A DNA stretch of 63,398 nt, counting the filler, from Globobulimina sp. (taxonomy: Eukaryota): assembly GCA_003354225.1 (NCBI GenBank). It is 45 parts of 45 records of this genome, joined end to end, with 100 filler letters (N's around TTAATTAATTAA, not from the genome) between each part and the next. Parts side by side here need not be neighbours in the genome. Positions count along the whole stretch, not along the records: positions 18,355 to 19,665 come from PIVH01018898.1; 44 more parts are not named here. The stretch is one strand, 5' to 3'. Of the stretch, positions 1 through 63,398 are shown in pieces. The notes beneath the pieces are model-generated. The model ran no database searches. It was not told the origin of the DNA and saw only the letters and a program-made list of their open reading frames with translations. Within the stretch, counting starts at the first letter, position 1. Every line of letters begins with the position of its first letter. A program made the position numbers and the translations under genes.

Positions 1-103
1 AAAAAAAAGAAAACACTCAAAGCAATCAAAAAAAACAAGTTCCGATTTAGATGCACGCGACGCCGCAATACAATCATTTTTATTACAAATTGAAGAATTA
101 TCA

Positions 104-391
104 TTGGAAAATATTAAATTACAAAAACAAAATGAAAAATTAAAACAGGAAAACAAATTTTATAAACATAACGAAAAAAAAATAGAAACCGAAAAGCATA
201 AATTACAAAATGAAAGATTAAAATTAGAAAATTTAAAAAATGAAATAAAATTAAAATCAACACAACTTCAAAGGGAAATATCAGTGATACAACAATTATT
301 TCAGAGTGGCAATCAAAGATTACAACAGTTGAATCTTGATTTCTTGTCAAATCCTAAAAATACTACAAAAATTGAACCAATCAATGATTAA
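104..391 (+). CDS. Coiled-coil protein, C-terminal fragment (frame open upstream)
   Basis: Heptad-like K/E/Q/L-rich ORF ending in TAA. Confidence 0.5.
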   Translation: MENIKLQKQNEKLKQENKFYKHNEKKIETEKHKLQNERLKLENLKNEIKLKSTQLQREISVIQQLFQSGNQRLQQLNLDFLSNPKNTTKIEPIND

Positions 392-539
392 ATCTATATA
401 ATATTTTCGCTTATTTACTTGTGGAAATGTTGTATTGTAAATTAATTGTGATATGTTGTTATACTTTTTATTTATTGCCTTCATTCATTATTTATTGCGT
501 TTTGAAGACAAATTCATAAAACATCAATTCAACGAAAAC

Positions 540-1311
540 ATGGCAGATAAAAAAGCGCAATCAGAGGATGAACAATCTTTAATTCCCGTAATAAAAACAT
601 TGAAACGCCAAGACAGTAAAATTACGGCTGGAATTAGAACAAGATGGAAAGAGCAAAAAAATACGTTTTTAGATTGGATAGAACATGAAGAAAATTTGGA
701 TGTTTATCAAGTTGCTTCAGTTCTGTATGAAACCACAGGTTTAACCAATCCAGAGACATGGAAGGCGATTTTAAAAGTGTTTGTTTGTTCCTCCCTGCAA
801 ATATTTGGAATGATATATTTGTGCTGCTATTTTATGTTCCTTCAAGATAGTGATGAAGAGGCTGAAGGATTAACTGGATGGGAGTATGTTAAACATATTA
901 TATTTATTTATATTTAATTTATAATTTACATACTTTTATGCAGTAAATATTGTCGCATGGACGAAGGCTCAGAAGCAAATGATTCAATTCCACTCAAATT
1001 ATTGTCCATTTTTTTTGCGGCATGGATTAGTTTGGTTTTAGCGGATCAAATTGTAGATGTTTCCAGCTATGGGCTATATTCATTTGGTACTCAACAACCT
1101 GTTTTTGTGAATAATGTTATAATTTATTTAGGTTTATTTTCCAATTTCTTTGTCGCTATGATATGCTGGGTATCTTCTATGGCATTGATGTATTTTAGTG
1201 ATAATGTAATTGATTTAATTTTAAATGGTTTAGCTTTATATTTTATTAAAGAAATTGATGATGAAATGGTATTTGGGCATGGTATGTTGTATATATATGA
1301 TATACTTTTAA
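540..1311 (+). CDS. Multi-pass membrane protein, two exons, 3' truncated
   Basis: ATG at 540 (MADKK); GT-AG intron 884-943 joins two hydrophobic ORFs in frame. Confidence 0.7.
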
Positions 1312-1412
1312 TNNNNNNNNNNNNNNNNNNNNNNNNNNNNNNNNNNNNNNNNNNNNTTAATTAATTAANNNNNNNNNNNNNNNNNNNNNNNNNNNNNNNN
1401 NNNNNNNNNNNN
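1312..1412. other. Artificial contig linker (N-run + TTAATTAATTAA + N-run), first of ~44 copies spaced ~1.41 kb apart
   Basis: Identical six-frame-stop 12-mer embedded in Ns; contigs between linkers are all ~1310-1312 bp, suggesting a size-sorted assembly. Confidence 0.99.
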
Positions 1413-2724
1413 CTATGGTTGCAAATAATTGTATCCATAACGGAGAAATTGGACAATGCCCAACATACCCAATTATTGGATCATTTGCATACCATGCTAT
1501 TGATTGACACGGATATAGGATTTGAAGCTTATCACTTATGTGCTGATGATGAGCATGAATGCCATGACCCATTGAAGACAATCATGAAAGGAATCAGCTT
1601 GAATGCGCCCTCTCCATTTCCTGATTTTGGCTGGAATATAATTACGCGATGCGCCTATTATCATTCGTGTTGGTTTGAGTGCTTAGACATTATCAACAAT
1701 TATTTGAATAAGATCTTATCCATTCCTCAACATAGCACAAAATACCGTGCTGCCGAAGGATATGATATTATTGAAACCTCTGAGTTTCGGTTAGTAGCGG
1801 ATTTATTTGATGACTTATACAGTAATCAATTGTTATGTGATGACATCGCAACATCATTTTGGAAGACTCGTTCTACATATTCTGGTACGATATGCGCACT
1901 GACACTGAAACAGTTTAGTTATTGGGATCGGGTACAACATCAATTGTGGAAATGCCAACAAAAACATAATAAGAAATCTTCCAATGAAAAAAACAAAAAA
2001 ATTAAAATATCGGAAGCTGAATCTCGTTTATGGCAAAAAGACTGGTTATTAGCCTGTAAGAAATTAGGTCATTGGGCCATATTAGAACAACGCGCGAATG
2101 ATCAGAAAATACCGGCTTTGCAGTTAGAAGCACAGTGCCAATTAGGACATTGGTATGATTTTAATAATTTATTACAATTCCATGATGAAGCCAGCGATGA
2201 TCCGGAACATTGTACGTTTCAGTCGTATTTATATTTATTATATCAGCAACTGAGCAAAGCCATAGCTCCGAATGGGTTCAATTTCGATGAAATCAATCCA
2301 AATAATTTTGATCTACCGCAAAATGGACATCATCATCACTCACATTATCATAAAAAACATAATCATAACAACCACAATAATATAAATCAACAGCAAATAT
2401 TGGCCACGGACATAAAAACGGATAAACTAATTGCCATTATCAGCAAAGATATGCCACGTATCATCGCCAGAAGTTTTCTGAAATTGCCTGAATTTATATC
2501 CTCGATACATTTCAAATTACTACATAACTGCCATTTGTTTGTGGAGATTGAAGAAGGTATAAAATGTCTGGATAAAACACGCGATTTGTTCCGGCAACAC
2601 CAGATATTATCGGAAGGTCAACGGCAAATAATTGAAGAACCGATAAAAAAAGTAATCAATCGGTGGCGGTTACGGTTACCAAACATTTACGAAGGATTGG
2701 ACATTTGGAGCGATATTTTTTCGT
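1413..2724 (+). CDS. TRRAP: TRRAP/Tra1 (PIKK pseudokinase) FAT-region fragment
   Basis: Motifs 'EAESRLWQKDW..KKLGHW..L' and 'RWRLRLPN...IWSDIFS' match the Tra1/TRRAP FAT domain. Confidence 0.8.
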
Positions 2725-2826
2725 NNNNNNNNNNNNNNNNNNNNNNNNNNNNNNNNNNNNNNNNNNNNTTAATTAATTAANNNNNNNNNNNNNNNNNNNN
2801 NNNNNNNNNNNNNNNNNNNNNNNNAT

Positions 2827-2985
2827 AAGAAAATTTTATATAAAATGACACCTAAACATTCATCCAGCAAACTACATGAAAATGAATCAAGCACAGCGAC
2901 AGAAAATGAATCGAGCACAACAACAGAAAATGAATCAAGCACAGCCAAAAATGATGAGGAACACGTCATAGTTGATGGAAGATAG
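2827..2985 (+). CDS. C-terminal fragment carrying three 24-bp tandem units (ENESSTAT/ENESSTTT/ENESSTAK)
   Basis: Open frame from the contig edge to TAG at 2983-2985; direct repeats at ~2878-2950. Confidence 0.55.
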   Translation, partial: KKILYKMTPKHSSSKLHENESSTATENESSTTTENESSTAKNDEEHVIVDGR

Positions 2986-3156
2986 AAACATTTTTTTTTA
3001 ATTTATTTAGTTTATTAATTATAGACATTTTATTCTAGTTATATACAATTAACATTTAATAGAAGTTATTGCTTTTTTTTGCATGTTGAGGTTCTTTTTA
3101 GTGTGAATAAACTAATGACTTCATTGAAAAACCTTGAGTAAGTTTTTGGCGCACAA

Positions 3157-4036
3157 TTATAATTTAGGTTTACCTGTAAATACAGATTGTACAAATGCAA
3201 TTATTTTAGCAACCACAGGATCAATATGCATCGCAACGAAATGTTTATCCCCATATTTGCCACCACTTGACGTAAATCCGTGTGGCTGCGATGACTTTTC
3301 AAACTTACTAAATTTCGCAATATCTGCCTTTTTACGTACACTCGCTTCCACTTTCTCTTTCTCAAAATCACCATCCGTTTGAACATAATAAATTGGTTTT
3401 TTTAATGCGTCACAATCCGCTTCGTTGATTTTTGCGCCATGCAATGAAATAACTCCACGGATTCCATCAATATCCATTGCACCAACTTTCAACGATGCAT
3501 TGCCTCCCCAGCATTGACCACAGATTACCATCAAATTTGCTTTGCATTCTTTTTGGACAAAGGGTATTACGGTCGATGTGAATTCCTTTAATAAATTATC
3601 CAAATCCCCCTCATTTGTCCACCAATCACCAAACGTGCTGTGTTTTTATTTTATATTTTTTTCAAATATTTATGTGGTTTTTTTCAGTTTGAAACTGAAA
3701 AAATTAAAATATAACATGCCTCCAATCAGGTTTGCGAGAAAATGGTTTATCCCTTAAATAATTGGGTACGATCACCATATATTTACCGTTGCCAGCTTCA
3801 CATACTTTGTCGTAAAATTCTAACGTATTGTTACTTTTTGCAAAATCACATTCTAAGTGTTCATCAGCAGCAAGATTATGAAAACCAAAAATATCGTAAA
3901 ATACACAGATCGCATTGGGACCTTCTCCAACCACATATACTTCTAAATCTTTGCCAAGCGACTTGATTACTTTTATTTCGCCTTTGGGTTTATATAATTC
4001 TGCTTCTTTCACTTCTGACGCTTTTTCCTCTGCCAT
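3157..4036 (-). CDS. Dienelactone hydrolase family protein, two exons, PTS1-like C-terminus (-PKL)
   Basis: 'YDIFG', 'GQCWGG' nucleophile elbow and 'HGF'; intron 3638-3719 with a GC donor restores the frame. Confidence 0.88.
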
Positions 4037-4236
4037 GGTTTTAATGGGTTTAGCTAAGCCTTTATGCACAAAAAACAAAAAACAAAATCAGATGATTGCT
4101 GCATAAAAATTCCATCACAATTGCAAGATTAAAAAANNNNNNNNNNNNNNNNNNNNNNNNNNNNNNNNNNNNNNNNNNNNTTAATTAATTAANNNNNNNN
4201 NNNNNNNNNNNNNNNNNNNNNNNNNNNNNNNNNNNN

Positions 4237-5548
4237 GATGACGAATACGAAATATTCAATGATACTAAACGCATATTGAGACAGGGATATCTTTCAAAGA
4301 AATCCGCCTATTTAAAAATTCCAAGAAAGCGATGGATTGTATTACATGGAGTCAAATTATATTCATTCAAAGATAATGAGTGTCATCATCCGACAGAAAT
4401 ATTTGATCTGACAGAATATGATAAAATTTCCCATTCAGAACATTCAATTACTGCTAGTTTTAAACTGCAGTCATCATTATCTGCAAAATCACGAGAGTTT
4501 ATAGCATCGGATAGGAACGAAATGTATGAATGGATAAAGTTTATAACATATATTCAATGGACACACATTGCATTATCTGTCATTGCAAAACGAAGCAATT
4601 GTTGTGTTGTGAAAAAAATTAAATTGTATTTAAAATATGATCCATCACTGTTATTATTAGATATTATCAACTATATAATCACGCAAATTGAAGCTAAATA
4701 TTATCCACAAAAATTATGGCTTCGTAGAATCAGATCAGAGTCATTTACAGGCGAAACATATTCAAATCATAGTTGTGTACATCCAGATTCATTAAACGCA
4801 CCCATTACAAATTGGAAATATTCGGATATTCAAAAAAAAGGATTATATTTGATTTTTGATAATATATTTGTTCATAAAATATCAAATCTCAAAATATCCT
4901 GTCAATATATGCTCCGCGGCCAAGAGCACAGCAATACAAATAATCCATTACAATGCCCAGTTTATTATGATATGATACATTCACATGAATATAGTCCAGA
5001 TAATATCCGTCATTTGCATGAATATATACATTTTAAAAATGAACATTTTGAGAAACCATTGTGTAAAATGTCGCAAAATTGTGTTTTTTACAAGCGATTA
5101 GAACATGGTGAATATGGAATGTGTGATATTTATCATCTGAAATTATGGAAACATCCAGCACGGTCCGCCAGAGCTATTCGTATGCAACACAATATGCTGC
5201 AATTAGTGGTGCATTCGCATGGAAATAATGGTATTTATGCCTCATTTGCAATACAACCACGTATTTATGATTTAATCCGAGAAGTAATAAGAAATAAATA
5301 TAAGTCTGATTTGTTTTTTTCAAAATCTGATCGCAAAAATCGACATTATTCAATTTTGGATGCAGTTAATGATAAATATGATTGTTTTCGACATCAAAGC
5401 ATGAATAAACCGCTTAACAAAACTGAAATATTAGCTCTATTTTTATATACAAATTGTGAATGTGCTTATGACCTAAGTCAATGTCAAAGAAATGGAAATT
5501 ATAAAAAATGGGTGTTTTTTGATTATCATTTATTTCAAGCTATATACA
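4237..5548 (+). CDS. PH-domain protein with a lineage-specific C-terminal region, possibly leading into an ADP-ribosyltransferase-like domain; truncated
   Basis: PH motif 'RQGYLSKKS..KRWIVL..LYSFK..EWIKFI'; ends 'ALFLYT..YDL..QR.G.Y.KW..FD..L..AI'. Confidence 0.7.
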
Positions 5549-6006
5549 NNNNNNNNNNNNNNNNNNNNNNNNNNNNNNNNNNNNNNNNNNNNTTAATTAA
5601 TTAANNNNNNNNNNNNNNNNNNNNNNNNNNNNNNNNNNNNNNNNNNNNAATTTTAATAGTTTTAATATTTTAATAGTAAATGAATATAATGTCTGTATAA
5701 GAATAGATTTTGCAAACAAAATTAACACGAAATAGTTTATAAACACACACAAAAATAACAAAACAAAAATAATATAAAAAAAACAAACATGACACACTTA
5801 CAAACTTCGAATTCATTGAATGAGAGAAACAAACAAATCACTTTAAACATAGCACAACAAAGAAACTAAACCATTATTATAACAATTCACTTTTAATAAT
5901 TATAACAATTGCGATGCAGACTTAGATTTAGCAGTTATTTTAGGATAATTTCTTTTATGTTCCATCTGTATATTCATACTGATTTGTTTATATATATCCG
6001 ATTTGT

Positions 6007-6468
6007 TTATATATATTTAACTGATATATCATTCACAGCGCCACTCCGATGAGGTTTTGGCGAAAATAATTCTTCAAAATATGCAGAATCATCACATTTA
6101 ATGCTTATGGGCTCCAAATTTGAGAAATCCAGTCGTCGTAAATATGCAGAACCCATTGGGATGGATATATTGGCCGCTTTTTGTATGATTTCCATTGATT
6201 TTTTGGATGGAGTTGACTTTGCATTTTGTAGCGATTCACTCAATGATTTGCTGATTGTTTTTTTTAACAAAGTCGTTGCATTGTTGGAAAGGGATCGGGA
6301 TAATCTTTTGATTGAATATAGTAAATAGCCTCCACACGACGCAGTGGTGCTGGTGTTGTTGCTGTTGGTGTTGGTGGTGTTGGTGGTGCTGGTCTCATAT
6401 TCGGTGCAATCAGATACTACGTCTATTATATGGTTACTGTTATCTGCAACAGGCTGTGTGGAAGACAT
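6007..6468 (-). CDS. Hypothetical Ser/Thr-rich protein
   Basis: ORF starting MSSTQPV with eukaryote-like low complexity; no domain recognised. Confidence 0.45.
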   Translation of the reverse strand: MSSTQPVADNSNHIIDVVSDCTEYETSTTNTTNTNSNNTSTTASCGGYLLYSIKRLSRSLSNNATTLLKKTISKSLSESLQNAKSTPSKKSMEIIQKAANISIPMGSAYLRRLDFSNLEPISIKCDDSAYFEELFSPKPHRSGAVNDISVKYI

Positions 6469-7200
6469 TTGCCAGCGGAATTTGAAAAAAAAAACCCAAA
6501 AAAAAACAAAAAAACTTAAGGCCAATAGGCATTTTTGCTTTATCGTAAAAATCTATTTTGTAACAGAAAAAACTGATTTTTTCCGTTTAAAAACAGATTT
6601 TTACGATAAAGCAAAAATGCCGAATGTTTTATGATCGTTTTATTTTTATTATTTTAGTGTTAGTCGCTCGTTTCATTATCGTTTTTAACCGTAAATAACA
6701 CAAAATTACCAGAAAGTTTCTTTTCGAAATCAAAACAAACATAATACGCTAACAACACACACAGAAAAGCTTAAATTAAGCAAAAAAAGATGCAAACACC
6801 AATCAATCATCAATGTCGAGACCGATTACAACGAAATAGAGTAACAGACTAATAACACAACAAAAAGCAAAAAGCAAAAAGCAAAAAACAAAAAACAAAA
6901 TAATTAAAGGATACAAAACAAAATAAATGCACATAGTTACTATTTAAATAATACATTGTANNNNNNNNNNNNNNNNNNNNNNNNNNNNNNNNNNNNNNNN
7001 NNNNTTAATTAATTAANNNNNNNNNNNNNNNNNNNNNNNNNNNNNNNNNNNNNNNNNNNNTGCGAATCTAATCTAATCTGTGATATATATCATATCATAT
7101 CGATAACAAACCAAACCATGCAAAAGACAATAAAATAATAAAAAAGAAAAAAAAGAGGAAAAAGGAAAAGGAAAAAAAAGAAAAAAGGACAAAAGTTAAG

Positions 7201-8372
7201 TTAAAATACAGACCATCGTCTTTTAGAATTTTTATATTGTGATTTGTGCTGTTTATTAATGACTTTTATTTTTTCTCTTAACGATTCTAAATCAATTCGC
7301 GTTCTCCAAACATCGTTTTCAGCAATTTTGGTATTTCGGGTGTTTCTGACCTCGTGGTCCAACTCTTCGATTCTTTCCTCTAACTCGGATAATATTTGCT
7401 CGATGGACTCGTATTCTTTCGTTGATTGTACGATTGGGTTATTGGCCTCGCGCGATATCTCAATAAATTGCTTTCGTAACGCGGCAATGTCGTCGATTAA
7501 TTTGCGTTGCAATATGGGGTCGACTTGGCGTTCTTTGGTCTCATGCGATCGTAAAAAATTACCGCTATGATTGCGCGATTGCGGCCGATTCCGATCACGA
7601 AAATCAACCTCAACTTGCAACTTATCCATTTTATATAACAGTTGACCTTTTTTTTTCAAATCGCGCAATTTGCGCAAAGCCTGCACCCACATTTTCATCT
7701 CATCCACGCTCTTTGCCACCAAATTCAATGATTTCTTCTTATTATCATAGATTATGCTGAAAGAGGCCGGGGTCAATGTGGTCCACGCGATGCGTCGGAA
7801 CTCTTTGGTGTGCTGCCCCGTCAATATCTCATTGATGACCCCCACATTGATCGAGCTTTGCTGCAACTTTTTCTTGGATGAAAACCAGCGTAAATGCTCG
7901 TTGTCCGATGTTAAGTTAAATTGACGAAAGTGTGGATATCCGCGACGGCCATACTTCAACAAAGCGGTTCCGCGGTGCAACTCTGGCAACACATTGTAAT
8001 ACGAATACTTTTTCTCTTTCTCTTTCTCTTTCCTCTCGCTTTGCTCTTTGTCCTTCTCCTTATTCGCGATCAATCCCTCTGCTTTTAATTGTTTCTGTCG
8101 CTCAGAATGAATATTTACAGGCTCCGTATGCCTTTTTTTAAAGTGTGGCTCTTTTTGCTTTTGCTTTTGCTTTGAATTGATTTGCGAGATAGGAACGTTA
8201 CCAATCAATGTTGGATCGAATTTGTTGTGTAGTGATTCGAAGGCACGTTGGTTTTGCGATATATTTTGCTTATTTGCAGTGGCAATCCTTCTTTTTTTCT
8301 TTCGCGTCGATTGTTTGGTTGGTGGCGATATCTTTAAATCATCATAATTTGCTTTCTTAAATGAGTTTAATA
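7201..8372 (-). CDS. PLC-type PH domain plus coiled coil, 5' truncated
   Basis: 'GTALLKYGRRGYPHFRQFNL..LRWFSSKK..FSIIY..SLNLVAKS..W' is typical of PLC-like PH domains. Confidence 0.8.
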
Positions 8373-8472
8373 NNNNNNNNNNNNNNNNNNNNNNNNNNNN
8401 NNNNNNNNNNNNNNNNTTAATTAATTAANNNNNNNNNNNNNNNNNNNNNNNNNNNNNNNNNNNNNNNNNNNN

Positions 8473-9216
8473 TTACTTTCATTAATCTCAGCTTTCCGTT
8501 TATGATCTTTCCTCAGCTCATACACACTCAATTCGCCTTTTTTGTCACTCTCATTGTCTCGATCATGAGTCCAATTCATATCACTGTCGTTTTGCTTACT
8601 TATAAACCGATCTATTTGTGTTGGTATAGATGTAATCACAGTGGTGACCATAGCATCATTCTCGTATTGTACCTCATTGTTATCCTCATCATTGTGTCCA
8701 TTTGCATGCGTTAACTCATTTATATCCACAATGCTGTCACTATCATTCTCCTCATCCTCTGGCTCTGGCTCTGGCTCTGGCTCGGACATTGGCACATTAT
8801 CATCTCCGATGTTATAATCTTGCTCCAAAAAAACTGAAATAGGATCATCAATATGACCGCCTTTAATCAGATATTCAGTCTCTTGTTCTCTCCGCTCTTT
8901 TATCCATTCGATATGTTGCTGATCTTGCAAATGAACCAAAGCTTTGGCTGCCTTGATACGCCGTTCTTGCTTTCTCTTTGCAAATCCAGTCACAAATTCA
9001 CTGCAAAATAATGTAAAATTTGTGAAATGTCGTTAATTGATAACAAAAACACATAAAAAAAACAAACATTCGCTCTGCATCATTAAAAGTAACCTCATCT
9101 GGTCTCACAATGTATTTCGTACGTTGTGGCATCCCCTTCTTTCTTTTATATTGTTTGCTTGTTTTAGCGTTTTTATTCTTGTATTTATGCCGTCTGGTTG
9201 AATATTTTGGAGGCAT
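8473..9216 (-). CDS. RRP17: Ribosome biogenesis factor RRP17/NOL12 (Nop25 family), two exons, 3' truncated
   Basis: 'EVTFNDAER|IEFVTGFAKRKQERR' after removing GT-AG intron 9001-9067. Confidence 0.85.
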
Positions 9217-9448
9217 TATTTATAGAAAAACTTCAAATTAAAGCACTTTGTTAACACAAATCACTCAAAAAAAAAACACAAAGTTCACTCTATAAATAAA
9301 CAAACAAATTCAGTAAAAAGAAATATAATTATATACTTTATATTATTCGCTTTGATAAAGGAAGGCTAGCTCTGAACCAAAAAAACACCAATTTATATCA
9401 AAGGTAACACGGAATTAACATTCATGTGTTTTGCCTGCATCAGAATCC

Positions 9449-9784
9449 CTAATGGTGATCTCTTAATAATTCCACCTCCTCCGCTTCCACCACCGGTGTA
9501 TCTGCAACATCATCTTCTTTATCCTCCCTAATATTATTCTTTTGAATATTAATGGTCCCATACACTTTAATAAACCCTGTCGTCATTGCACAGATCACAA
9601 CAGCTGATGCTAATAACACCACCGACATTAAAAACAATCTCATTTCAGTTTCATTCAAATACCGGTCGCCATCGACAGATATTTTTTCTACTTTTTCCAC
9701 CCCGACAGCATAAGCGTTTGATACTAAGGCAGCTTCAACGAAGTCATAGATGGTTTTCTGGTTTCCGATAATTATCGATTGATC
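9449..9784 (-). CDS. C-terminal fragment of a single-pass membrane protein
   Basis: One hydrophobic helix followed by an acidic tail. Confidence 0.5.
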   Translation of the reverse strand, partial: DQSIIIGNQKTIYDFVEAALVSNAYAVGVEKVEKISVDGDRYLNETEMRLFLMSVVLLASAVVICAMTTGFIKVYGTINIQKNNIREDKEDDVADTPVVEAEEVELLRDHH

Positions 9785-10181
9785 NNNNNNNNNNNNNNNN
9801 NNNNNNNNNNNNNNNNNNNNNNNNNNNNTTAATTAATTAANNNNNNNNNNNNNNNNNNNNNNNNNNNNNNNNNNNNNNNNNNNNTTAATTTTAAATTTTT
9901 TATTATATTTTTTTGTTTTTCTTTGTTTTTTTTTTTCGTTTTTCGTTTTTTTTTTGTTTTTTTTCCTTTTTTTCCTTTTCTTTTTTTCCCCAAAATGTTG
10001 TTCTTTCTCTCTCAATGGGACAACATTGCTAAGTATCAAAGTTAATTATAATTATTAATATGTACACGTATTTTGTATGACTTCTAATTTTGTGCAAGGA
10101 TGTTGTTACTTTTTTGTGACTAGCTGTTGAGTGTATATATAAATCAGTATATAATAGTTATATATATAAATAATAGTTTAT

Positions 10182-11196
10182 TTACAATTTAGATTTTAAC
10201 GCTTTAATCTGTTGATCATTTGGTAATTTATAGCCTTGCTTTTTTAACATTTCCCTTACAGTTTTTTTTGATAACTTCCCCGTTGATGTCATTGGTATAT
10301 CCTCCCAAAATAATACGTCATCGGGCACCTGAAACCTCGCAAATTTAGACCTAATATGCCTCAATACTTGCTTTTTACTCAATTTCTTATTTTTAACTAA
10401 CTTAACAATAACCACTGGTCTTTCTCTCCATTTTGCATGTTCTACACCAACAACACACGCTAATTCAACCTCTGCTAACTGCATTGCATAATTTTCCATA
10501 TCTACACTCGAAATCCATTCACCGCCACTTTTTATTAAATCTTTACTCCGATCAGTTATTTTCAAGATATTTTGCGGATTTATTGAACAAATATCACCAG
10601 TTTTTAACCATCCATCAATAAAATTATTTGCTTTTGCATTCTGAAAATACATCTTTGTGGCACATGGTCCTCTCACCAACAACTCGCCAACTTCCACGCC
10701 ATCTTTTTTTCTTTCTTGACTCATATTTTCTGGATTCACCAATTTTGTTTCTAACAATGGATCCAATACGCCCTGAACCAGCACATTTTTTGTTTGTTCT
10801 TCAGATGATTTGAATAAATCAGCTCTGGTTTGGATGCGTTGTCCCAAACTTCCAGGAAACACTTCACTCATTGCCCAACCATGCAAAACCTCAATTTGCC
10901 ATTCATCCCATAACCAGGTTACAAGATACTGTATATAAAAATATGAGAACCAAAAAAGTATTTCCTTTCAAATGTACGCATTTCCTGCCACATAACTGGA
11001 GGCACAGCGGATCCACCGGTCAGAAAGGATAATTTTGCCCGGAATGGCTCATATTTTTTAGCATTCTGTTTCAATGCATTTGCCAGTCCTAATATCATAG
11101 TGGGAACGCCCAGCATTTTGGTAGCTCTTTCCTGCAGACAAAAGTCTAACAATTCATCAAAATTATAACAATTATTTGGAAATAATGAACAAAATC
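10182..11196 (-). CDS. Acyl-CoA ligase of the bacterial-type AlkK/DmdB-like group, with intron and PTS1 (-SKL); 5' truncated
   Basis: 'TGGSAVPP', 'GWAMSE', 'GWLKTGD', 'DRSKDLIKSGGEWISSVDMEN', 'TGKLSK'; intron 10929-10996. Confidence 0.9.
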
Positions 11197-11296
11197 NNNN
11201 NNNNNNNNNNNNNNNNNNNNNNNNNNNNNNNNNNNNNNNNTTAATTAATTAANNNNNNNNNNNNNNNNNNNNNNNNNNNNNNNNNNNNNNNNNNNN

Positions 11297-12030
11297 GCTA
11301 TTTATAATAGTTTCCATGGTCAAATCCAAATGAACTCCTACATATTATACATAAAGCAATTTGTATTCAACTGCGAATTGGCGTCGTACGTTAAAAAAAC
11401 AGATTGTAAAAAACAAAAACAACTGAACAACAAATTACGGTTCAGATGTGTTTTCGCAATGGAAACACTATAAAATGACATACAATCCATATCGTTATGC
11501 ATCCACGATAACGCTGCAACAATTTGCCATGTGATATATTTGCATATTTTTCGCCAATGGGATACTTTTAATTTGCCCTTTTTAATGTATTTATGTGCTT
11601 TATCCACAAATTGTTTTAATGTCATATTGCCACAGTATTCAAGCACTACATAATACGCCTCAGCTGAATCAAAAAAGGATAACAATTTGCAAATTGCGCT
11701 GCCAACGGGATTGTTGTCCACCGTTAAATGATGCAAAATTATTGCTTCTTTCACAATATTCTCATCCACTACGATGTTCATGCCATTCTCGTCAATGGTT
11801 ATACGTTTGTTATGCAACGTTTTAAGTGTTTTTTTTATCACAACCCTGCGTGTCTTTGCTTTGGCAATGCCAGGTTCTGCAGCTGGTATTGTCTCGCCTT
11901 GATATATAGCGCCTTGGAGGGAGTTTTTCATTTTGCCAATCTTTCTAAATCCGTGCATAGCTAATATTGTATCATCATTTGAATAATTTATTGTGTGCGT
12001 TGGAATAAAGAATTCCTTTTTTTGGGGCAT
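11297..12030 (-). CDS. Divergent Ser/Thr protein kinase (HLD-type catalytic loop), truncated and possibly disabled
   Basis: 'VVIKK', 'ENIVKEA', 'YVVLEYCG'; after intron 11338-11483 reads 'VHLDLTMET'. Confidence 0.75.
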
Positions 12031-13277
12031 TTGAAATGACGGAGCATTCGGATTTAATTTCTTTTGGTGTGATTAACAAATTTGAAAATGTATGTACTGC
12101 GTTAGAAACGTAAGGAGAAACACAAAAAATATGTGAAATATAAAGCGTTTCTATTTGAATGCAGATTTTTAAAATTCGGTTTGATACATACATTTTTCAA
12201 ATTTGTATTTGTTTTTTTCGCAAAGGGTGAGGCATATTTAAACTTTTCAGCAACACCTTTTTGACCACAATCTGGTGCGGAGGTCATTGGTTTGTTCATT
12301 TGTTGTTGCATTGGCACAAATAATTTGTTCCAATCCCATTTTGATGATTGATTCAATTCATGATTTGGTGACGCCGGCGGTGATGTCTTTATTGTGTATG
12401 GATTGTCACCAAAATCTACTGGCATCATAACGTGGTAATTTTTTAATAAACTGAGCATGGTTAAGATGACTAGCTAATAATAAAAAACAACACAGTTTTC
12501 TGAATCTTTGTTGCAAACAGAAAAAGACCAGTTTAAGGTTTAATTAAATTATAATCATATTGCAGTATCGCAATTTTGTGTCATGAAAATGGAATAATTT
12601 TACATGTTNNNNNNNNNNNNNNNNNNNNNNNNNNNNNNNNNNNNNNNNNNNNTTAATTAATTAANNNNNNNNNNNNNNNNNNNNNNNNNNNNNNNNNNNN
12701 NNNNNNNNCAGCATACGATTCAATATTAAAATTATTTTGCTGGATTTGACCAGTAATCCATATAAATGAATCTTCATTATTCATATGATTTGATAATGCA
12801 GCTATATCGTGTAACGTATCTGCCATGATCGCGCACTGAAAATGTATATTCTTAAACAATGTTTTTTTAGTTTAGGCGTCGGGCTACGTATTTGTAGTCA
12901 ATAAAAAAGTAATGAAAATATTTTGTCAATCACTTAAATGAAAATATTCGTACAATACGAAGTTTGCAGCTGTTCCAATTATACTCATACGAAAATTCGC
13001 ACTAAGTAACGCAACCTTTATTTTGTCGGTAATTATAAAACAAATACACAACCAATTAAAAGAAACGCAGCAATCATGTTGAATCCAATGAAAATAATAA
13101 TCACATTGCTACAATTAACACATGTACACAACAAACGCATCAACGTATCACTATCGCGATGTGCTGAATTGAATCATCAGAATCCGGTCGGCCACTGCAG
13201 AATAAATGATCGCGTGTATTATATCCGCGGGTTGCACAGCAAAAAAAATGATTTAATCGAATGGAAAGGATTCTTTT

Positions 13278-14020
13278 ATGGAAAACGCACAGAAACGTAT
13301 GTATTATTTCAAAAACAGTTATAATTTTTTTTACATTTTCCTGACTAATCATTACAGCGAGAAATATCAGTCTGAGGATGTAATTTTGGTGATGGCCAGC
13401 AGAGAGTTTGAAGAACATCTTCTAAAATCATACGACATTCAATTTTCACTTTTTACACAATTTAACCAAACGGTTGATGCGTATCATATGGTTAATTACT
13501 TCGATCGGTCAGACATAAAAGATAATGATAAATCCATTGTGATTGTAAAAAAGTACATCCATTTTGACCTACAGTCATTTGTTAACCACACAGCACAGAG
13601 ATTTATTGGTTCGACTCCAAAATTAAAAGAAAGTGTTGCAATTAATCAAAGTATCAGTCTGATTGTATGTTATGTCACTTCTGTGTTATGTCATGTTTTC
13701 ACAAATTAAATGTTTGTTTTTCTCGATCAGCAACAGATAGCCATACCAATATCCGTTGTTGGTCACCATTTCGGAAAGAGTTATGGTGCAATATCGGAGG
13801 ATAAAATTTATGTGGAACCCAACCCAGAAACGTATGGTGGTACTTATTACCTTTCAGGATTGGAAGATGTAATTCCTTCCAGATTTTATATAAGGAAAAC
13901 ATTGGGTGACTTAATATGGATTGCATGGGGATATTATACACAGTTATGCCATGAAGATATTTTGTTGGATGTAAGCGGGAATATATTGTTCAATGCAGAT
14001 AAAGTTAATATATTTTGTCA
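13278..14020 (+). CDS. Hypothetical protein, probably two exons
   Basis: Two adjacent ORFs separated by an intron-like T-rich stretch ending in CAG (~13650-13730). Confidence 0.45.
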
Positions 14021-14138
14021 NNNNNNNNNNNNNNNNNNNNNNNNNNNNNNNNNNNNNNNNNNNNTTAATTAATTAANNNNNNNNNNNNNNNNNNNNNNNN
14101 NNNNNNNNNNNNNNNNNNNNTCTCTCGTTGTAGACTCA

Positions 14139-14995
14139 ATGAGTGTGGCTCAAAGGGATCATTTTAAGCGGTTAATATTTCGATTGTTCATTTCGTATTT
14201 TACGCTGAATGATGGCTGTTACTCCAAAATCAGAAGAATGATTTTCTTGGGGTATTTGATGATATATTGCGCGAAGAACATTTATGACTCAATTACCATA
14301 CATTCAAACAAGACATTATATGGTGTGATGAATGTCGATCGTTATCACAAAGAATGTAAACATAAGATTGATAATGATAAGAATACGTGTTCCTGGCCTG
14401 TGAAGCAAAGGGGATTAAGATCCAAGGCAAAGATGCTTAGGACGTGGAATGTGGACCAAATTCGACAACATGGCAAAAAATATTTACTTTCTGGTTTCAA
14501 TGAATTTAAAAATGTGGAATACAGCCGCTTCGCCAGTCAGAACTCGCTCATATTTCATATGGTCGGAAAGGTTGAATCGTCCAACACATATCTTGTGATC
14601 GCTGCATGTTCGACACTTTGTTTGTATGAAAAAGTATTATCAATGAAAGTGTTGATGCTGAATTGCTATCGATCGAGAGAGTATTTATTGGCCTAAAAAT
14701 ATTGAATTGTTCATATAAATTATGTAAAGGATATATGTTCCCATCATTTGTGAACAGAAAATATTTTAAATTCAAAAAAAGATTTAAGATTAAAATAAAA
14801 AAATTAATTTGTATGTATTGCCGCAAAAATACGGATACATTGAAGACATGCAAAGGTTGTATGAAAACTGTTTATTGTTCCAGGAGATGTCGAAAATTGC
14901 ACTGGAACAAAGCGCATCGTTTGCAATGCGATCATTTATGGGATGATTCCAAAGCTTACATCACTCTCAAAACTTCTATTTTCAACAAAATGTGA
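14139..14995 (+). pseudogene. MYND zinc-finger protein broken by one frameshift at ~14693
   Basis: 'CMYC..CKGC..YCSRRCRKLHW..HR..C' lies in the second frame; adding one base at GCC|TAA gives continuous 'EYLLALKILN'. Confidence 0.75.
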
Positions 14996-15116
14996 GTTAT
15001 TAAAGCCATTCCATACAAACTTGCATTCAATTTGCACTTCATACATAATTATCGCGGCACATCTAAGATGATGTACCCGTACTGTTTTCAGAATTTGCTT
15101 CCATCTCGCTTTGATA

Positions 15117-15432
15117 ATGCAGTCTGTCGATTTCTATTTTGATTTATCATGTCCATATTCATATATGGTGTCAACCCAAATCAATGAAATATGCTTAAAA
15201 CACAATGTTATTCCAAAATGGCATCCATTTTTAAAATCTGATCAAGCGTCAAAGCCTTACACATCAGCATCAAGCAAATTAAAATACAATTCAAGATTGT
15301 TGCTTTTTTCTGCGCAAAGGATTGTGCATAATAATAATTTTTATCAACGGTTACACCAAACACCATCCACAGTGAATGAAATGGCATTTTTAGCATCGAT
15401 TTATAATCAAAGCAATGAAACAATGATAAAAT
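15117..15432 (+). CDS. DsbA-like / GST-kappa (HCCA isomerase family) protein, 3' truncated
   Basis: N-terminal 'VDFYFDLSCPYSY..W.PF'. Confidence 0.75.
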
Positions 15433-15532
15433 NNNNNNNNNNNNNNNNNNNNNNNNNNNNNNNNNNNNNNNNNNNNTTAATTAATTAANNNNNNNNNNNN
15501 NNNNNNNNNNNNNNNNNNNNNNNNNNNNNNNN

Positions 15533-15890
15533 GACTGTTTCTGCAGCCGATTGGGCAAACAGCTCAATGACTACCGACTCGCCATTTTCCATTTCAATCG
15601 TGGCAATGTATGTTTTTTCAGGATCAATGGTCATGGGTGGCGGGGCATCGTATTGGCTTTCTGCTAATTCAGCCAGGGCGACTTGTGAGCCTACAAAATC
15701 ATCCCACAAAGCATAATCATTAGGCACCTGCGGCAACAACTGACCATCTAATATTACAGATGGCGTGCCCGGCATCCCCAAAGCAATCGCCTCTTCTTCA
15801 GAAGCAGACACATAAGCGGCATACGCCCCACTTTCTAAATCAGCCGCGAATTGATCAACGTCTAATCCCAAGTCATCAGCCATATCTTCT
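15533..15890 (-). CDS. Bacterial DsbA + cyclophilin-type PPIase fusion fragment (foreign DNA)
   Basis: 'ALGMPGTPSVILDG' (DsbA end) then 'PPPMTIDPEKTYIATIEMENG..VIELFA..A.ETV' (cyclophilin start); GC content higher than the rest of the contig. Confidence 0.8.
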
Positions 15891-16276
15891 GTATCTGATT
15901 GGATGGATGCCAAGTTGGCAATTTGTTGACTGTGAATCATTTTCTATTTAAGCTGAAAGTGTTAATTTCATTTTATTCAAAACGCAAAAAATTATCGGAT
16001 TTATATTGGAATAAAAATTATCGGATTTTGCCGGTCATGTTCCATTTTAAAAAGTATACAAACACTCAATTTTAAAAAGTTTGAATATGTTCAACAGAAA
16101 CAACTCCATTTACAAAAGTCACACAAACATTTTAGTCCATTTACAAAAGAAACAACTCCATTTAAAAAAAAACATGCAATATTAATGTCCGTTATATTAA
16201 CGTGACATTTATTGAAAAATGACATAATTAGCTAATTACAGACTTACACATAATTAGCTAGCTATCATATACATAA

Positions 16277-16843
16277 TTACAGAGCGTCATCCATCTCAAC
16301 TTCAGCAACATCGGTTCTGTTGACATCATCATCATTCTTAGCATTTATATTTGTAATTATCCGTTCATTACTTGTTTTTTTATAATTTTGAATTAATTTA
16401 CAAAGAGTAACACTTTCATCATCTTGTAATTGAGCCCCAACCCATCCTAATTTATAAAAGAGTGTCACAAATAAAATATTAACAAGCCATGATAAAATGA
16501 GATACATCCCAGGGATTACAACAACTTTATCAAAAATATCGTTTTCAGGAACACTTAATGCTAAAATAGTGATTGCCAACGCTCCGTTTTGATTGGAAGT
16601 CTCTATTCCAACAGATATAGAACTTGGCTTTGCTAATTTTAATAATAATGCGAAAAATAAACCAAATATCCAGCCAAAGGTAGTTAATATTAACGGTGCA
16701 ATATGATATTTCCATGATATTTTATACAATGGATAGTCGGAAGTAAGGTTATCATAAAATGCTACAACAATAACTATGAGGATAAATAATGTTGCTAATG
16801 GTGCTAAAATTTTTTGTGCAAGCATCAAACCGGTCATGGACGG
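16277..16843 (-). CDS. Bile acid:Na+ symporter (SLC10/SBF family), 5' truncated
   Basis: 'SISVGIETSNQNGALAITI' signature with several TM helices. Confidence 0.85.
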   Translation of the reverse strand, partial: PSMTGLMLAQKILAPLATLFILIVIVVAFYDNLTSDYPLYKISWKYHIAPLILTTFGWIFGLFFALLLKLAKPSSISVGIETSNQNGALAITILALSVPENDIFDKVVVIPGMYLILSWLVNILFVTLFYKLGWVGAQLQDDESVTLCKLIQNYKKTSNERIITNINAKNDDDVNRTDVAEVEMDDAL

Positions 16844-17118
16844 NNNNNNNNNNNNNNNNNNNNNNNNNNNNNNNNNNNNNNNNNNNNTTAATTAATTAAN
16901 NNNNNNNNNNNNNNNNNNNNNNNNNNNNNNNNNNNNNNNNNNNCAATTTCGAATATATTTGCCTCGTCATATTGATTATGTTGGGATGCAGACAATTGCA
17001 ACGATATATTAAAAATAAGGTAGCTGCATAAATATCAAGTTACCATCACAAGCCACGCGATATCGCAGCTAGTAATTATGAAAACATCCGATTTATAAAA
17101 CTGTTATAAAGTACAAAC

Positions 17119-18254
17119 ATGCCAAGAAAAAACGGAGCAGCCTTAAAGCAACAAATATTATTCAATCAAAACACAAACCAAAGACGTCGACGGGACAAAA
17201 AATTAAATCTAAATCAACAAAATGATGCAATGATAACTGTAACACCAATAATTCCAGAAAATGAATCAATTCGAGAAGCACTAATCGCCGATGATATAAT
17301 TAATGATCAAAATGAATCTCTAATTGCAGGTACGGACACGCACCAAAATGGAACAGCAGAGGAATTCAAAGAAGAGCAGAAAAGTGAGGATGAAGCAATA
17401 CATGTTCCAGATCCAGAATTGCTGGCAACCATTACACAAAAAGAACAGTCAACATTCAGTTGTGTGGATTATGAAACTGACAACGATTCAAATTACAACT
17501 TGGTTTTCGGTGATTTACAAAAATGGAGAATCCATAAGTTATCTCAACATAATAAAAACATGGAAACTGGATTCGAAGATTTATGGTTTCTCAAAAACCA
17601 ACAAAATAGAAAACAAAGAAGAAAAGTATTTGTTGAAGGAAAAGTTCACAGAGTCTCTAACATTAATGCTGACGATGAGACATTTGAAGCGAAATTGCAT
17701 TTATTTTTATCTTGGTTGGTAACCAAAGATGAATATTTATTATGTGTCGAAGAGGAAGAAAAATATGAATCATTGCCGGATTACTCTGCGACAACGACCA
17801 TTGATAAAGACAACAAAATGTGGCATCCAATTATACATATTCCCAACTTCGAACATAGCAAACACGAATTTGTGGATAATGGAAACGGGGTTAAATTCAA
17901 AATCGTTTCTTATAAAAAGTTTGCTGGCTTTGGTACTGGACTCGATACAAAATTAAATATCGACCCACAATGCATTAAAAAAGATTGCTTTGATATTAAA
18001 TCAGCGAAATTCATACGATGCAAAGTGGAAATATCTGGATTATTTTACAGTGAATTTGAACTGAAAAACTTTCCGTTTGACATACAAAGTTTAGGTGTAA
18101 CCATTATGGAAAGGAGTGGAAAGGCTACTTTTTTGCCGGCATTTCGTGAAAGGAAACAGTTTATGAATGTGGATAGTTTGTGTTTTGAAGTGAAAGAATG
18201 GGATTTGGAGGCAACTATGTTCGAAATGGTAGATGCCGATCCAAGTTATGATAC
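17119..18254 (+). CDS. Cys-less (Pro-loop) pentameric ligand-gated ion channel, ligand-binding-domain half; truncated
   Basis: 'V.RVSNI..DETFEA.L.L.LSW', 'W.P.I.IPN', 'FELKNFPFDIQ.L', 'EW.L'. Confidence 0.78.
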
Positions 18255-18415
18255 NNNNNNNNNNNNNNNNNNNNNNNNNNNNNNNNNNNNNNNNNNNNTT
18301 AATTAATTAANNNNNNNNNNNNNNNNNNNNNNNNNNNNNNNNNNNNNNNNNNNNTTTTTCTAGAAATAGTTTGTATACTTTGTATTAAAAAAAATCTTAG
18401 TGCCAGGATAAAAAT

Positions 18416-19330
18416 TTATTTTTCGTCATTTTCTTTAACTTCGTCGCTTTTTTTATTGACAAACATTTTCGTACCAAGAGACGACTGTAATTCATGCTTT
18501 TTGTCCAACAATTTGGTCATAATTTCTTTTCCTTTCTTACCACCAACTTTTTGCGCATTTGTTTGCAATGAGTTATTATATCCTCTCCTCCGTTTATAAT
18601 GGCCATGGCCAAACAACTTGGAATCTTTTCTTTTATTCCACATCGAAATATGCGCAAATTGAATTTCGCAGATATGCCTTGGATAAATTTCATTGATGGG
18701 CTCAATCAATAAATGAATATCTGCCCATCCATGATGTGTTGGTGCAGAATATCTATTTTTTATTCTAACAATTTGAAAACCAAACATATTTTTATTATGT
18801 TTCAATAATAACTCCAAAATGCAATATAAATCATTGAAATTTTCATGAACAATGGCACCGCGACAAACATCCAATAATTTTCTCCAATTTCCATCATAAT
18901 CTGCGTCAACTTTTTGTTTTGCTCGATCGAATTTTTTAAGTGGAGCTGGATGAATGTCATAATTATTGACAATTTTATTCGCAATTTTTTCTTCGAAATG
19001 CTTTATTAAATTATCCATAAATTCTTTTAATGGTTTCTCAAGTTTTTGTGCTGCGGATAATAATTTGTTCCAATCGTTTTGATTTTCGATTTGCAATATA
19101 GGTGAAGTGCGATTTACTTTTTCGTCTGCAAACTTATCACATAATTTACAACATTTATCAAAATAACCATCCTTTGTAATTTTATTTAAAGTGAACCAAT
19201 ATGGTGTTTCAGTGTCAATTTTCTGTTCGCATTTATCAACAGATTTGTTTATGGTGTCAACAATTGGTGATAATACCGCTTGCGTCTTATCGCCAAGTTT
19301 ATTTGCTGTGCTTTTGACTGATTCTAACAT
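18416..19330 (-). CDS. Stand-alone RelA/SpoT-like nucleotidyltransferase (small alarmone synthetase-like)
   Basis: Motifs in RSH order: LKKFDRAKQK, LLDVCRG, IKNRY..PTHHGWADIH, HICEIQF; complete intronless ORF. Confidence 0.8.
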   Translation of the reverse strand: MLESVKSTANKLGDKTQAVLSPIVDTINKSVDKCEQKIDTETPYWFTLNKITKDGYFDKCCKLCDKFADEKVNRTSPILQIENQNDWNKLLSAAQKLEKPLKEFMDNLIKHFEEKIANKIVNNYDIHPAPLKKFDRAKQKVDADYDGNWRKLLDVCRGAIVHENFNDLYCILELLLKHNKNMFGFQIVRIKNRYSAPTHHGWADIHLLIEPINEIYPRHICEIQFAHISMWNKRKDSKLFGHGHYKRRRGYNNSLQTNAQKVGGKKGKEIMTKLLDKKHELQSSLGTKMFVNKKSDEVKENDEK

Positions 19331-20054
19331 GGAATAGGGCTTTCCGATTAAATTAGTACTTGGAAATTTTGAAAACTTTTCGAAGACAAAAATTAATTGC
19401 AGCCAGAAACTGAGCACACAGACCACGTATTACACACACACGAAAAAAAAATCAGCAAAAAAAATCAGCACATTCATAAAAACTACACAAACGAAAAAAA
19501 AAATGTATTTATTTACATAATAAAAATATTAAAAAATGTAAAACGAAACAAAAAAGTCGAAGAAGATTTAATTTAATTTAATTTATTGTGGTGTAATAAG
19601 TAAGCAATTCTTTGAAGCAATTCCCCGTTTTGGATGATGATATGTGGAATGATGTAAATTCCATCNNNNNNNNNNNNNNNNNNNNNNNNNNNNNNNNNNN
19701 NNNNNNNNNTTAATTAATTAANNNNNNNNNNNNNNNNNNNNNNNNNNNNNNNNNNNNNNNNNNNNCCGATCTTTTTGATACTGCGAACCAAAAAAGTTTT
19801 GCTTGAGCTTAATGTCCTCGATCGTTTGTGTCTCGTTGGATGGATCATTAATAGAGAGAATTGATAGATGGATGGATGTTTGTATTTCAATTTTTTCCCA
19901 TAAACTCAATCAAAAATCCGAAAACATATATTAGTTTCTATTATTATTATGATACCATATTCCCTGTATCGTCATTGTTAGGAAATAAAGCATTGTATCC
20001 ATGTTCAACTTTTTAGTTATATTTTTATCTAAAGCCTCCGTCCATTTCTCTCCA

Positions 20055-20897
20055 TTAATTCAGTCGCATCACCCTCAAAACAAAAACATTAAACCACACA
20101 GCACAGAATATAAAAAATGCAAAAGCTGACAATGTCATCTCCACGTTTGTATACACAATTAAACCCGCACCTGATGTTACGCATAATGATGGCCCCAAAT
20201 TAAGAATTATTCGAAGAAAGTACGCCATTTTATAAATTGCCCACATATCTGGTCTCTCAGTCATTATTATTAATGCACCAAACATATTGGTCCAATGCAT
20301 ACTAATTAATTGCACCAATTGTTTTGCTGAAATTGGGATTGCACTATTCATGCACCGAATGGATCCATCATTTGTAAAAAAAAATACCAATCTTGTTTCA
20401 ATTATCGCTTCTTTTTCCCCAGTCCCGCAGCCTAATTTTTTCACTTTAAATGATAAAAACGGAAAATAATACCTTTTTGTGCTGTTGTGCATAGTGTGGA
20501 TACGTAACATCCCTCTGACCATCGCTGGCATGGACGCGTTCCAATGTGTTATCTGTTGAAAAGAAACAGGTGTTTTCATTAAATAAAATTGTTTCAAAAT
20601 ATCTTTTGCTGTTATTCGATGACTATTGGAATTGTTGTTTGATTTAGCAATTGATTTGTTAAGTATTGATTTGTAATTTTTTCTGATTGGTTCTAAAATA
20701 ATTTCATCAATGCAAGGTTTGATTTGCCGAGAGGTCATTGATAAATGGATTAAATCTCGACTCGATTTGCCTTTTGCACTGAGAAATGGTGCAATATGAT
20801 TTTTGATTAACTCTGGTGGCAATTGATCGAGACTTAAACATAAATGAATCATAGTTGCGCAACAACACAATGCCCAAATGTATGAAATTAATTTCAT
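20055..20897 (-). CDS. Signal-peptide + F-box-like motif + two C-terminal TM helices
   Basis: Hydrophobic N-terminus, then 'LDQLPPELIKNHIAPFL..DLIHLSMTSRQ'. Confidence 0.6.
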   Translation of the reverse strand: MKLISYIWALCCCATMIHLCLSLDQLPPELIKNHIAPFLSAKGKSSRDLIHLSMTSRQIKPCIDEIILEPIRKNYKSILNKSIAKSNNNSNSHRITAKDILKQFYLMKTPVSFQQITHWNASMPAMVRGMLRIHTMHNSTKRYYFPFLSFKVKKLGCGTGEKEAIIETRLVFFFTNDGSIRCMNSAIPISAKQLVQLISMHWTNMFGALIIMTERPDMWAIYKMAYFLRIILNLGPSLCVTSGAGLIVYTNVEMTLSAFAFFIFCAVWFNVFVLRVMRLN

Positions 20898-21176
20898 TCT
20901 TTTTCTGATACTGAGAGCTTTAAATTATTACTGGTATTTCGGATGCGAATCACCGGTTCATTACTAAAACAAATGCAGCTGCAATGATTGAGCAATTACA
21001 TTCACTTGTTTTTATAGTTGTTTTTTCTGTCAGATAACACACTCTTTTTATCCAACTTCTAGCAATGTAATTTATANNNNNNNNNNNNNNNNNNNNNNNN
21101 NNNNNNNNNNNNNNNNNNNNTTAATTAATTAANNNNNNNNNNNNNNNNNNNNNNNNNNNNNNNNNNNNNNNNNNNN

Positions 21177-22426
21177 TTTCAAATGTGATTCCATGAAAAT
21201 GATTTCTTACATGTTTGGATTTTCTTCGCATCCTCGGCCGTGTTGACGTATTATTGCTATTGGGAAAACCCATTCCGCCGCCGGAGGTGGTATAATGTAG
21301 CTCACAGTGCGGCAACTCGTCATACCATCCGTCCTCATCCTCATCCTCATACACATCAAGCACAGGATGGGGCGGTCTCATTAATTCCAATTTATTCCAA
21401 TCGATTCCTTTAAAGAAAGAATGTTTTTGTATTCGAATGAAATTCATCCGTGATTGCCAGGAACATAACAACTTTAAAATACAGTCTTTGGCAGAGGCAG
21501 ACAGTTCAAAATCTATCGCAATGTGCAAAGTCCGTGAATAATTTAAAATATTTCGACATGTCTGCTTTGGCGAAGCGGCATAAAATGGGGTATATCCACA
21601 GAGGCACTCATACAAAATTACCCCCAAACTCCACCAATCACATTCAAATCCATATCCTTTTTTGCTTAATATTTCAGGTGCCACATAATCGGGAGTACCA
21701 ACAATCCGATATAATAATTTCCGATTTTTACGTGATTTTCTTGGAACGACATCATTATGAAATTCTTGCGGATCATAATAGGCTGCGCTGCCAAAGTCGC
21801 ATAGCTTAATATGTCCACTTTTATCTAATAATATATTATCCGGCTTTGACACACAAATAAGATAAATATGTGACAACAAAGAGGGAAAAAAAGAAAAGTC
21901 AAACCTTTATATCACGATGAACATAATTATGACTATGTAAATAATTAATTGCTTTCGCAATTTCAGCTATATAAAATTGTGTATCCTTCTCAGTCAATAC
22001 ATCGCTTTCCATTAATATTTTCATCAAATCACAGGGACAATATTCCTCCACTAAATGTAAATATTTTGTGTCTTGAAAGGACCAATAAAGCTTTATAATG
22101 AGCCAATTATTCAAATTTATTAAAATATCGCGTTCAATGAATATTTGCTTTTCTTGTTTTTTTTTGATCATTAATTTTTTACTCAGAGATTTCAGGGCAA
22201 ACTGATTGTTTTTGCCTTGGAAATGTTTGTAATTTACAAGGCGAACCTCAGCGAAGCCACCTCTTCCAATCACGGATATTTGCTTAAAATCATCAACGTT
22301 TATTTTTTCATATAAATAAGTATGGCACAAATCAATTATTGTCATTGGTATTTTTTTCTTGCTGCGAACCTTTCCTTTATAAAATGTATAAAAAAACCTT
22401 TGTAACTCACGGCTGCATTCGACCAA
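21177..22426 (-). CDS. NDR/LATS-family AGC kinase, two exons
   Basis: 'IGRGGFAEVRL', 'HRDIK|PDN' across intron 21844-21904, 'VGTPDYVAPE', 'ECDWWSLGVI'. Confidence 0.9.
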
Positions 22427-22588
22427 ATGACAATATCCATAGACGAGTAATAAACTTCTTTTTCTATTTGATTCGGTCTGATATCTANNNNNNNNNNNNN
22501 NNNNNNNNNNNNNNNNNNNNNNNNNNNNNNNTTAATTAATTAANNNNNNNNNNNNNNNNNNNNNNNNNNNNNNNNNNNNNNNNNNNNG

Positions 22589-23898
22589 ACAGTTGGTTCC
22601 ACCACATTAATAAATATGTTATACAGCATTTCCAATCTATGGAATGGGTACAACGTAACAACGACGTATGACTCTCAAACTTATTCTTTTGAGTGCACAT
22701 TTTGCACCACATTCAGCCAAACCATCAATAATATTACGAATCAAATTGACGACCAAACTGGCCCAATATTTGAATCCTTAAATTCCACAGTTTCAGCCAT
22801 TGGGTCCACGCTATTAAATGTCGAAGGCGACATTATTGAGCAAATAGATGGCTTTATTGAGCAAATTGGTGATGTGCATGATGAGGTTATGTCGGCGGAG
22901 GACACGGTGCTTTCCGCTCGGCCAGCCATTGAAGATTATAATAATAAGCGCGAGATTGGCTACAATATCATATTTGCCATTCCATTATTACCGATCCTAT
23001 TTATTTTATTTGGTGGCATCTTAAAGAAACCGGGATGTTTTACTTTATCTTATATTTGTTTGTGGTTTTCTTGCACTGTGATGTGGTTATTGTTAATGTT
23101 GCATTTGCCAATCGCAGTTTTATTAAATGATACCTGCCATTTTCTAGATGTTTTGGACGCAAATGTGACGCAAACATTTAATAATACCATGGGCCAAATA
23201 TTCGAAGCATGTCTAACCAATGAAAAATTAACAGAAACATTGGGAGTTGGCGCCGCATTAAATTTTACAAATGCAATTCAATTCCCTTCGTTAGGAAATA
23301 TTACGCAAGAATTTGAGTTTTCAGATCTATTGAATTTTCAAAGTGATGCCTTATCTACGAATTTCTCCACTTTTTATGCCAATGGTGATGCAGCTTTAGT
23401 GGTGGTTAATAATTTAACATTAAGTTCGCCTGCAAATGGCTTTGGTTGCTGCAAATATTCGAGGACTAACATTTCCTCATTGAATTCCTCCGAATATTAT
23501 GCATTTAACAGCACATTGCAAGTTACGTTGGAAAATTTAAAAAATATATTAATGGCAGAATCTGGCTCAATTTCAGCATTCAATGAGACGATTTACAAAA
23601 TTCGGAATAATTTATCATCCGTTTCGAATCAGGTGATTGTGATTGAGACAAATGTGCAGCAGTTGGCCAATAATGTGGAGAATGCGTCGGTTTTACTAAA
23701 TCCGTTATTTAATGATGTGGATGATATGATTGATACCGCCCGATGTGGTTTTATTGGCGATGCCTATATCGATACAAAGGCAGTTATGTGTAGTGCTGTG
23801 TTGGGGGCCTTGTCTCGCATCGTAGTGTCCATGTTTGTCATTGCAGTGTTGTCCTTATTCAGTTGCATTTGGAGTGTCAAATTGGTGCGAAAGGTGGA
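22589..23898 (+). CDS. Prominin/tweety-like membrane glycoprotein fragment
   Basis: Two TM helices then 'LLNDTC', a large loop rich in N-glycosylation sites, 'CGFI..Y..K..MC' and a final TM. Confidence 0.6.
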
Positions 23899-23998
23899 NN
23901 NNNNNNNNNNNNNNNNNNNNNNNNNNNNNNNNNNNNNNNNNNTTAATTAATTAANNNNNNNNNNNNNNNNNNNNNNNNNNNNNNNNNNNNNNNNNNNN

Positions 23999-24676
23999 CA
24001 CTTTTCTGACTGCAATACCACTAAAATCACTGCCACCATATAAGTATAGATAATTATTAATTATATTGCATGCTGATTGGCGTACTGCAGTTTGTATACT
24101 TTGGCCTTGCGTCCAACTGTTACCCACAGTATCATATATTGTAAATTTATTGATTGGTGGACTATTAAATTCAGATTCATCCGTTCCTGACACAAGAAAT
24201 ATAAATCGACCATCATTTGCTAAACATGGACCAGCAACAGATGTTAAGTTTGGAGTGAAATTTATTGCATTGATGATTTGACCAGCGGTTAAATCGAATA
24301 CCTGTAATTTCTCATTAAATGCAAAATATAATAGATTATCAATTTGGGTATAAGCTTGCCCATAAATATTCGGTGCTGTGCTGAATGATAAATAATTGTT
24401 GCTATCATCAATAAAAGTTTGTGTTTCTATATCAAAATAATAAACTTCCCTTCCACCGCCATCAATTAACCAGATACCATGGTTTACAGCATCATAACCT
24501 GGAATTAAACCGGATGCACTTGTCATATTTCCTGATGATGTGACTGTGAATGTGGTCAATGGAGTAGATATCTGAGAAGAACACTCATTTATCAATGAAA
24601 AATACAATAATAATAATAATACGCAGTGACGTGAGTAAAAGTGTCCTATATTTAATTGCCTGAATGCCTCAACCAT
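23999..24676 (-). CDS. Secreted kelch/beta-propeller protein, 3' truncated
   Basis: Signal peptide; blades 'IWLIDG', 'IFLVSG..IYD..NSW', 'LYLYGG'. Confidence 0.75.
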
Positions 24677-25409
24677 TTTTTAATGTATGTTTGAATATGA
24701 AAATGTAGCACTGAAATAATGACTAACAACTGTTAAAGTGAATCATTCAGACATTAAATTGGTTAACGTTAACTGCGCTGCATCATTAAATTGGTTATTT
24801 TACAAAAGATTGCTTAATTTTTGTAGTTCAACATCCATCGATATCGGATGATCATTGAGCACCAACGTATTAGTGGCAGTTTAATGTGTACGTAGTAAGT
24901 ATGTGGTATTACAATAATGATAAAATTGGAATATTGAATTAATGTCAGAATTTGTATTAGCTATCATGTCAGTGACCATTCGCGAGTAATTGTGTATAAC
25001 TGATGAATGAAGAGTTTTTATAATACACATTCCATAACGAAACAAAAGGACAAAATGATGCCGGATAAATATATTTTAATACGGTGTGCCACGTTTTGAT
25101 ATTAAATCACAGTCTGATATTGTTCGATACTTCGATTGCAATCAATAAATGTGCATATTTGACATCAACACATTCTAGTTAGAATGTCGGACATTGACAT
25201 ATTATAATCTTAGACAAAAGTCCGTTATTGTATCAAATTGGTGCAAAGTGTAAACAAGCAACATCAGAGTTTGTTATTATTTTATAAAAGGAGCGATCAC
25301 TAACTTGCTNNNNNNNNNNNNNNNNNNNNNNNNNNNNNNNNNNNNNNNNNNNNTTAATTAATTAANNNNNNNNNNNNNNNNNNNNNNNNNNNNNNNNNNN
25401 NNNNNNNNN

Positions 25410-26542
25410 CGAAACAACTGTTGAAACAGCATAACCTCATCAACCAACTTCGATTTATTTCGTTATTCATACAAAATTATAGGAAATCAAAGAGGAAATT
25501 CAATAAGAAAAACTTGACCAACTTGTTACATAATCGATTAATTGCATTAAATGGTGACATATTTGAGAGTTTTGACAATGAGGAAAGTACAATAACATTG
25601 CCCTTAAATCCGTCCATTGTCGTCGGCCAATTAAAAGTGACAAAATGCAAATTCATGTCCTCTGCTAAAATGCCGCTATGGTTAGTTTTCAAGAACGGCG
25701 ATAGAAACGATATGGAATGCGATATAGAGACAATGTTCAAATGTGGCGACGATCTGCGCCAAGACATACTGACATTGCAATTGATATCCATTATGGACTC
25801 GTTTTGGTTGAAGAAGAATATTAATCTGAACATGAAAACGTATCAAGTTCTAGGCACCGGCTACAATGTAGGTTTTATAGAATTAGTGTTACAGTCCAAG
25901 ACTACCAATGTCATAGGTTCGTTGTCCAAGAAATCGCATTTGAAATATATCAGCAATAAAAGCAATGATAAACAACTGTCGCATGAGAATTATTCGCGGA
26001 GTGTGGCTGGATTCAGCGTAGCAACCTGGACCTTAGGGATTGGCGACAGACATCCGGACAATATCATGATTCATGAAAATGGCACATTGTTTCATATTGA
26101 TTTTGGACATTTTTTGGGCAATTTTAAGGAAAAAGATATTGGTTTAATGACATGGAAAAGAGAGAAAACGCCGTTTGTTTTTACCAAATGTATGAAATAT
26201 TGCATTGAAAATGGAGGTGATTCAAATTCAAATTGTTCATCCAATCAGAAACAAATCAATTATGCGCAGTTTGTCCGGTGGCTGTTTGCAGCATTCATAG
26301 AAATTAGAATCAGATATAAATTTCTGTTAAACTTGTTATTGTTGATGGTGCCCTCTCAAATGCCAGAGTTGATGACAGAAAGTGATGTCTCGTTTTTTAG
26401 AGAAGTATTGCGGTTTGATTTGAATGATCATGAGTCCATAGCATCGCATGTTGAAAATACATTGAAATTTTGCTTAGCAGATAAAAATAAGAAAATTGAT
26501 GATATGTTTCATAAAATTAAACATTCAAAAATCATCAAATAA
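25410..26542 (+). CDS. Phosphoinositide 3-kinase catalytic domain (class I-like), 5' truncated
   Basis: 'SAKMPLWL', 'FKCGDDLRQD', 'LGIGDRHPDN', 'FHIDFGHFLG'. Confidence 0.95.
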
Positions 26543-26591
26543 TTACTATTATTTCTCTTTTGTGTATATTGGTATCAATGTTTTATTACAG

Positions 26592-26720
26592 TTAACTTTT
26601 TTGGCTTAGTTTCGTTTCGTTTCATTTCAACGATTAGAAAAGTTTTTGGTTAGCTAGAGTGGTTTTGAACCTAGCATTCGAAGTTGAACTAGGTCATCGA
26701 ATACTAGGTTAACTTCGAAT
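26592..26720. mobile_element. Partial copy of the palindromic MITE-like family seen at 55070-55279
   Basis: Shares 'acttttt.ggctta', 'gttagcta.agtggtttt' and 'cgaatactagg' units; cut by the contig end. Confidence 0.65.
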
Positions 26721-26939
26721 NNNNNNNNNNNNNNNNNNNNNNNNNNNNNNNNNNNNNNNNNNNNTTAATTAATTAANNNNNNNNNNNNNNNNNNNNNNNN
26801 NNNNNNNNNNNNNNNNNNNNATGTCACTAAATCCATCGTCCAGTAATTGTGCAAAAGCGAATGTGTCTAAAAATAATAATTATTTGTTACAAGTCAACCA
26901 AAATGAAGGTTTTTTTTTTATTTTTCTGATGTTTTTTAG

Positions 26940-28131
26940 ATGCTTTTTGTTTTTTGCACAGGTGATTCTGACAATTTATTTGACGAAGAAGAGCGTAAAA
27001 AAGTATATATTAAGAAACGACGCAGCAAAAAGAAGCCAATGGCGATGCAAATGGTGACATTGGACAATTCCAAATCGGCCACAGATATGTCCGACAATGA
27101 CGATTTATTATTCCACCATAAAATATCCCGTCCGCGCGCCTCCTCCTTCGATGACAGTATATTTATAGACGACGCTGACAAAGAGAAGGAGGAAGAGGAG
27201 AAATATGGGGCAATGACCTCCATCGCAGATATCGAATACATTACATTGCCCGATAAACATACCGGGACTGACACTGTCATTCAATATCAACATCAATACC
27301 AACATAAAAAACACACTGTGCCGGTGCCGACATTCAGTATTTATGGACTACCACGGAACAGCGACTATGAATTTGAACTGTTAGATCAACATTTTTTTAA
27401 TCAATGCGGTTGGATGCGGAATTTGTCGCCTTTCCAATTGGGGATTGAAGTGATATATTGGTGCGACACACCACCGTTGAATTTGCACGCAAACTCTGAC
27501 ATTTTGCTCAATGTGAAAGAAAGCGCCGCATCAACGGTGCAGTCGCAGAACAAAGCCAACCGCGGCCGCGGCCATCGTAGCAGTAACATGTGCGATGAGG
27601 CAGCTTCTTCATTCAGTGAATTGTATCCGTATTCAGGCGGCCATGGCAGTAAACACAAAAGCAGTCTGAAACAGTATGACGATGCAAGCGACACTGTCAC
27701 GTTGACCAAAGGCATCGCGAAGCAGAAAGACAAGGAAGAGGAGGAGGAAGAGGAGGAGGAAGAGGAGGTGACCGACATTCGCAGAAATGTGTATCGCTCC
27801 AAGTCCAGAATGTGTATGAGAATGACCATCGGGGAGGAAAAGGACGAGTTTGCCTACGATTATACAGTGCGGCCATACGGCGATGCCTTGGCATTGATTG
27901 AGTGCTTGGATGAGTTGACAGCGCCGCATGATATGAACGAATGTCTGGGCTATGTGGTCGACGTTATTTTCCGCACTGCGCAGACTTACCGGAAATTTAA
28001 TATTCGCAAACAAACTAAGATGGAGCGATATCATTTGGATTTATATTCCTCATTGACTTATAAGCAGAGCAGCACGAATGAGGAGGACAAGGATGTCAAG
28101 AAAAAGAAGAAGAAAAAGAAGAAACGTAAAA
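26940..28131 (+). CDS. Probable VPS9-domain (Rab5 GEF) protein, internal exon
   Basis: 'PYGDALALIECLDELTAPHDMNECL..V..I' resembles the VPS9 helical bundle; acceptor CAG at ~26961. Confidence 0.5.
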
Positions 28132-28231
28132 NNNNNNNNNNNNNNNNNNNNNNNNNNNNNNNNNNNNNNNNNNNNTTAATTAATTAANNNNNNNNNNNNN
28201 NNNNNNNNNNNNNNNNNNNNNNNNNNNNNNN

Positions 28232-28570
28232 TTTTATTTTTTTGTATTCATCCGTAATAATAATATTTTCTATTCTATATTGTGCATGTGCCAAAACAAA
28301 GACTTTCAAGGCGGCAATAACTTCATCCATTGTTTGATAATTTATATTTACGTTTATTGTTTTATATTTACGAGGTCTGTGCGTACCATATACTTTATAA
28401 TATTCTTGTAATTGAATTAATGTTGCATTTTTTGATGTGTTAATTGACTTTTTCTTTCTGAGCGATTTGGCAAAATCACTTTGACCGTTGAGGTGACAAT
28501 TTGTCTTGGTTACGTTGTATTGTTTGGTTTGCTGATTCCAAGTGACAAACGATGATACAGTGATATTCAT
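28232..28570 (-). CDS. Hypothetical protein, N-terminal fragment
   Basis: Open ORF running into the contig end. Confidence 0.4.
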
Positions 28571-28884
28571 GGTGTTGAGTGTAAATAAAAACTGTAAATT
28601 TTCAGTAAAAATGATCAAAATGGAATGAGATAATTTAATTTTTTTAGTCTTCGTTTTGCGTTTTAACGTTAAAACTGTTTTCTATATATATTAAGGACTA
28701 TCATATATGGATATTGGCTTGGTGGAAGAGCTAGTTCACAAAAGAGACTTTTTTTTTGGTTCTAGTTACAGCTCAGAAAAATCTCAAAACGACAAAATGT
28801 GTTTGCTCAATTTTCTCAATTTTATTCTCAAGTTGTATACATTTTATTCGATTATCCTGAAACGGTTTGCTATAGGTATCTCTT

Positions 28885-29175
28885 GGATTTATTCTGGTTT
28901 TGTTATAACTTTGTCTTGGGTTTCAGTTTGCAAATCCAGCACAAAGTCAGAACAAAATTTATAATTGAATTTTCGGTATACAAAGGGGTGGTATGTTTTG
29001 TAATATATCGTTAAGGTAAAGGTGTTTTTCACGCAAGTTATGTCAGAGTTAGCCTAAACGATATATTCCAAAAGATAGCACCCCCTTGGTACACACTTGG
29101 TTCAATTATAAATTTGTTCTGATTTTGTTCTGGATTTGCAAACCCAAGACAGTTATAACAAACACAGAACAAACC
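28885..29175. repeat. ~290-bp imperfect inverted repeat (fold-back element)
   Basis: Arm 'tgttataact..tgtcttgggt..ttgcaaatccag..cagaacaaa.tttataattgaa' recurs in reverse complement at 29050-29175. Confidence 0.85.
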
Positions 29176-29179
29176 TGTG

Positions 29180-29300
29180 CACACGAAATAAATGTAACCC
29201 CCACGAAATAAATTTTACCTGCACATGAAATAAATGTTACCCGCACACGAAATAAATGTAACCCTCACACACGAAATAAATGTTCACCGCACACGAAAAA
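29180..29300 (+). repeat. Minisatellite, ~22-bp unit cacacgaaataaatgt.accc, 5-6 copies
   Basis: Directly visible tandem units. Confidence 0.9.
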
Positions 29301-29642
29301 ATTGAAAACACGAACAACATAAATTCGTCTCCCACCCGTCGAAAGAACAACGCGCACCATGGAAATGAACAACGCGCACAAAGTTTTCTTGCAAGTGAAA
29401 AAAAAAATATGTAATAAAAAGATACGCCCCTTGTATACCATTATCTCGGTTCACGTTTGTTGGAAACGTAAGGGAAATATTCGGTATACAGGGGGGTGTT
29501 ATCTATCTGAATATATCGCCTTGTTACTATGTTTATATGAATNNNNNNNNNNNNNNNNNNNNNNNNNNNNNNNNNNNNNNNNNNNNTTAATTAATTAANN
29601 NNNNNNNNNNNNNNNNNNNNNNNNNNNNNNNNNNNNNNNNNN

Positions 29643-30541
29643 AAGTCATTACTATGGCGTCCATTTTTTGAGTGTACAATCTTGACTTTATCATTCGGTA
29701 CATGTCTGGTGAAAGTCTCCGCAACTTTTTCGCAATGAGCAATTCCAGCCGTGAAAACCAATACGCTTTTTCTATTTTGAGTATAAGAAATGATTTCTTT
29801 AACCGCTTTTCGAACCACTTCGTCATTATTAAACCTTTCTTCCATCTCATTAAGTGCATAATCGCCGCCCCTCACTTTTACGCCGTCCATACTCACCCGC
29901 TCAGCGCTGTTTTTTGATATTATCTTTGATAGATATTGTGTGTTGTCTTTATTTCTAAAATGATTAGGGTCGATTAGCTCTGTGAGTGAACATTCATAAC
30001 AGATATCGTCAAAGATTGCTTCCTTTCCTTCAGTTAATACGCCGGTTTTCATCCTGTACGGTGTGGCAGATAGGCCCGCTATTACGATATCTTTGTTGAT
30101 TCCTTCCATCTCATTAAGAAAATGACGGTAGGTTCCCTCTACCTTTGCCGGTATCCGATGAGCCTCATCAACCAATATGAGGTCAAAATACCCTAACTCA
30201 CAGGCTCTTTTATGTACCGATTGTATGCCCGCAAATATTATTCTGTTGCCCGTGTCACGTCTTTTAAGGCCCGCTGAGTAAATCCCTATATTGATAAACA
30301 GGTTATTATCAAGATTTTCTATCAGTTCATTATAATTCTGTTTAATCAATTCCTGTTGATGCGTCAACAATAGTATCCTTGTGCCGGTAAATTCAAGCAT
30401 AGTTTTGACAATATGCGCTTGCACAAGGCTTTTACCGCTCCCGGTAGGCAGCACAATTAGAGGGTGCTTGCCGGGATGGCTCTTGACATAGCGAAAGAAA
30501 TAATCAATCGCTAATTGTTGGTAGTATCTGAGTTTAAGCAT
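29643..30541 (-). CDS. Phage-type superfamily II (RadD/YejH-like) DEAH helicase, 3' truncated
   Basis: 'LRYYQ', 'LPTGSGKS', 'DEAH', 'SATPYR'; no introns; start overlaps the upstream stop. Confidence 0.9.
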
Positions 30542-30731
30542 TTTTATTCAATACCGATAATACCGACGTGCAAAACGCGCCTATTAAAATAAAATGCCAA
30601 AACATTTTAAACATTTCCATATGCGTTAAGTGGCTATGATTGAACCAATAAAAAGCCGGATAAGAATAACAAAATATTCCGATTATGACAGTGAATATAT
30701 ATATTATAATTTTCATCCTACTCCCCCACAA
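30534..30731 (-). CDS. Small two-TM phage-like protein
   Basis: Overlaps both neighbours, consistent with translational coupling. Confidence 0.55.
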   Translation of the reverse strand: MWGSRMKIIIYIFTVIIGIFCYSYPAFYWFNHSHLTHMEMFKMFWHFILIGAFCTSVLSVLNKNA

Positions 30732-30901
30732 TACTCACATTCTTTTACTTCGCGCACCATGTCTGACCGAGCACCACACGAGCTACATTCAACCTGTCCA
30801 TTTTTTACGCGTCTGCCCATTTTATCACCAGCTACAACGTCACCATTGTTTGATAATCTGCAAAATATTAGTTCTTCTATATTCGTTTGATAATTTGCCA
30901 T
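30713..30901 (-). CDS. Small zinc-ribbon protein (phage-like)
   Basis: CSSC...CEYC; purine-rich RBS-like 'agagagg' upstream. Confidence 0.55.
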   Translation of the reverse strand: MANYQTNIEELIFCRLSNNGDVVAGDKMGRRVKNGQVECSSCGARSDMVREVKECEYCGGVG

Positions 30902-31033
30902 TATTCTAGTGCCTCTCTTATTTCATTAAAAAAACAATCAAGATTGCAGAAATNNNNNNNNNNNNNNNNNNNNNNNNNNNNNNNNNNNNNNNNNNNNTTA
31001 ATTAATTAANNNNNNNNNNNNNNNNNNNNNNNN

Positions 31034-32364
31034 NNNNNNNNNNNNNNNNNNNNAGAGGTTTCTATGTCACGCTGACTACGGACAGTCTCGAGTACACAGA
31101 TGGCGTTTCTGTTGGAAGTATTTTTGCTTCAAACGCGGATTTGGATTTTAAAGAAGGGATTGGTTTAGAATATCCTTTCGGGACTGCATATACACCGCGA
31201 GTCTGGAATGGCAGAATACATTACAATGCAGGTACTAACGCACCAATGTTACCAACAACAAATCCCACTCAGCAGCCAACAAATTCAATTTCATTATGCG
31301 CAACAACCCCAGATCCCACATGGTGTTATTATATTGATTTATATCCAACACATTCAGACAGCACAACAACAGTCAATATAACCGACATCGATAGAGCTTC
31401 TGACGTATATTTTAATATAGTATTTACTCCACGAGGACAATTATGCATTGATCCATCAATCACTTTTGAATATGAACAAATTGATATATCAGCGACTACG
31501 GAATATATTGACATAATGGATAATGAAGGCAGCACAATCCAACAATGTCAAGGCAATGGGGGAGCAGATTCCCAATGTAATGTGTGGTGGCCATGCGTAT
31601 CAAATTATAGTTTGGGTGTTCCTCAAATTAATGCGGAAGCACCCTATCAAATTCAGCTAATGGCATCTGCCCAAATGGATGCATTATGCACAACACTGGT
31701 AACCAACGCAAAACTACATTTTCAATGTAAGGGAACTGAGTCACCAACAATGGAGCCTACATTTGATCCATCTGCGGCTCCCAGCACACAAACCTTAGCG
31801 CCCACAACTAGTGAACCGACTGCAACACCAACTATCGGTTTGTATACATTTATATATCATTCGTGTATTTCCTATATTTATCATCAATTGGTAAGGTATA
31901 CCGTATGCTCTTTCTTGTGACTCTATCTGCATATAAACTGTGTCTGTGTCTGTGTGCATAATGATATAATTAGCAAACCCCACAAATGAGTCAACATCCG
32001 ATCCGACACAGATTCCCACACTAAATCCAAGCACTACCAATCCGACACAAAACCCTTCCACTGCACCAACAGCAGACTCAACATCAGATCCAACACAGAT
32101 TCCTTCCACTGCGCCAACAAATATTGCATCGGGCAATGTGCTGTCAACAAATATAACAGCATTCCAATCACAAAATGGTTTTGTTTCCTATTTGTGTCCA
32201 TTGTTGAATGCAAAATATTGTTAAATTAATTTGAATTTTTATTATAGAATCTGGCAAAGGGAAAGGGAACAGCAATAAAGAGTTCATATGGATATTTATA
32301 TCGGTTTTATCAGTGCTTGCATGCATTAATATTGTTTGTGCAGTATTTTATTTTAACAAGAAAC
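31034..32364 (+). CDS. Cell-surface protein with Cys-containing domain, Pro/Thr-rich stalk and C-terminal TM; multi-exon
   Basis: PT/PS repeats in two exons, introns at ~31838-31973 and ~32180-32247, hydrophobic helix at the end. Confidence 0.65.
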
Positions 32365-32541
32365 NNNNNNNNNNNNNNNNNNNNNNNNNNNNNNNNNNNN
32401 NNNNNNNNTTAATTAATTAANNNNNNNNNNNNNNNNNNNNNNNNNNNNNNNNNNNNNNNNNNNNCCACCTCCTTCTGTTTACCCATTTCATGCGTTTGAT
32501 TTTTAATACGATTTTTCTTAAACTACTCAACTCTCAGTTAA

Positions 32542-33775
32542 ATGGGCAATGCAGCACGAAAACAAAAGAAAATTAAATGGAAAAAATCAGACGGAAAAAT
32601 ATTACGAAAGAAAAAAATAGAAAAGAAAAACAGATCACAATTATTAGTCAGTGGATACGTTAGAAAATGCAGCACCCACTACATCCACACAGATATTATT
32701 AGCATTATTCATGCGTTCCATTATTATATTTTATTGCTATTATATTCTATCGGCGGCAACAGATATGGACAACAAGGAAACGGAGGAAACGAAGATATTA
32801 AAAAAATAACAAAAATAAAAACATTTGAAAAACAAATAAAAAATATTGTTACTTGTGGTGGTAAGTCTGGTGTAGCAGCATATATTTTATTTGATGATGA
32901 AACATATGAATGTTGCGGTTGTAATGGAAGGGGTGTATTAGGTGTTGGCCATTATAATAACATTAATATATGGCATCAAACAAAAGATATGAAAATAAAA
33001 AATATATTTGCAGCACCAAACGAATCAAGGCACTCATTTTGTATTTCAAATGAGAATAAATTATATGCTGTCGGACGGAATAATTGTAATCAATTTGGTA
33101 TAGAAACAGATGAACAAAATAATAATAAATGGATACCAATTAATACGTCATTATCAATTCAAAAAGTAGCCACAGCTCAGTGTTATACAACACTTTTAAG
33201 TACAAATGGTAATATATATGTTGCTGGTTATGATTATGGTAAAGGTGGTTTAGGATTAGGTGAAGGTATTAGACGATCCCCAAATATTCAAGAAATTCAA
33301 ATAAAAATAAAATTTGAGGATATATATTGTGGATGTTATCATACCTTAGCAATTGATGATAATTATGGTGTTTGGTCGTGGGGAGATGGTAGATATGGTA
33401 TGTTAGGCCATGGCGATGATAATAATAGATATTCACCAACAAGAATACAATATTTTATTCAAAACAATATTAAAATTGCTAAAATATGTTGTGGTTATTT
33501 TCATAATATATTATTATCATTAAATAAGAAAGTTTTGTTCTTTTTGTGTTGTGTTTACTTATTTTTACAAATATATTTTAATAAATAAATAAGATATATT
33601 GTTTTGGATACAATGCGGAATATCAATGTGGTAATGGTTCAGATGAAACTGTATATTTACCACAACCAAATCAAACATTAAAAAAGGAAACAATTATTGA
33701 TATTAAATGTGGTGGGAATCATAATATTGTTAAGACAGCGGATAACAAATATTATTTATGGGGACATAATGAATC
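32542..33775 (+). CDS. RCC1-repeat protein with N-terminal 'LLVSGY.R..I..DII.II..F' motif; 3' truncated
   Basis: Blades such as 'CG.YHTLA..VWSWG.G.YG.LG.G'; intron 33532-33593. Confidence 0.9.
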
Positions 33776-34352
33776 NNNNNNNNNNNNNNNNNNNNNNNNN
33801 NNNNNNNNNNNNNNNNNNNTTAATTAATTAANNNNNNNNNNNNNNNNNNNNNNNNNNNNNNNNNNNNNNNNNNNNCGTTCTTCATCATCAGGAGTTTTAG
33901 GGGGTTTCTTTCAAAGACTTGTGATTAAGAATATTTCCTATAGAAATGATCCTGTACAAGTATTTCCTTACAGAATAATAGTTTTAGCATTAAACATTTA
34001 TAAATTTCCATTCCCATCAAACATTTATACATTTCATTCAAACCAATTCCATTTATGGCATTATATTCTTTCTATTCTACATCCAATGCGTGTTTTGCAT
34101 CCGATGCTGTGTATCTACGTGCACGTACTGCATGCATCTATTATGTGTATTTCAGTGTTGAGTGTGCTTGCCATGCCATGCCATGCCATGATGAAATGTT
34201 TTTTTTTTTGAGTATAAATGCTGCTTAATTTCAAATTCAAAAAAATAAATGATTCCAATCCATAAATTGCGGAAATGTTGATTATTTGTGTGCCGCCACC
34301 AATGTGTGCGAATTGTCGATGCAAAAATATAAAAAAAAAGTTGCTTTTGACT

Positions 34353-34554
34353 CGACTCAGATAGGATTTAAACCTATATCTATGTGAATTACACCAACAA
34401 TATGCATTATGGATTATATTTAGGATATGGTAAACAAATAGTTTTGCATAGCCATTACAGCTTACTTTTTCAGATTAGAAAAGGTTAAATGTTGGGGGGG
34501 AAACAGCCGAAGCTGCAGACACACGCTCTATCGATGCAATTGAGCTACTGAGTC
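34353..34554 (-). ncRNA. tRNA-like element (anticodon GCA, Cys) with a ~125-nt insert after position 37; degenerate D- and T-loops
   Basis: Perfect acceptor stem GACTCAG/CTGAGTC, D stem GCTC/GAGC, T stem ATAGG/CCTAT, loop CT-GCA-G. Confidence 0.75.
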
Positions 34555-34659
34555 TTTTGCTTATTTCATTTCTTGTGCATAATACAATTATTGATAAGCT
34601 ATATATATTGCTATTGAATTGCACAAAAACATTAATGGTAAACAGGTAAAAAGAAGGTA

Positions 34660-34875
34660 CAGATGAGATGAGATGAGATGAATATATTAATATTGCAGTT
34701 TAATACAATACAATTGATTACAAAACAGATCGAACAGCTAATTGCAACAAAACAAAACAAAACAAAACAAAACACTCAATTCAATTCAATTCAATTCAAT
34801 TCAATTCGGATATATATATATATATATTTTATTAATTATTGTATTGCAATTAGAATAAGAATGAGAATGAGAATG
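34660..34875. repeat. Cluster of microsatellites: (GATGA)n, (AAAAC)n, (AATTC)n, (AT)n, (GAATGA)n
   Basis: Directly visible. Confidence 0.85.
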
Positions 34876-35286
34876 ACAAGGATATATACGATATATTGCT
34901 CAAACAATTCTGATATAATATTTGCAATTGATTCAATTAATATTCATTATAAAATTAAAATGATCCATCCATGCAATACATTGCATTGCTCCATGTACAA
35001 TAAAATCAAATCAAAATGAATTCAAGTGGCTCCATTTTTACATTGTTAAATACAGGATCGATCCGAACCACTCAAAACTTTAAACTTGCCATTGAGTTGT
35101 CATGATGGATGAGGATGATGTTTTCTAGCTTGCCAATGTATTTATTTAGTTCAACATTTTTAAACAAATTAAATGAAACCATAAGCNNNNNNNNNNNNNN
35201 NNNNNNNNNNNNNNNNNNNNNNNNNNNNNNTTAATTAATTAANNNNNNNNNNNNNNNNNNNNNNNNNNNNNNNNNNNNNNNNNNNN

Positions 35287-36597
35287 TCGACAAGATTGCA
35301 TCGGAAGAGAAAGGGTCCAAAGTTATGCATTCCATGACACTTTCGGTGGTGGAGGGCCCACTGGGGACGGAAGACAAAAATTTGAAATTTCCTGAAATTT
35401 CTCCAAACGGCATTCAGGAGGAAAACTTTTCATCCCTGGATAAGTTGTTAAGAGTAACAGCTTACATTCTTCGTATCTTGGAAAGAGTAAAACGAAGGAA
35501 TGTGCCCAGCAGTAAATCATTGACTTCGGAGGAATTGAGTAGAGCCAAGAAATTGTGGATTGTCTATACTGAAAGGAAATACTATGCTGAAGTGATCGCA
35601 GCAATGGAACGGGAAAAGAGGAATAATTTGAAGGACCAGTTGAATCTGGAAATGGATGATGGTGTCATTAGGTGTAAAGGCAGATATGATCATGCGGAGT
35701 TACCAGAAGCGGCGAGGAAACCTATCCTTCTGCCACGGAAATCATACTTCACCAGATTGATCATTGAAGGCATTCATAAAACAATAATGCACTCGGGCAT
35801 TTCACAAACGTTGGCTCATCTTCGATATGAATTCTGGGTGCCACAAGGTCGAGCGGTGGTACAAAATATCATATTTCACTGCAACGTATGCAGACGGATG
35901 GAAGGTGGTTCATATAAAATGCCAAATATGCCATCATGGCCGAGACAACGGGTATCGGAGTCAACACCATTCAAATATACTGGATTGGATTACTTCGGAC
36001 CTCTGTATATCAAGGAAGGAAGGAACGGGGAAACCAAGAAAGTTTGGGTTTGCCTCTTTACATGTTTATCAGTCCGAGCCGTCCACTTGGAGCTCGTGCA
36101 AGACATGACAACGGAACAATTTTTGCTTTGTCTACGTCGATTTATCGCCCGAAGGGGGACACCGGAACAAATCACTTCGGACAATGCTACACAATTCAAG
36201 GTGTCAAAGGGAATCTTGGATAAAGTATGGAATGTTATACGAAGCGACGAAGTGCAAAGTTACGTGGCAAAGCACAGAATTAAATGGAACTTTATTGTGC
36301 AGTTGGCCCCATGGATGGGAGGATTCTATGAACGGTTAGTTGGGGTAGTAAAACGGTCCCCTAAAAATGTTATTATGACCTCTGAACAGTTGGAAACTGT
36401 ATTGATTGAAGCAGAGGCAGTGGTCAACTCTCATCCTTTGGTACATGTGGATGGGGATATTAATTCAAGTATCACATTATCGCCATCACATTTTCTCACA
36501 CTGAACCCTTACACAGGAATTCCGGAGTGTAAGGAAGATCTTGATCCTGAGTTTCGACTGGATGGTACCATCAGTAAAGCTCAAGAGTTATTGGACA
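35287..36597 (+). mobile_element. BEL/Pao LTR retrotransposon pol fragment (zinc-binding HHCC + DDE integrase)
   Basis: 'H..MHSG..C.VC', 'TGLDYFGP', 'RAVHLELV', 'SDNATQF', 'APWMGGFYERLV'. Confidence 0.95.
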
Positions 36598-36697
36598 NNN
36601 NNNNNNNNNNNNNNNNNNNNNNNNNNNNNNNNNNNNNNNNNTTAATTAATTAANNNNNNNNNNNNNNNNNNNNNNNNNNNNNNNNNNNNNNNNNNNN

Positions 36698-36914
36698 TAT
36701 TCGCCGTTTCCGTATCCTGATCATAAACAATAAAAGCATCACCAGTTTTCAATTGCCGTAATACCCTGTAAATCTTGTTTTCAAGTGTTGTTTCCAGAAG
36801 CCCATAATCAGTGCCGTCTCTTGTGACAAACTCTTCAACAAGGCCGTATAAGGCATCAGTGCTTAGATTTTGAGATGGGATGATGATTACATCCGAGTTA
36901 TTTTTTTTATTCAT
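36698..36914 (-). CDS. yheU: Bacterial YheU/UPF0270 family protein, 3' end truncated
   Basis: 'IIP...LS.DAL..LVEEFVTRDGTDYG..E..LE.K...V..QL..G.A.IVYD..TET.N'. Confidence 0.88.
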
Positions 36915-37056
36915 TTATTTCCTGACCAATCATCAGCAATCTCAACATCAAATTAACCGAAACTTTACGGTGGACCCAAAAAATCGGACAATTCCCAAGT
37001 CTTAGACTATCAAAGCCCGAGCCGAAATCACGACGAATCGGCTACCAAAAAACAAA

Positions 37057-37086
37057 TTGACACCGCTACTGGAACGAATGTAAAAT
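37057..37086 (+). promoter_or_regulatory. Sigma70-like promoter
   Basis: TTGACA-N18-TAAAAT, followed by AGGAAG and the ATG at 37111 on a bacterial contig. Confidence 0.6.
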
Positions 37087-37110
37087 CAGTAACACACAAG
37101 GAAGCCATAA

Positions 37111-37353
37111 ATGAATCAAAAACCAAAGACATCGAATCAAGTGCCAGAAGAGCGTAGTTTGATCGACAGTCAAATGGCTCCGGATGTCAAGAACTTTCCG
37201 AATGAAGAGCCACAGGACAAACAGGTGAGTTCATCAAGGAAGAACGACGAAAATCCGAATCCTACCGAAGAAACCAAACCGAAGGAAAGGATGCTCCCGT
37301 ACGGCATAAAACCGTTCCAACGCCTGATAAACAGTCCAAATCTCTATTGGTAA
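37111..37353 (+). CDS. Small hydrophilic bacterial hypothetical protein
   Basis: Promoter and RBS-like signals upstream. Confidence 0.55.
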   Translation: MNQKPKTSNQVPEERSLIDSQMAPDVKNFPNEEPQDKQVSSSRKNDENPNPTEETKPKERMLPYGIKPFQRLINSPNLYW

Positions 37354-37776
37354 AAAAGATCGCCAAAGAATATCGTTAGGACCTCGTAAAAAAATACGAA
37401 TCCACCCCCGCACAAAACAAAAAGAAGACTTAATGTCATCAAAGCTAAGTTTTAAATCTTCTCTCAAAATCTCACTACCACAAAATACAAGAAGCTGCGT
37501 TTTATAACCCAGACACCCTTCCCCAGATTTTGTGCCTACTTCAAACAAGCACCGTTACGTAAAGTTATCGATAGTCTGCGCCTCTAAAAATTCTTGCATT
37601 ACTGTCGGTTTAACAAAAAACAGAAGCACAACAGCTCATTATCAATAAAGAACTTACTAATTTTTTGATTATTTTCTGTATTTTTGGTAGTATCCATCAA
37701 AATTACGATTTCTGGCGCAAAAGAAGTCGCTATTGAATAACCTAGTTAGAGCGATTACAAAAGAAAGGATCACAAC

Positions 37777-38008
37777 ATGGCTAGATGCACAGCACCAGTA
37801 CGCGGCCATCGCACGGCGAGCGCCGCAGCCAACTGCCCTGCATGCGGTGGACGTTATGGAAGAAGCTATGGGGGGTACAGCAGCTACGGGTCGTACTCAC
37901 CCTCGTCTTACTCCCCTTCGCGAAGCATTGGGGGCAGCGGGAGTAGCGGCGGGTCAAGCCGCAGCACAAAGCCGCGCTGGTCGGGAGCCGGTTCGTCAGT
38001 GTGGTACA
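37777..38008 (+). CDS. N-terminus of a bacterial TIR-domain protein family (C/H metal-binding motif + Ser/Gly/Tyr linker); TIR domain lies beyond the contig end
   Basis: 'MARCTAPV.GHRT.S..ANCPAC..RYG..PRWS..GSSV.Y' recognised from memory; SD 'AAGGA' upstream. Confidence 0.7.
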
Positions 38009-38108
38009 NNNNNNNNNNNNNNNNNNNNNNNNNNNNNNNNNNNNNNNNNNNNTTAATTAATTAANNNNNNNNNNNNNNNNNNNNNNNNNNNNNNNNNNNN
38101 NNNNNNNN

Positions 38109-39101
38109 GATTGTTACTGGGTGCATTGGGTGGTGGTGTGGGTGCCTTTGGTGGCGGTGCCGGTGCATCGGCAAAACCAAAATCGTCCTCAGCACCAAAA
38201 TCAGGCAATGCTTCCAATTCCGGTAATTGTCCAAATCCAATGCCGGAGGGAGCAATCTTATTTTGCTGTTTTCTAAAACCTGACCATCCTTCATCCAGTG
38301 CTAAATTGCCCATTCCGTTGAAGCCAGATAAGGTTGTATTCACTTGAAAGGTTGGCACATTTTCTAAATCCGGTCTATAGGCAATATCATAGGTTTCTTT
38401 GTCGATTAAATTTCGTTTCTCACGAATTGACATTGGTGCTTGAAACATATTCTTTTCTGAATAGAGCTTATCGACACCTTCGATACCCTCCAAGTTCTGT
38501 ATTGCTTCATATCTTAAATAAGGGTTTGTATCTGTGTAATATGGGTAATATGGAGTGTGAGTGCGAGGATATACTATCAATAATTACCTGTATTGAATAA
38601 TAAGCAGTCACCAACATTATCGAGCCATGATGGTAATTTTCCGACGCCTACAATTTTTTCTTCCTGTTTTTTGGCAGTTTTCTCAGATACAGAATGAAAT
38701 AATTTTAATGTATCACAATTTCGCGGATGTTTTAAGCGCTCATTTATTGGTAATTTATACCGTGGCCGCTTAATATATTTTGTTGGTTCGATGGGTGATA
38801 TGAATGCATCATCGGTTTCTTGTTTATCTTTTGGGAACGTGCAATGTGAGAATACAGTGGTTGATTTATTTGGATATTTTGCGACTAAATCAGTTTTTGA
38901 TGCAGCTTTTTGGATTCTTTGTTGTAAGGATTGAATTTTTGAACGTTCTGAATTTATTTGATGTGTTATAGTATCAAATGCTGAATCAAATACACTGCAT
39001 AAATAATTTAAATTATCAACCACTTGGTTTAATGTCTCTGCCGGGGGTAGGTTTTGTAATACTACTGGCATTGCAAATGCCTGGGTTTGTCCGGTTGACA
39101 T
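38109..39101 (-). CDS. WASH1: WASH complex subunit 1 (WAHD domain + proline-rich region), two exons, truncated
   Basis: 'RIQKA..K..L...K.TTVFS...FP' and 'G.GKLP......LLFNT|D.NPY..Y'; intron 38532-38587. Confidence 0.88.
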
Positions 39102-39519
39102 GCTTTCTGGAACTGTTGTGATAATTGTGGTTAAAAAAACTGCTTTCTGTCGCGAGTATAAAAAAAAATTTCTTTTTTTTAGCTGTTATAACATGTTTGA
39201 AATAGTACAGTAAATGGTAGTAAATGGGATTGGTACTGGTAGAAATGGAATTTTATAATTCCTACTCATCGTTTAATATCATCTTCAGACCGTAGATTAC
39301 AATTTTCTTCTTTGTATGGTGCGAAATATGAAGACATTCATAATGTTGGCCAAGCTCTATTCAGAAAAGTCTGTTAAAATGCAAAATATTTCTCATTTTT
39401 CATGATCATTCTCATTTTCNNNNNNNNNNNNNNNNNNNNNNNNNNNNNNNNNNNNNNNNNNNNTTAATTAATTAANNNNNNNNNNNNNNNNNNNNNNNNN
39501 NNNNNNNNNNNNNNNNNNN

Positions 39520-40772
39520 AATGGTTAGCTTACGAATATTTTACCTGTGGAGAATATATGTTGGCTTCAGGTCTAACATTATCAGCGAGCAGATTGGCGT
39601 CAGCCACACAGTCATATGCCACTACGAAAGTATTCAATAACTATGGTATTACTGCAGCATTAGCCATTGGATGGGTATTGGTCGTATTTTCATTGATTTT
39701 AACCGTTTTATTTACAATTTATCAAAAATATCATTACGCAGATCAGGATAAAAACGTTCCGGCAGATGAAACTGAGAAAGAATCAATCAATTTAAGCCCG
39801 ACAAAGAGTGCGGAGGAGAATAGTGATGAAACATGGGGTAAATTCCAATTAAATGCGTTATGGAAATGCAAATTTGATGCTAGATTTTGGTCGTTTGGCT
39901 TGTTGCTTATTTTCTTTTATTCGACGTTTTTAGCGTATTCGAATGTTGGCTCTGCGTTTATCCAAAGTCGGTATCAGAAAACTTATGAAGAAGGCAATTC
40001 GTTGGCACCCATTATATTTTGGATAGCTGTTATTTTCACTCCAATCCAAGGTATTTTTATTATTTATGTCATCTAAATATTGTCCGTCTACTTATTACAA
40101 AAACGAAAGGATTTTTGTGCGACTATTATGGGAAACGAATGCCATTTATGTTATTATCTTCGTTTTGTTTATTATTTGGCCATATATTTTTAAGCTTTAT
40201 TGGTGCTGCTGACAAGTCTGACGGTTATTTAATTTTTGGGTTAATTTTGTTAGGATTTGGGTATGCCATCGGTGCAGGTTCATGTTGGCCATGTTGTGGC
40301 ATTATTGTGCCACAGAAATATCTCGCAACTGCTTTAGGTAAATTGTGAATAATATACTTTGATTTGATTTGATTTGATTTGATTTGCATGATATTTGTAT
40401 AAATGATATATTTTAGGTTTTTGGGCGTGTATTGATAATGGTTTTCAAGCGTGTTGTTTTTTGATTGTTGGAGCTTTAACCAAAGAATATTCACAAGAGG
40501 AATATGACAAAGAAAGTCCAAATCCAGCACGAATCCATGAGTTTGACGATGCGAGATATTTTTGGATTGCATTGGCACTTTGTACTATGGTTTGGGTGCT
40601 GTTATTATGGTATTTTGATACAAAACGAGCTCAGAATATTTTAGGGAAACCAGAGGAGAAATATGCTGTGAAAAGAGGCGTTCAAAAATCAGATGTAACT
40701 GCAATTCCTGATCGTGATGATGATGTTAACGTTGATGAGTTAAATGAGAATGACATTAATATAACACGGTAA
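39520..40772 (+). CDS. MFS transporter (MFSD1-like), multi-exon, 5' truncated
   Basis: 'GFLCDYYGKR', 'WP....IVP..YLATALG'; introns at ~40052-40109 and ~40338-40416. Confidence 0.85.
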
Positions 40773-40930
40773 CCCAATAAATTCTTTGATTTTAGTGATC
40801 GGATTCTTTCAATCACTCGTTTATAATTTGNNNNNNNNNNNNNNNNNNNNNNNNNNNNNNNNNNNNNNNNNNNNTTAATTAATTAANNNNNNNNNNNNNN
40901 NNNNNNNNNNNNNNNNNNNNNNNNNNNNNN

Positions 40931-42094
40931 AATATGGGCGGCGCACTGTATTGATCCTTATGGTTTCCCTGCTGATGGCACTTAATGTCATTGGCGTATT
41001 TTGCAATAAAATGCTCGAAGGCTTCCACCCGTCGCGACGTACATTCATTGCTCAACGACTTCCCTCTCATCGCCACACAATCAAATATCAAATATTCCAG
41101 CTCGTTGCTGTTATTTACAATCAATTCGCCGTCCATCAATGAAGGACCATTCACATTGCTAAATATTACAAAAAATGCGCACAATATATCCTCGCACCAA
41201 CGCAATTGCAAGCAACTGTAACTTGAGAAACTTCTTATAAAATGGATGCAAAATGCGATAAAATTCGAACTTGCGGCCAACAAAATACGCCTCGAACAAG
41301 GGACTGTTGGACAGCAATAATTGGAATCGAACGCCATCCGATTTCTCCGCCACCCAATAATAATATGAACGCAATCGATCTAAATTCTGTCGGGTGATGC
41401 TATGTGGCTGCGGTCCCGGCAGTTTCTCATACCACGAGACATCATAATGGTACATGTGATTAGTATTATTATTGTTGTTATTGTTTCGATTCCATTTATT
41501 CCATCTATTCCTGGAACGTTGTAATTGTTTCTGTTGCGACTGTGAGGAATAAATAAGAGTCAATACGCAGTTTTGCAGGCCGATGATAGTACTTTCATCG
41601 CATTCTAATACGGATTGGCGTAGTAATAGTTTCATGATTGGATTGTTTGGTTCTTTTTCAGATTGCAATTGCTGGTTAGTTTTGTTGCGTCGTTGAAAAG
41701 TTAATAATGCGCGTTCGGTTTTGTCCCTCCATACGTTTTCCAGGGCTACATTGCCTAATGTTGGCGGAGGGATTGTTGACGTTGGTTTGGTGAACGCGTA
41801 GGTTTCATCTAAATTGTCGTCGAATAAGTCGTTGCGTTTTGATTCGGAGATGGATGGGGTGTGACTGTGGCTGTGGCTGTGTGACTGAGTGTTGGTGTAG
41901 CTGCTGCTGCCACTTATGCTTATGCTTGGTGGTGCACTGGGAGGCGACTGCATTGGTTTGGCATGCATTTGTTTAGCACGCTTAGAGGGATGTGGGTCGT
42001 TTGGGTTGGGTTGTTTGTTGGTTGTTGATTGTATCTGAGAATATGAACGTTTACTGGGTTGGTCATGTTGACAGGGTTCAATATTCTGACTCAT
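40931..42094 (-). CDS. mRNA-capping guanylyltransferase, two exons, truncated
   Basis: 'PGPQP.SI', motif I 'EKSDGVRF', motif III 'LMDGELI', motif IIIa 'YLIFDC'; intron 41159-41222. Confidence 0.92.
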
Positions 42095-42341
42095 GTTGTT
42101 TTTTTAACATTATCAAAAACGTTTTCTATGCGCCCTTGGTTCTGAGAAACTAAATACTCGCTCCTTTCATATAATAATTTTTTCTTTTAAAACCATCTGT
42201 TTACTCACGACACCTTCGGGTAGTCAGACTAGTACAGGTTGNNNNNNNNNNNNNNNNNNNNNNNNNNNNNNNNNNNNNNNNNNNNTTAATTAATTAANNN
42301 NNNNNNNNNNNNNNNNNNNNNNNNNNNNNNNNNNNNNNNNN

Positions 42342-43652
42342 TTGGTATGATAATATCAATGAATTTGGCATGAAACAGCAAGTTGAAAATAATCAGTATT
42401 CAATGAATGTAAATATGCGGCTATCAAATTATGATTCTGTTATTAAAGAGACACTGAAAATACTAAATAAAATAAAACCAATTCCAGCCACCAAAAATTT
42501 AGTGATGCATTTATTTGAAACACAGAATATTTTAATTTATTTGAAAGTGATGCAATGTAATTGTAACATATTACGAATGGAAAATAAATTAAAATGGGAG
42601 ACTCATTCTATTTTAATCGAACAGATCAACGTTAAACAAGAAAATTATAAAAATCAAATTAAATATTTTCAAAATGCAATTCAAAAATCACATAATGAGT
42701 TAATGATTGCTACGCATTTTAAAAAACCAAATAAAAATAAAAAATGTGCTGGTTTATGTAGTAAATCGTTAGATTTTACATATAAATTAATACGATATTC
42801 GTTTAAAAGAGCAATACTCGATTTATGTGCAATTATTATTCTCATATTAATATTTTGTACGGTTTATAGAATTATTCCATTAGTTCGTGATACAGTGTAT
42901 TTGTTTAAATTTAAAACAAAATACAAAGAAAATCGAAACATTGTCATCGGTCCATCATTACGTTATGGCTTTCGACAAATTATTGAGAAACATATCAAAG
43001 GATTTGTGATTGATTTATCATTGCTTTGCCAATTATTATTTTGGTCCCTGATAATATTAATTAGCTTACTCCGAATCTTCGATTATATCTCGCATTTATT
43101 CACAGGCGCCATAAAAAGAGGGAAACCGTCTTTAACCTTAGCGATGGCGGTCGAAATTGCCAGATATGAGACAGGTATGATTTGGGAGGATATTTCCTCT
43201 GTATTTTATTTAATGTTTATGCCAACAACATATAAATATGCCATCTCCGCACTTATATTTGGCACTTTTTTACCTTCCGCGGCCTTTTTAGAAATGTTTG
43301 CTTTGTTATGTTCATGTTTACCGAGGCGAGTCCGGCAAATATTAAGTATTTTAATTTGGTTTGGTTTATTTATCACAATATTATATATTGCTGGTTCAGA
43401 TTATTCCACTCAAACTATAGAAACCTATAAATTTGCAATTTTTGCATTTATTACATTAGCGGTTATTGCTGGATTCTTTATTGCTTTATTTTTATGCGTA
43501 AAATGCCGCAATTTTAAAGATTATAAAGAAGAAATATTCCATAGGGAAAGTCGTATTGTTACACGTGTTTGTTCCACTTGTGATAATTTATTAAGTTTAT
43601 TATCAGTAAATTCAAATAATAAAATATGCTTTTTCTGTGATGCTAATGTGAA
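42342..43652 (+). CDS. Large multi-pass membrane protein fragment, family unrecognised
   Basis: Open across the whole contig with at least six hydrophobic helices. Confidence 0.6.
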
Positions 43653-43752
43653 NNNNNNNNNNNNNNNNNNNNNNNNNNNNNNNNNNNNNNNNNNNNTTAA
43701 TTAATTAANNNNNNNNNNNNNNNNNNNNNNNNNNNNNNNNNNNNNNNNNNNN

Positions 43753-44243
43753 TTGTTATTTTCATCGTGAATGTATGTGTTGAGAAATTTTAAGAATCCG
43801 TACGAAAGCAAATACACTTTTTGTGATTTTAATTGTTCTGCAATTTTGTGTTCATTATTGTTTCTACAAAATTGATTCATATACGATAAGTACCACAGAC
43901 ATGACAAAGGACCACGATTTCTGCTATACATACAATGAAAAACAACACATTTTTTATCCGATGCTTGTTTGATTATTGACTCTAAGTTGTGTTGGAATTT
44001 GTAATGAGGAATATTGATTGAATGCTTTATATGACCTCCAGGATAATCCAATTTGGGACAACGAACATCATAAATAACAATATCATCAACCTTGATAACG
44101 TTGTGTTGACATCGTAATATTTCCACCAACTCGGAATGATCAATTGCATTACAAACTACTTCATTAGAATAACTCTTTGAGACAGTTGAATATAATCTTG
44201 AGACGCGGATGGGAAAAAATCTGTTTAATGCAAATTTAATCAT
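43753..44243 (-). CDS. Rhodanese-fold Cdc25-like phosphatase/arsenate reductase (Ych1/Acr2-like) with presequence-like N-terminus
   Basis: 'YDVR..DY.GGHIK.SINIP' and active site 'FHCMYSRNRGP'. Confidence 0.85.
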
Positions 44244-45063
44244 CTTTATTAGTATTTTTGCGTTGATTTGTAGCACATTAACACTCATTTTAATCTTTCA
44301 ATTGTTTTGTGATGACAAAAATAAGCGCAAATCGAGTACCGATGTGATTTCGAAACTGCTAATATTTTCATGCGTGATGGTATCAACAATGTGTGAACTT
44401 TCAGATCTAACTCGCCACATAATCTGTGTTGTTGAGGACCGAGGCTTATATTATTACCCCATGAATAATGTAATGTGTTTCTCCGACTTTCTGTACTATC
44501 TCGGCTCAATTTTATTTTATACCATTGCTATTTCTCGATTACAAATATCATTTCAGTCATCACAATATGCCATCAATTGGATTGTTGTGTCATTCTTTTA
44601 TATTCTCATTGGTTGTTCCTTGTTGTTAGCTGTATATTATTCAACCATTGTTTACTTGTCGCCAAATAATAACAATGACTCAAACAATCATTATTGGCTG
44701 AAACATGATAGAATACCCATGATTAGTATGGGTGTAATTGACTTTATTTTGAATACGTCGTTGTTGCTATTATTTGTATCGAAATTAAAAGAATTATTAC
44801 AAGCGAGATTGTCAAACTGTGAGATGAATTTTGGTGATGGCATTGCAGGCATTCAGTCGTATAATTTGTTAAACCTATTGACAAGACACACGCTTTTATT
44901 TGGGATGGCGGTGATTACCAATCAAATATGGTATATTGCGGTGTTAGTGCAATATAAGAAACATAGTAAATTGCCATTCAGTGATTTCTGTTTCAGATCA
45001 TTGGAAAATGCGGCAAATTGCATTGTTTTATTTTTGGGATTTAAGAAAAATGTCAAATGTTAT
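44209..45063 (+). CDS. Seven-TM (GPCR-like) protein, near complete
   Basis: Seven hydrophobic segments; 'RLQISF' after TM3. Confidence 0.7.
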
Positions 45064-45639
45064 NNNNNNNNNNNNNNNNNNNNNNNNNNNNNNNNNNNNN
45101 NNNNNNNTTAATTAATTAANNNNNNNNNNNNNNNNNNNNNNNNNNNNNNNNNNNNNNNNNNNNAAGAATACAATTTGTCAACAAATATTGTAATATAATA
45201 TAAATTCATATCTACGAATGCATCACGAATCTATAATAATAATATATTAACTTTATTTATTTTTCTATTTAATTTTTTTTTTACTTTGTTATATATTGTG
45301 TTTGATTCTTTTGTTTGTTGTATGTTTTACAAATATAAAATAGTTTCCATTCGCTTGTGTTTGGAACTTTTTATCTTTGTAAAATAAAAAACCTTTCAAA
45401 ATAACTTAAAACTTCTCTTAAGTCTGTATTTTAATCAGACGAGGCGCTAGAAAACAAAGTGAAAGGAGCTAAAAAGTGAATAGTTCATGTATCCATAGTG
45501 TCAAAATATTCTGAATCTATTCAGATCTATTCTGACAAAGTCGAGTGTTAACCCACCCGCCCATCAACGAATCAAACTTTATCGTTCGAATCGTTTCTCC
45601 CAAAGAATCCATTCAAAATTATCACCGTTTATGGAATGC

Positions 45640-45810
45640 GAAATGATTTATTGCTTCAGATTAATTTAATAAATATGTATGGAAAGAATGGAATGATTGA
45701 CGAGTGCGAATGCATATTTGATGCGATTAAATGTGAGGATTTGCTATGATAACCAGTTATGCACGCAATCGTTATACTCAATCAAAAAGTCAAAGAATTG
45801 TTTGAGAAAT
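45640..45810 (+). pseudogene. Decayed PPR-repeat fragment (PLS-like)
   Basis: 'NLINMYGKNGMIDECECIFD.I', then after frameshift/stop 'AMITSYARN' and 'KELFEK'. Confidence 0.6.
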
Positions 45811-46574
45811 ATATTTATCCGTTATATTATTGTTTGAACCGATTATTTAATATTGCTAGTATTGAATAATTTGAATTTACATATCTTTCATCATTTTTTT
45901 GCATGTATAGTAGAATCTGTAGTTTTTGCAAAAATTTGCAATAGTTTTTTGCATTGAATCTGACCCAGAAACAAATGAAATATTGATTGGACCAATGATT
46001 GAAACAGCTTATCTTTGAATTGATTTTACAAACGTAACAACAAATAACGACCCACAGAATTCACTCATGAACAAGTATCGCTCCAGATGAAAGATAGGAA
46101 TTGCTTTTGCTCTTCTCTTGACACATTTTATCGGGTATATCCCATTAGTTGCACTCCAATGTACTTGTGTTTGATTGTGTGTTTTTGTAGCCTCTCCTTA
46201 CAAAAAAAGTCATGGGTACCCAATCCTGATTCAAATAATGGAAACTTTGCCTTCGCCGTAGATGTGGGTCAGATAAATATGATTCAATTGCTCTGACATG
46301 AATCATAATTGTGATACAGACTATAGCTTAGCAAGTGAAGCATGGCAGCTGCCGATTATGAACGGCGTGCCTACCACGCTCTAAAATTAGCATTGATCTA
46401 AAATTAGCAGTCAGCATTTCTCCGCACTCTCTCGATCAGACACAAATCAAATCAAAACAAAACACAAAAAAAAANNNNNNNNNNNNNNNNNNNNNNNNNN
46501 NNNNNNNNNNNNNNNNNNTTAATTAATTAANNNNNNNNNNNNNNNNNNNNNNNNNNNNNNNNNNNNNNNNNNNN

Positions 46575-47885
46575 ATGGTGGGACTCATTATCCTGTACGG
46601 GAATCGATAGAGGTACCACAGACATAACAACGGCACAGCGAGGAATTTCAACCACATTTATTTGTGATCAATCAACAGATTGTCCTATTGCTGAAATCAG
46701 CGTCACTGCCGCAAATACAATGGTATGTCGACTATGCGAATGTGCGAACATCCAAATTCAAAAACATTTGTAATATATTTAGAACCCGACAGCACGTCCA
46801 ACGAATGAACCAACTGTGTCTCCAACACCAGAACCAATCGAAATTAATGAAACAATTCCATTTTCGTGCAGTGTGGTATGTTTATCTGAGCATTTTGTAG
46901 AACTCCCATGCCAATGTTACGAAGGATGTGTGGCAAATGGTGATTGTTGCTATGGTTTGTATTTTCATACTGTACATTTTCTGTCAATGTTTCCATGTGG
47001 ATGTAACAACAGATTATGAGACAGAGTGTTATAGGGATAATATCGCAACAGATGGTGAGAGCAGTGGGGGATTCTTGGGGCAGTGCGACAATACACTCGG
47101 TCCAGAGGCAAATGCACCGACCATGTTTGCCTGGAAATATGCAGCAAATATTTGTTTAAGCTTTCTTGATTTATCAGCTCTATTTTCTCAGGATTCAAAT
47201 GCTTCTGCAATAAATGCTTCTGCTTCAAATGGTCATATTGGATGGCAGTGTGTTAACAATAGCTATTATATGGCGCTGTTTAATGGTACAGACTGTAGTA
47301 GTGATCCTATGAAAGTTATTCAATATACAGACGATGCTTGCGCGTTTGGAGGGGCTGCGTGGGGCTATGTTGCATGTAGCGAGGAATTTGTCGCCACCAC
47401 ACCTGATCCGACTACTGCATGGACCACAATATCAGATGGCACCACCACATGGCCAACAACAACTGATTCAACCGCTGCAGGGTCAACAACATCTGATCGG
47501 AGTATTGCACGGTCCACAACAGCTGATCGGAGCACTGCGTGGTCCACAACATCTGAAACTATTCCTGCAAATGGAAACACAGCAACATTTGCAGCTGTTG
47601 GAGGATGTGTGGGTCAGTGTGAGAGTCATCAATTATGTGTGTCGTCAACTGGGCAATGTGAAGATAAAATTGTTGATTCGGGATGTCTCGATGATGCTGC
47701 ATGTATTGCCAGTGCTGGTGATGGGTATAAATGTAAACAATCTGATGGGTTTTGTTATTTTTCGCAATGTGATGATAATACTGATTGTCCAGTGGCTGTA
47801 GGAGATGCTACTTATAATTGTGAGACACAAGACGACGGTGAATATAATGGCATTGGATATGAATATGGAATGTGTGTCGCAGTGA
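46575..47885 (+). CDS. Cys-rich extracellular protein with somatomedin-B-like domain and Thr-rich repeats; multi-exon
   Basis: 'C...C.......PCQC...C...GDCC.|DY...C'; ~10-aa repeats (TTTDSTAAGS); EGF-like Cys clusters. Confidence 0.7.
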
Positions 47886-47985
47886 NNNNNNNNNNNNNNN
47901 NNNNNNNNNNNNNNNNNNNNNNNNNNNNNTTAATTAATTAANNNNNNNNNNNNNNNNNNNNNNNNNNNNNNNNNNNNNNNNNNNN

Positions 47986-48080
47986 CGATGATCAACAAGG
48001 CTGAAAGGCCGGTCATGTATGTCGGCGGCGGGGTAATCTCCAGCGAGTGCTCAGAGCTTGTCAAAAAGATGGCGGAGAAG
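47986..48080 (+). other. ilvB: Bacterial acetolactate synthase large subunit (central domain) fragment fused to dynein
   Basis: 'INKAERPVMYVGGGVISSECSELVKKMAEK' matches the TPP-enzyme central domain; higher GC. Confidence 0.75.
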
Positions 48081-49296
48081 AAACGGATTGAAGATACGGC
48101 CAAAGCCACTGCGGATAAAATGATAGCCGCTACAAATTTAATTGGTTCGTTAGGCGGCGAGAAAGATCGCTGGATTCAGGACGCCGCCAATTTTAAAAAT
48201 GAAAAATGTAAATTGGTGGGCGACGCTGCCATTGCATGCGCCTTTGTATCTTATTGCGGTCCATTTAACCAACAATATCGAAAGAAGATATTAACGCAAT
48301 ATTTTTACGACAATATTAAAAAAATCGGCAATATTTCGGTGACTGAGAACTTAAATATTAATAAATTCCTATGCGATGACAGTATCATTGCGGAGTGGAA
48401 CTCGCAAACCTTGCCCAAGGACGAGCTGTCCATTCAAAATGGCATATTGACCACTTCTGCCACGCGTTGGCCACTTCTGATCGACCCGCAAGGACAGGCC
48501 GCGCAATGGTTGAAGCATAGGGAACATTTGAATTTCCCCTATTTTGGCACCACCTCCATATCGAATCCGCGGCTGCGGGACCAACTAAAATATGCGATGC
48601 AGGAAGGCAAGACTTTGTTGGTGGAAGGCGTGGAGGAGGAATTGGACCCAATGTTGGATCCCGTTTTGGAGAAAAACTTATTCAAACAAGGCAAAACTTA
48701 TTATGTCAAGCTAGGTGACGAGGACGCGGAATTTGACATGAAATTTAAAATGTTTTTTATCACAAAACTGTCGAATCCGCATTTTACGCCGGAGCTGTCG
48801 GCCAAAACTACAGTGGTTGATTTTGCAGTGACGCAGAAAGGATTAGAGGACCAGTTATTGTCTGTTGTCATCAATCAGGAACAGCGGTCGTTGGAAGAGC
48901 AGAGAATCAAATTGATTGAAGAAGTAAATAATAATACGATATCGCTACTCAATTTGGATAAGCAATTATTACAGAAATTGTCTGAAACGGAAGGCGATTT
49001 GTTGGAAGATATTGAATTAATAAATGTGTTGAGCGAGACGAAGAAGTCTGCGTTGGAGGTCAAGACAAAAATTGAATCCTCCAAACAGACGGAAACAATG
49101 ATTAACAAAAAAAGAGAGCAATACAGAACTGTGGCGACACGAGGCTCCATTTTGTATTTTGTGATGGTGGACATGGCTTTGGTAAACTGGATGTATCAAA
49201 CTTCATTGTCTCAGTTTTTAACCTGGTTTCAATATTCCTTATCTGCCTCGAAAGAGTCGAATTTAGTCAATCAGCGCGTGAATAATATAATATCTT
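48075..49296 (+). CDS. Axonemal dynein heavy chain fragment (stalk end + AAA5), outer-arm gamma-like
   Basis: 'LGGEKDRW', 'FVSYCGPFNQ', 'RWPLLIDPQGQ', 'GLEDQLL', 'ATRGSILYF'. Confidence 0.93.
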
Positions 49297-49577
49297 NNNN
49301 NNNNNNNNNNNNNNNNNNNNNNNNNNNNNNNNNNNNNNNNTTAATTAATTAANNNNNNNNNNNNNNNNNNNNNNNNNNNNNNNNNNNNNNNNNNNNTATA
49401 TCTGTAATTATTCTATGCTACATAAATCTGTGTACAAATGACTAGAAAACACACGACATCACAGCTGTCATTTTATAGATGATGATGCGTACGAGCATTT
49501 ACATAAAGCTTGGCTTATACTCATAGGACAGTTATATGTGAAAAAGAAAAGAAGAAAAAAAAAAGAAAACTGATGCC

Positions 49578-50707
49578 TCAATAATCAGATTGATTTGAGT
49601 CTAGATTTGAGAATGATTCTGTAGAGGAACCACTGGTGTTTTCAGAAGACTTTCGGTGTGTTATTTTTGGCATTTTTCTTATTTTCCTCAGTTTTTTGTG
49701 TTTTGATTTACTTTTCAATCTTTTTTTTGGTTTTTTTTTATGACGGTACACAATTTCATCTCTAGACTTTGAAGGTTGAATCATTTTTTCCTCACTATTT
49801 TTAGTTTCATAACTTCCATAACTTCCATTTGATAAATAAAACTGATCCTTTTCCAGTGACAGCGCCGATACATTTGCATCATCTTTTAACGTTGATAAGA
49901 ATGATGGCGATTTATTAACTGTAAAATCCGCAGAATTCTTTCTCTGATGAGATATCATTTGCATACATTTGGCTGCATCATCATCGCCACCATGCCCATA
50001 ATCATCAGGCAAAGCATGCGCATGCTCAGAATCGTCATCTTCATCGCTATCATCTTCGCGATCATTATTAACATTATGCCCACTTTTATTGCCGTGTATA
50101 CTTATATTGCTGTTTGAAAACATTGTATTAAATGCAATTAATCGGCTATTTAAAAAGGTATTCCTTGCACATAATTTTGCATTTTCATTTTGCAACATTT
50201 TATATTCTTTTTGTATTTTATTCAACTCATATTTATATTGTTCAATTTCCTGTTTTAATGTTGATTTATTGCTTTCATTCAAATCATTCAAAGAGCTCCG
50301 ATGTGATACTTGAGATATACTCTCTTCTTCGTCCACTTGCGTTGATGCGGAGGACTCTGCCGATGATAATGAGTTGTCATCACAGAGTGGAATTGGTGGT
50401 GGCTTATTTACTTTATTTATTTTACTTTTATTGATTTGAATTAATAATAAATCATAAAACAATGATAATATTATGGATAATAATGATTTGGATTTAGAAT
50501 CAAAGATTTTCTGCCATAATTTCTCTCTATTCCATGAGGTCGAATGTTTTAAAAATCGTTCTACCAAATCAATAGTTTGCGCATTAATTAGCTGCGAGAT
50601 ACAATTCGCAACAATATTGATATTGTTTGGTGTTACAATATATTTATTTATGTCTTTGCACCAAAATTGTTGTTGACTCTCGGTACAGACTATAATTTTA
50701 AATGACT
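49578..50707 (-). CDS. Hypothetical coiled-coil/low-complexity protein, 5' truncated
   Basis: Long open frame; no domain recognised. Confidence 0.55.
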
Positions 50708-50807
50708 NNNNNNNNNNNNNNNNNNNNNNNNNNNNNNNNNNNNNNNNNNNNTTAATTAATTAANNNNNNNNNNNNNNNNNNNNNNNNNNNNNNNNNNNNN
50801 NNNNNNN

Positions 50808-51941
50808 CATTTGATCCAATCCATAGTCCTCTTCCCATCCCCAATCACTCCTCGCTTCCGAATCATCAATGGACTGCGGCCACGTCGCAGCAATACCTTG
50901 CCTGAAATCTGGCTGATATTGAATCTCAAACTCAGGCATTTTCCTCTTGATAGACTCGGCTTGCTCCGCAGGCGCAAAACTGACACCGGTCACATTATAC
51001 ACTCTGCTCTTTAACTGCTTATTGTCCGCCTCCATCAACATCATAGTCGACTTTATGCAGTCCGGCATGTACATCATTGGCAATTTCGTTTCTGCCGACA
51101 AGAAGCATTTATAACTCTTCTTTTTGATGGCTTCGTGATATATCTCGACGGCATAGTCGGTGGTCCCGCCGCCCGGCATCGCTTTGGATGATATAATTCC
51201 GGGATAGCGCAATGAGCGAAAGTCGACACCATACCGTTGATAGTAATATTCGCCCAACAACTCCGAGTATACCTTAGTTATTCCATAAATGGTTCTGGGT
51301 CTTTGCACCGTTAACTGCGGCGTTAATTTGCTGGGTGTACTTTCGCCAAATGCTGCGATCGAGGAAGGTATATAGATTCGCAATTGATTCAAGCGCGCCA
51401 CTTCCAACGTATTCTCCACGCCCATATTGTTGATCTTGATTGCCAATTTTGGGTCTTTTTCACCCACAGCGGAGAGCAACGCCGCCATATGGAATATCCA
51501 ATCGATTTGATACTCCATACTGACGCGGGCAATGCTGTTATAATCGCACGTATCTAAGAACACAAAGGGCCCGTTTGAGGCCATGCTGGTTGGCAATTTG
51601 ACATCGGACGCGATGACGTTTTCAATGCCGTAGCGTTTGCGTAAATATGGCACCAATTCTGTACCAATCTGGCCCGAGGCGCCGGTTATTAATACTCGCG
51701 GTTTGGAGTCTGGGTCGAAATAGGCGTCGTGGCGATGGCCAGTTTGCATGTAGCCACCACCGAATCGCTTCCATTTCTGTTGGGATGAAATGTAGGCAGT
51801 GCGTGTCTGGGACTTTATTGGTGTTGTTTTAGGGTTTGGTTTGGTTGTGGTTATGGCTTTTGTTTTTGATGTTGGTGCAATGGTCGAAACCATTCGGATT
51901 GAATGTATGATATATTTGCCTGTATTTGGATTTTGGAACAT
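50808..51941 (-). CDS. TDH: L-threonine 3-dehydrogenase (SDR type), likely mitochondrial
   Basis: 'LITGASGQIG', 'LLSAVGE', 'YGITK', 'PGGGTTDYAV', 'WPQSIDDS'. Confidence 0.95.
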
Positions 51942-52218
51942 TTAGTAGAATGTTTATCATTTTATTTTTGACAGATTAGCACGTAGCTGTTTGCATTTTT
52001 TGATTTCTTGCGTAGGATGCAAATGATAGTATTAATACGTTTCATAATTGATTAAGCGTATATTATATTATTATTTCTGTCACACTTGGATGAACACAGA
52101 GGATTTCAGTCAATATCCNNNNNNNNNNNNNNNNNNNNNNNNNNNNNNNNNNNNNNNNNNNNTTAATTAATTAANNNNNNNNNNNNNNNNNNNNNNNNNN
52201 NNNNNNNNNNNNNNNNNN

Positions 52219-53528
52219 ACTGTCAAAATACCAATCAATTCAACTATATTTATATCCAAAGCATGACCAATTGCCATGAAATCTTGGTGAATAGAAACAA
52301 TATGATATTGTAATGGTACATGAAGCTGCGAATTAATATCAATCTCTGTATCAATATCATCAGAATATGCATTTTTAATGTATTTATTGTCCACAAAGTG
52401 ATGATGTAATCTATGAATCTCAATTAAAAGTCCAATACCTGCATAATTTTTGATTATTGAACCATCCGTAAAGGCATACAGCGCATTATGTGCATTATTA
52501 ATTGAATTCGTTTCTGTATACAAACCAGGGAGAAAATGTTATATATTTACAGCGTGTAAGGAAAGATGGTACAAATTTGTGGCGACATCCATGATCATTA
52601 ATATTTGATCGCCAATTATAATGAATACAGGAAATAACATCATATTTTTGCACCAAAAGAAAGATTTTAAACAATGGATTACGGCGATCATACGTTTTCA
52701 TGTAATGTAGCTTGGCACGCTGTGTTTTAATATGAACAGACGACAACAAATAATCATTCCATATTGGTATCCATTTATCTGTAATTAATCGACACATTAC
52801 ATTACGATCATGCAAATACAGGAAACTGAGCCAATTTTTAATCAATTTAATGTCGATAAATGTGTCATAATGAATGAACGGAGTGAGTATGATCAAAATA
52901 TCCAACGGTATGGTATGCAAAGCGTTGAACAACAATTTGATAACGCGATAATAGATCTGTTTGAGAGATTTAGTGTCATTTTTATTTGAAGAACAGGCAA
53001 ATAACATCACAGGATATTCGATTTTAGATAAGATCACAGACGACAAATAATGATATAATTTCTTAGTGCAAAAGTGTTTGGTATACTGACGGATATGTTT
53101 AATTGCCACATAGTCCAAATATATCCGCTGAATCGTATGATTAATATGAGTACGCGGCGACAAATTATAATTTAAATAATAACCCACATACTTAACGTAC
53201 GTCTCTGGCTCACTTTTAACCACATCATTGATCACTAATTGTTGCACAGGTACACGTCCGTGTTTTTTCATATGTTTTGTATGGAATATTATATATTTTG
53301 TTTTATGTTCAGAGAGCCGCATACCATTCAAACGTAACCAATTCACTATATTATCAATAGCAAATTGTATACCACGCTCAATATCGAACATAAATAAAGT
53401 TGTCAAAACAGTCCATAATACGAGGTCATCAACGTAAATATAAATTTTTAATGGCAAATAATGTGGAATGGCATAATATAACGGATCCAAATATAGCATA
53501 TTCAAGAAAGGGCTGAGAGGGCGACCTT
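52219..53528 (-). mobile_element. Non-LTR retrotransposon RT + RNase H fragment with one frameshift (~52500-52530)
   Basis: 'GRPLSPFL', 'YVDD', 'KYVG'; RNase H 'AFTDGS' in the next frame. Confidence 0.88.
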
Positions 53529-53628
53529 NNNNNNNNNNNNNNNNNNNNNNNNNNNNNNNNNNNNNNNNNNNNTTAATTAATTAANNNNNNNNNNNNNNNN
53601 NNNNNNNNNNNNNNNNNNNNNNNNNNNN

Positions 53629-54050
53629 ATTAAACAATTTGCAAATCCATATTTTTCAACTAATTCTCTTTGAATTTCATCCAATTCGTTTGAATGTTTT
53701 GCTAATAAATGACAATAATCATCCAATAATTTGACACCATACACAGTCAAACAAAAATTACTCCATTCCACCACTGATTTGTTCCACTTATTATAATATT
53801 TTAAGGCAAATGATAATCGTTGTAAATGTTGACAGTTATCGATGATATTATTATTGTTTGTTGTATGATTACAATTCATTTCATTTTGTGTGAATAAATT
53901 TATATTAATTTCATCTTGTTTATAATTAATATTTATATCATTTTGTGGATTACCTGTCGTATCGATTGCTTTTGAGTCAACACAACCGCTATGGTCTTGT
54001 TTGTTTTGTTTGCTATCATTTTTTTGGTATGTTTCATTAACACAATCCAT
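53629..54050 (-). CDS. Lineage-specific family protein, N-terminal fragment
   Basis: 'C..LQRL..ALKYY' and 'LLDDY.HL...H' pattern. Confidence 0.55.
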
Positions 54051-54196
54051 ATTGTCAACAGTTCCAACGACAATAACAAGTTTGTGTTTTCTAACAAAGG
54101 TTGTACCGCAACTGTTGACAGGTGATAATATGTTGCCGTATATATCGTTGTTGTGGTCAAAAAAGTACTATTTTCAAAAGTTTTTCTTGAAGAATA

Positions 54197-54938
54197 ATGT
54201 CAGTGCAACGTTTGAAAGTTGACGATGTAGTATTATTCCACCAAAGTAATGACGCATCATCACAAACGCTAGGATTAATTCGATACATTGGATTAATGTA
54301 TGGTTCTGATGTAATGACACAATATGTCGGGATCGAATTAATGGAACCAATACGCAATGGGCACGGCGGCACTATCAAAGGATATTCATATTTTAATACA
54401 GAAATAGGTTACGGCACACATTGTTTATTAAGAAACGTTATCAAAAGATTGAGAACATCTGAAATGTTTTCAATATGCAAATCCAAACTAAAAGCTACAA
54501 AATCAAACAAAGATCCAGCGGCCAAACACAATCGCAATAACATCAACACCCCAACATCTCAAGAATCAGATAAATTCTCTGACAAAAGAAGCAGTATATT
54601 GTCAGATTTCGATATGTTTGCGCCGATGACACCATTTTCCCCTCGAAACTCGTTATTATCACAAAAATCACAAAAAAAAAGTGCTTTACATGGAAAATCC
54701 ATTCGAATGTTGAAACCGCGGCAATCGCTTTCCACTCCCATCGCATTCCCGGATACCGAACCTGTGGCGGTTATCATTGTGTGTTTGCCTTTATTTGTTC
54801 ATCCAATCTAAATATATATAAATATTAATATATGTTGTATACAGAGCGAGGAAAAAAAAACGAAAACGGAGAGAAGCAAAAAACGAAGAAAGAAGAAACA
54901 TAAAAAAACTAAAAAGAAACGAAAACGGAGACACCCAA
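54197..54938 (+). CDS. CAP-Gly domain protein, truncated
   Basis: 'G.IRYIG..YVGIEL.EP..GH.GTIKG.SYF'. Confidence 0.8.
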
Positions 54939-55069
54939 NNNNNNNNNNNNNNNNNNNNNNNNNNNNNNNNNNNNNNNNNNNNTTAATTAATTAANNNNNN
55001 NNNNNNNNNNNNNNNNNNNNNNNNNNNNNNNNNNNNNNTTGAGTTTAATAATTAAATAATAAAAGAGAG

Positions 55070-55279
55070 AATTGACTTTTTAGGCTTAAACTTAATTCTA
55101 AACACTTCTTTTGTGATTGGCAAGGTTTTTGGGTTAGCTACAGTGGTTTTCAACTTTGAATACTAGGATTCGAATCCTAGGTCAACTTCGAATACTAGGT
55201 TGAAAACCACTCTAGCTAACCCAAAAACCTTGCCAATCAAAAAAGAAGTGTTTAGAAGTTTAAGCCTAAAAAGTCAATT
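55070..55279. mobile_element. 210-bp palindromic MITE-like element
   Basis: ~80-bp near-perfect inverted arms bounded by AATT; core contains the palindrome CTAGGATTCGAATCCTAG. Confidence 0.85.
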
Positions 55280-55489
55280 GTCATTGGTTTGTTGGTATTC
55301 TTGTTCTATGTTTGAAAAAAGCTGCAAATGCTGGTTCACTTGTTTGCAATTGTTGTGAAAACGTGGAATATGGATCGAATCATCATCATGCACAAAAAAC
55401 GTGCATAATAAAAAATAGATTTTAGTATATTCTAAATAAAATGCATGCATATGGGACATCTAACAAAACAAAACATATGCGAAACTATT

Positions 55490-56348
55490 TCAAATAGAAA
55501 CATCCATGATCCAGGATTCAGAAAAACCATTGATTTTACAATCTTTATTTGTTATCACAACGGAACGATTGGTATCATCACAATATGTCTTTACAACATA
55601 AATTGTTGTTTTTTGACATTCTCTAAAATCATCCACTGCTTTCATTATTTCCTTAACCTTTTTTTTTGATGTAAACTTAGTTGGGAATCTAAGAAGAAAC
55701 ATAAATTCATTTACATTTGAAAATTGTGATAATATATTTATAATTCGCGCAATACGTAAAATTAAATTTGATCCGGATTGTTTTTCCAAAGTAACAGCCG
55801 ATAATTTTACTGAAATTTTAAAACGTTTTCTATTCATTTTTTTTGTGTTATATAAACCAGATTCAATTCCTGCAAACGCAGCTGTACAATGTAATGGATC
55901 TTCGATATGAATATATTCCAATAATGGTTGGCTTGATATTATTTTTTCAATTATATTCTTATCATCTGATGCTACACTAACTTTTCTTAATTGCTTTGCT
56001 GTTTTAACAATAGCATTAATATCATCTGTAGCTATCGGTCCTAGCTGTAATTGTTGCAATTTAGTGAATGAAATGTTTGATTCTATTCCCATGTTTTGAT
56101 ATAAAAACAAATATTCTAATTTATTTCCATAAACACGAAGAAATTTGTTGTCTAGCTCTGCAGCTGCATCACAACGCACTCCTTTTAAATTGACAAATAA
56201 AGTTTGAATGTCTATATTTGAAACAATATTTTCTGAAACGCAAAATAAAAATAAATGTTGAACCATCCGGAATTTTAATAATATCTTTCTCCACAACGCA
56301 GCATCACCGCTCCCTACAAAATTGAGGGATAATGATTTAATATTATTC
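55490..56348 (-). CDS. LRR-like lineage-specific protein, 5' truncated
   Basis: Repeated LxxLxL pattern. Confidence 0.55.
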
Positions 56349-56622
56349 NNNNNNNNNNNNNNNNNNNNNNNNNNNNNNNNNNNNNNNNNNNNTTAATTAA
56401 TTAANNNNNNNNNNNNNNNNNNNNNNNNNNNNNNNNNNNNNNNNNNNNCGGAACTGTCTTTGGATTCTTGCATATTTAATTGTGGCTATTTTGAGTTGTA
56501 AGGGAAGTAAGATTTTTGAAGGAAGTTTTTTAATCTGCTTTGATTCACGCTGAATGCATGAATTCGTAGAGACGAGTTAACAAATACAATCGTTCAGTGT
56601 CAGGTTGCTGTCGTTTTATTTT

Positions 56623-57758
56623 TCATAATTTAGCTTTCTTCCTTTCATGAGGGTGTTGATAGCCGATTTGATCCAATTTTATTCGAACGTCTTTTTTACT
56701 CATTTTACCAGAACCAGTCAGGGGGATTTGCTTCCAATATAATACATCATCTGGGAATTGGAATTTAGCAAATTTTGAAGAACAATGTTGCTGTATTGCC
56801 TTCAACGATATTTGTTGTTTTGTAAAACTATTTTGTAAGGTAATAATTACAATGGGTCTTTGCATCCATTTTGTATGTTTTGTAGCCACAACACAGGCAG
56901 CTGCCACACCATTTAAACTAACAATATGATTCTCCAAATCCACACTGGATATCCATTCACCACCAGATTTTATCATATCTTTACTCCTATCTTTGATCAC
57001 CAACTGCCCTGATTTTGTACGCAATGCTAAGTCACCGGTTAGCAACCATCCCCTATGATAGTTTTTATTTATTACATCTGCACTTTCTTTAAAATAAGTG
57101 CAAGTTGTTGATGTTCCACGAGCTAATAACTCACCAATACTTTGGTTATCCCACGGAAGTTCCTCATCGAAATTGTCTGGATTTACAACTTTAATTTCAA
57201 CGCTTGGTATTGGCAGACCAGCACACAACTGATTTTTAATTAATTCTTCATCTGATTTGCCAATATCACATCTCCGACTCATTCTGCTGGCATAGGTACC
57301 GATTGTATTCAATCTTTGCGTGTTATAATTAAAACAAAATTAAAAATTAAAAATTATACGTACTGCGTACACGTAACTCTGTCATTCCCCAAACTTGTAT
57401 AACCTGCGTATTTAATGTTTTCCTATACCAATCAATCAATTCTGGCGGCGGTGCTGAACCACCAGTTATTATTCTCGACAATGTACCTTTTATTTTCTGA
57501 TATTTATTTGGATTGCTTTCATATTCCAGTCGCAATGCTTGCATTACAGTAGGGACACCGGAATATATTGTTACTTTCTGATCATATATCATCTGCATTT
57601 GAGCGCTGGCAGCTGAATATTGATTGTTTAATACAATTGCATTGCCGACACATAAGGATAAATATGGAATACACCACGCGCCGGCATGAAACATTGGCGT
57701 TAATGGCAGCCAACAATCTGTGCCTGATACCCGGGTGAAATCAGCCATTAAATAGGCC
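56623..57758 (-). CDS. Second AlkK/DmdB-like acyl-CoA ligase with intron and PTS1 (-AKL); 5' truncated
   Basis: 'PMFHAGAW', 'TGGSAPP', 'WGMTE', 'DRSKDMIKSGGEWISSVDLEN'; intron 57314-57377. Confidence 0.92.
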
Positions 57759-57859
57759 NNNNNNNNNNNNNNNNNNNNNNNNNNNNNNNNNNNNNNNNNN
57801 NNTTAATTAATTAANNNNNNNNNNNNNNNNNNNNNNNNNNNNNNNNNNNNNNNNNNNNA

Positions 57860-58231
57860 CCAAAGATTGATCATTTTGATGCAAAAAAGAATCATAAAAC
57901 AGCATTAATGTTTGCTGTTTAACATAATAAATATAACGCGGTTCGGATATTAATTGAATATGGCGCTTCATTTAATATTCGAAATAAATTAGGTAAGACA
58001 GCGAGAGATGAAGCGAATTGTATGAAAAATATAAAATGCTTTCGGTTGCTTCTTAGCAAAGAAAGAGAAAATATAATGAAAAGTTGCAAAGCATCGGAAT
58101 TTATACAACGATATAATGTGCCGGACTATCTGATAAAAATTATCATTGAATATACTTCATCGATACCACCGGAATGGTTACATAAAGGAAAAAAATTAAA
58201 GAAAAAAAGAAAAGGGAAAAAAAGAAATTGA
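57860..58231 (+). pseudogene. Ankyrin-repeat protein C-terminus with an in-frame TAA at 57920-57922
   Basis: 'KTALMFAV*HNKYNAVRILIEYGA..NIRNKLGKTA'. Confidence 0.75.
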
Positions 58232-58460
58232 AACAGAAATTGAAAACATCAAAGTGTCGAGTCGTCCCAATTGAAGAAAACCTTCTTTTTTTTTGTATTT
58301 GAAGTGTGTTTTTTGTATGTTTGATGTTCTTGCACTCATAGCATTGTTTGTGACAGGGTGTTTTTTTGTTGTTAAATTTGAACTCCAGAACACACACAGT
58401 TCAACCTTGCTTCAGACGCTGAAAAATAAAAATCTGACGCTGAAAACCCAAGATCCTCAA

Positions 58461-59168
58461 TTAAATATAATATTCTGTGGGTAAACAATGATATGTAAAG
58501 CCCTCATAGTCTAAGGTCAGTTTGTCATATATTGTGGAAAAATGTTTATCATATTTTTTGTCTGATAGATCAACGTGACATTTCGAACATGCATGCAAAC
58601 AGTATCCATTATACACAGTGCTGGCTAATGCGTAATTTTCTATTTTATAAGCACATGCCAATAATTTCTCATTTCCAATATCCCATCCTTTATTATTATA
58701 CTTTGTTCCTTTCATTGCTTTCCCTAAATTTGTATAACTCTCATATTTATTCTGTATCAATAGAAAATCATCAATATGTTGCAATGTTGGTCTATTTGTG
58801 TACGCTCCAAAACAATCATGAAAATACTGCTCTATTACATATAATAATTTTGTGTCATTATAACCCAATATTGGTGACATAAAATACTGTTTGAATATGC
58901 GATCCTTATTATTATTGATACCGCCGCAGGTCGCATGTATATCCATTGTCGATTTATGCAATGCCGGATATTGTAGATTTTGTAATGACAATGACAATAT
59001 TTTCCGTGGGTGGATTATATCATTGCTGTTTAATGATTTATTATACCAATACTGACTGCCATATTTTATAGCGAATGAATCTTCAAGAAAGCCATATTTA
59101 TAAAAGATCCAATCGTCTTCGGATTTGAAATAATATCTTGTTTTGTTGACATCATAATTATTTATTAA
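58461..59168 (-). CDS. Hypothetical protein, C-terminal fragment
   Basis: Open from the contig edge; contains 'HACSKCH'. Confidence 0.5.
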   Translation of the reverse strand, partial: LINNYDVNKTRYYFKSEDDWIFYKYGFLEDSFAIKYGSQYWYNKSLNSNDIIHPRKILSLSLQNLQYPALHKSTMDIHATCGGINNNKDRIFKQYFMSPILGYNDTKLLYVIEQYFHDCFGAYTNRPTLQHIDDFLLIQNKYESYTNLGKAMKGTKYNNKGWDIGNEKLLACAYKIENYALASTVYNGYCLHACSKCHVDLSDKKYDKHFSTIYDKLTLDYEGFTYHCLPTEYYI

Positions 59169-59268
59169 NNNNNNNNNNNNNNNNNNNNNNNNNNNNNNNN
59201 NNNNNNNNNNNNTTAATTAATTAANNNNNNNNNNNNNNNNNNNNNNNNNNNNNNNNNNNNNNNNNNNN

Positions 59269-59453
59269 AAGTCACAGGTGGCGGTTAAAAGCAACACAAG
59301 GATCACTAATAACATATAGATCATAATTGTCAGATGTTTACTGTCCTCTTTTGTTTCTTTTGGTGGATTCGCCACTGCATTTTCTTCAATTATTTCTACT
59401 GAGTCTGCTGATCTTTGAGACTTTATTCTTGTAAACTCCGCAACACTCGACAT
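59269..59453 (-). CDS. Type II membrane protein N-terminus, truncated
   Basis: Charged N-terminus then a hydrophobic helix. Confidence 0.5.
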
Positions 59454-59507
59454 TATAAACTTGCAGTTTTTCGTTTTACTGACTTTAACTTATCACACAC
59501 ATTAACA

Positions 59508-60364
59508 ATGATTAACTTATCTCTGCTCACAATGATTGCTTGTTTGGTCAGCATCATAAATGGACAAACACCATTAACCAATTGGCAAGACGGCAGGTCG
59601 TCATATTATACCACATGGGAGCAAGGCGCATGCAATTTCGGTGCAATATCATCAAATACATTTCCGTTCGACAATATAGCTGCACCAAATGAAGCATTTT
59701 ACAAGAAATCATTGTCATGCGGTGGCTGTTACGAAATTATGTGTGTGGCACCATGGGATCAAACATTTTGTCCAAATTCAAATGGTTGTTTAAAAGCAAA
59801 TAGTTCTGTTATCATTGAGGTGACTGATGAATGTCCAGTACAAGGTATATAACAATAAATATTCATACACCATAAACGTATATAATATGTACAATGCACA
59901 AGGCAATGAGCAATGGTGCAGCGGCGATATCACTCATTTTGATTTAAGTCAACATGCTTTTGATTTAATTGCAGATAATGTCTGTGGAGTAATAAAGCAA
60001 CGATGGCGGTGCAAATCAAAATATTGTGGTGCTAAATCATGAAGGTATTAATGAATGGTATTTTGGAATTACTGTTGAAAGGGTTGATTATTACGGACAA
60101 ATATCTTCTGTAAAGATAAAAGATGCGGCGTCTTCATCATTTACGGAAGGTCAACGACAGGATTATAATGTGTGGCTTTGGCAAAGTACGACGGGTTTGA
60201 AAGCACCCATTTCTGTGCAGGTGACGGATATTAATGGGAATACTATCACTGGCAATAATATTGTAACTAGTTTTACTGCCGGGGACAAATTCGATTTGGG
60301 GAGCAATTGTAAGTGTTTATTTTCTATCTATTTCTATTTAATTGGCAATCGAACAGCAATATGA
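59508..60364 (+). CDS. Expansin-like protein (signal peptide, DPBB, CBM63-like) with intron and a frameshift at ~60001
   Basis: 'GACNFG', 'CGGCYEIMC', 'VTDECP', 'HFDLS..AF', 'W...YNVW'; intron 59845-59902. Confidence 0.88.
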
Positions 60365-61523
60365 TGTAAAATATATAGTTTATAATGTTAGTGCTTATCG
60401 GAAACAATATGCTAAATAACTGCGTTTTGAATATCTTAAATAATGCTTTAATTATCTATTTCTTGACAATTCTTGACCTAATTTTTAGTTTCGTTATAAG
60501 TCATCAAGTCCGCAAAAGTATATCATTGGTGTTTTGAAGAAATGTGCTATCTGTTTGTCTTGGATTTATACTGGGTTTNNNNNNNNNNNNNNNNNNNNNN
60601 NNNNNNNNNNNNNNNNNNNNNNTTAATTAATTAANNNNNNNNNNNNNNNNNNNNNNNNNNNNNNNNNNNNNNNNNNNNGTTGCAAAGGCATTGTTTCTCA
60701 AAAACGAACAACGCCAACGGATTGTAATGAAAATATATTGATGCCGCCATCTAAAAAACAAAGATTAAATCCCCTTTCTTTGAATAAAACTGCAATAAAT
60801 ATACCACCACAATTACAGTTATTGTCACCAGCAGCAATTATTGAACCGGTTGAAAATAGTGATACTAAAATGGATATTAATCACAGTGACTTATTTGATA
60901 TCGATATTAACACAGATTTTATATCAAATCAATCAAATCCAATGGCATTATCGCATAATAATAACAATGGCAATATCGCATTTGTTCCTTTAATATGTTT
61001 CTTAGTGTCTGTGTTTATATGTTTCTCATTCAAATGCATACAAAACACAATATTATAAAACCTGTAATTCTCTCTGTAGCTTGGCATAATCTTCTTTGTG
61101 TTTCTGAATTGCCAATTTAGCAATTTCAAGTTTGCAGGCGTCAATGTTAATGCCAAATGCGAGTTGCATATTTGAAAGTTAGTAAGTAAAAACAATCCTT
61201 TTTTTAAAAACACACATCACGATGGCATTTGCGATGGCATTTTGGATTTATGTACAAAATTCAAGTGCTTCTGTGTCATGGAATATCCTGCGATAATAGC
61301 TGAACGTTTGGAAGGTGAAAGAAATGGTATTAAAGAACACAAAACAGATATCAAAAGTCAAAATCCTGCAATATGAAATTAACAGACGAAACACAAAAAT
61401 TGCAATCTCAAGTCGCTCCAATACCGTCTCTCAACGCAATGTGATGCCCTCAGCTAATACTACGGTGACAACTCCGATCAAAATTATATTTTTTTTAGCA
61501 TAAAATTAAACAATAGTACGGTA

Positions 61524-61988
61524 TCACAAATATATTTTATCATAAACACTGTTTAAAATATGGATTTTATCCGCAAACGCATTTGGATCATTAAACTGCA
61601 ACAGCTCCTCGACAGAAAACTTCTTGCTTAAGCCAGGCCATTTTGCTTCCCTTTCTTGATAATGTCTCAAAACGAAATCCTTTCCAAACTCATGAAATAT
61701 GCGCGTATCATTGACACGAATGATGACATTATCGACACGCAACCAATACCTCAACAACACCAAAAAGCCATCCTCCATCACTCTGCAACGTACCAATAAT
61801 TGAGACATTCCATTATCACTCAACTCATCCTCATATAAAATGCAATGACAACTCCACAATATCGGCATGCTCGTATCCCGTAACAAAACCATATTAAACC
61901 TTATCCAGGTTTGTGTTGAGATATCAACTTTAGAATCAGAATAACCTTTAGAAGCTTGTATTACGTATTGTATTCTTGTTTCAAAAAC
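61524..61988 (-). CDS. TIP41: TIP41/TIPRL (PP2A-TOR regulator), C-terminal half
   Basis: 'LYEDELSDNG..VR.RVM..F..LLR..LRVD.V..R..DTRI.HEF'. Confidence 0.93.
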   Translation of the reverse strand, partial: VFETRIQYVIQASKGYSDSKVDISTQTWIRFNMVLLRDTSMPILWSCHCILYEDELSDNGMSQLLVRCRVMEDGFLVLLRYWLRVDNVIIRVNDTRIFHEFGKDFVLRHYQEREAKWPGLSKKFSVEELLQFNDPNAFADKIHILNSVYDKIYL

Positions 61989-62088
61989 NNNNNNNNNNNN
62001 NNNNNNNNNNNNNNNNNNNNNNNNNNNNNNNNTTAATTAATTAANNNNNNNNNNNNNNNNNNNNNNNNNNNNNNNNNNNNNNNNNNNN

Positions 62089-62242
62089 CATTAGCACCAA
62101 TAGAATATAATAGCAATAAAATATAATAATGGAATGCATGAATAATACTAATAATATCAGTATGGATGTATTGAGTTCTACAGCGTCTAACATATCCACT
62201 TACTAACAATTGTGATCGCCTTTTCCTGACAGGATGGTTCAT
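62089..62242 (-). CDS. Close paralog of the RCC1 protein at 32542, N-terminus only
   Basis: 'RSQLLVSGYVR.C.T.YIHTDIISIIHAFHYYILLLLYSIG.N' is nearly identical. Confidence 0.85.
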
Positions 62243-62448
62243 TTTTTGTTAAAGTGGCAGAAACCTAGAATTTAAAAACGAAAAACCGTAAAAGTTACTA
62301 GAAATCTAGAATAATCAATTAAATCATGGAATAGACGATATTTGGTCAACAATATTATTAATTTATTGGACCTCTTCTTTTTTTTCTGAATTTTATCAAT
62401 AAATGGTCCACTACAGTACACGACTACACGTGCTGCAGTATATTATAA

Positions 62449-62850
62449 TTAAACAGCTTTTGCAGTTTGAAATAGTGCTTTGACTCTATCAGATTTTAAA
62501 CATTCAACCTCAACCAATTTATTTTCCGTATTATATTCAATCAATGTCGGTATCGCAGTAAGTTTGAATCGTTTATCTCTTCTAAATATATTTCGCTTAT
62601 TTTTCCAAAATGGTGAACTGCCAACGTATACATTAACAAATAAATCTTTTTGTTTATTTAACAAATACAAATTACTATCAATTATTGGCCGTGCTTTGAC
62701 ACAATCTGTGCACCACGAACCACAAAATAATAAAAATATTCTTTCTCTATTTTTAGAATTAGTGTCCATTAATAATATATTTAATTCATCCATCCCTTCA
62801 ACATATAAGATATGAGCATCATTCTCCTGTTTATTTTCATCTCCATTCAA
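62449..62850 (-). CDS. Thioredoxin-domain protein, TXNDC17/TRP14-like (WCTDC)
   Basis: 'SWCTDCVKARP..VYVG...WK...N.FR.D..F.LTAIPTL..KLVE.EC'. Confidence 0.88.
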   Translation of the reverse strand: MNGDENKQENDAHILYVEGMDELNILLMDTNSKNRERIFLLFCGSWCTDCVKARPIIDSNLYLLNKQKDLFVNVYVGSSPFWKNKRNIFRRDKRFKLTAIPTLIEYNTENKLVEVECLKSDRVKALFQTAKAV

Positions 62851-62857
62851 ATTAGAA

Positions 62858-63145
62858 TTAATTTATTTTATTAGTCTTGCGTGGTTTATATGCATCCAAA
62901 ATATTGATAAACATCATTGTTAAAAACAAAAAACCGACACCCATTCCAAACCATTGTCCATTTTCTCTCAGCATGTATGCCAATGGCTCTCTCTTTTGTG
63001 ATTCTGCAAATTTCTGATAAGCTGTTTCCTTGTTGTTTGGCATTGAACTATAACGTGTCCGATGTCTTACGAAACCATTTAAACTCGCAATATTGCAATT
63101 AATTCGAACAGCGGCTTGAATCCGACGTAATAAAACATATGACAT
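62858..63145 (-). CDS. Presequence + TM peptide, probably the 5' part of the thioredoxin gene
   Basis: Arg-rich, acid-free N-terminus and one TM; stops 7 nt before the thioredoxin frame, which has no proper ATG. Confidence 0.6.
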   Translation of the reverse strand: MSYVLLRRIQAAVRINCNIASLNGFVRHRTRYSSMPNNKETAYQKFAESQKREPLAYMLRENGQWFGMGVGFLFLTMMFINILDAYKPRKTNKIN

Positions 63146-63398
63146 GGCACAGACAAACCGCAGTTTTTAATAATACCACTCACCACTGACTAACAGAATT
63201 AATATGAAAGCAGGATTTGATGAGTATAACTCAAATGCATTTGATATTTATCCTGAAATTATTCTCTCTAAACTGTATCACAAAGATAATGAACATATTA
63301 TCTTATCTCGTTGGAGAATGAATTTAATTGCCATTATTCATGAACCATATTATTGGCTTTGTATTGCAGTACAGGATCAAATTGTGATTTATAAATTA

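Follow-up and report, generated by a model that had tools for sequence, protein, structure and literature searches.

The locus studied here raised the question whether a heterotrophic protist may carry its own stand-alone synthetase of the RelA/SpoT (RSH) type, and, if so, to whom the gene belongs and what its product could make. The window, i.e., the whole stretch of 63,398 bases that was analysed, consists of 45 separate contigs of 1310-1312 bp each, with N/TTAATTAATTAA/N spacers between them according to the spacer map. The true context of the gene is therefore the contig at 18355..19665 alone (1311 bp, GC 0.30, delimited by the spacer map). The ORFs which flank the gene in the window lie on other contigs and are thus uninformative on its genomic neighbourhood.

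The open reading frame and its contig

The coding sequence runs on the minus strand over 18416..19330 and encodes a protein of 304 aa, here called P0001, followed by a TAA stop; it is complete and intron-free. No other ATG lies between its start codon at 19330 and an in-frame stop located 34 codons upstream. P0001 aligned without a break, and collinearly from the N-terminus, with its two closest homologues (P0002 and P0003), and contigs from other runs aligned over the stretch without joints. Thus, there was no sign of an intron or of a missing exon in the gene, and the complete, intronless frame of about 304 aa described in the initial annotation was borne out from 19330 to 18416, closed on its upstream side. 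The lack of a ribosome-binding site, stated there as well, agreed with our reading by eye, in which no AGGAGG-like element was present 5-10 nt before the ATG. P0001 was predicted to be soluble, with a pI of 9.2, a maximal Kyte-Doolittle value of 0.89 and no hydrophobic 19-mer, and sequence scans detected no signal peptide, transmembrane (TM) segment, delivery domain or trafficking domain in it.

The stretch encoding P0001 was present in six runs from three studies. No RNA run was listed among these, and run X6 is guessed to be RNA. An 1800-nt contig from run X2 covers 18369-19297 and diverges from the window sequence at 18369; all five listed differences between the two are synonymous. Run X6 gave a related contig of 862 nt with 42 differences, 37 of them listed (15 synonymous and 22 non-synonymous), and a stop at codon 191 was among the listed changes, at a depth of about 4. 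The excess of non-synonymous changes together with the stop indicates that constraint is not strong in every copy of the gene.

The contig carries no second gene, and its ends lie 61 nt and 335 nt from the coding sequence. On the minus strand, the 3' flank (18355..18415) comprises 61 nt and is AT-rich, while the 5' flank (19331..19665) is A-rich and holds a 10-nt AC run, ACACACACAC, at 19432-19441, adjoining A runs of 8-10 nt. The A-rich flanks noted earlier were hence confirmed, but what had been called a CA microsatellite is just this run of ten nucleotides. The last ~80 bp of the 5' flank (19587-19665) look like a high-copy repeat at an assembly break, as the summed contig word depth rises there from about 5 to 228-262 in run X1, and attains 174-217 in run X2. 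Both the GC content of the contig (0.30) and the GC3 of the ORF (0.285) fall within the ranges of the other 44 contigs, 0.28-0.44 and 0.17-0.55, respectively. The flanks had also been said to resemble the host contigs, but a composition merely inside their range carries no weight, since the gene contig is only 1.3 kb long and the other contigs are not linked to it.

Judged by their encoded proteins, the other contigs of the window are plainly eukaryotic; the products include a dynein heavy-chain AAA_9/stalk fragment and FAT, PH and retroelement integrase domains. The best match of the dynein heavy-chain fragment was 82% identical. Its named matches, about 50-53% identical, came from stramenopiles, oomycetes and an apicomplexan and are taxonomically not diagnostic. 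Within the 63,398-base window no rRNA or tRNA genes were found, tblastn of P0001 returned the self-match only (next best E 0.30), and a search with the long RSH P0153 as query found no HD-like sequence anywhere.

RSH fold and predicted active site

Taken alone, P0001 matched no Pfam or NCBIfam domain even at E ≤ 10, HD, TGS and ACT included, and against PDB sequences it gave sub-significant values for YwaC/RelP (E 0.13) and Tas1 (E 0.15). A phmmer search with P0001 over 1.84 billion representatives yielded 651 matches at E ≤ 1e-3, 24 at ≤ 1e-10 and five at ≤ 1e-30, centred on residues ~126-255. Two alignments were used for profile searches. A2 comprised P0001 and 56 shorter phmmer matches (57 sequences), and A3 the seven closest sequences, i.e., P0001 and its six nearest relatives. 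The PF04607 (RelA_SpoT) model, proposed initially as a check, was matched by 25 of the 57 A2 sequences at E ≤ 0.01, the best at 4.3e-10, but not by P0001 itself, which by Pfam's own threshold is a remote homologue and not a member. Searched against PDB, the A2 profile matched Tas1 (6ox6) at 3.3e-18, YwaC/RelP at 3.3e-12 and RelSeq at 2e-6, and also other small alarmone synthetases (SAS), RelA and an exported synthetase (8vx3, 1.4e-4). The A3 profile alone matched Tas1 at 1.7e-5, and Tas1 was the top PDB sequence match of both profiles. Comparison of A3 with one canonical long RSH in hhalign gave a probability of 3.8% and an E of 0.011, with the alignment in register.

The AF2 model of P0001 reached a pLDDT of 88.5 and a pTM of 0.80. 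In Foldseek the top matches of the model were all RSH, with RelP first at an E of 1e-7. Since P0001 is unrecognised alone and the hhalign match is weak, the assignment rests on the transitive family profile together with the model, which was built from the same family alignment as that profile. The predicted RSH synthetase fold is nevertheless real, in a very divergent protein that becomes visible only through its relatives and its structure. A lack of any RelA/SpoT structural match had been named in the initial annotation as the outcome that would overturn it; as the A2 and A3 profiles match solved RSH, and Foldseek matches RSH too, this outcome did not occur. P0001 is a synthetase-only protein in the sense of the SAS class, having 304 aa with the core at 85-252 and no HD, TGS or ACT, and its earlier description as stand-alone, without HD hydrolase, TGS and ACT, holds, none of these being detected at E ≤ 10. 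PADLOC matched no model to P0001 or to six of seven relatives, and gave one weak PDC-S33 match on P0012. As a side observation, the nearest clusters in the ESM Atlas were eukaryote- or bacteria-mixed, and one of them, with PF04607 in 34% of its members, may serve as a lead.

P0001 begins with an N-terminal helical extension (aa 1-84, 19079..19330; this and all following features are on the minus strand). The extension is conserved among the closest relatives alone (TPYW.TLNKIT...Y..KC), forms helices in the model, and has P43, Y44, T47, L48, T52 and C60 invariant in A3. Next to it lies the RSH synthetase-like (SYNTH/toxSYNTH) nucleotidyltransferase core (aa 85-252, 18575..19078); nearly all of the top RSH structural alignments began at model residues 81-100, and few at 1-43. 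A long C-terminal helix, predicted in the AF2 model at aa 242-290 (18461..18607), runs from within the conserved GH..YK segment into a G...FV motif which is conserved in the clade. Some of the RelP, CapRel and Tas1 alignments extended further, to model residues 291-301.

The four RSH motifs listed initially were recovered in the same order, at aa 129-140, 152-160, 188-206 and 219-227. The first, APLKKFDRAKQK (18911..18946), is the predicted donor-ATP phosphate-binding motif with K132, R136 and K140, and aligned to APIKSRERAMQK of Tas1. In FaRel2, according to the excerpted text of PMC11782079, the donor triphosphate is clamped by R64, K66, S70, K74 and R77, the catalytic Mg2+ Asp is D90, and a G-loop Tyr stacks on the acceptor base. 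The second motif, LLDVCRGAI (18851..18877), contains the predicted Mg2+-binding D154 together with R157, and D154 aligned with D87 of YwaC (DIAGVRI) and with DLARNTII of Tas1. Here P0001 and its family are Tas1-like, with D-x-x-R and the Arg at +3 from the metal Asp, whereas the Arg of bacterial RelQ/RelP-type SAS is at +5, as in YwaC DIAGVRI (D-x-x-G-x-R). The third, VRIKNRYSAPTHHGWADIH (18713..18769), comprises a beta-strand and the G-loop, predicted to be the acceptor-base stacking loop, and aligned to VKVKDYIQTPKPNGYRSLH of YwaC. The fourth, HICEIQFAH (18650..18676), carries the predicted catalytic E222 and Q224 and aligned to the EIQ of YwaC and Tas1, CEIQ being paired with AEIQ by HMMER. 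The absence of the I-R-T tail after the catalytic Glu is another Tas1-like trait of the family, P0001 reading QFAH and Tas1 EIQVN.

For the conservation counts, 175 domains of 168 proteins of the family were placed in an HMM-anchored alignment. The donor motif was kept at K132 in 155, at R136 in 145 and at K140 in 154 of the 175 domains. Likewise, D154 was kept in 159 and R157 in 156, K191 in 136 and R193 in 137, G201 in 154 and D204 in 157, H219 in 139, E222 in 164, Q224 in 160 and Y245 in 150 of them; E222 was invariant in A2. P0001 has all 13 most conserved positions of the family, as well as an aromatic W at 202. Among the 44 invariant columns of A3 were K132, R136, K140, D154, R157, K191-Y194, G201, W202, D204, H219, E222 and Q224. 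The quoted motifs coincide with the most conserved columns of the 651-member family, and the presence of all four predicted motifs in P0001 exceeds chance. At position 202, Y was found in 100, W in 58 and F in three of the 175 domains, and W in all seven A3 sequences. W202 is consequently a common state in the family, with the aromatic side chain kept, and does not support the altered substrate that had been suggested from the G-W in place of G-Y.

Relatives and origin of the gene

Exact-sequence look-up of 30 matches assigned five of them to Bolivina argentea, with a cluster mate from Nonionella stella (both species from EukProt). The same 30 included three entries of a marine eukaryote transcript catalogue, one sequence from the pelagophyte Aureoumbra and one MMETSP transcript; the rest were metagenome proteins, some of them bacterial-looking. 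Two very large family members combine a synthetase-like domain with other modules: P0019 (2115 aa) has Phage_Mu_F and the synthetase-like domain at 1965-2089, and P0024 (3127 aa), encoded on a 235-kb contig, has eCIS_core, the synthetase-like domain and a calpain protease.

A midpoint-rooted FastTree phylogeny was obtained from the 162 domain rows with 100 or more match columns; the other 13 of the 175 rows were left out. P0001 grouped with P0002 and P0003 (support 0.947) within a clade of 20 sequences (support 0.99). This clade includes all six named foraminiferal sequences and two transcript-catalogue entries, and no sequence tied to bacteria. Membership in it favours a protist gene over a bacterial or plastid one, and we infer that the gene comes from a foraminifer-type protist. 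The idea of a heterotrophic protist gene, put forward in the initial annotation, fits with this grouping, which joins P0001 to foraminiferal transcripts and sets it apart from bacteria and plastid RSH.

Members of the clade differ in several features. TM-like segments were found in P0002, P0004 and P0006, but not in P0001. Five members begin with MG and have CC inside 15 residues, and two begin with MCC; we take such starts to be membrane anchors of the N-myristoylation/palmitoylation type. The catalytic Glu is replaced in at least three paralogues (P0010, P0016 and P0018), so loss of catalysis occurs in the clade. The H-[IV]-x-E-[IVL]-Q string was absent in eight of the 20 members, some of which are fragments. 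P0001 also lacks an acidic insertion that separates the G-loop and catalytic strands in most relatives. TPR_10/TPR_12 repeats were detected in three of the 57 A2 relatives. The locus search with A3 (seven sequences) returned 32 metagenome loci, mostly short, and in a pattern scan of viral contigs none of the 36 candidate stretches was a relative of the P0001 clade.

Proposed activity, alternatives and known systems

Starting from the fold, the homology to Tas1 and the SAS family, the conserved residues and the membership in the foraminiferal clade, all of which were observed, we regard as probable a nuclear gene, most likely of a foraminifer or a close relative, encoding a soluble, single-domain RSH-fold pyrophosphokinase, for which a free-purine acceptor is a guess. 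We infer that P0001 is an active, Mg2+-dependent enzyme. In the proposed mechanism K132, R136 and K140 would bind the donor ATP, D154 would hold the Mg2+, the acceptor base would be stacked against the G-loop residue W202, and, driven by E222, the beta,gamma-pyrophosphate of the ATP would pass to the 3'-OH of the acceptor. If the acceptor is a free purine nucleotide, the products would be (pp)pApp and/or (pp)pGpp. This acceptor is our best guess by analogy, favoured because, of the solved relatives, Tas1/Apk1, a (p)ppApp synthetase, is nearest in sequence; the choice of acceptor as such is unreadable from sequence. An exported synthetase which superposes on Tas1/Apk1 is described in the excerpted text of PMC12691689 as promiscuous, with guanylates preferred. 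As for the role of P0001, a stress- or immune-type nucleotide signal, or an ATP-depleting self-limitation, may be speculated. More broadly, and only as a tentative and rather doubtful extension, Tas1-like pyrophosphokinases might have expanded in foraminifera into a family specific to that lineage, with soluble, TM- or acyl-anchored and catalytically dead members; the active ones would produce cytoplasmic (pp)pApp/(pp)pGpp in a heterotroph, for a plastid-free, alarmone-type stress, immune or cell-death signalling.

Two alternatives concern what the protein does. The same fold and chemistry could act on the tRNA 3'-CCA end, which is pyrophosphorylated by CapRel, FaRel2 and PhRel2, and P0001 would then be a translation-blocking toxin or an abortive-defence effector and not an alarmone synthetase; we hold this to be unlikely. 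The other is a non-catalytic or differently catalytic relative, such as a pseudoenzyme, a scaffold or another nucleotidyltransferase, in a partly degenerate lineage-specific family. Such degeneration would agree with the loss of the catalytic Glu in at least three of the 20 clade members, with the eight which lack the H-[IV]-x-E-[IVL]-Q string (fragments included), with QFAH in P0001 where the canonical tail reads Q-I-R-T, and with the many non-synonymous changes and one stop in the X6 relative. However, no family-invariant residue has been lost in P0001 or its six nearest relatives (44 invariant A3 columns), and Tas1, an active enzyme, is also without the IRT tail (EIQVN). We therefore find it quite improbable that P0001 itself is such a protein.

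The remaining alternative concerns the owner of the contig, which might be a co-assembled bacterium, a giant virus, prey, or a kleptoplast-donor or symbiotic alga instead of the host. Indeed, the contig is only 1311 bp long and linked to nothing, and contaminants could be common to the Bolivina and Nonionella sets. Bacterial members of the family are toxin-like modules (MuF-linked P0019, eCIS_core-linked P0024, and P0022), and the size of P0022 fits a 500-aa ORF at the match on L002, a 448-kb, high-GC, bacterial-looking contig; more distant relatives occur in algae, e.g., Aureoumbra. The clade of P0001, however, holds all six named foraminiferal sequences and none tied to bacteria. The GC of 0.30 and the GC3 of 0.285 match other, clearly eukaryotic contigs, no ribosome-binding site was read before the start, and the flanks are A-rich. 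A viral source is opposed by the contig scan (0 of 36 candidate stretches related), and a plastid one by the absence from P0001 of the HD, TGS, ACT and EF-hand domains of plastid RSH. All in all, a non-host contig appears very improbable to us.

Considered as a foraminiferal RSH-fold pyrophosphokinase, P0001 can be placed among the known systems. Its closest characterised RSH by sequence is Tas1/Apk1 (PDB 6ox6), a (p)ppApp synthetase toxin that Pseudomonas aeruginosa exports by type VI secretion and that is 20% identical to P0001 in the structural alignment. The excerpted PMC11782079 presents Tas1 as the C-terminal domain of a secreted bacterial effector with a cognate immunity protein, Tis1. 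Unlike Tas1, P0001 is a stand-alone eukaryotic protein of 304 aa with an N-terminal helical extension of its own and no delivery domain. RelQ/SAS1 and RelP/SAS2 (PDB 5ded, 6ewz, 6fgk) were 15-18% identical to P0001, and a further difference from these bacterial SAS is that PF04607 fails to detect P0001. To the bacterial polymorphic-toxin and exported synthetases (MuF-, eCIS_core-, LXG- or signal-peptide-linked) the family is connected by its more distant members, such as P0019 and P0024, located inside or at the end of giant bacterial proteins, whereas P0001 carries neither a signal peptide or TM segment nor a domain for delivery or trafficking. Compared with plastid RSH1-4/CRSH, the HD, TGS, ACT and EF-hand domains were undetected in P0001, and 304 aa leave no room for them.

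Outside plastid RSH1-4, divergent eukaryotic single-domain synthetases named 'divRel' were described in 2011 from Aspergillus, Gibberella, Dictyostelium and diatoms, with a sporadic distribution for which HGT from bacteria was proposed as the origin (PMC3153485, excerpted text), and 'FunRel', the later name, is given to a subfamily in the excerpted text of 10.1101/575399. The background given in the initial annotation, that eukaryotic RSH are mainly plastid enzymes, was in this respect incomplete, as non-plastid SAS were already known in 2011 from the same excerpts of PMC3153485. P0001 resembles divRel and FunRel in being a stand-alone, synthetase-only RSH of a eukaryote outside plastid RSH1-4. 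The divRel proteins were found with RSH HMMs, while the P0001 clade escapes PF04607, and the two are compared here by description only. Rhizaria or foraminifera are not mentioned as divRel carriers in the excerpted text of PMC3153485. In fungal NLRs, the RelA_SpoT domain has been proposed as a direct enzymatic effector of immune/cell-death receptors (PMC4986451, excerpted text). The likeness lies in a RelA_SpoT-type domain in a non-plastid eukaryotic setting and in the receptor-type TPR repeats of three of the 57 aligned relatives; unlike the fungal NLR effectors, P0001 is a 304-aa single domain without NACHT, NB-ARC, ANK, WD40 or TPR. As both non-plastid eukaryotic SAS and the RelA_SpoT domain of fungal NLRs have already been published, the gene is no conceptual surprise.

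A full-text literature search found no paper that mentions ppGpp or alarmones together with foraminifera or Rhizaria; the taxon tables of 10.1101/575399 could already list rhizarian sequences. P0001 extends the sporadic distribution of eukaryotic SAS to Rhizaria, and it does so with a lineage-expanded clade that is missed by the standard models. Should P0001 prove active, heterotrophic protists of a major marine group would make hyperphosphorylated nucleotides in their own cytoplasm. To our knowledge, this chemistry has so far been characterised in bacteria, plastids and bacterial toxins. P0001 and its closest relatives, P0002-P0007, remained unflagged where scanned, so surveys with PF04607 undercount RSH-like genes of eukaryotes. 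At least one foraminifer, Bolivina, shows an expansion of the family (five of the 30 looked-up matches), and the varied membrane anchoring combined with loss of the catalytic Glu is a pattern typical of signalling and immune families and not of housekeeping enzymes.

Make-up of the window and its other reading frames

The window consists of 45 contigs set end to end, each of 1310-1312 bp and ordered by length, and the joints between them are runs of N flanking TTAATTAATTAA. Adjacency of neighbouring contigs in the window is biologically meaningless. Several contigs are open in one frame from end to end, e.g., 1413-2724, 4237-5548, 22588-23898, 35287-36597, 42342-43652, and 47986-49296. The contig placed before that of the RelA/SpoT-like gene carries a long ORF of 378 aa, which runs off the contig end (17119-18254, plus strand), and the contig placed after it carries one of 280 aa (20055-20897, minus strand); neither gave any Pfam match at E<=0.001.

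Further reading frames were recognized by their domains. A retroelement integrase is encoded at 35325-36597 (plus strand), with matches to Integrase_H2C2 (3e-8) and to rve (2e-6), the latter being under the Pfam cut-off for rve; GC of its contig is 0.43, above most other contigs in the window. A dynein heavy-chain fragment at 47988-49296 (plus strand) comprises AAA_9 (2.8e-79) and the MT stalk. Its closest database match reaches 82% identity; the named matches, at approximately 50-53% identity, come from stramenopiles, oomycetes, and one apicomplexan, several of them bearing axonemal-dynein names. An NAD-dependent epimerase/dehydratase ORF (50808-51941, minus strand; match at 5.5e-28) lies on the contig with the highest GC in the window (GC 0.444, GC3 0.545). 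This contig could originate from a source organism different from that of the AT-rich contigs.

Gene copies in other sequencing runs and the contig end

A contig of 862 nt from run X6 was found to be approximately 95% identical to the RelA/SpoT-like gene. In this contig codon 191 (window position 18760), which encodes the conserved Lys of the IKNR strand in the RelA/SpoT-like protein, is changed from AAA to TAA at a depth of about 4. The stop codon could be a sequencing error; alternatively, the X6 contig could carry a paralogue or a copy that has become a pseudogene in a related organism. For the piece of a contig from run X2 aligned to 18369-19297, 26 gap letters were reported, yet no indel was listed within this range; the terminus of the X2 contig at 19297 is a loose end resembling an Illumina adapter.

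The final 80 bp or so of the gene's contig (19587-19665) had a word depth 40-50 times that of the gene body in the contigs of run X1, and word depth was high in X2 and X6 as well. This segment is probably a dispersed repeat terminating the contig.

Repeat-like segments at the protein termini

The C-terminus of P0006, a Bolivina relative of the 304-aa gene product P0001, contains, by eye only, repeats of the type NKIGDETKK.V. By the same visual comparison, residues ~8-20 of P0001, ANKLGDKTQAV, resemble these C-terminal repeats. Segments of this type may represent an amphipathic repeat through which the protein associates with membranes or lipids.

Follow-up and report, generated by a model that had tools for sequence, protein, structure and literature searches.

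A multi-copy tRNA-Cys(GCA)-type gene with a probable long intron, repeated together with U3 snoRNA in an AT-rich eukaryote

The minus-strand element at positions 34353-34554 of the window (the whole 63,398-nucleotide stretch of DNA analysed here, from Globobulimina sp. assembly GCA_003354225.1) is probably a conserved, multi-copy nuclear tRNA-Cys(GCA)-type gene with a long intron, located in a repeated tRNA-U3 snoRNA module that has a common upstream motif. The host is an AT-rich eukaryote, probably a foraminiferan, and the element itself is unusual in detail yet of a known kind. A preliminary description had proposed a tRNA-derived repeat or ncRNA family, and the family has been confirmed, but the evidence favours an intron-bearing tRNA-Cys gene, an outcome that had been listed beforehand as a refutation. 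We prefer this interpretation because some relatives pass Rfam and ARAGORN, because three relatives sit in ordinary tRNA clusters, and because the cloverleaf covaries. In the proposed scheme, the precursor would fold into a cloverleaf plus an anticodon-intron hairpin, the tRNA splicing endonuclease would remove the insert by measuring from the tRNA body (a ruler mechanism), and the ligated product would decode Cys codons. Transcription may be aided by an upstream element, given that the internal B box has U56 and the D loop is without GG.

Architecture of the element and its contig

The window consists of 45 contigs of 1310-1312 bp with linkers of the form N44-TTAATTAATTAA-N44 between them. 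A synthetic construct, suspected from the periodic N runs, was rejected, the pieces being contigs sorted by length, with six-frame-stop linkers between them. The statement that there is no credible protein gene holds for the 1311-bp contig that carries the element (33876-35186; no ORF of at least 150 aa) but not for the window, in which 40 of the 45 contigs carry an ORF of at least 150 aa. The sequence of the tRNA-shaped element matches the earlier account of it, and its parts are as follows.

34353-34554, minus strand: whole tRNA-Cys(GCA)-type gene, 202 nt including the discriminator G at 34353; full-length homologues in L001-L003 and L007-L010
34513-34554, minus strand: 5' exon (37/38 reading); 29/29 columns outside the D loop invariant in 5 paralogues
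34548-34554, minus strand: acceptor stem, 5' strand, followed by U8 and A9
34542-34545 and 34525-34528, minus strand: D stem strands, in the 5' exon
34529-34541, minus strand: D loop, 13 nt, in the 5' exon
34519-34523, minus strand: anticodon stem, 5' strand, followed by C32 and U33
34514-34516, minus strand: anticodon GCA, followed by G37 at 34513
34503-34516, minus strand: hairpin GCAGC-UUCG-GCUGU, in which the anticodon is paired with the start of the insert; kept across the family
34389-34512, minus strand: insert or putative intron, 124 nt (37/38 reading); family inserts are 117-148 nt
34489-34494, minus strand: CCAACA, 5' strand of a possible helix closing the variable middle of the insert (constrained fold prediction)
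34394-34399, minus strand: UGUUGG, 3' strand of that helix, partner of CCAACA (constrained fold, paralogue alignment)
34354-34388, minus strand: 3' exon, starting with U38; 34/35 columns invariant in 5 paralogues
34383-34387, minus strand: anticodon stem, 3' strand, in the 3' exon
34378-34382, minus strand: variable loop, in the 3' exon
34373-34377 and 34361-34365, minus strand: T stem strands; 4/5 pairs changed on both sides across the family
34366-34372, minus strand: T loop TTTAAAT, in the 3' exon
34354-34360, minus strand: acceptor stem, 3' strand, in the 3' exon
34331-34339, minus strand: T9 run, likely Pol III terminator, starting 14 nt past the gene end

The acceptor (GACTCAG/CTGAGTC, 7/7), D (GCTC/GAGC, 4/4) and T (ATAGG/CCTAT, 5/5) stems are perfect as first described, the D loop (AATTGCATCGATA, 13 nt) is without GG, and the T loop is without TTC. 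The insert, originally put at about 125 nt, measures 124 nt if the junction is 37/38, with CT-GCA-G followed by GCAGC-TTCG-GCTGT. In the window copy, the anticodon stem (TGTGT/TCACA) comprises 4 bp plus a U31.U39 mismatch, position 31.39 being unpaired in all nine aligned family members. The anticodon loop has 7 nt with U33 and a purine at 37, and reads CUGCAGU for the 37/38 junction or CUGCAAU for the 36/37 and 35/36 junctions. The conserved elbow nucleotides of tRNA are G18 and G19 together with T54, Psi55 and C56; this set is not found in the window copy, whose T loop carries U in place of the expected C56. The description of the A and B boxes as degenerate is partly correct, in that TAGCTCAATTG and GGTTTAAATCC are each one position off the A-box and B-box consensus. 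Downstream, a run of four or more T residues is present within 32 nt of 7 of the 10 genes, and the other three directly precede another tRNA gene.

Homologues and copy number

Exact-pattern scans, which returned six loci in metagenome contigs and four in genome contigs, yielded eight further complete family genes: four AT-rich paralogues and four genes from GC-richer organisms. The same scans gave another tRNA gene, whose insert measures 146 nt, as well as three 5'-only copies (L004-L006), with L004 and L006 having the 5' half alone and the L005 copy being cut by the contig end. Searching the genome contigs with a 5' 21-mer led to the same four contigs again. No match was obtained for a 24-mer from the 3' half in the metagenome contigs, for a 24-mer from the GC-richer relatives in the genome contigs, or in a scan of viral sequences, and BLASTN of the 321 bases around the element against the window returned the self match only. 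Three of the four GC-richer genes adjoin ordinary tRNA-Arg and tRNA-Sec genes; in L001-L003, the family gene lies 11-16 nt upstream of tRNA-Arg(CCG) (67.3 bits), and tRNA-Sec is next (68.7-74.8 bits).

The anticipated family of copies is real, being multi-copy in the source organism on the basis of read depth and paralogues L007-L010, and conserved elsewhere (L001-L003). Read depth over the exon halves is 1600 and 3107 versus 41-89 for neighbouring single-copy pieces, and loose ends match, by eye, the inserts of L007 and L008. Contigs assembled from the sequencing runs contain no joint at the exon borders; the two joints that were seen, one linking 34401 with 34466 and the other 34403 with 34502, are short-sided and agree with paralogues whose inserts are shorter. 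Stretches without cover in run X2, and an adapter end that abuts 34356 there, were set aside as uninterpretable because the kind of run is not recorded. Runs X6 and X7 gave one weak piece each.

Detection by tRNA finders and Rfam

A tRNA-finder search had been proposed as a check on the element, and ARAGORN at its default threshold, with or without introns, calls no tRNA gene in the window; nor does it call any of the 88 forms of the window copy (0/88) obtained by removing the insert in silico at 88 junction combinations. At ps80, the 130 calls in the window were rejected as noise, and the anticodons of the in-silico spliced forms shifted. The Rfam tRNA model RF00005, which has a gathering score of 29 bits, leaves the window copy unmatched in whole-window and contig searches, and the match of the window copy to it on 231 bases is partial (13.1 bits). 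Four of the eight relatives pass RF00005 (L009, 41.6 bits; L008, 41.5 bits; L003:107-329, 40.9 bits; L010, 35.6 bits) with matches that span the full model across the insert, and the other four are below threshold. When introns are allowed, ARAGORN reports tRNA-Cys(gca) in L002, L003:107-329 and L008, with introns of 134, 148 and 127 nt, respectively; a fourth relative receives a call that covers the same span but has a different anticodon, and four of the eight are uncalled.

Conservation and compensatory changes

The cloverleaf is maintained by compensatory changes. The covariation analysis envisaged in the preliminary description, carried out on 9 sequences, bears this out: 94.9% of cells are paired, and six pairs are changed on both sides versus 1.9 +/- 0.9 in shuffles, with none of the 500 shuffles reaching six. 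These double-sided changes include four of the five T-stem pairs, and pairing falls to 27-55% when the 3' partner is slid along. When applied to the five AT-rich paralogues, RNAalifold gave a fold that is not a cloverleaf and shows no covariation, which is uninformative because the exons are invariant. In the single-sequence MFE fold, the D loop pairs with the insert end over 14 bp in place of the D arm, and we rejected this fold because the D loop differs in every paralogue.

Across the five paralogues, 63 of the 64 exon columns that lie outside the D loop do not vary, and these parts of the exons are 98-100% identical. Pairwise identity in the insert is 93.9% for the first 20 nt, 57.1% for the middle and 66.2% for the last 13 nt, and the flanks are 58.1% (upstream) and 40.4% (downstream) identical. 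Strong constraint acts on the exons and on the initial 20 nt of the insert, but not on its middle.

The anticodon hairpin and the splice junction

The hairpin that was said to bury the anticodon is real and conserved; it is UUCG-capped and kept in 10/10 genes, its sequence is identical in eight of these, and it is also present in the 5'-only copies L004-L006. Pairs changed on both sides number one in L003:107-329 and three in L002:1115-1334. Anticodon-intron pairing of this kind is usual in pre-tRNAs, in which nuclear introns lie one nucleotide 3' of the anticodon and are removed by the Sen/TSEN endonuclease. For the window gene, the 37/38, 36/37 and 35/36 junctions all give GCA. The 37/38 junction fits this gene and gives GCG in L003:107-329 and GUG with U37 in L002:1115-1334; in the cloverleaf-constrained fold, the 37/38 site falls within the hairpin stem. 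Inspection by hand of the 35/36, 36/37 and 37/38 junctions revealed neither a bulge-helix-bulge motif nor an anticodon-intron (A-I) pair, and none of the motifs tried is consistent across the genes. A review states that anticodon-intron pairing is not required in yeast and Xenopus (PMC4090602).

The inserts might, in a tentative alternative that we consider unlikely, interrupt the anticodon between positions 35 and 36 rather than being canonical 37/38 introns. The 3' exon would in that case supply the third anticodon base and positions 37-38, which together make up the conserved A-R-U immediately ahead of the 3' stem strand, and the "GCA" of the 5' part would be partly intron, kept as the hairpin strand that marks the cut. 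No other junction yields a standard anticodon in each of the three gene types seen (GCA for both the window type and L003:107-329, GUA for L002:1115-1334), and such a cut would explain the A-to-G change at 36 of the 5' part together with its compensating hairpin change.

Linkage to U3 and the shared upstream motif

The putative tRNA-Cys gene belongs to a repeated module in which a tRNA-type gene lies about 400 bp upstream of U3 and the same 10-mer precedes both genes at about -93. In the window contig, this module contains the following features.

34631-34640, minus strand: upstream motif in a variant form (TACCATTAAT; motif TACCATAAAT), -86 relative to the start of the tRNA-type gene
34599-34607, minus strand: TATATATAG block at -53, within the conserved upstream block
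34051-34060, minus strand: upstream motif again (TGCCATAAAT), -91 relative to the U3 start
33876-33969, minus strand: 5' part of a U3 snoRNA gene (Rfam ACEA_U3), cut by the contig end

The U3 part scores 29.6 bits (E 0.0013) with ACEA_U3, which is below the gathering score because the gene is truncated, and lies 384 nt downstream of the tRNA-type gene. The two genes are arranged in the same way in L008, L009 and L010, where they are 435, 396 and 474 nt apart, respectively, and L009 has an Rfam U3 match. The 10-mer TACCATAAAT or a one-base variant is located at -93, -93, -94, -86 and -79 of the tRNA-type gene in five of five paralogues and at -93 (three copies) and -91 of the U3 start in four of four copies, although these paralogues are not independent. 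Homology among the copies extends into the flanks, over about 90 bp on the upstream side and about 500 bp on the downstream side, the latter including U3.

Alternative interpretations

It is conceivable, albeit with a low probability, that the element specifies a structured, tRNA-derived ncRNA of about 200 nt that has an snRNA-type upstream element and tRNA-like end processing, and that is never spliced or charged, the hairpin lying permanently over the former anticodon. Such an RNA would be consistent with the free drift of the D loop (63.5% pairwise identity and a length of 9-16 nt) and of the discriminator while all stems are frozen. The discriminator of the window copy is G, those of the four paralogues are A, A, G and T (the T in L010), and all four GC-richer relatives have A. 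U73 is an identity element of tRNA-Cys; it is absent from the window copy, and within the family its only counterpart is the T of L010. The U56 and the D loop without GG point in the same direction, and the four AT-rich paralogues resemble the window copy in both loops; one GC-richer relative has GG. Moreover, the upstream motif is at a U3-like distance and the element is co-amplified with U3, the hairpin is conserved and covarying, the whole 202-nt RNA folds better than shuffles (z -3.08, 0/200 as low), and a splice-site motif could not be built. C32, U33, GCA and R37 are invariant, however, for which there is no obvious need in a non-decoding RNA. The GC-richer relatives also argue against this interpretation, with canonical T loops (TTCAAAT or TTCGAAT) in three of four and a location in ordinary tRNA clusters, as does the insert middle, a poorly conserved stretch that accounts for over half of the RNA and, when taken alone, folds no better than shuffles (z -0.26).

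We consider it improbable that the window copy is a decaying pseudogene without a function of its own that has been carried along with U3 in a segmental duplication. This would be in keeping with its failure in ARAGORN and Rfam, its odd 13-nt D loop and G73, the 5'-half-only copies L004 and L006, and flanks showing that the copies arose through duplication of a larger unit. Its exons, however, are identical to those of four paralogues except in the D loop and at N73, versus 40-58% identity for the flanks, which is not the pattern of neutral decay, and its upstream motif and terminator are intact. Gene conversion cannot account for the exon identity because the variable D loop sits within the invariant 5' exon.

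The idea that the tRNA body is mainly a carrier, and that the useful product is the excised insert in linear or circular form as for animal tricRNAs, has been weakened and appears more doubtful still, given that the insert middle (57%) is the least conserved part of the unit and the exons outside the D loop are 98-100% identical. In its favour, a long insert is retained in every member and across organisms, and the first 20 nt of this insert hardly vary. The three GC-richer Cys genes also preserve an internal helix of 8 bp in which one G-C pair is changed to A-U, although support for this helix rests on three sequences. Of the pairings proposed within the insert, CCAACA/TGTTGG recurs in the paralogues with no pair changed on both sides and is, by eye, weakly kept in the GC-richer relatives, whereas TATGCA/TGCATA and the second anticodon-like CTGTAA are peculiar to the window copy. 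No Rfam family matched the insert, and no box C/D or H/ACA motifs were seen in it by eye. A precedent is provided by the Drosophila tRNA:Tyr gene CR31905, the 113-nt intron of which gives rise to the circular RNA tric31905 (PMC4536317). That gene and the present one share a eukaryotic tRNA intron of more than 100 nt, but they differ in tRNA family and lineage.

A mitochondrial origin (NUMT), considered in view of the degenerate D and T loops, was rejected on three grounds: some relatives have canonical T loops, nuclear tRNA clusters contain family genes, and the element is linked to U3. Finally, the three perfect stems alone are not beyond chance, with two such arrangements in the real window versus a mean of 0.45 in 40 first-order Markov simulations and at least one in 12 of the 40, but an origin as chance inverted repeats in AT-rich DNA is already refuted by the full-length homologues, which establish the reality of the element, carry compensatory changes and in some cases pass Rfam and ARAGORN.

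Comparison with known systems

The favoured intron-bearing tRNA-Cys gene resembles nuclear intron-containing tRNA genes in having its insert in the anticodon loop, an anticodon paired with the insert, an exon cloverleaf, a T-run terminator and an insert of 124 nt, which is inside the range of 6-133 nt reported for eukaryotic tRNA introns (PMC4090602). It differs from the usual examples in that its length is near the top of this range, with relatives reaching 134-148 nt, in belonging to the Cys family, and in having as pairing partner a UUCG-capped hairpin at the 5' end of the insert. In addition, no bulged 3' splice site or A-I pair was found, and the D loop, C56 and N73 are atypical. In two divergent relatives, a sensible anticodon is obtained only from a junction 5' of 37, which would be non-canonical in position like the introns of Cyanidioschyzon merolae and nucleomorphs (PMC4090602; PMC3728597). 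Those introns are short and flanked by bulge-helix-bulge motifs, none of which were found here, and the canonical junction works in the window gene.

An upstream element common to the tRNA-type gene and a small nuclear/nucleolar RNA gene recalls the vertebrate tRNA-Sec genes, which have extragenic, U6-like promoters (PMC2943599); in the present case, the motif is a candidate whose role is inferred from position only. In trypanosomatids, about 100 bp separate the U-RNA gene from a divergent companion tRNA gene upstream, whereas here the tRNA-type gene has the same orientation and lies 384-474 nt upstream of U3. Linkage of a tRNA-type gene to a U-RNA gene is otherwise a feature in common with trypanosomatids, whose snRNA and U3 genes rely on a tRNA or tRNA-like gene upstream of them (PMC4950102). 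Like tRNA-derived SINEs, the family is multi-copy and tRNA-derived, but its members have homologous flanks that include U3, and neither a tail nor target-site duplications were seen.

Implications

The family shows that D-loop length, C56 and N73 are tRNA features that can be relaxed under frozen stems. Standard tRNA finders miss the window gene and half of its relatives, and genomes of this lineage would be reported as being without tRNA-Cys unless long introns are allowed. The two divergent relatives raise a testable question about the cut site of the endonuclease; a 35/36 junction, if true, would represent a new splice-site rule for the nuclear tRNA endonuclease beyond red algae and nucleomorphs. 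Because it exceeds 100 nt and is conserved outside animals, the putative intron also offers a way to test for stable intron RNAs. Lastly, the shared 10-mer provides an initial candidate for a promoter element of small-RNA genes in a group about whose gene expression signals almost nothing is known.

A family of probable tRNA-Cys-type genes

On the minus strand, the sequence at 34353-34554 reproduces as the preliminary description wrote it. The acceptor, D and T stems pair perfectly, as claimed, and the D loop (13 nt) and T loop (TTTAAAT) do lack GG and TTC. The anticodon stem consists of 4 bp and a U.U mismatch, CU-GCA-G runs into the hairpin GCAGC-UUCG-GCUGU, the insert between G37 and U38 measures 124 nt, and a T9 run begins 14 nt downstream of the gene. 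Taken alone, however, this copy is weak evidence. A scan for tRNA geometry with three perfect stems returns 2 sites in the window against a mean of 0.45 in 40 simulated windows, 12 of which hold at least one; given this chance expectation, the second site, at 55577-55730 (-), is probably a chance match. ARAGORN reports no tRNA anywhere in the window, whether or not introns are allowed, and none in this copy after in silico removal of the insert at 88 junction combinations. Rfam at gathering thresholds reports nothing in the window, the region alone giving only a partial 13.1-bit tRNA match. In folding models, the 202-nt RNA is predicted to fold better than its shuffles (z -3.08) and the insert alone no better (z -0.26), with the cloverleaf-constrained fold only 1.2 kcal/mol above the free fold.

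A 21-mer spanning the anticodon stem, loop and hairpin start matched six metagenome contigs (L001-L006), and another 21-mer, drawn from T-arm and acceptor sequence, matched four contigs (L007-L010) of a MAG labelled Gammaproteobacteria. The latter have 30-32% GC, and three of them include the start of a U3 gene. The record as a whole (L007-L010, L024, L041-L055) contains numerous short contigs that have 29-38% GC and carry eukaryote-type tRNA genes; L007-L010 and their AT-rich companions are probably host DNA misbinned into the MAG. Eight further complete family genes were recovered: those of L007-L010, those of L001, L002 and L003:872-1081 (genomes of 41-48% GC), and L003:107-329 (-), a divergent paralogue with the most canonical tRNA body (GG, TTCGAAT). 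L002:1115-1334 (+) is a tRNA gene of another kind, whose insert measures 146 nt and whose D (GG) and T loops are canonical. Partial copies comprise the 5' half only in L004 and L006, and an L005 copy cut by the contig end. L004 (673 onward) and L006 (-, 4172 onward) retain the 5' exon plus the opening ~20-30 nt of the insert, with no 3' exon within 1.5 kb; both are probably fragments.

Four of the eight relatives pass the Rfam tRNA gathering score of 29 bits, aligning end to end across the insert (L009, 41.6 bits; L008, 41.5; L003:107-329, 40.9; L010, 35.6). When introns are allowed, as the preliminary description proposed, ARAGORN makes no call for the window copy but reports tRNA-Cys(gca) in L002, L003:107-329 and L008, with introns of 134, 148 and 127 nt, respectively; L001 is called across the corresponding span but with a different anticodon, and four of the eight relatives are missed. 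Small-RNA genes are clustered in the GC-richer relatives: in L001, L002 and L003, 11-16 nt separate the Cys-type gene from a downstream tRNA-Arg(CCG), after which comes tRNA-Sec. There is no T run between the Cys-type gene and tRNA-Arg in L001-L003, so these two genes may be co-transcribed. A U2 snRNA gene is present in L001, and SRP RNA fragments occur in L001 and L002. The proposed covariation check shows that the cloverleaf covaries: six pairs are changed on both sides in the nine-sequence alignment compared to 1.9 +/- 0.9 in shuffles, none of 500 reaching six. Four of these changes are in the T stem (ATAGG/CCTAT versus GTCGG/CCGAC, GCCGG/CCGGC and GTGAG/CTCAC). Moreover, 94.9% of cloverleaf and hairpin cells are paired, and sliding the 3' partners abolishes pairing.

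The detector calls in the relatives, the neighboring tRNA genes and the covariation establish a tRNA-type gene family; homology places the window copy in it, even though the detectors do not recognise that copy. We consider it probable, with some reserve, that the window gene is a member of a conserved tRNA-Cys-type family, bears an intron and sits within a repeated tRNA-U3 module. The earlier proposal of a tRNA-derived repeat or ncRNA family was half right, in that the family part stands, but an intron-bearing tRNA-Cys-type gene is the most likely identity. Searches of open-access text on foraminiferal tRNA genes and introns, on Reticulomyxa tRNA and on intron-bearing nuclear tRNA-Cys turned up no account of such genes; one foraminiferal report mentions, in its available sections, only ordinary tRNA genes (PMC3079666).

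Constraint on exons, hairpin and insert

Among the five AT-rich paralogues (the window copy and L007-L010), 63 of the 64 exon columns show no variation once the D loop is set aside. Insert identity is 93.9% over the first 20 nt, 57.1% in the middle and 66.2% over the last 13 nt, and the flanks show 58.1% (upstream 126 nt) and 40.4% (downstream region). The invariant exons reflect selection, because a variable D loop sits within the invariant 5' exon; this rules out recent copying or gene conversion as the source of exon identity. Every D loop opens with AA and closes with GATA, an AT-rich insertion bringing it to 9-16 nt, and the discriminators are G, A, A, G and T. A less likely alternative, suggested by the freely varying D loop and discriminator, is a frozen tRNA-shaped ncRNA that would not undergo splicing. 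The GC-richer relatives (L001, L002 and both L003 genes) have D loops of 8-10 nt, a canonical T loop (TTCAAAT or TTCGAAT) in three of four, and A73 in all four. In the AT-rich organism, the remaining tRNA genes examined have canonical features (GG, TTCGA), one having an 11-nt intron, so the oddities belong to the Cys-type family alone.

The hairpin was compared in ten genes, namely the window copy, its eight relatives and L002:1115-1334. The UUCG-capped form claimed to pair the anticodon is confirmed, being identical in eight of the ten and present too in L004-L006, with pairing kept in the two divergent genes. In L003:107-329 (GCGGC-UUUCAU-GCCGU), one pair is changed on both sides, compensating GCG in its 5' part where others have GCA; in L002:1115-1334 (GUGUCC-UCU-GGACAU), three pairs differ from the Cys type. 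Because it starts at position 34 in every case, L002:1115-1334 included, and is kept through pair changes, the hairpin is, as judged from these genes, a selected feature of precursors. Anticodon-intron pairing is usual in pre-tRNAs; in this family the pairing strand is the very 5' end of the long insert, which gives a local capped hairpin.

CCAACA/TGTTGG recurs in the paralogues, albeit with no pair changed on both sides, and may close the variable middle of the insert, whereas TATGCA/TGCATA and the second anticodon-like CTGTAA are private to the window copy and absent from its paralogues. On three sequences, those of the GC-richer Cys genes, an 8-bp helix inside the insert persists despite a single G-C to A-U change. 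The insert, described as unusually long, is long at 124 nt but lies inside the 6-133 nt known for canonical eukaryotic tRNA introns, which are spliced by a ruler mechanism for which anticodon-intron pairing is no prerequisite (PMC4090602); the 134-148 nt of relatives exceed this range. A 113-nt Drosophila tRNA intron yields a circular RNA, according to the available portion of that report (PMC4536317).

No bulge-helix-bulge motif or A-I pair could be constructed for any junction, and the 37/38 cut is predicted to fall within the hairpin stem in the cloverleaf-constrained fold. The window gene gives GCA from each of junctions 35/36, 36/37 and 37/38. L003:107-329 gives GCG from 37/38, and GCA from 35/36 only; L002:1115-1334 gives GUG with U37 (37/38), GUG with G37 (36/37) or GUA with G37 (35/36). 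An A-R-U triplet lies immediately 5' of the 3' stem strand in all ten genes. Several junctions would thus be possible, perhaps even 35/36, where the insert would interrupt the anticodon, although we regard this placement as doubtful.

Copies and genomic context

The window carries 88 runs of exactly 44 N, paired around the six-frame stop word TTAATTAATTAA as N44-TTAATTAATTAA-N44, and splits into 45 pieces, longest first (11 of 1312 bp, 26 of 1311 bp and 8 of 1310 bp). Its 63398 bases are therefore linker-joined short contigs from one assembly, not a single contig; features crossing a linker are artefacts, and claims about "the contig" hold for single 1.3-kb pieces only. Piece 33876-35186 indeed has no long ORF, in agreement with the claim that no credible protein gene is present, whereas 40 of the 45 pieces have a standard-code ORF of at least 150 aa; the longest per piece averages 271 aa compared to 73 aa in shuffled pieces. 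Pfam matches include dynein AAA_9 (E 2.8e-79), PH, FAT, a retroviral-type integrase and an epimerase. Neighboring pieces contain:

35289-36596 (+), retrotransposon integrase fragment
47988-49295 (+), dynein heavy chain fragment
50808-51941 (-), threonine 3-dehydrogenase, complete-looking

The epimerase ORF is the threonine dehydrogenase, and its closest named relative (69% identity) is labelled MMETSP1385, given as the foraminifer Elphidium margaritaceum in the accessible part of the source (PMC6783311); EukProt entries give partial-length matches at 94% and 87% identity. The source is therefore an AT-rich (~31% GC) eukaryote and probably a foraminiferan. At 21178-22486 (-) and 38110-39185 (-), long ORFs occur in pairs whose members adjoin in unlike frames and share 4-5 bases, which suggests frameshifts due to assembly errors, pseudogenes or very short introns.

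Contigs from two public sequencing runs were aligned to piece 33876-35186. Many copies in the source organism are indicated by depths in run X1 of 1600 and 3107 on the two exon halves against 41-89 on single-copy stretches, summed depth not being copy number. Adjacent U3 sequence reaches 2262, a summed depth ~25-fold above its single-copy neighbors, and the insert middle of the window copy is at single-copy depth. The 5'-only fragments may explain why the 5' half is about twice as deep as the 3' half. Inside the insert, contigs depart from the window sequence, and visual comparison matches their loose ends to insert sequence of L007 and L008. In contigs of run X2, an Illumina adapter end abuts window position 34356, three bases inside the gene 3' end.

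Linkage to U3 and a candidate promoter element

In all four copies with enough downstream sequence, a U3 snoRNA gene lies downstream on the same strand, at 384 nt (window), 435 nt (L008), 396 nt (L009) and 474 nt (L010). The copies also have ~90 bp of upstream sequence in common. Relevant features are:

33876-33969 (-), U3 snoRNA gene, downstream of the window tRNA-type gene
L009:813-930, U3 snoRNA gene, downstream of the L009 tRNA-type gene
34631-34640 (-), 10-mer TACCATAAAT or one-base variant, upstream of the window tRNA-type gene
34051-34060 (-), 10-mer TACCATAAAT or one-base variant, upstream of the window U3 start

The 10-mer, or a one-base variant, precedes the tRNA-type gene at -93, -93, -94, -86 and -79 across the five paralogues (-86 in the window copy) and the U3 start at -93, -93, -93 and -91 (-91 in the window). 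Its position in these non-independent paralogues suggests that it is a candidate common upstream promoter element for small-RNA genes. The vertebrate tRNA-Sec gene is a precedent for an upstream promoter element on a tRNA-type gene, as described in the accessible portion of that work (PMC2943599). Such a shared upstream element would suit a gene in which C56 is lost from the internal B box.
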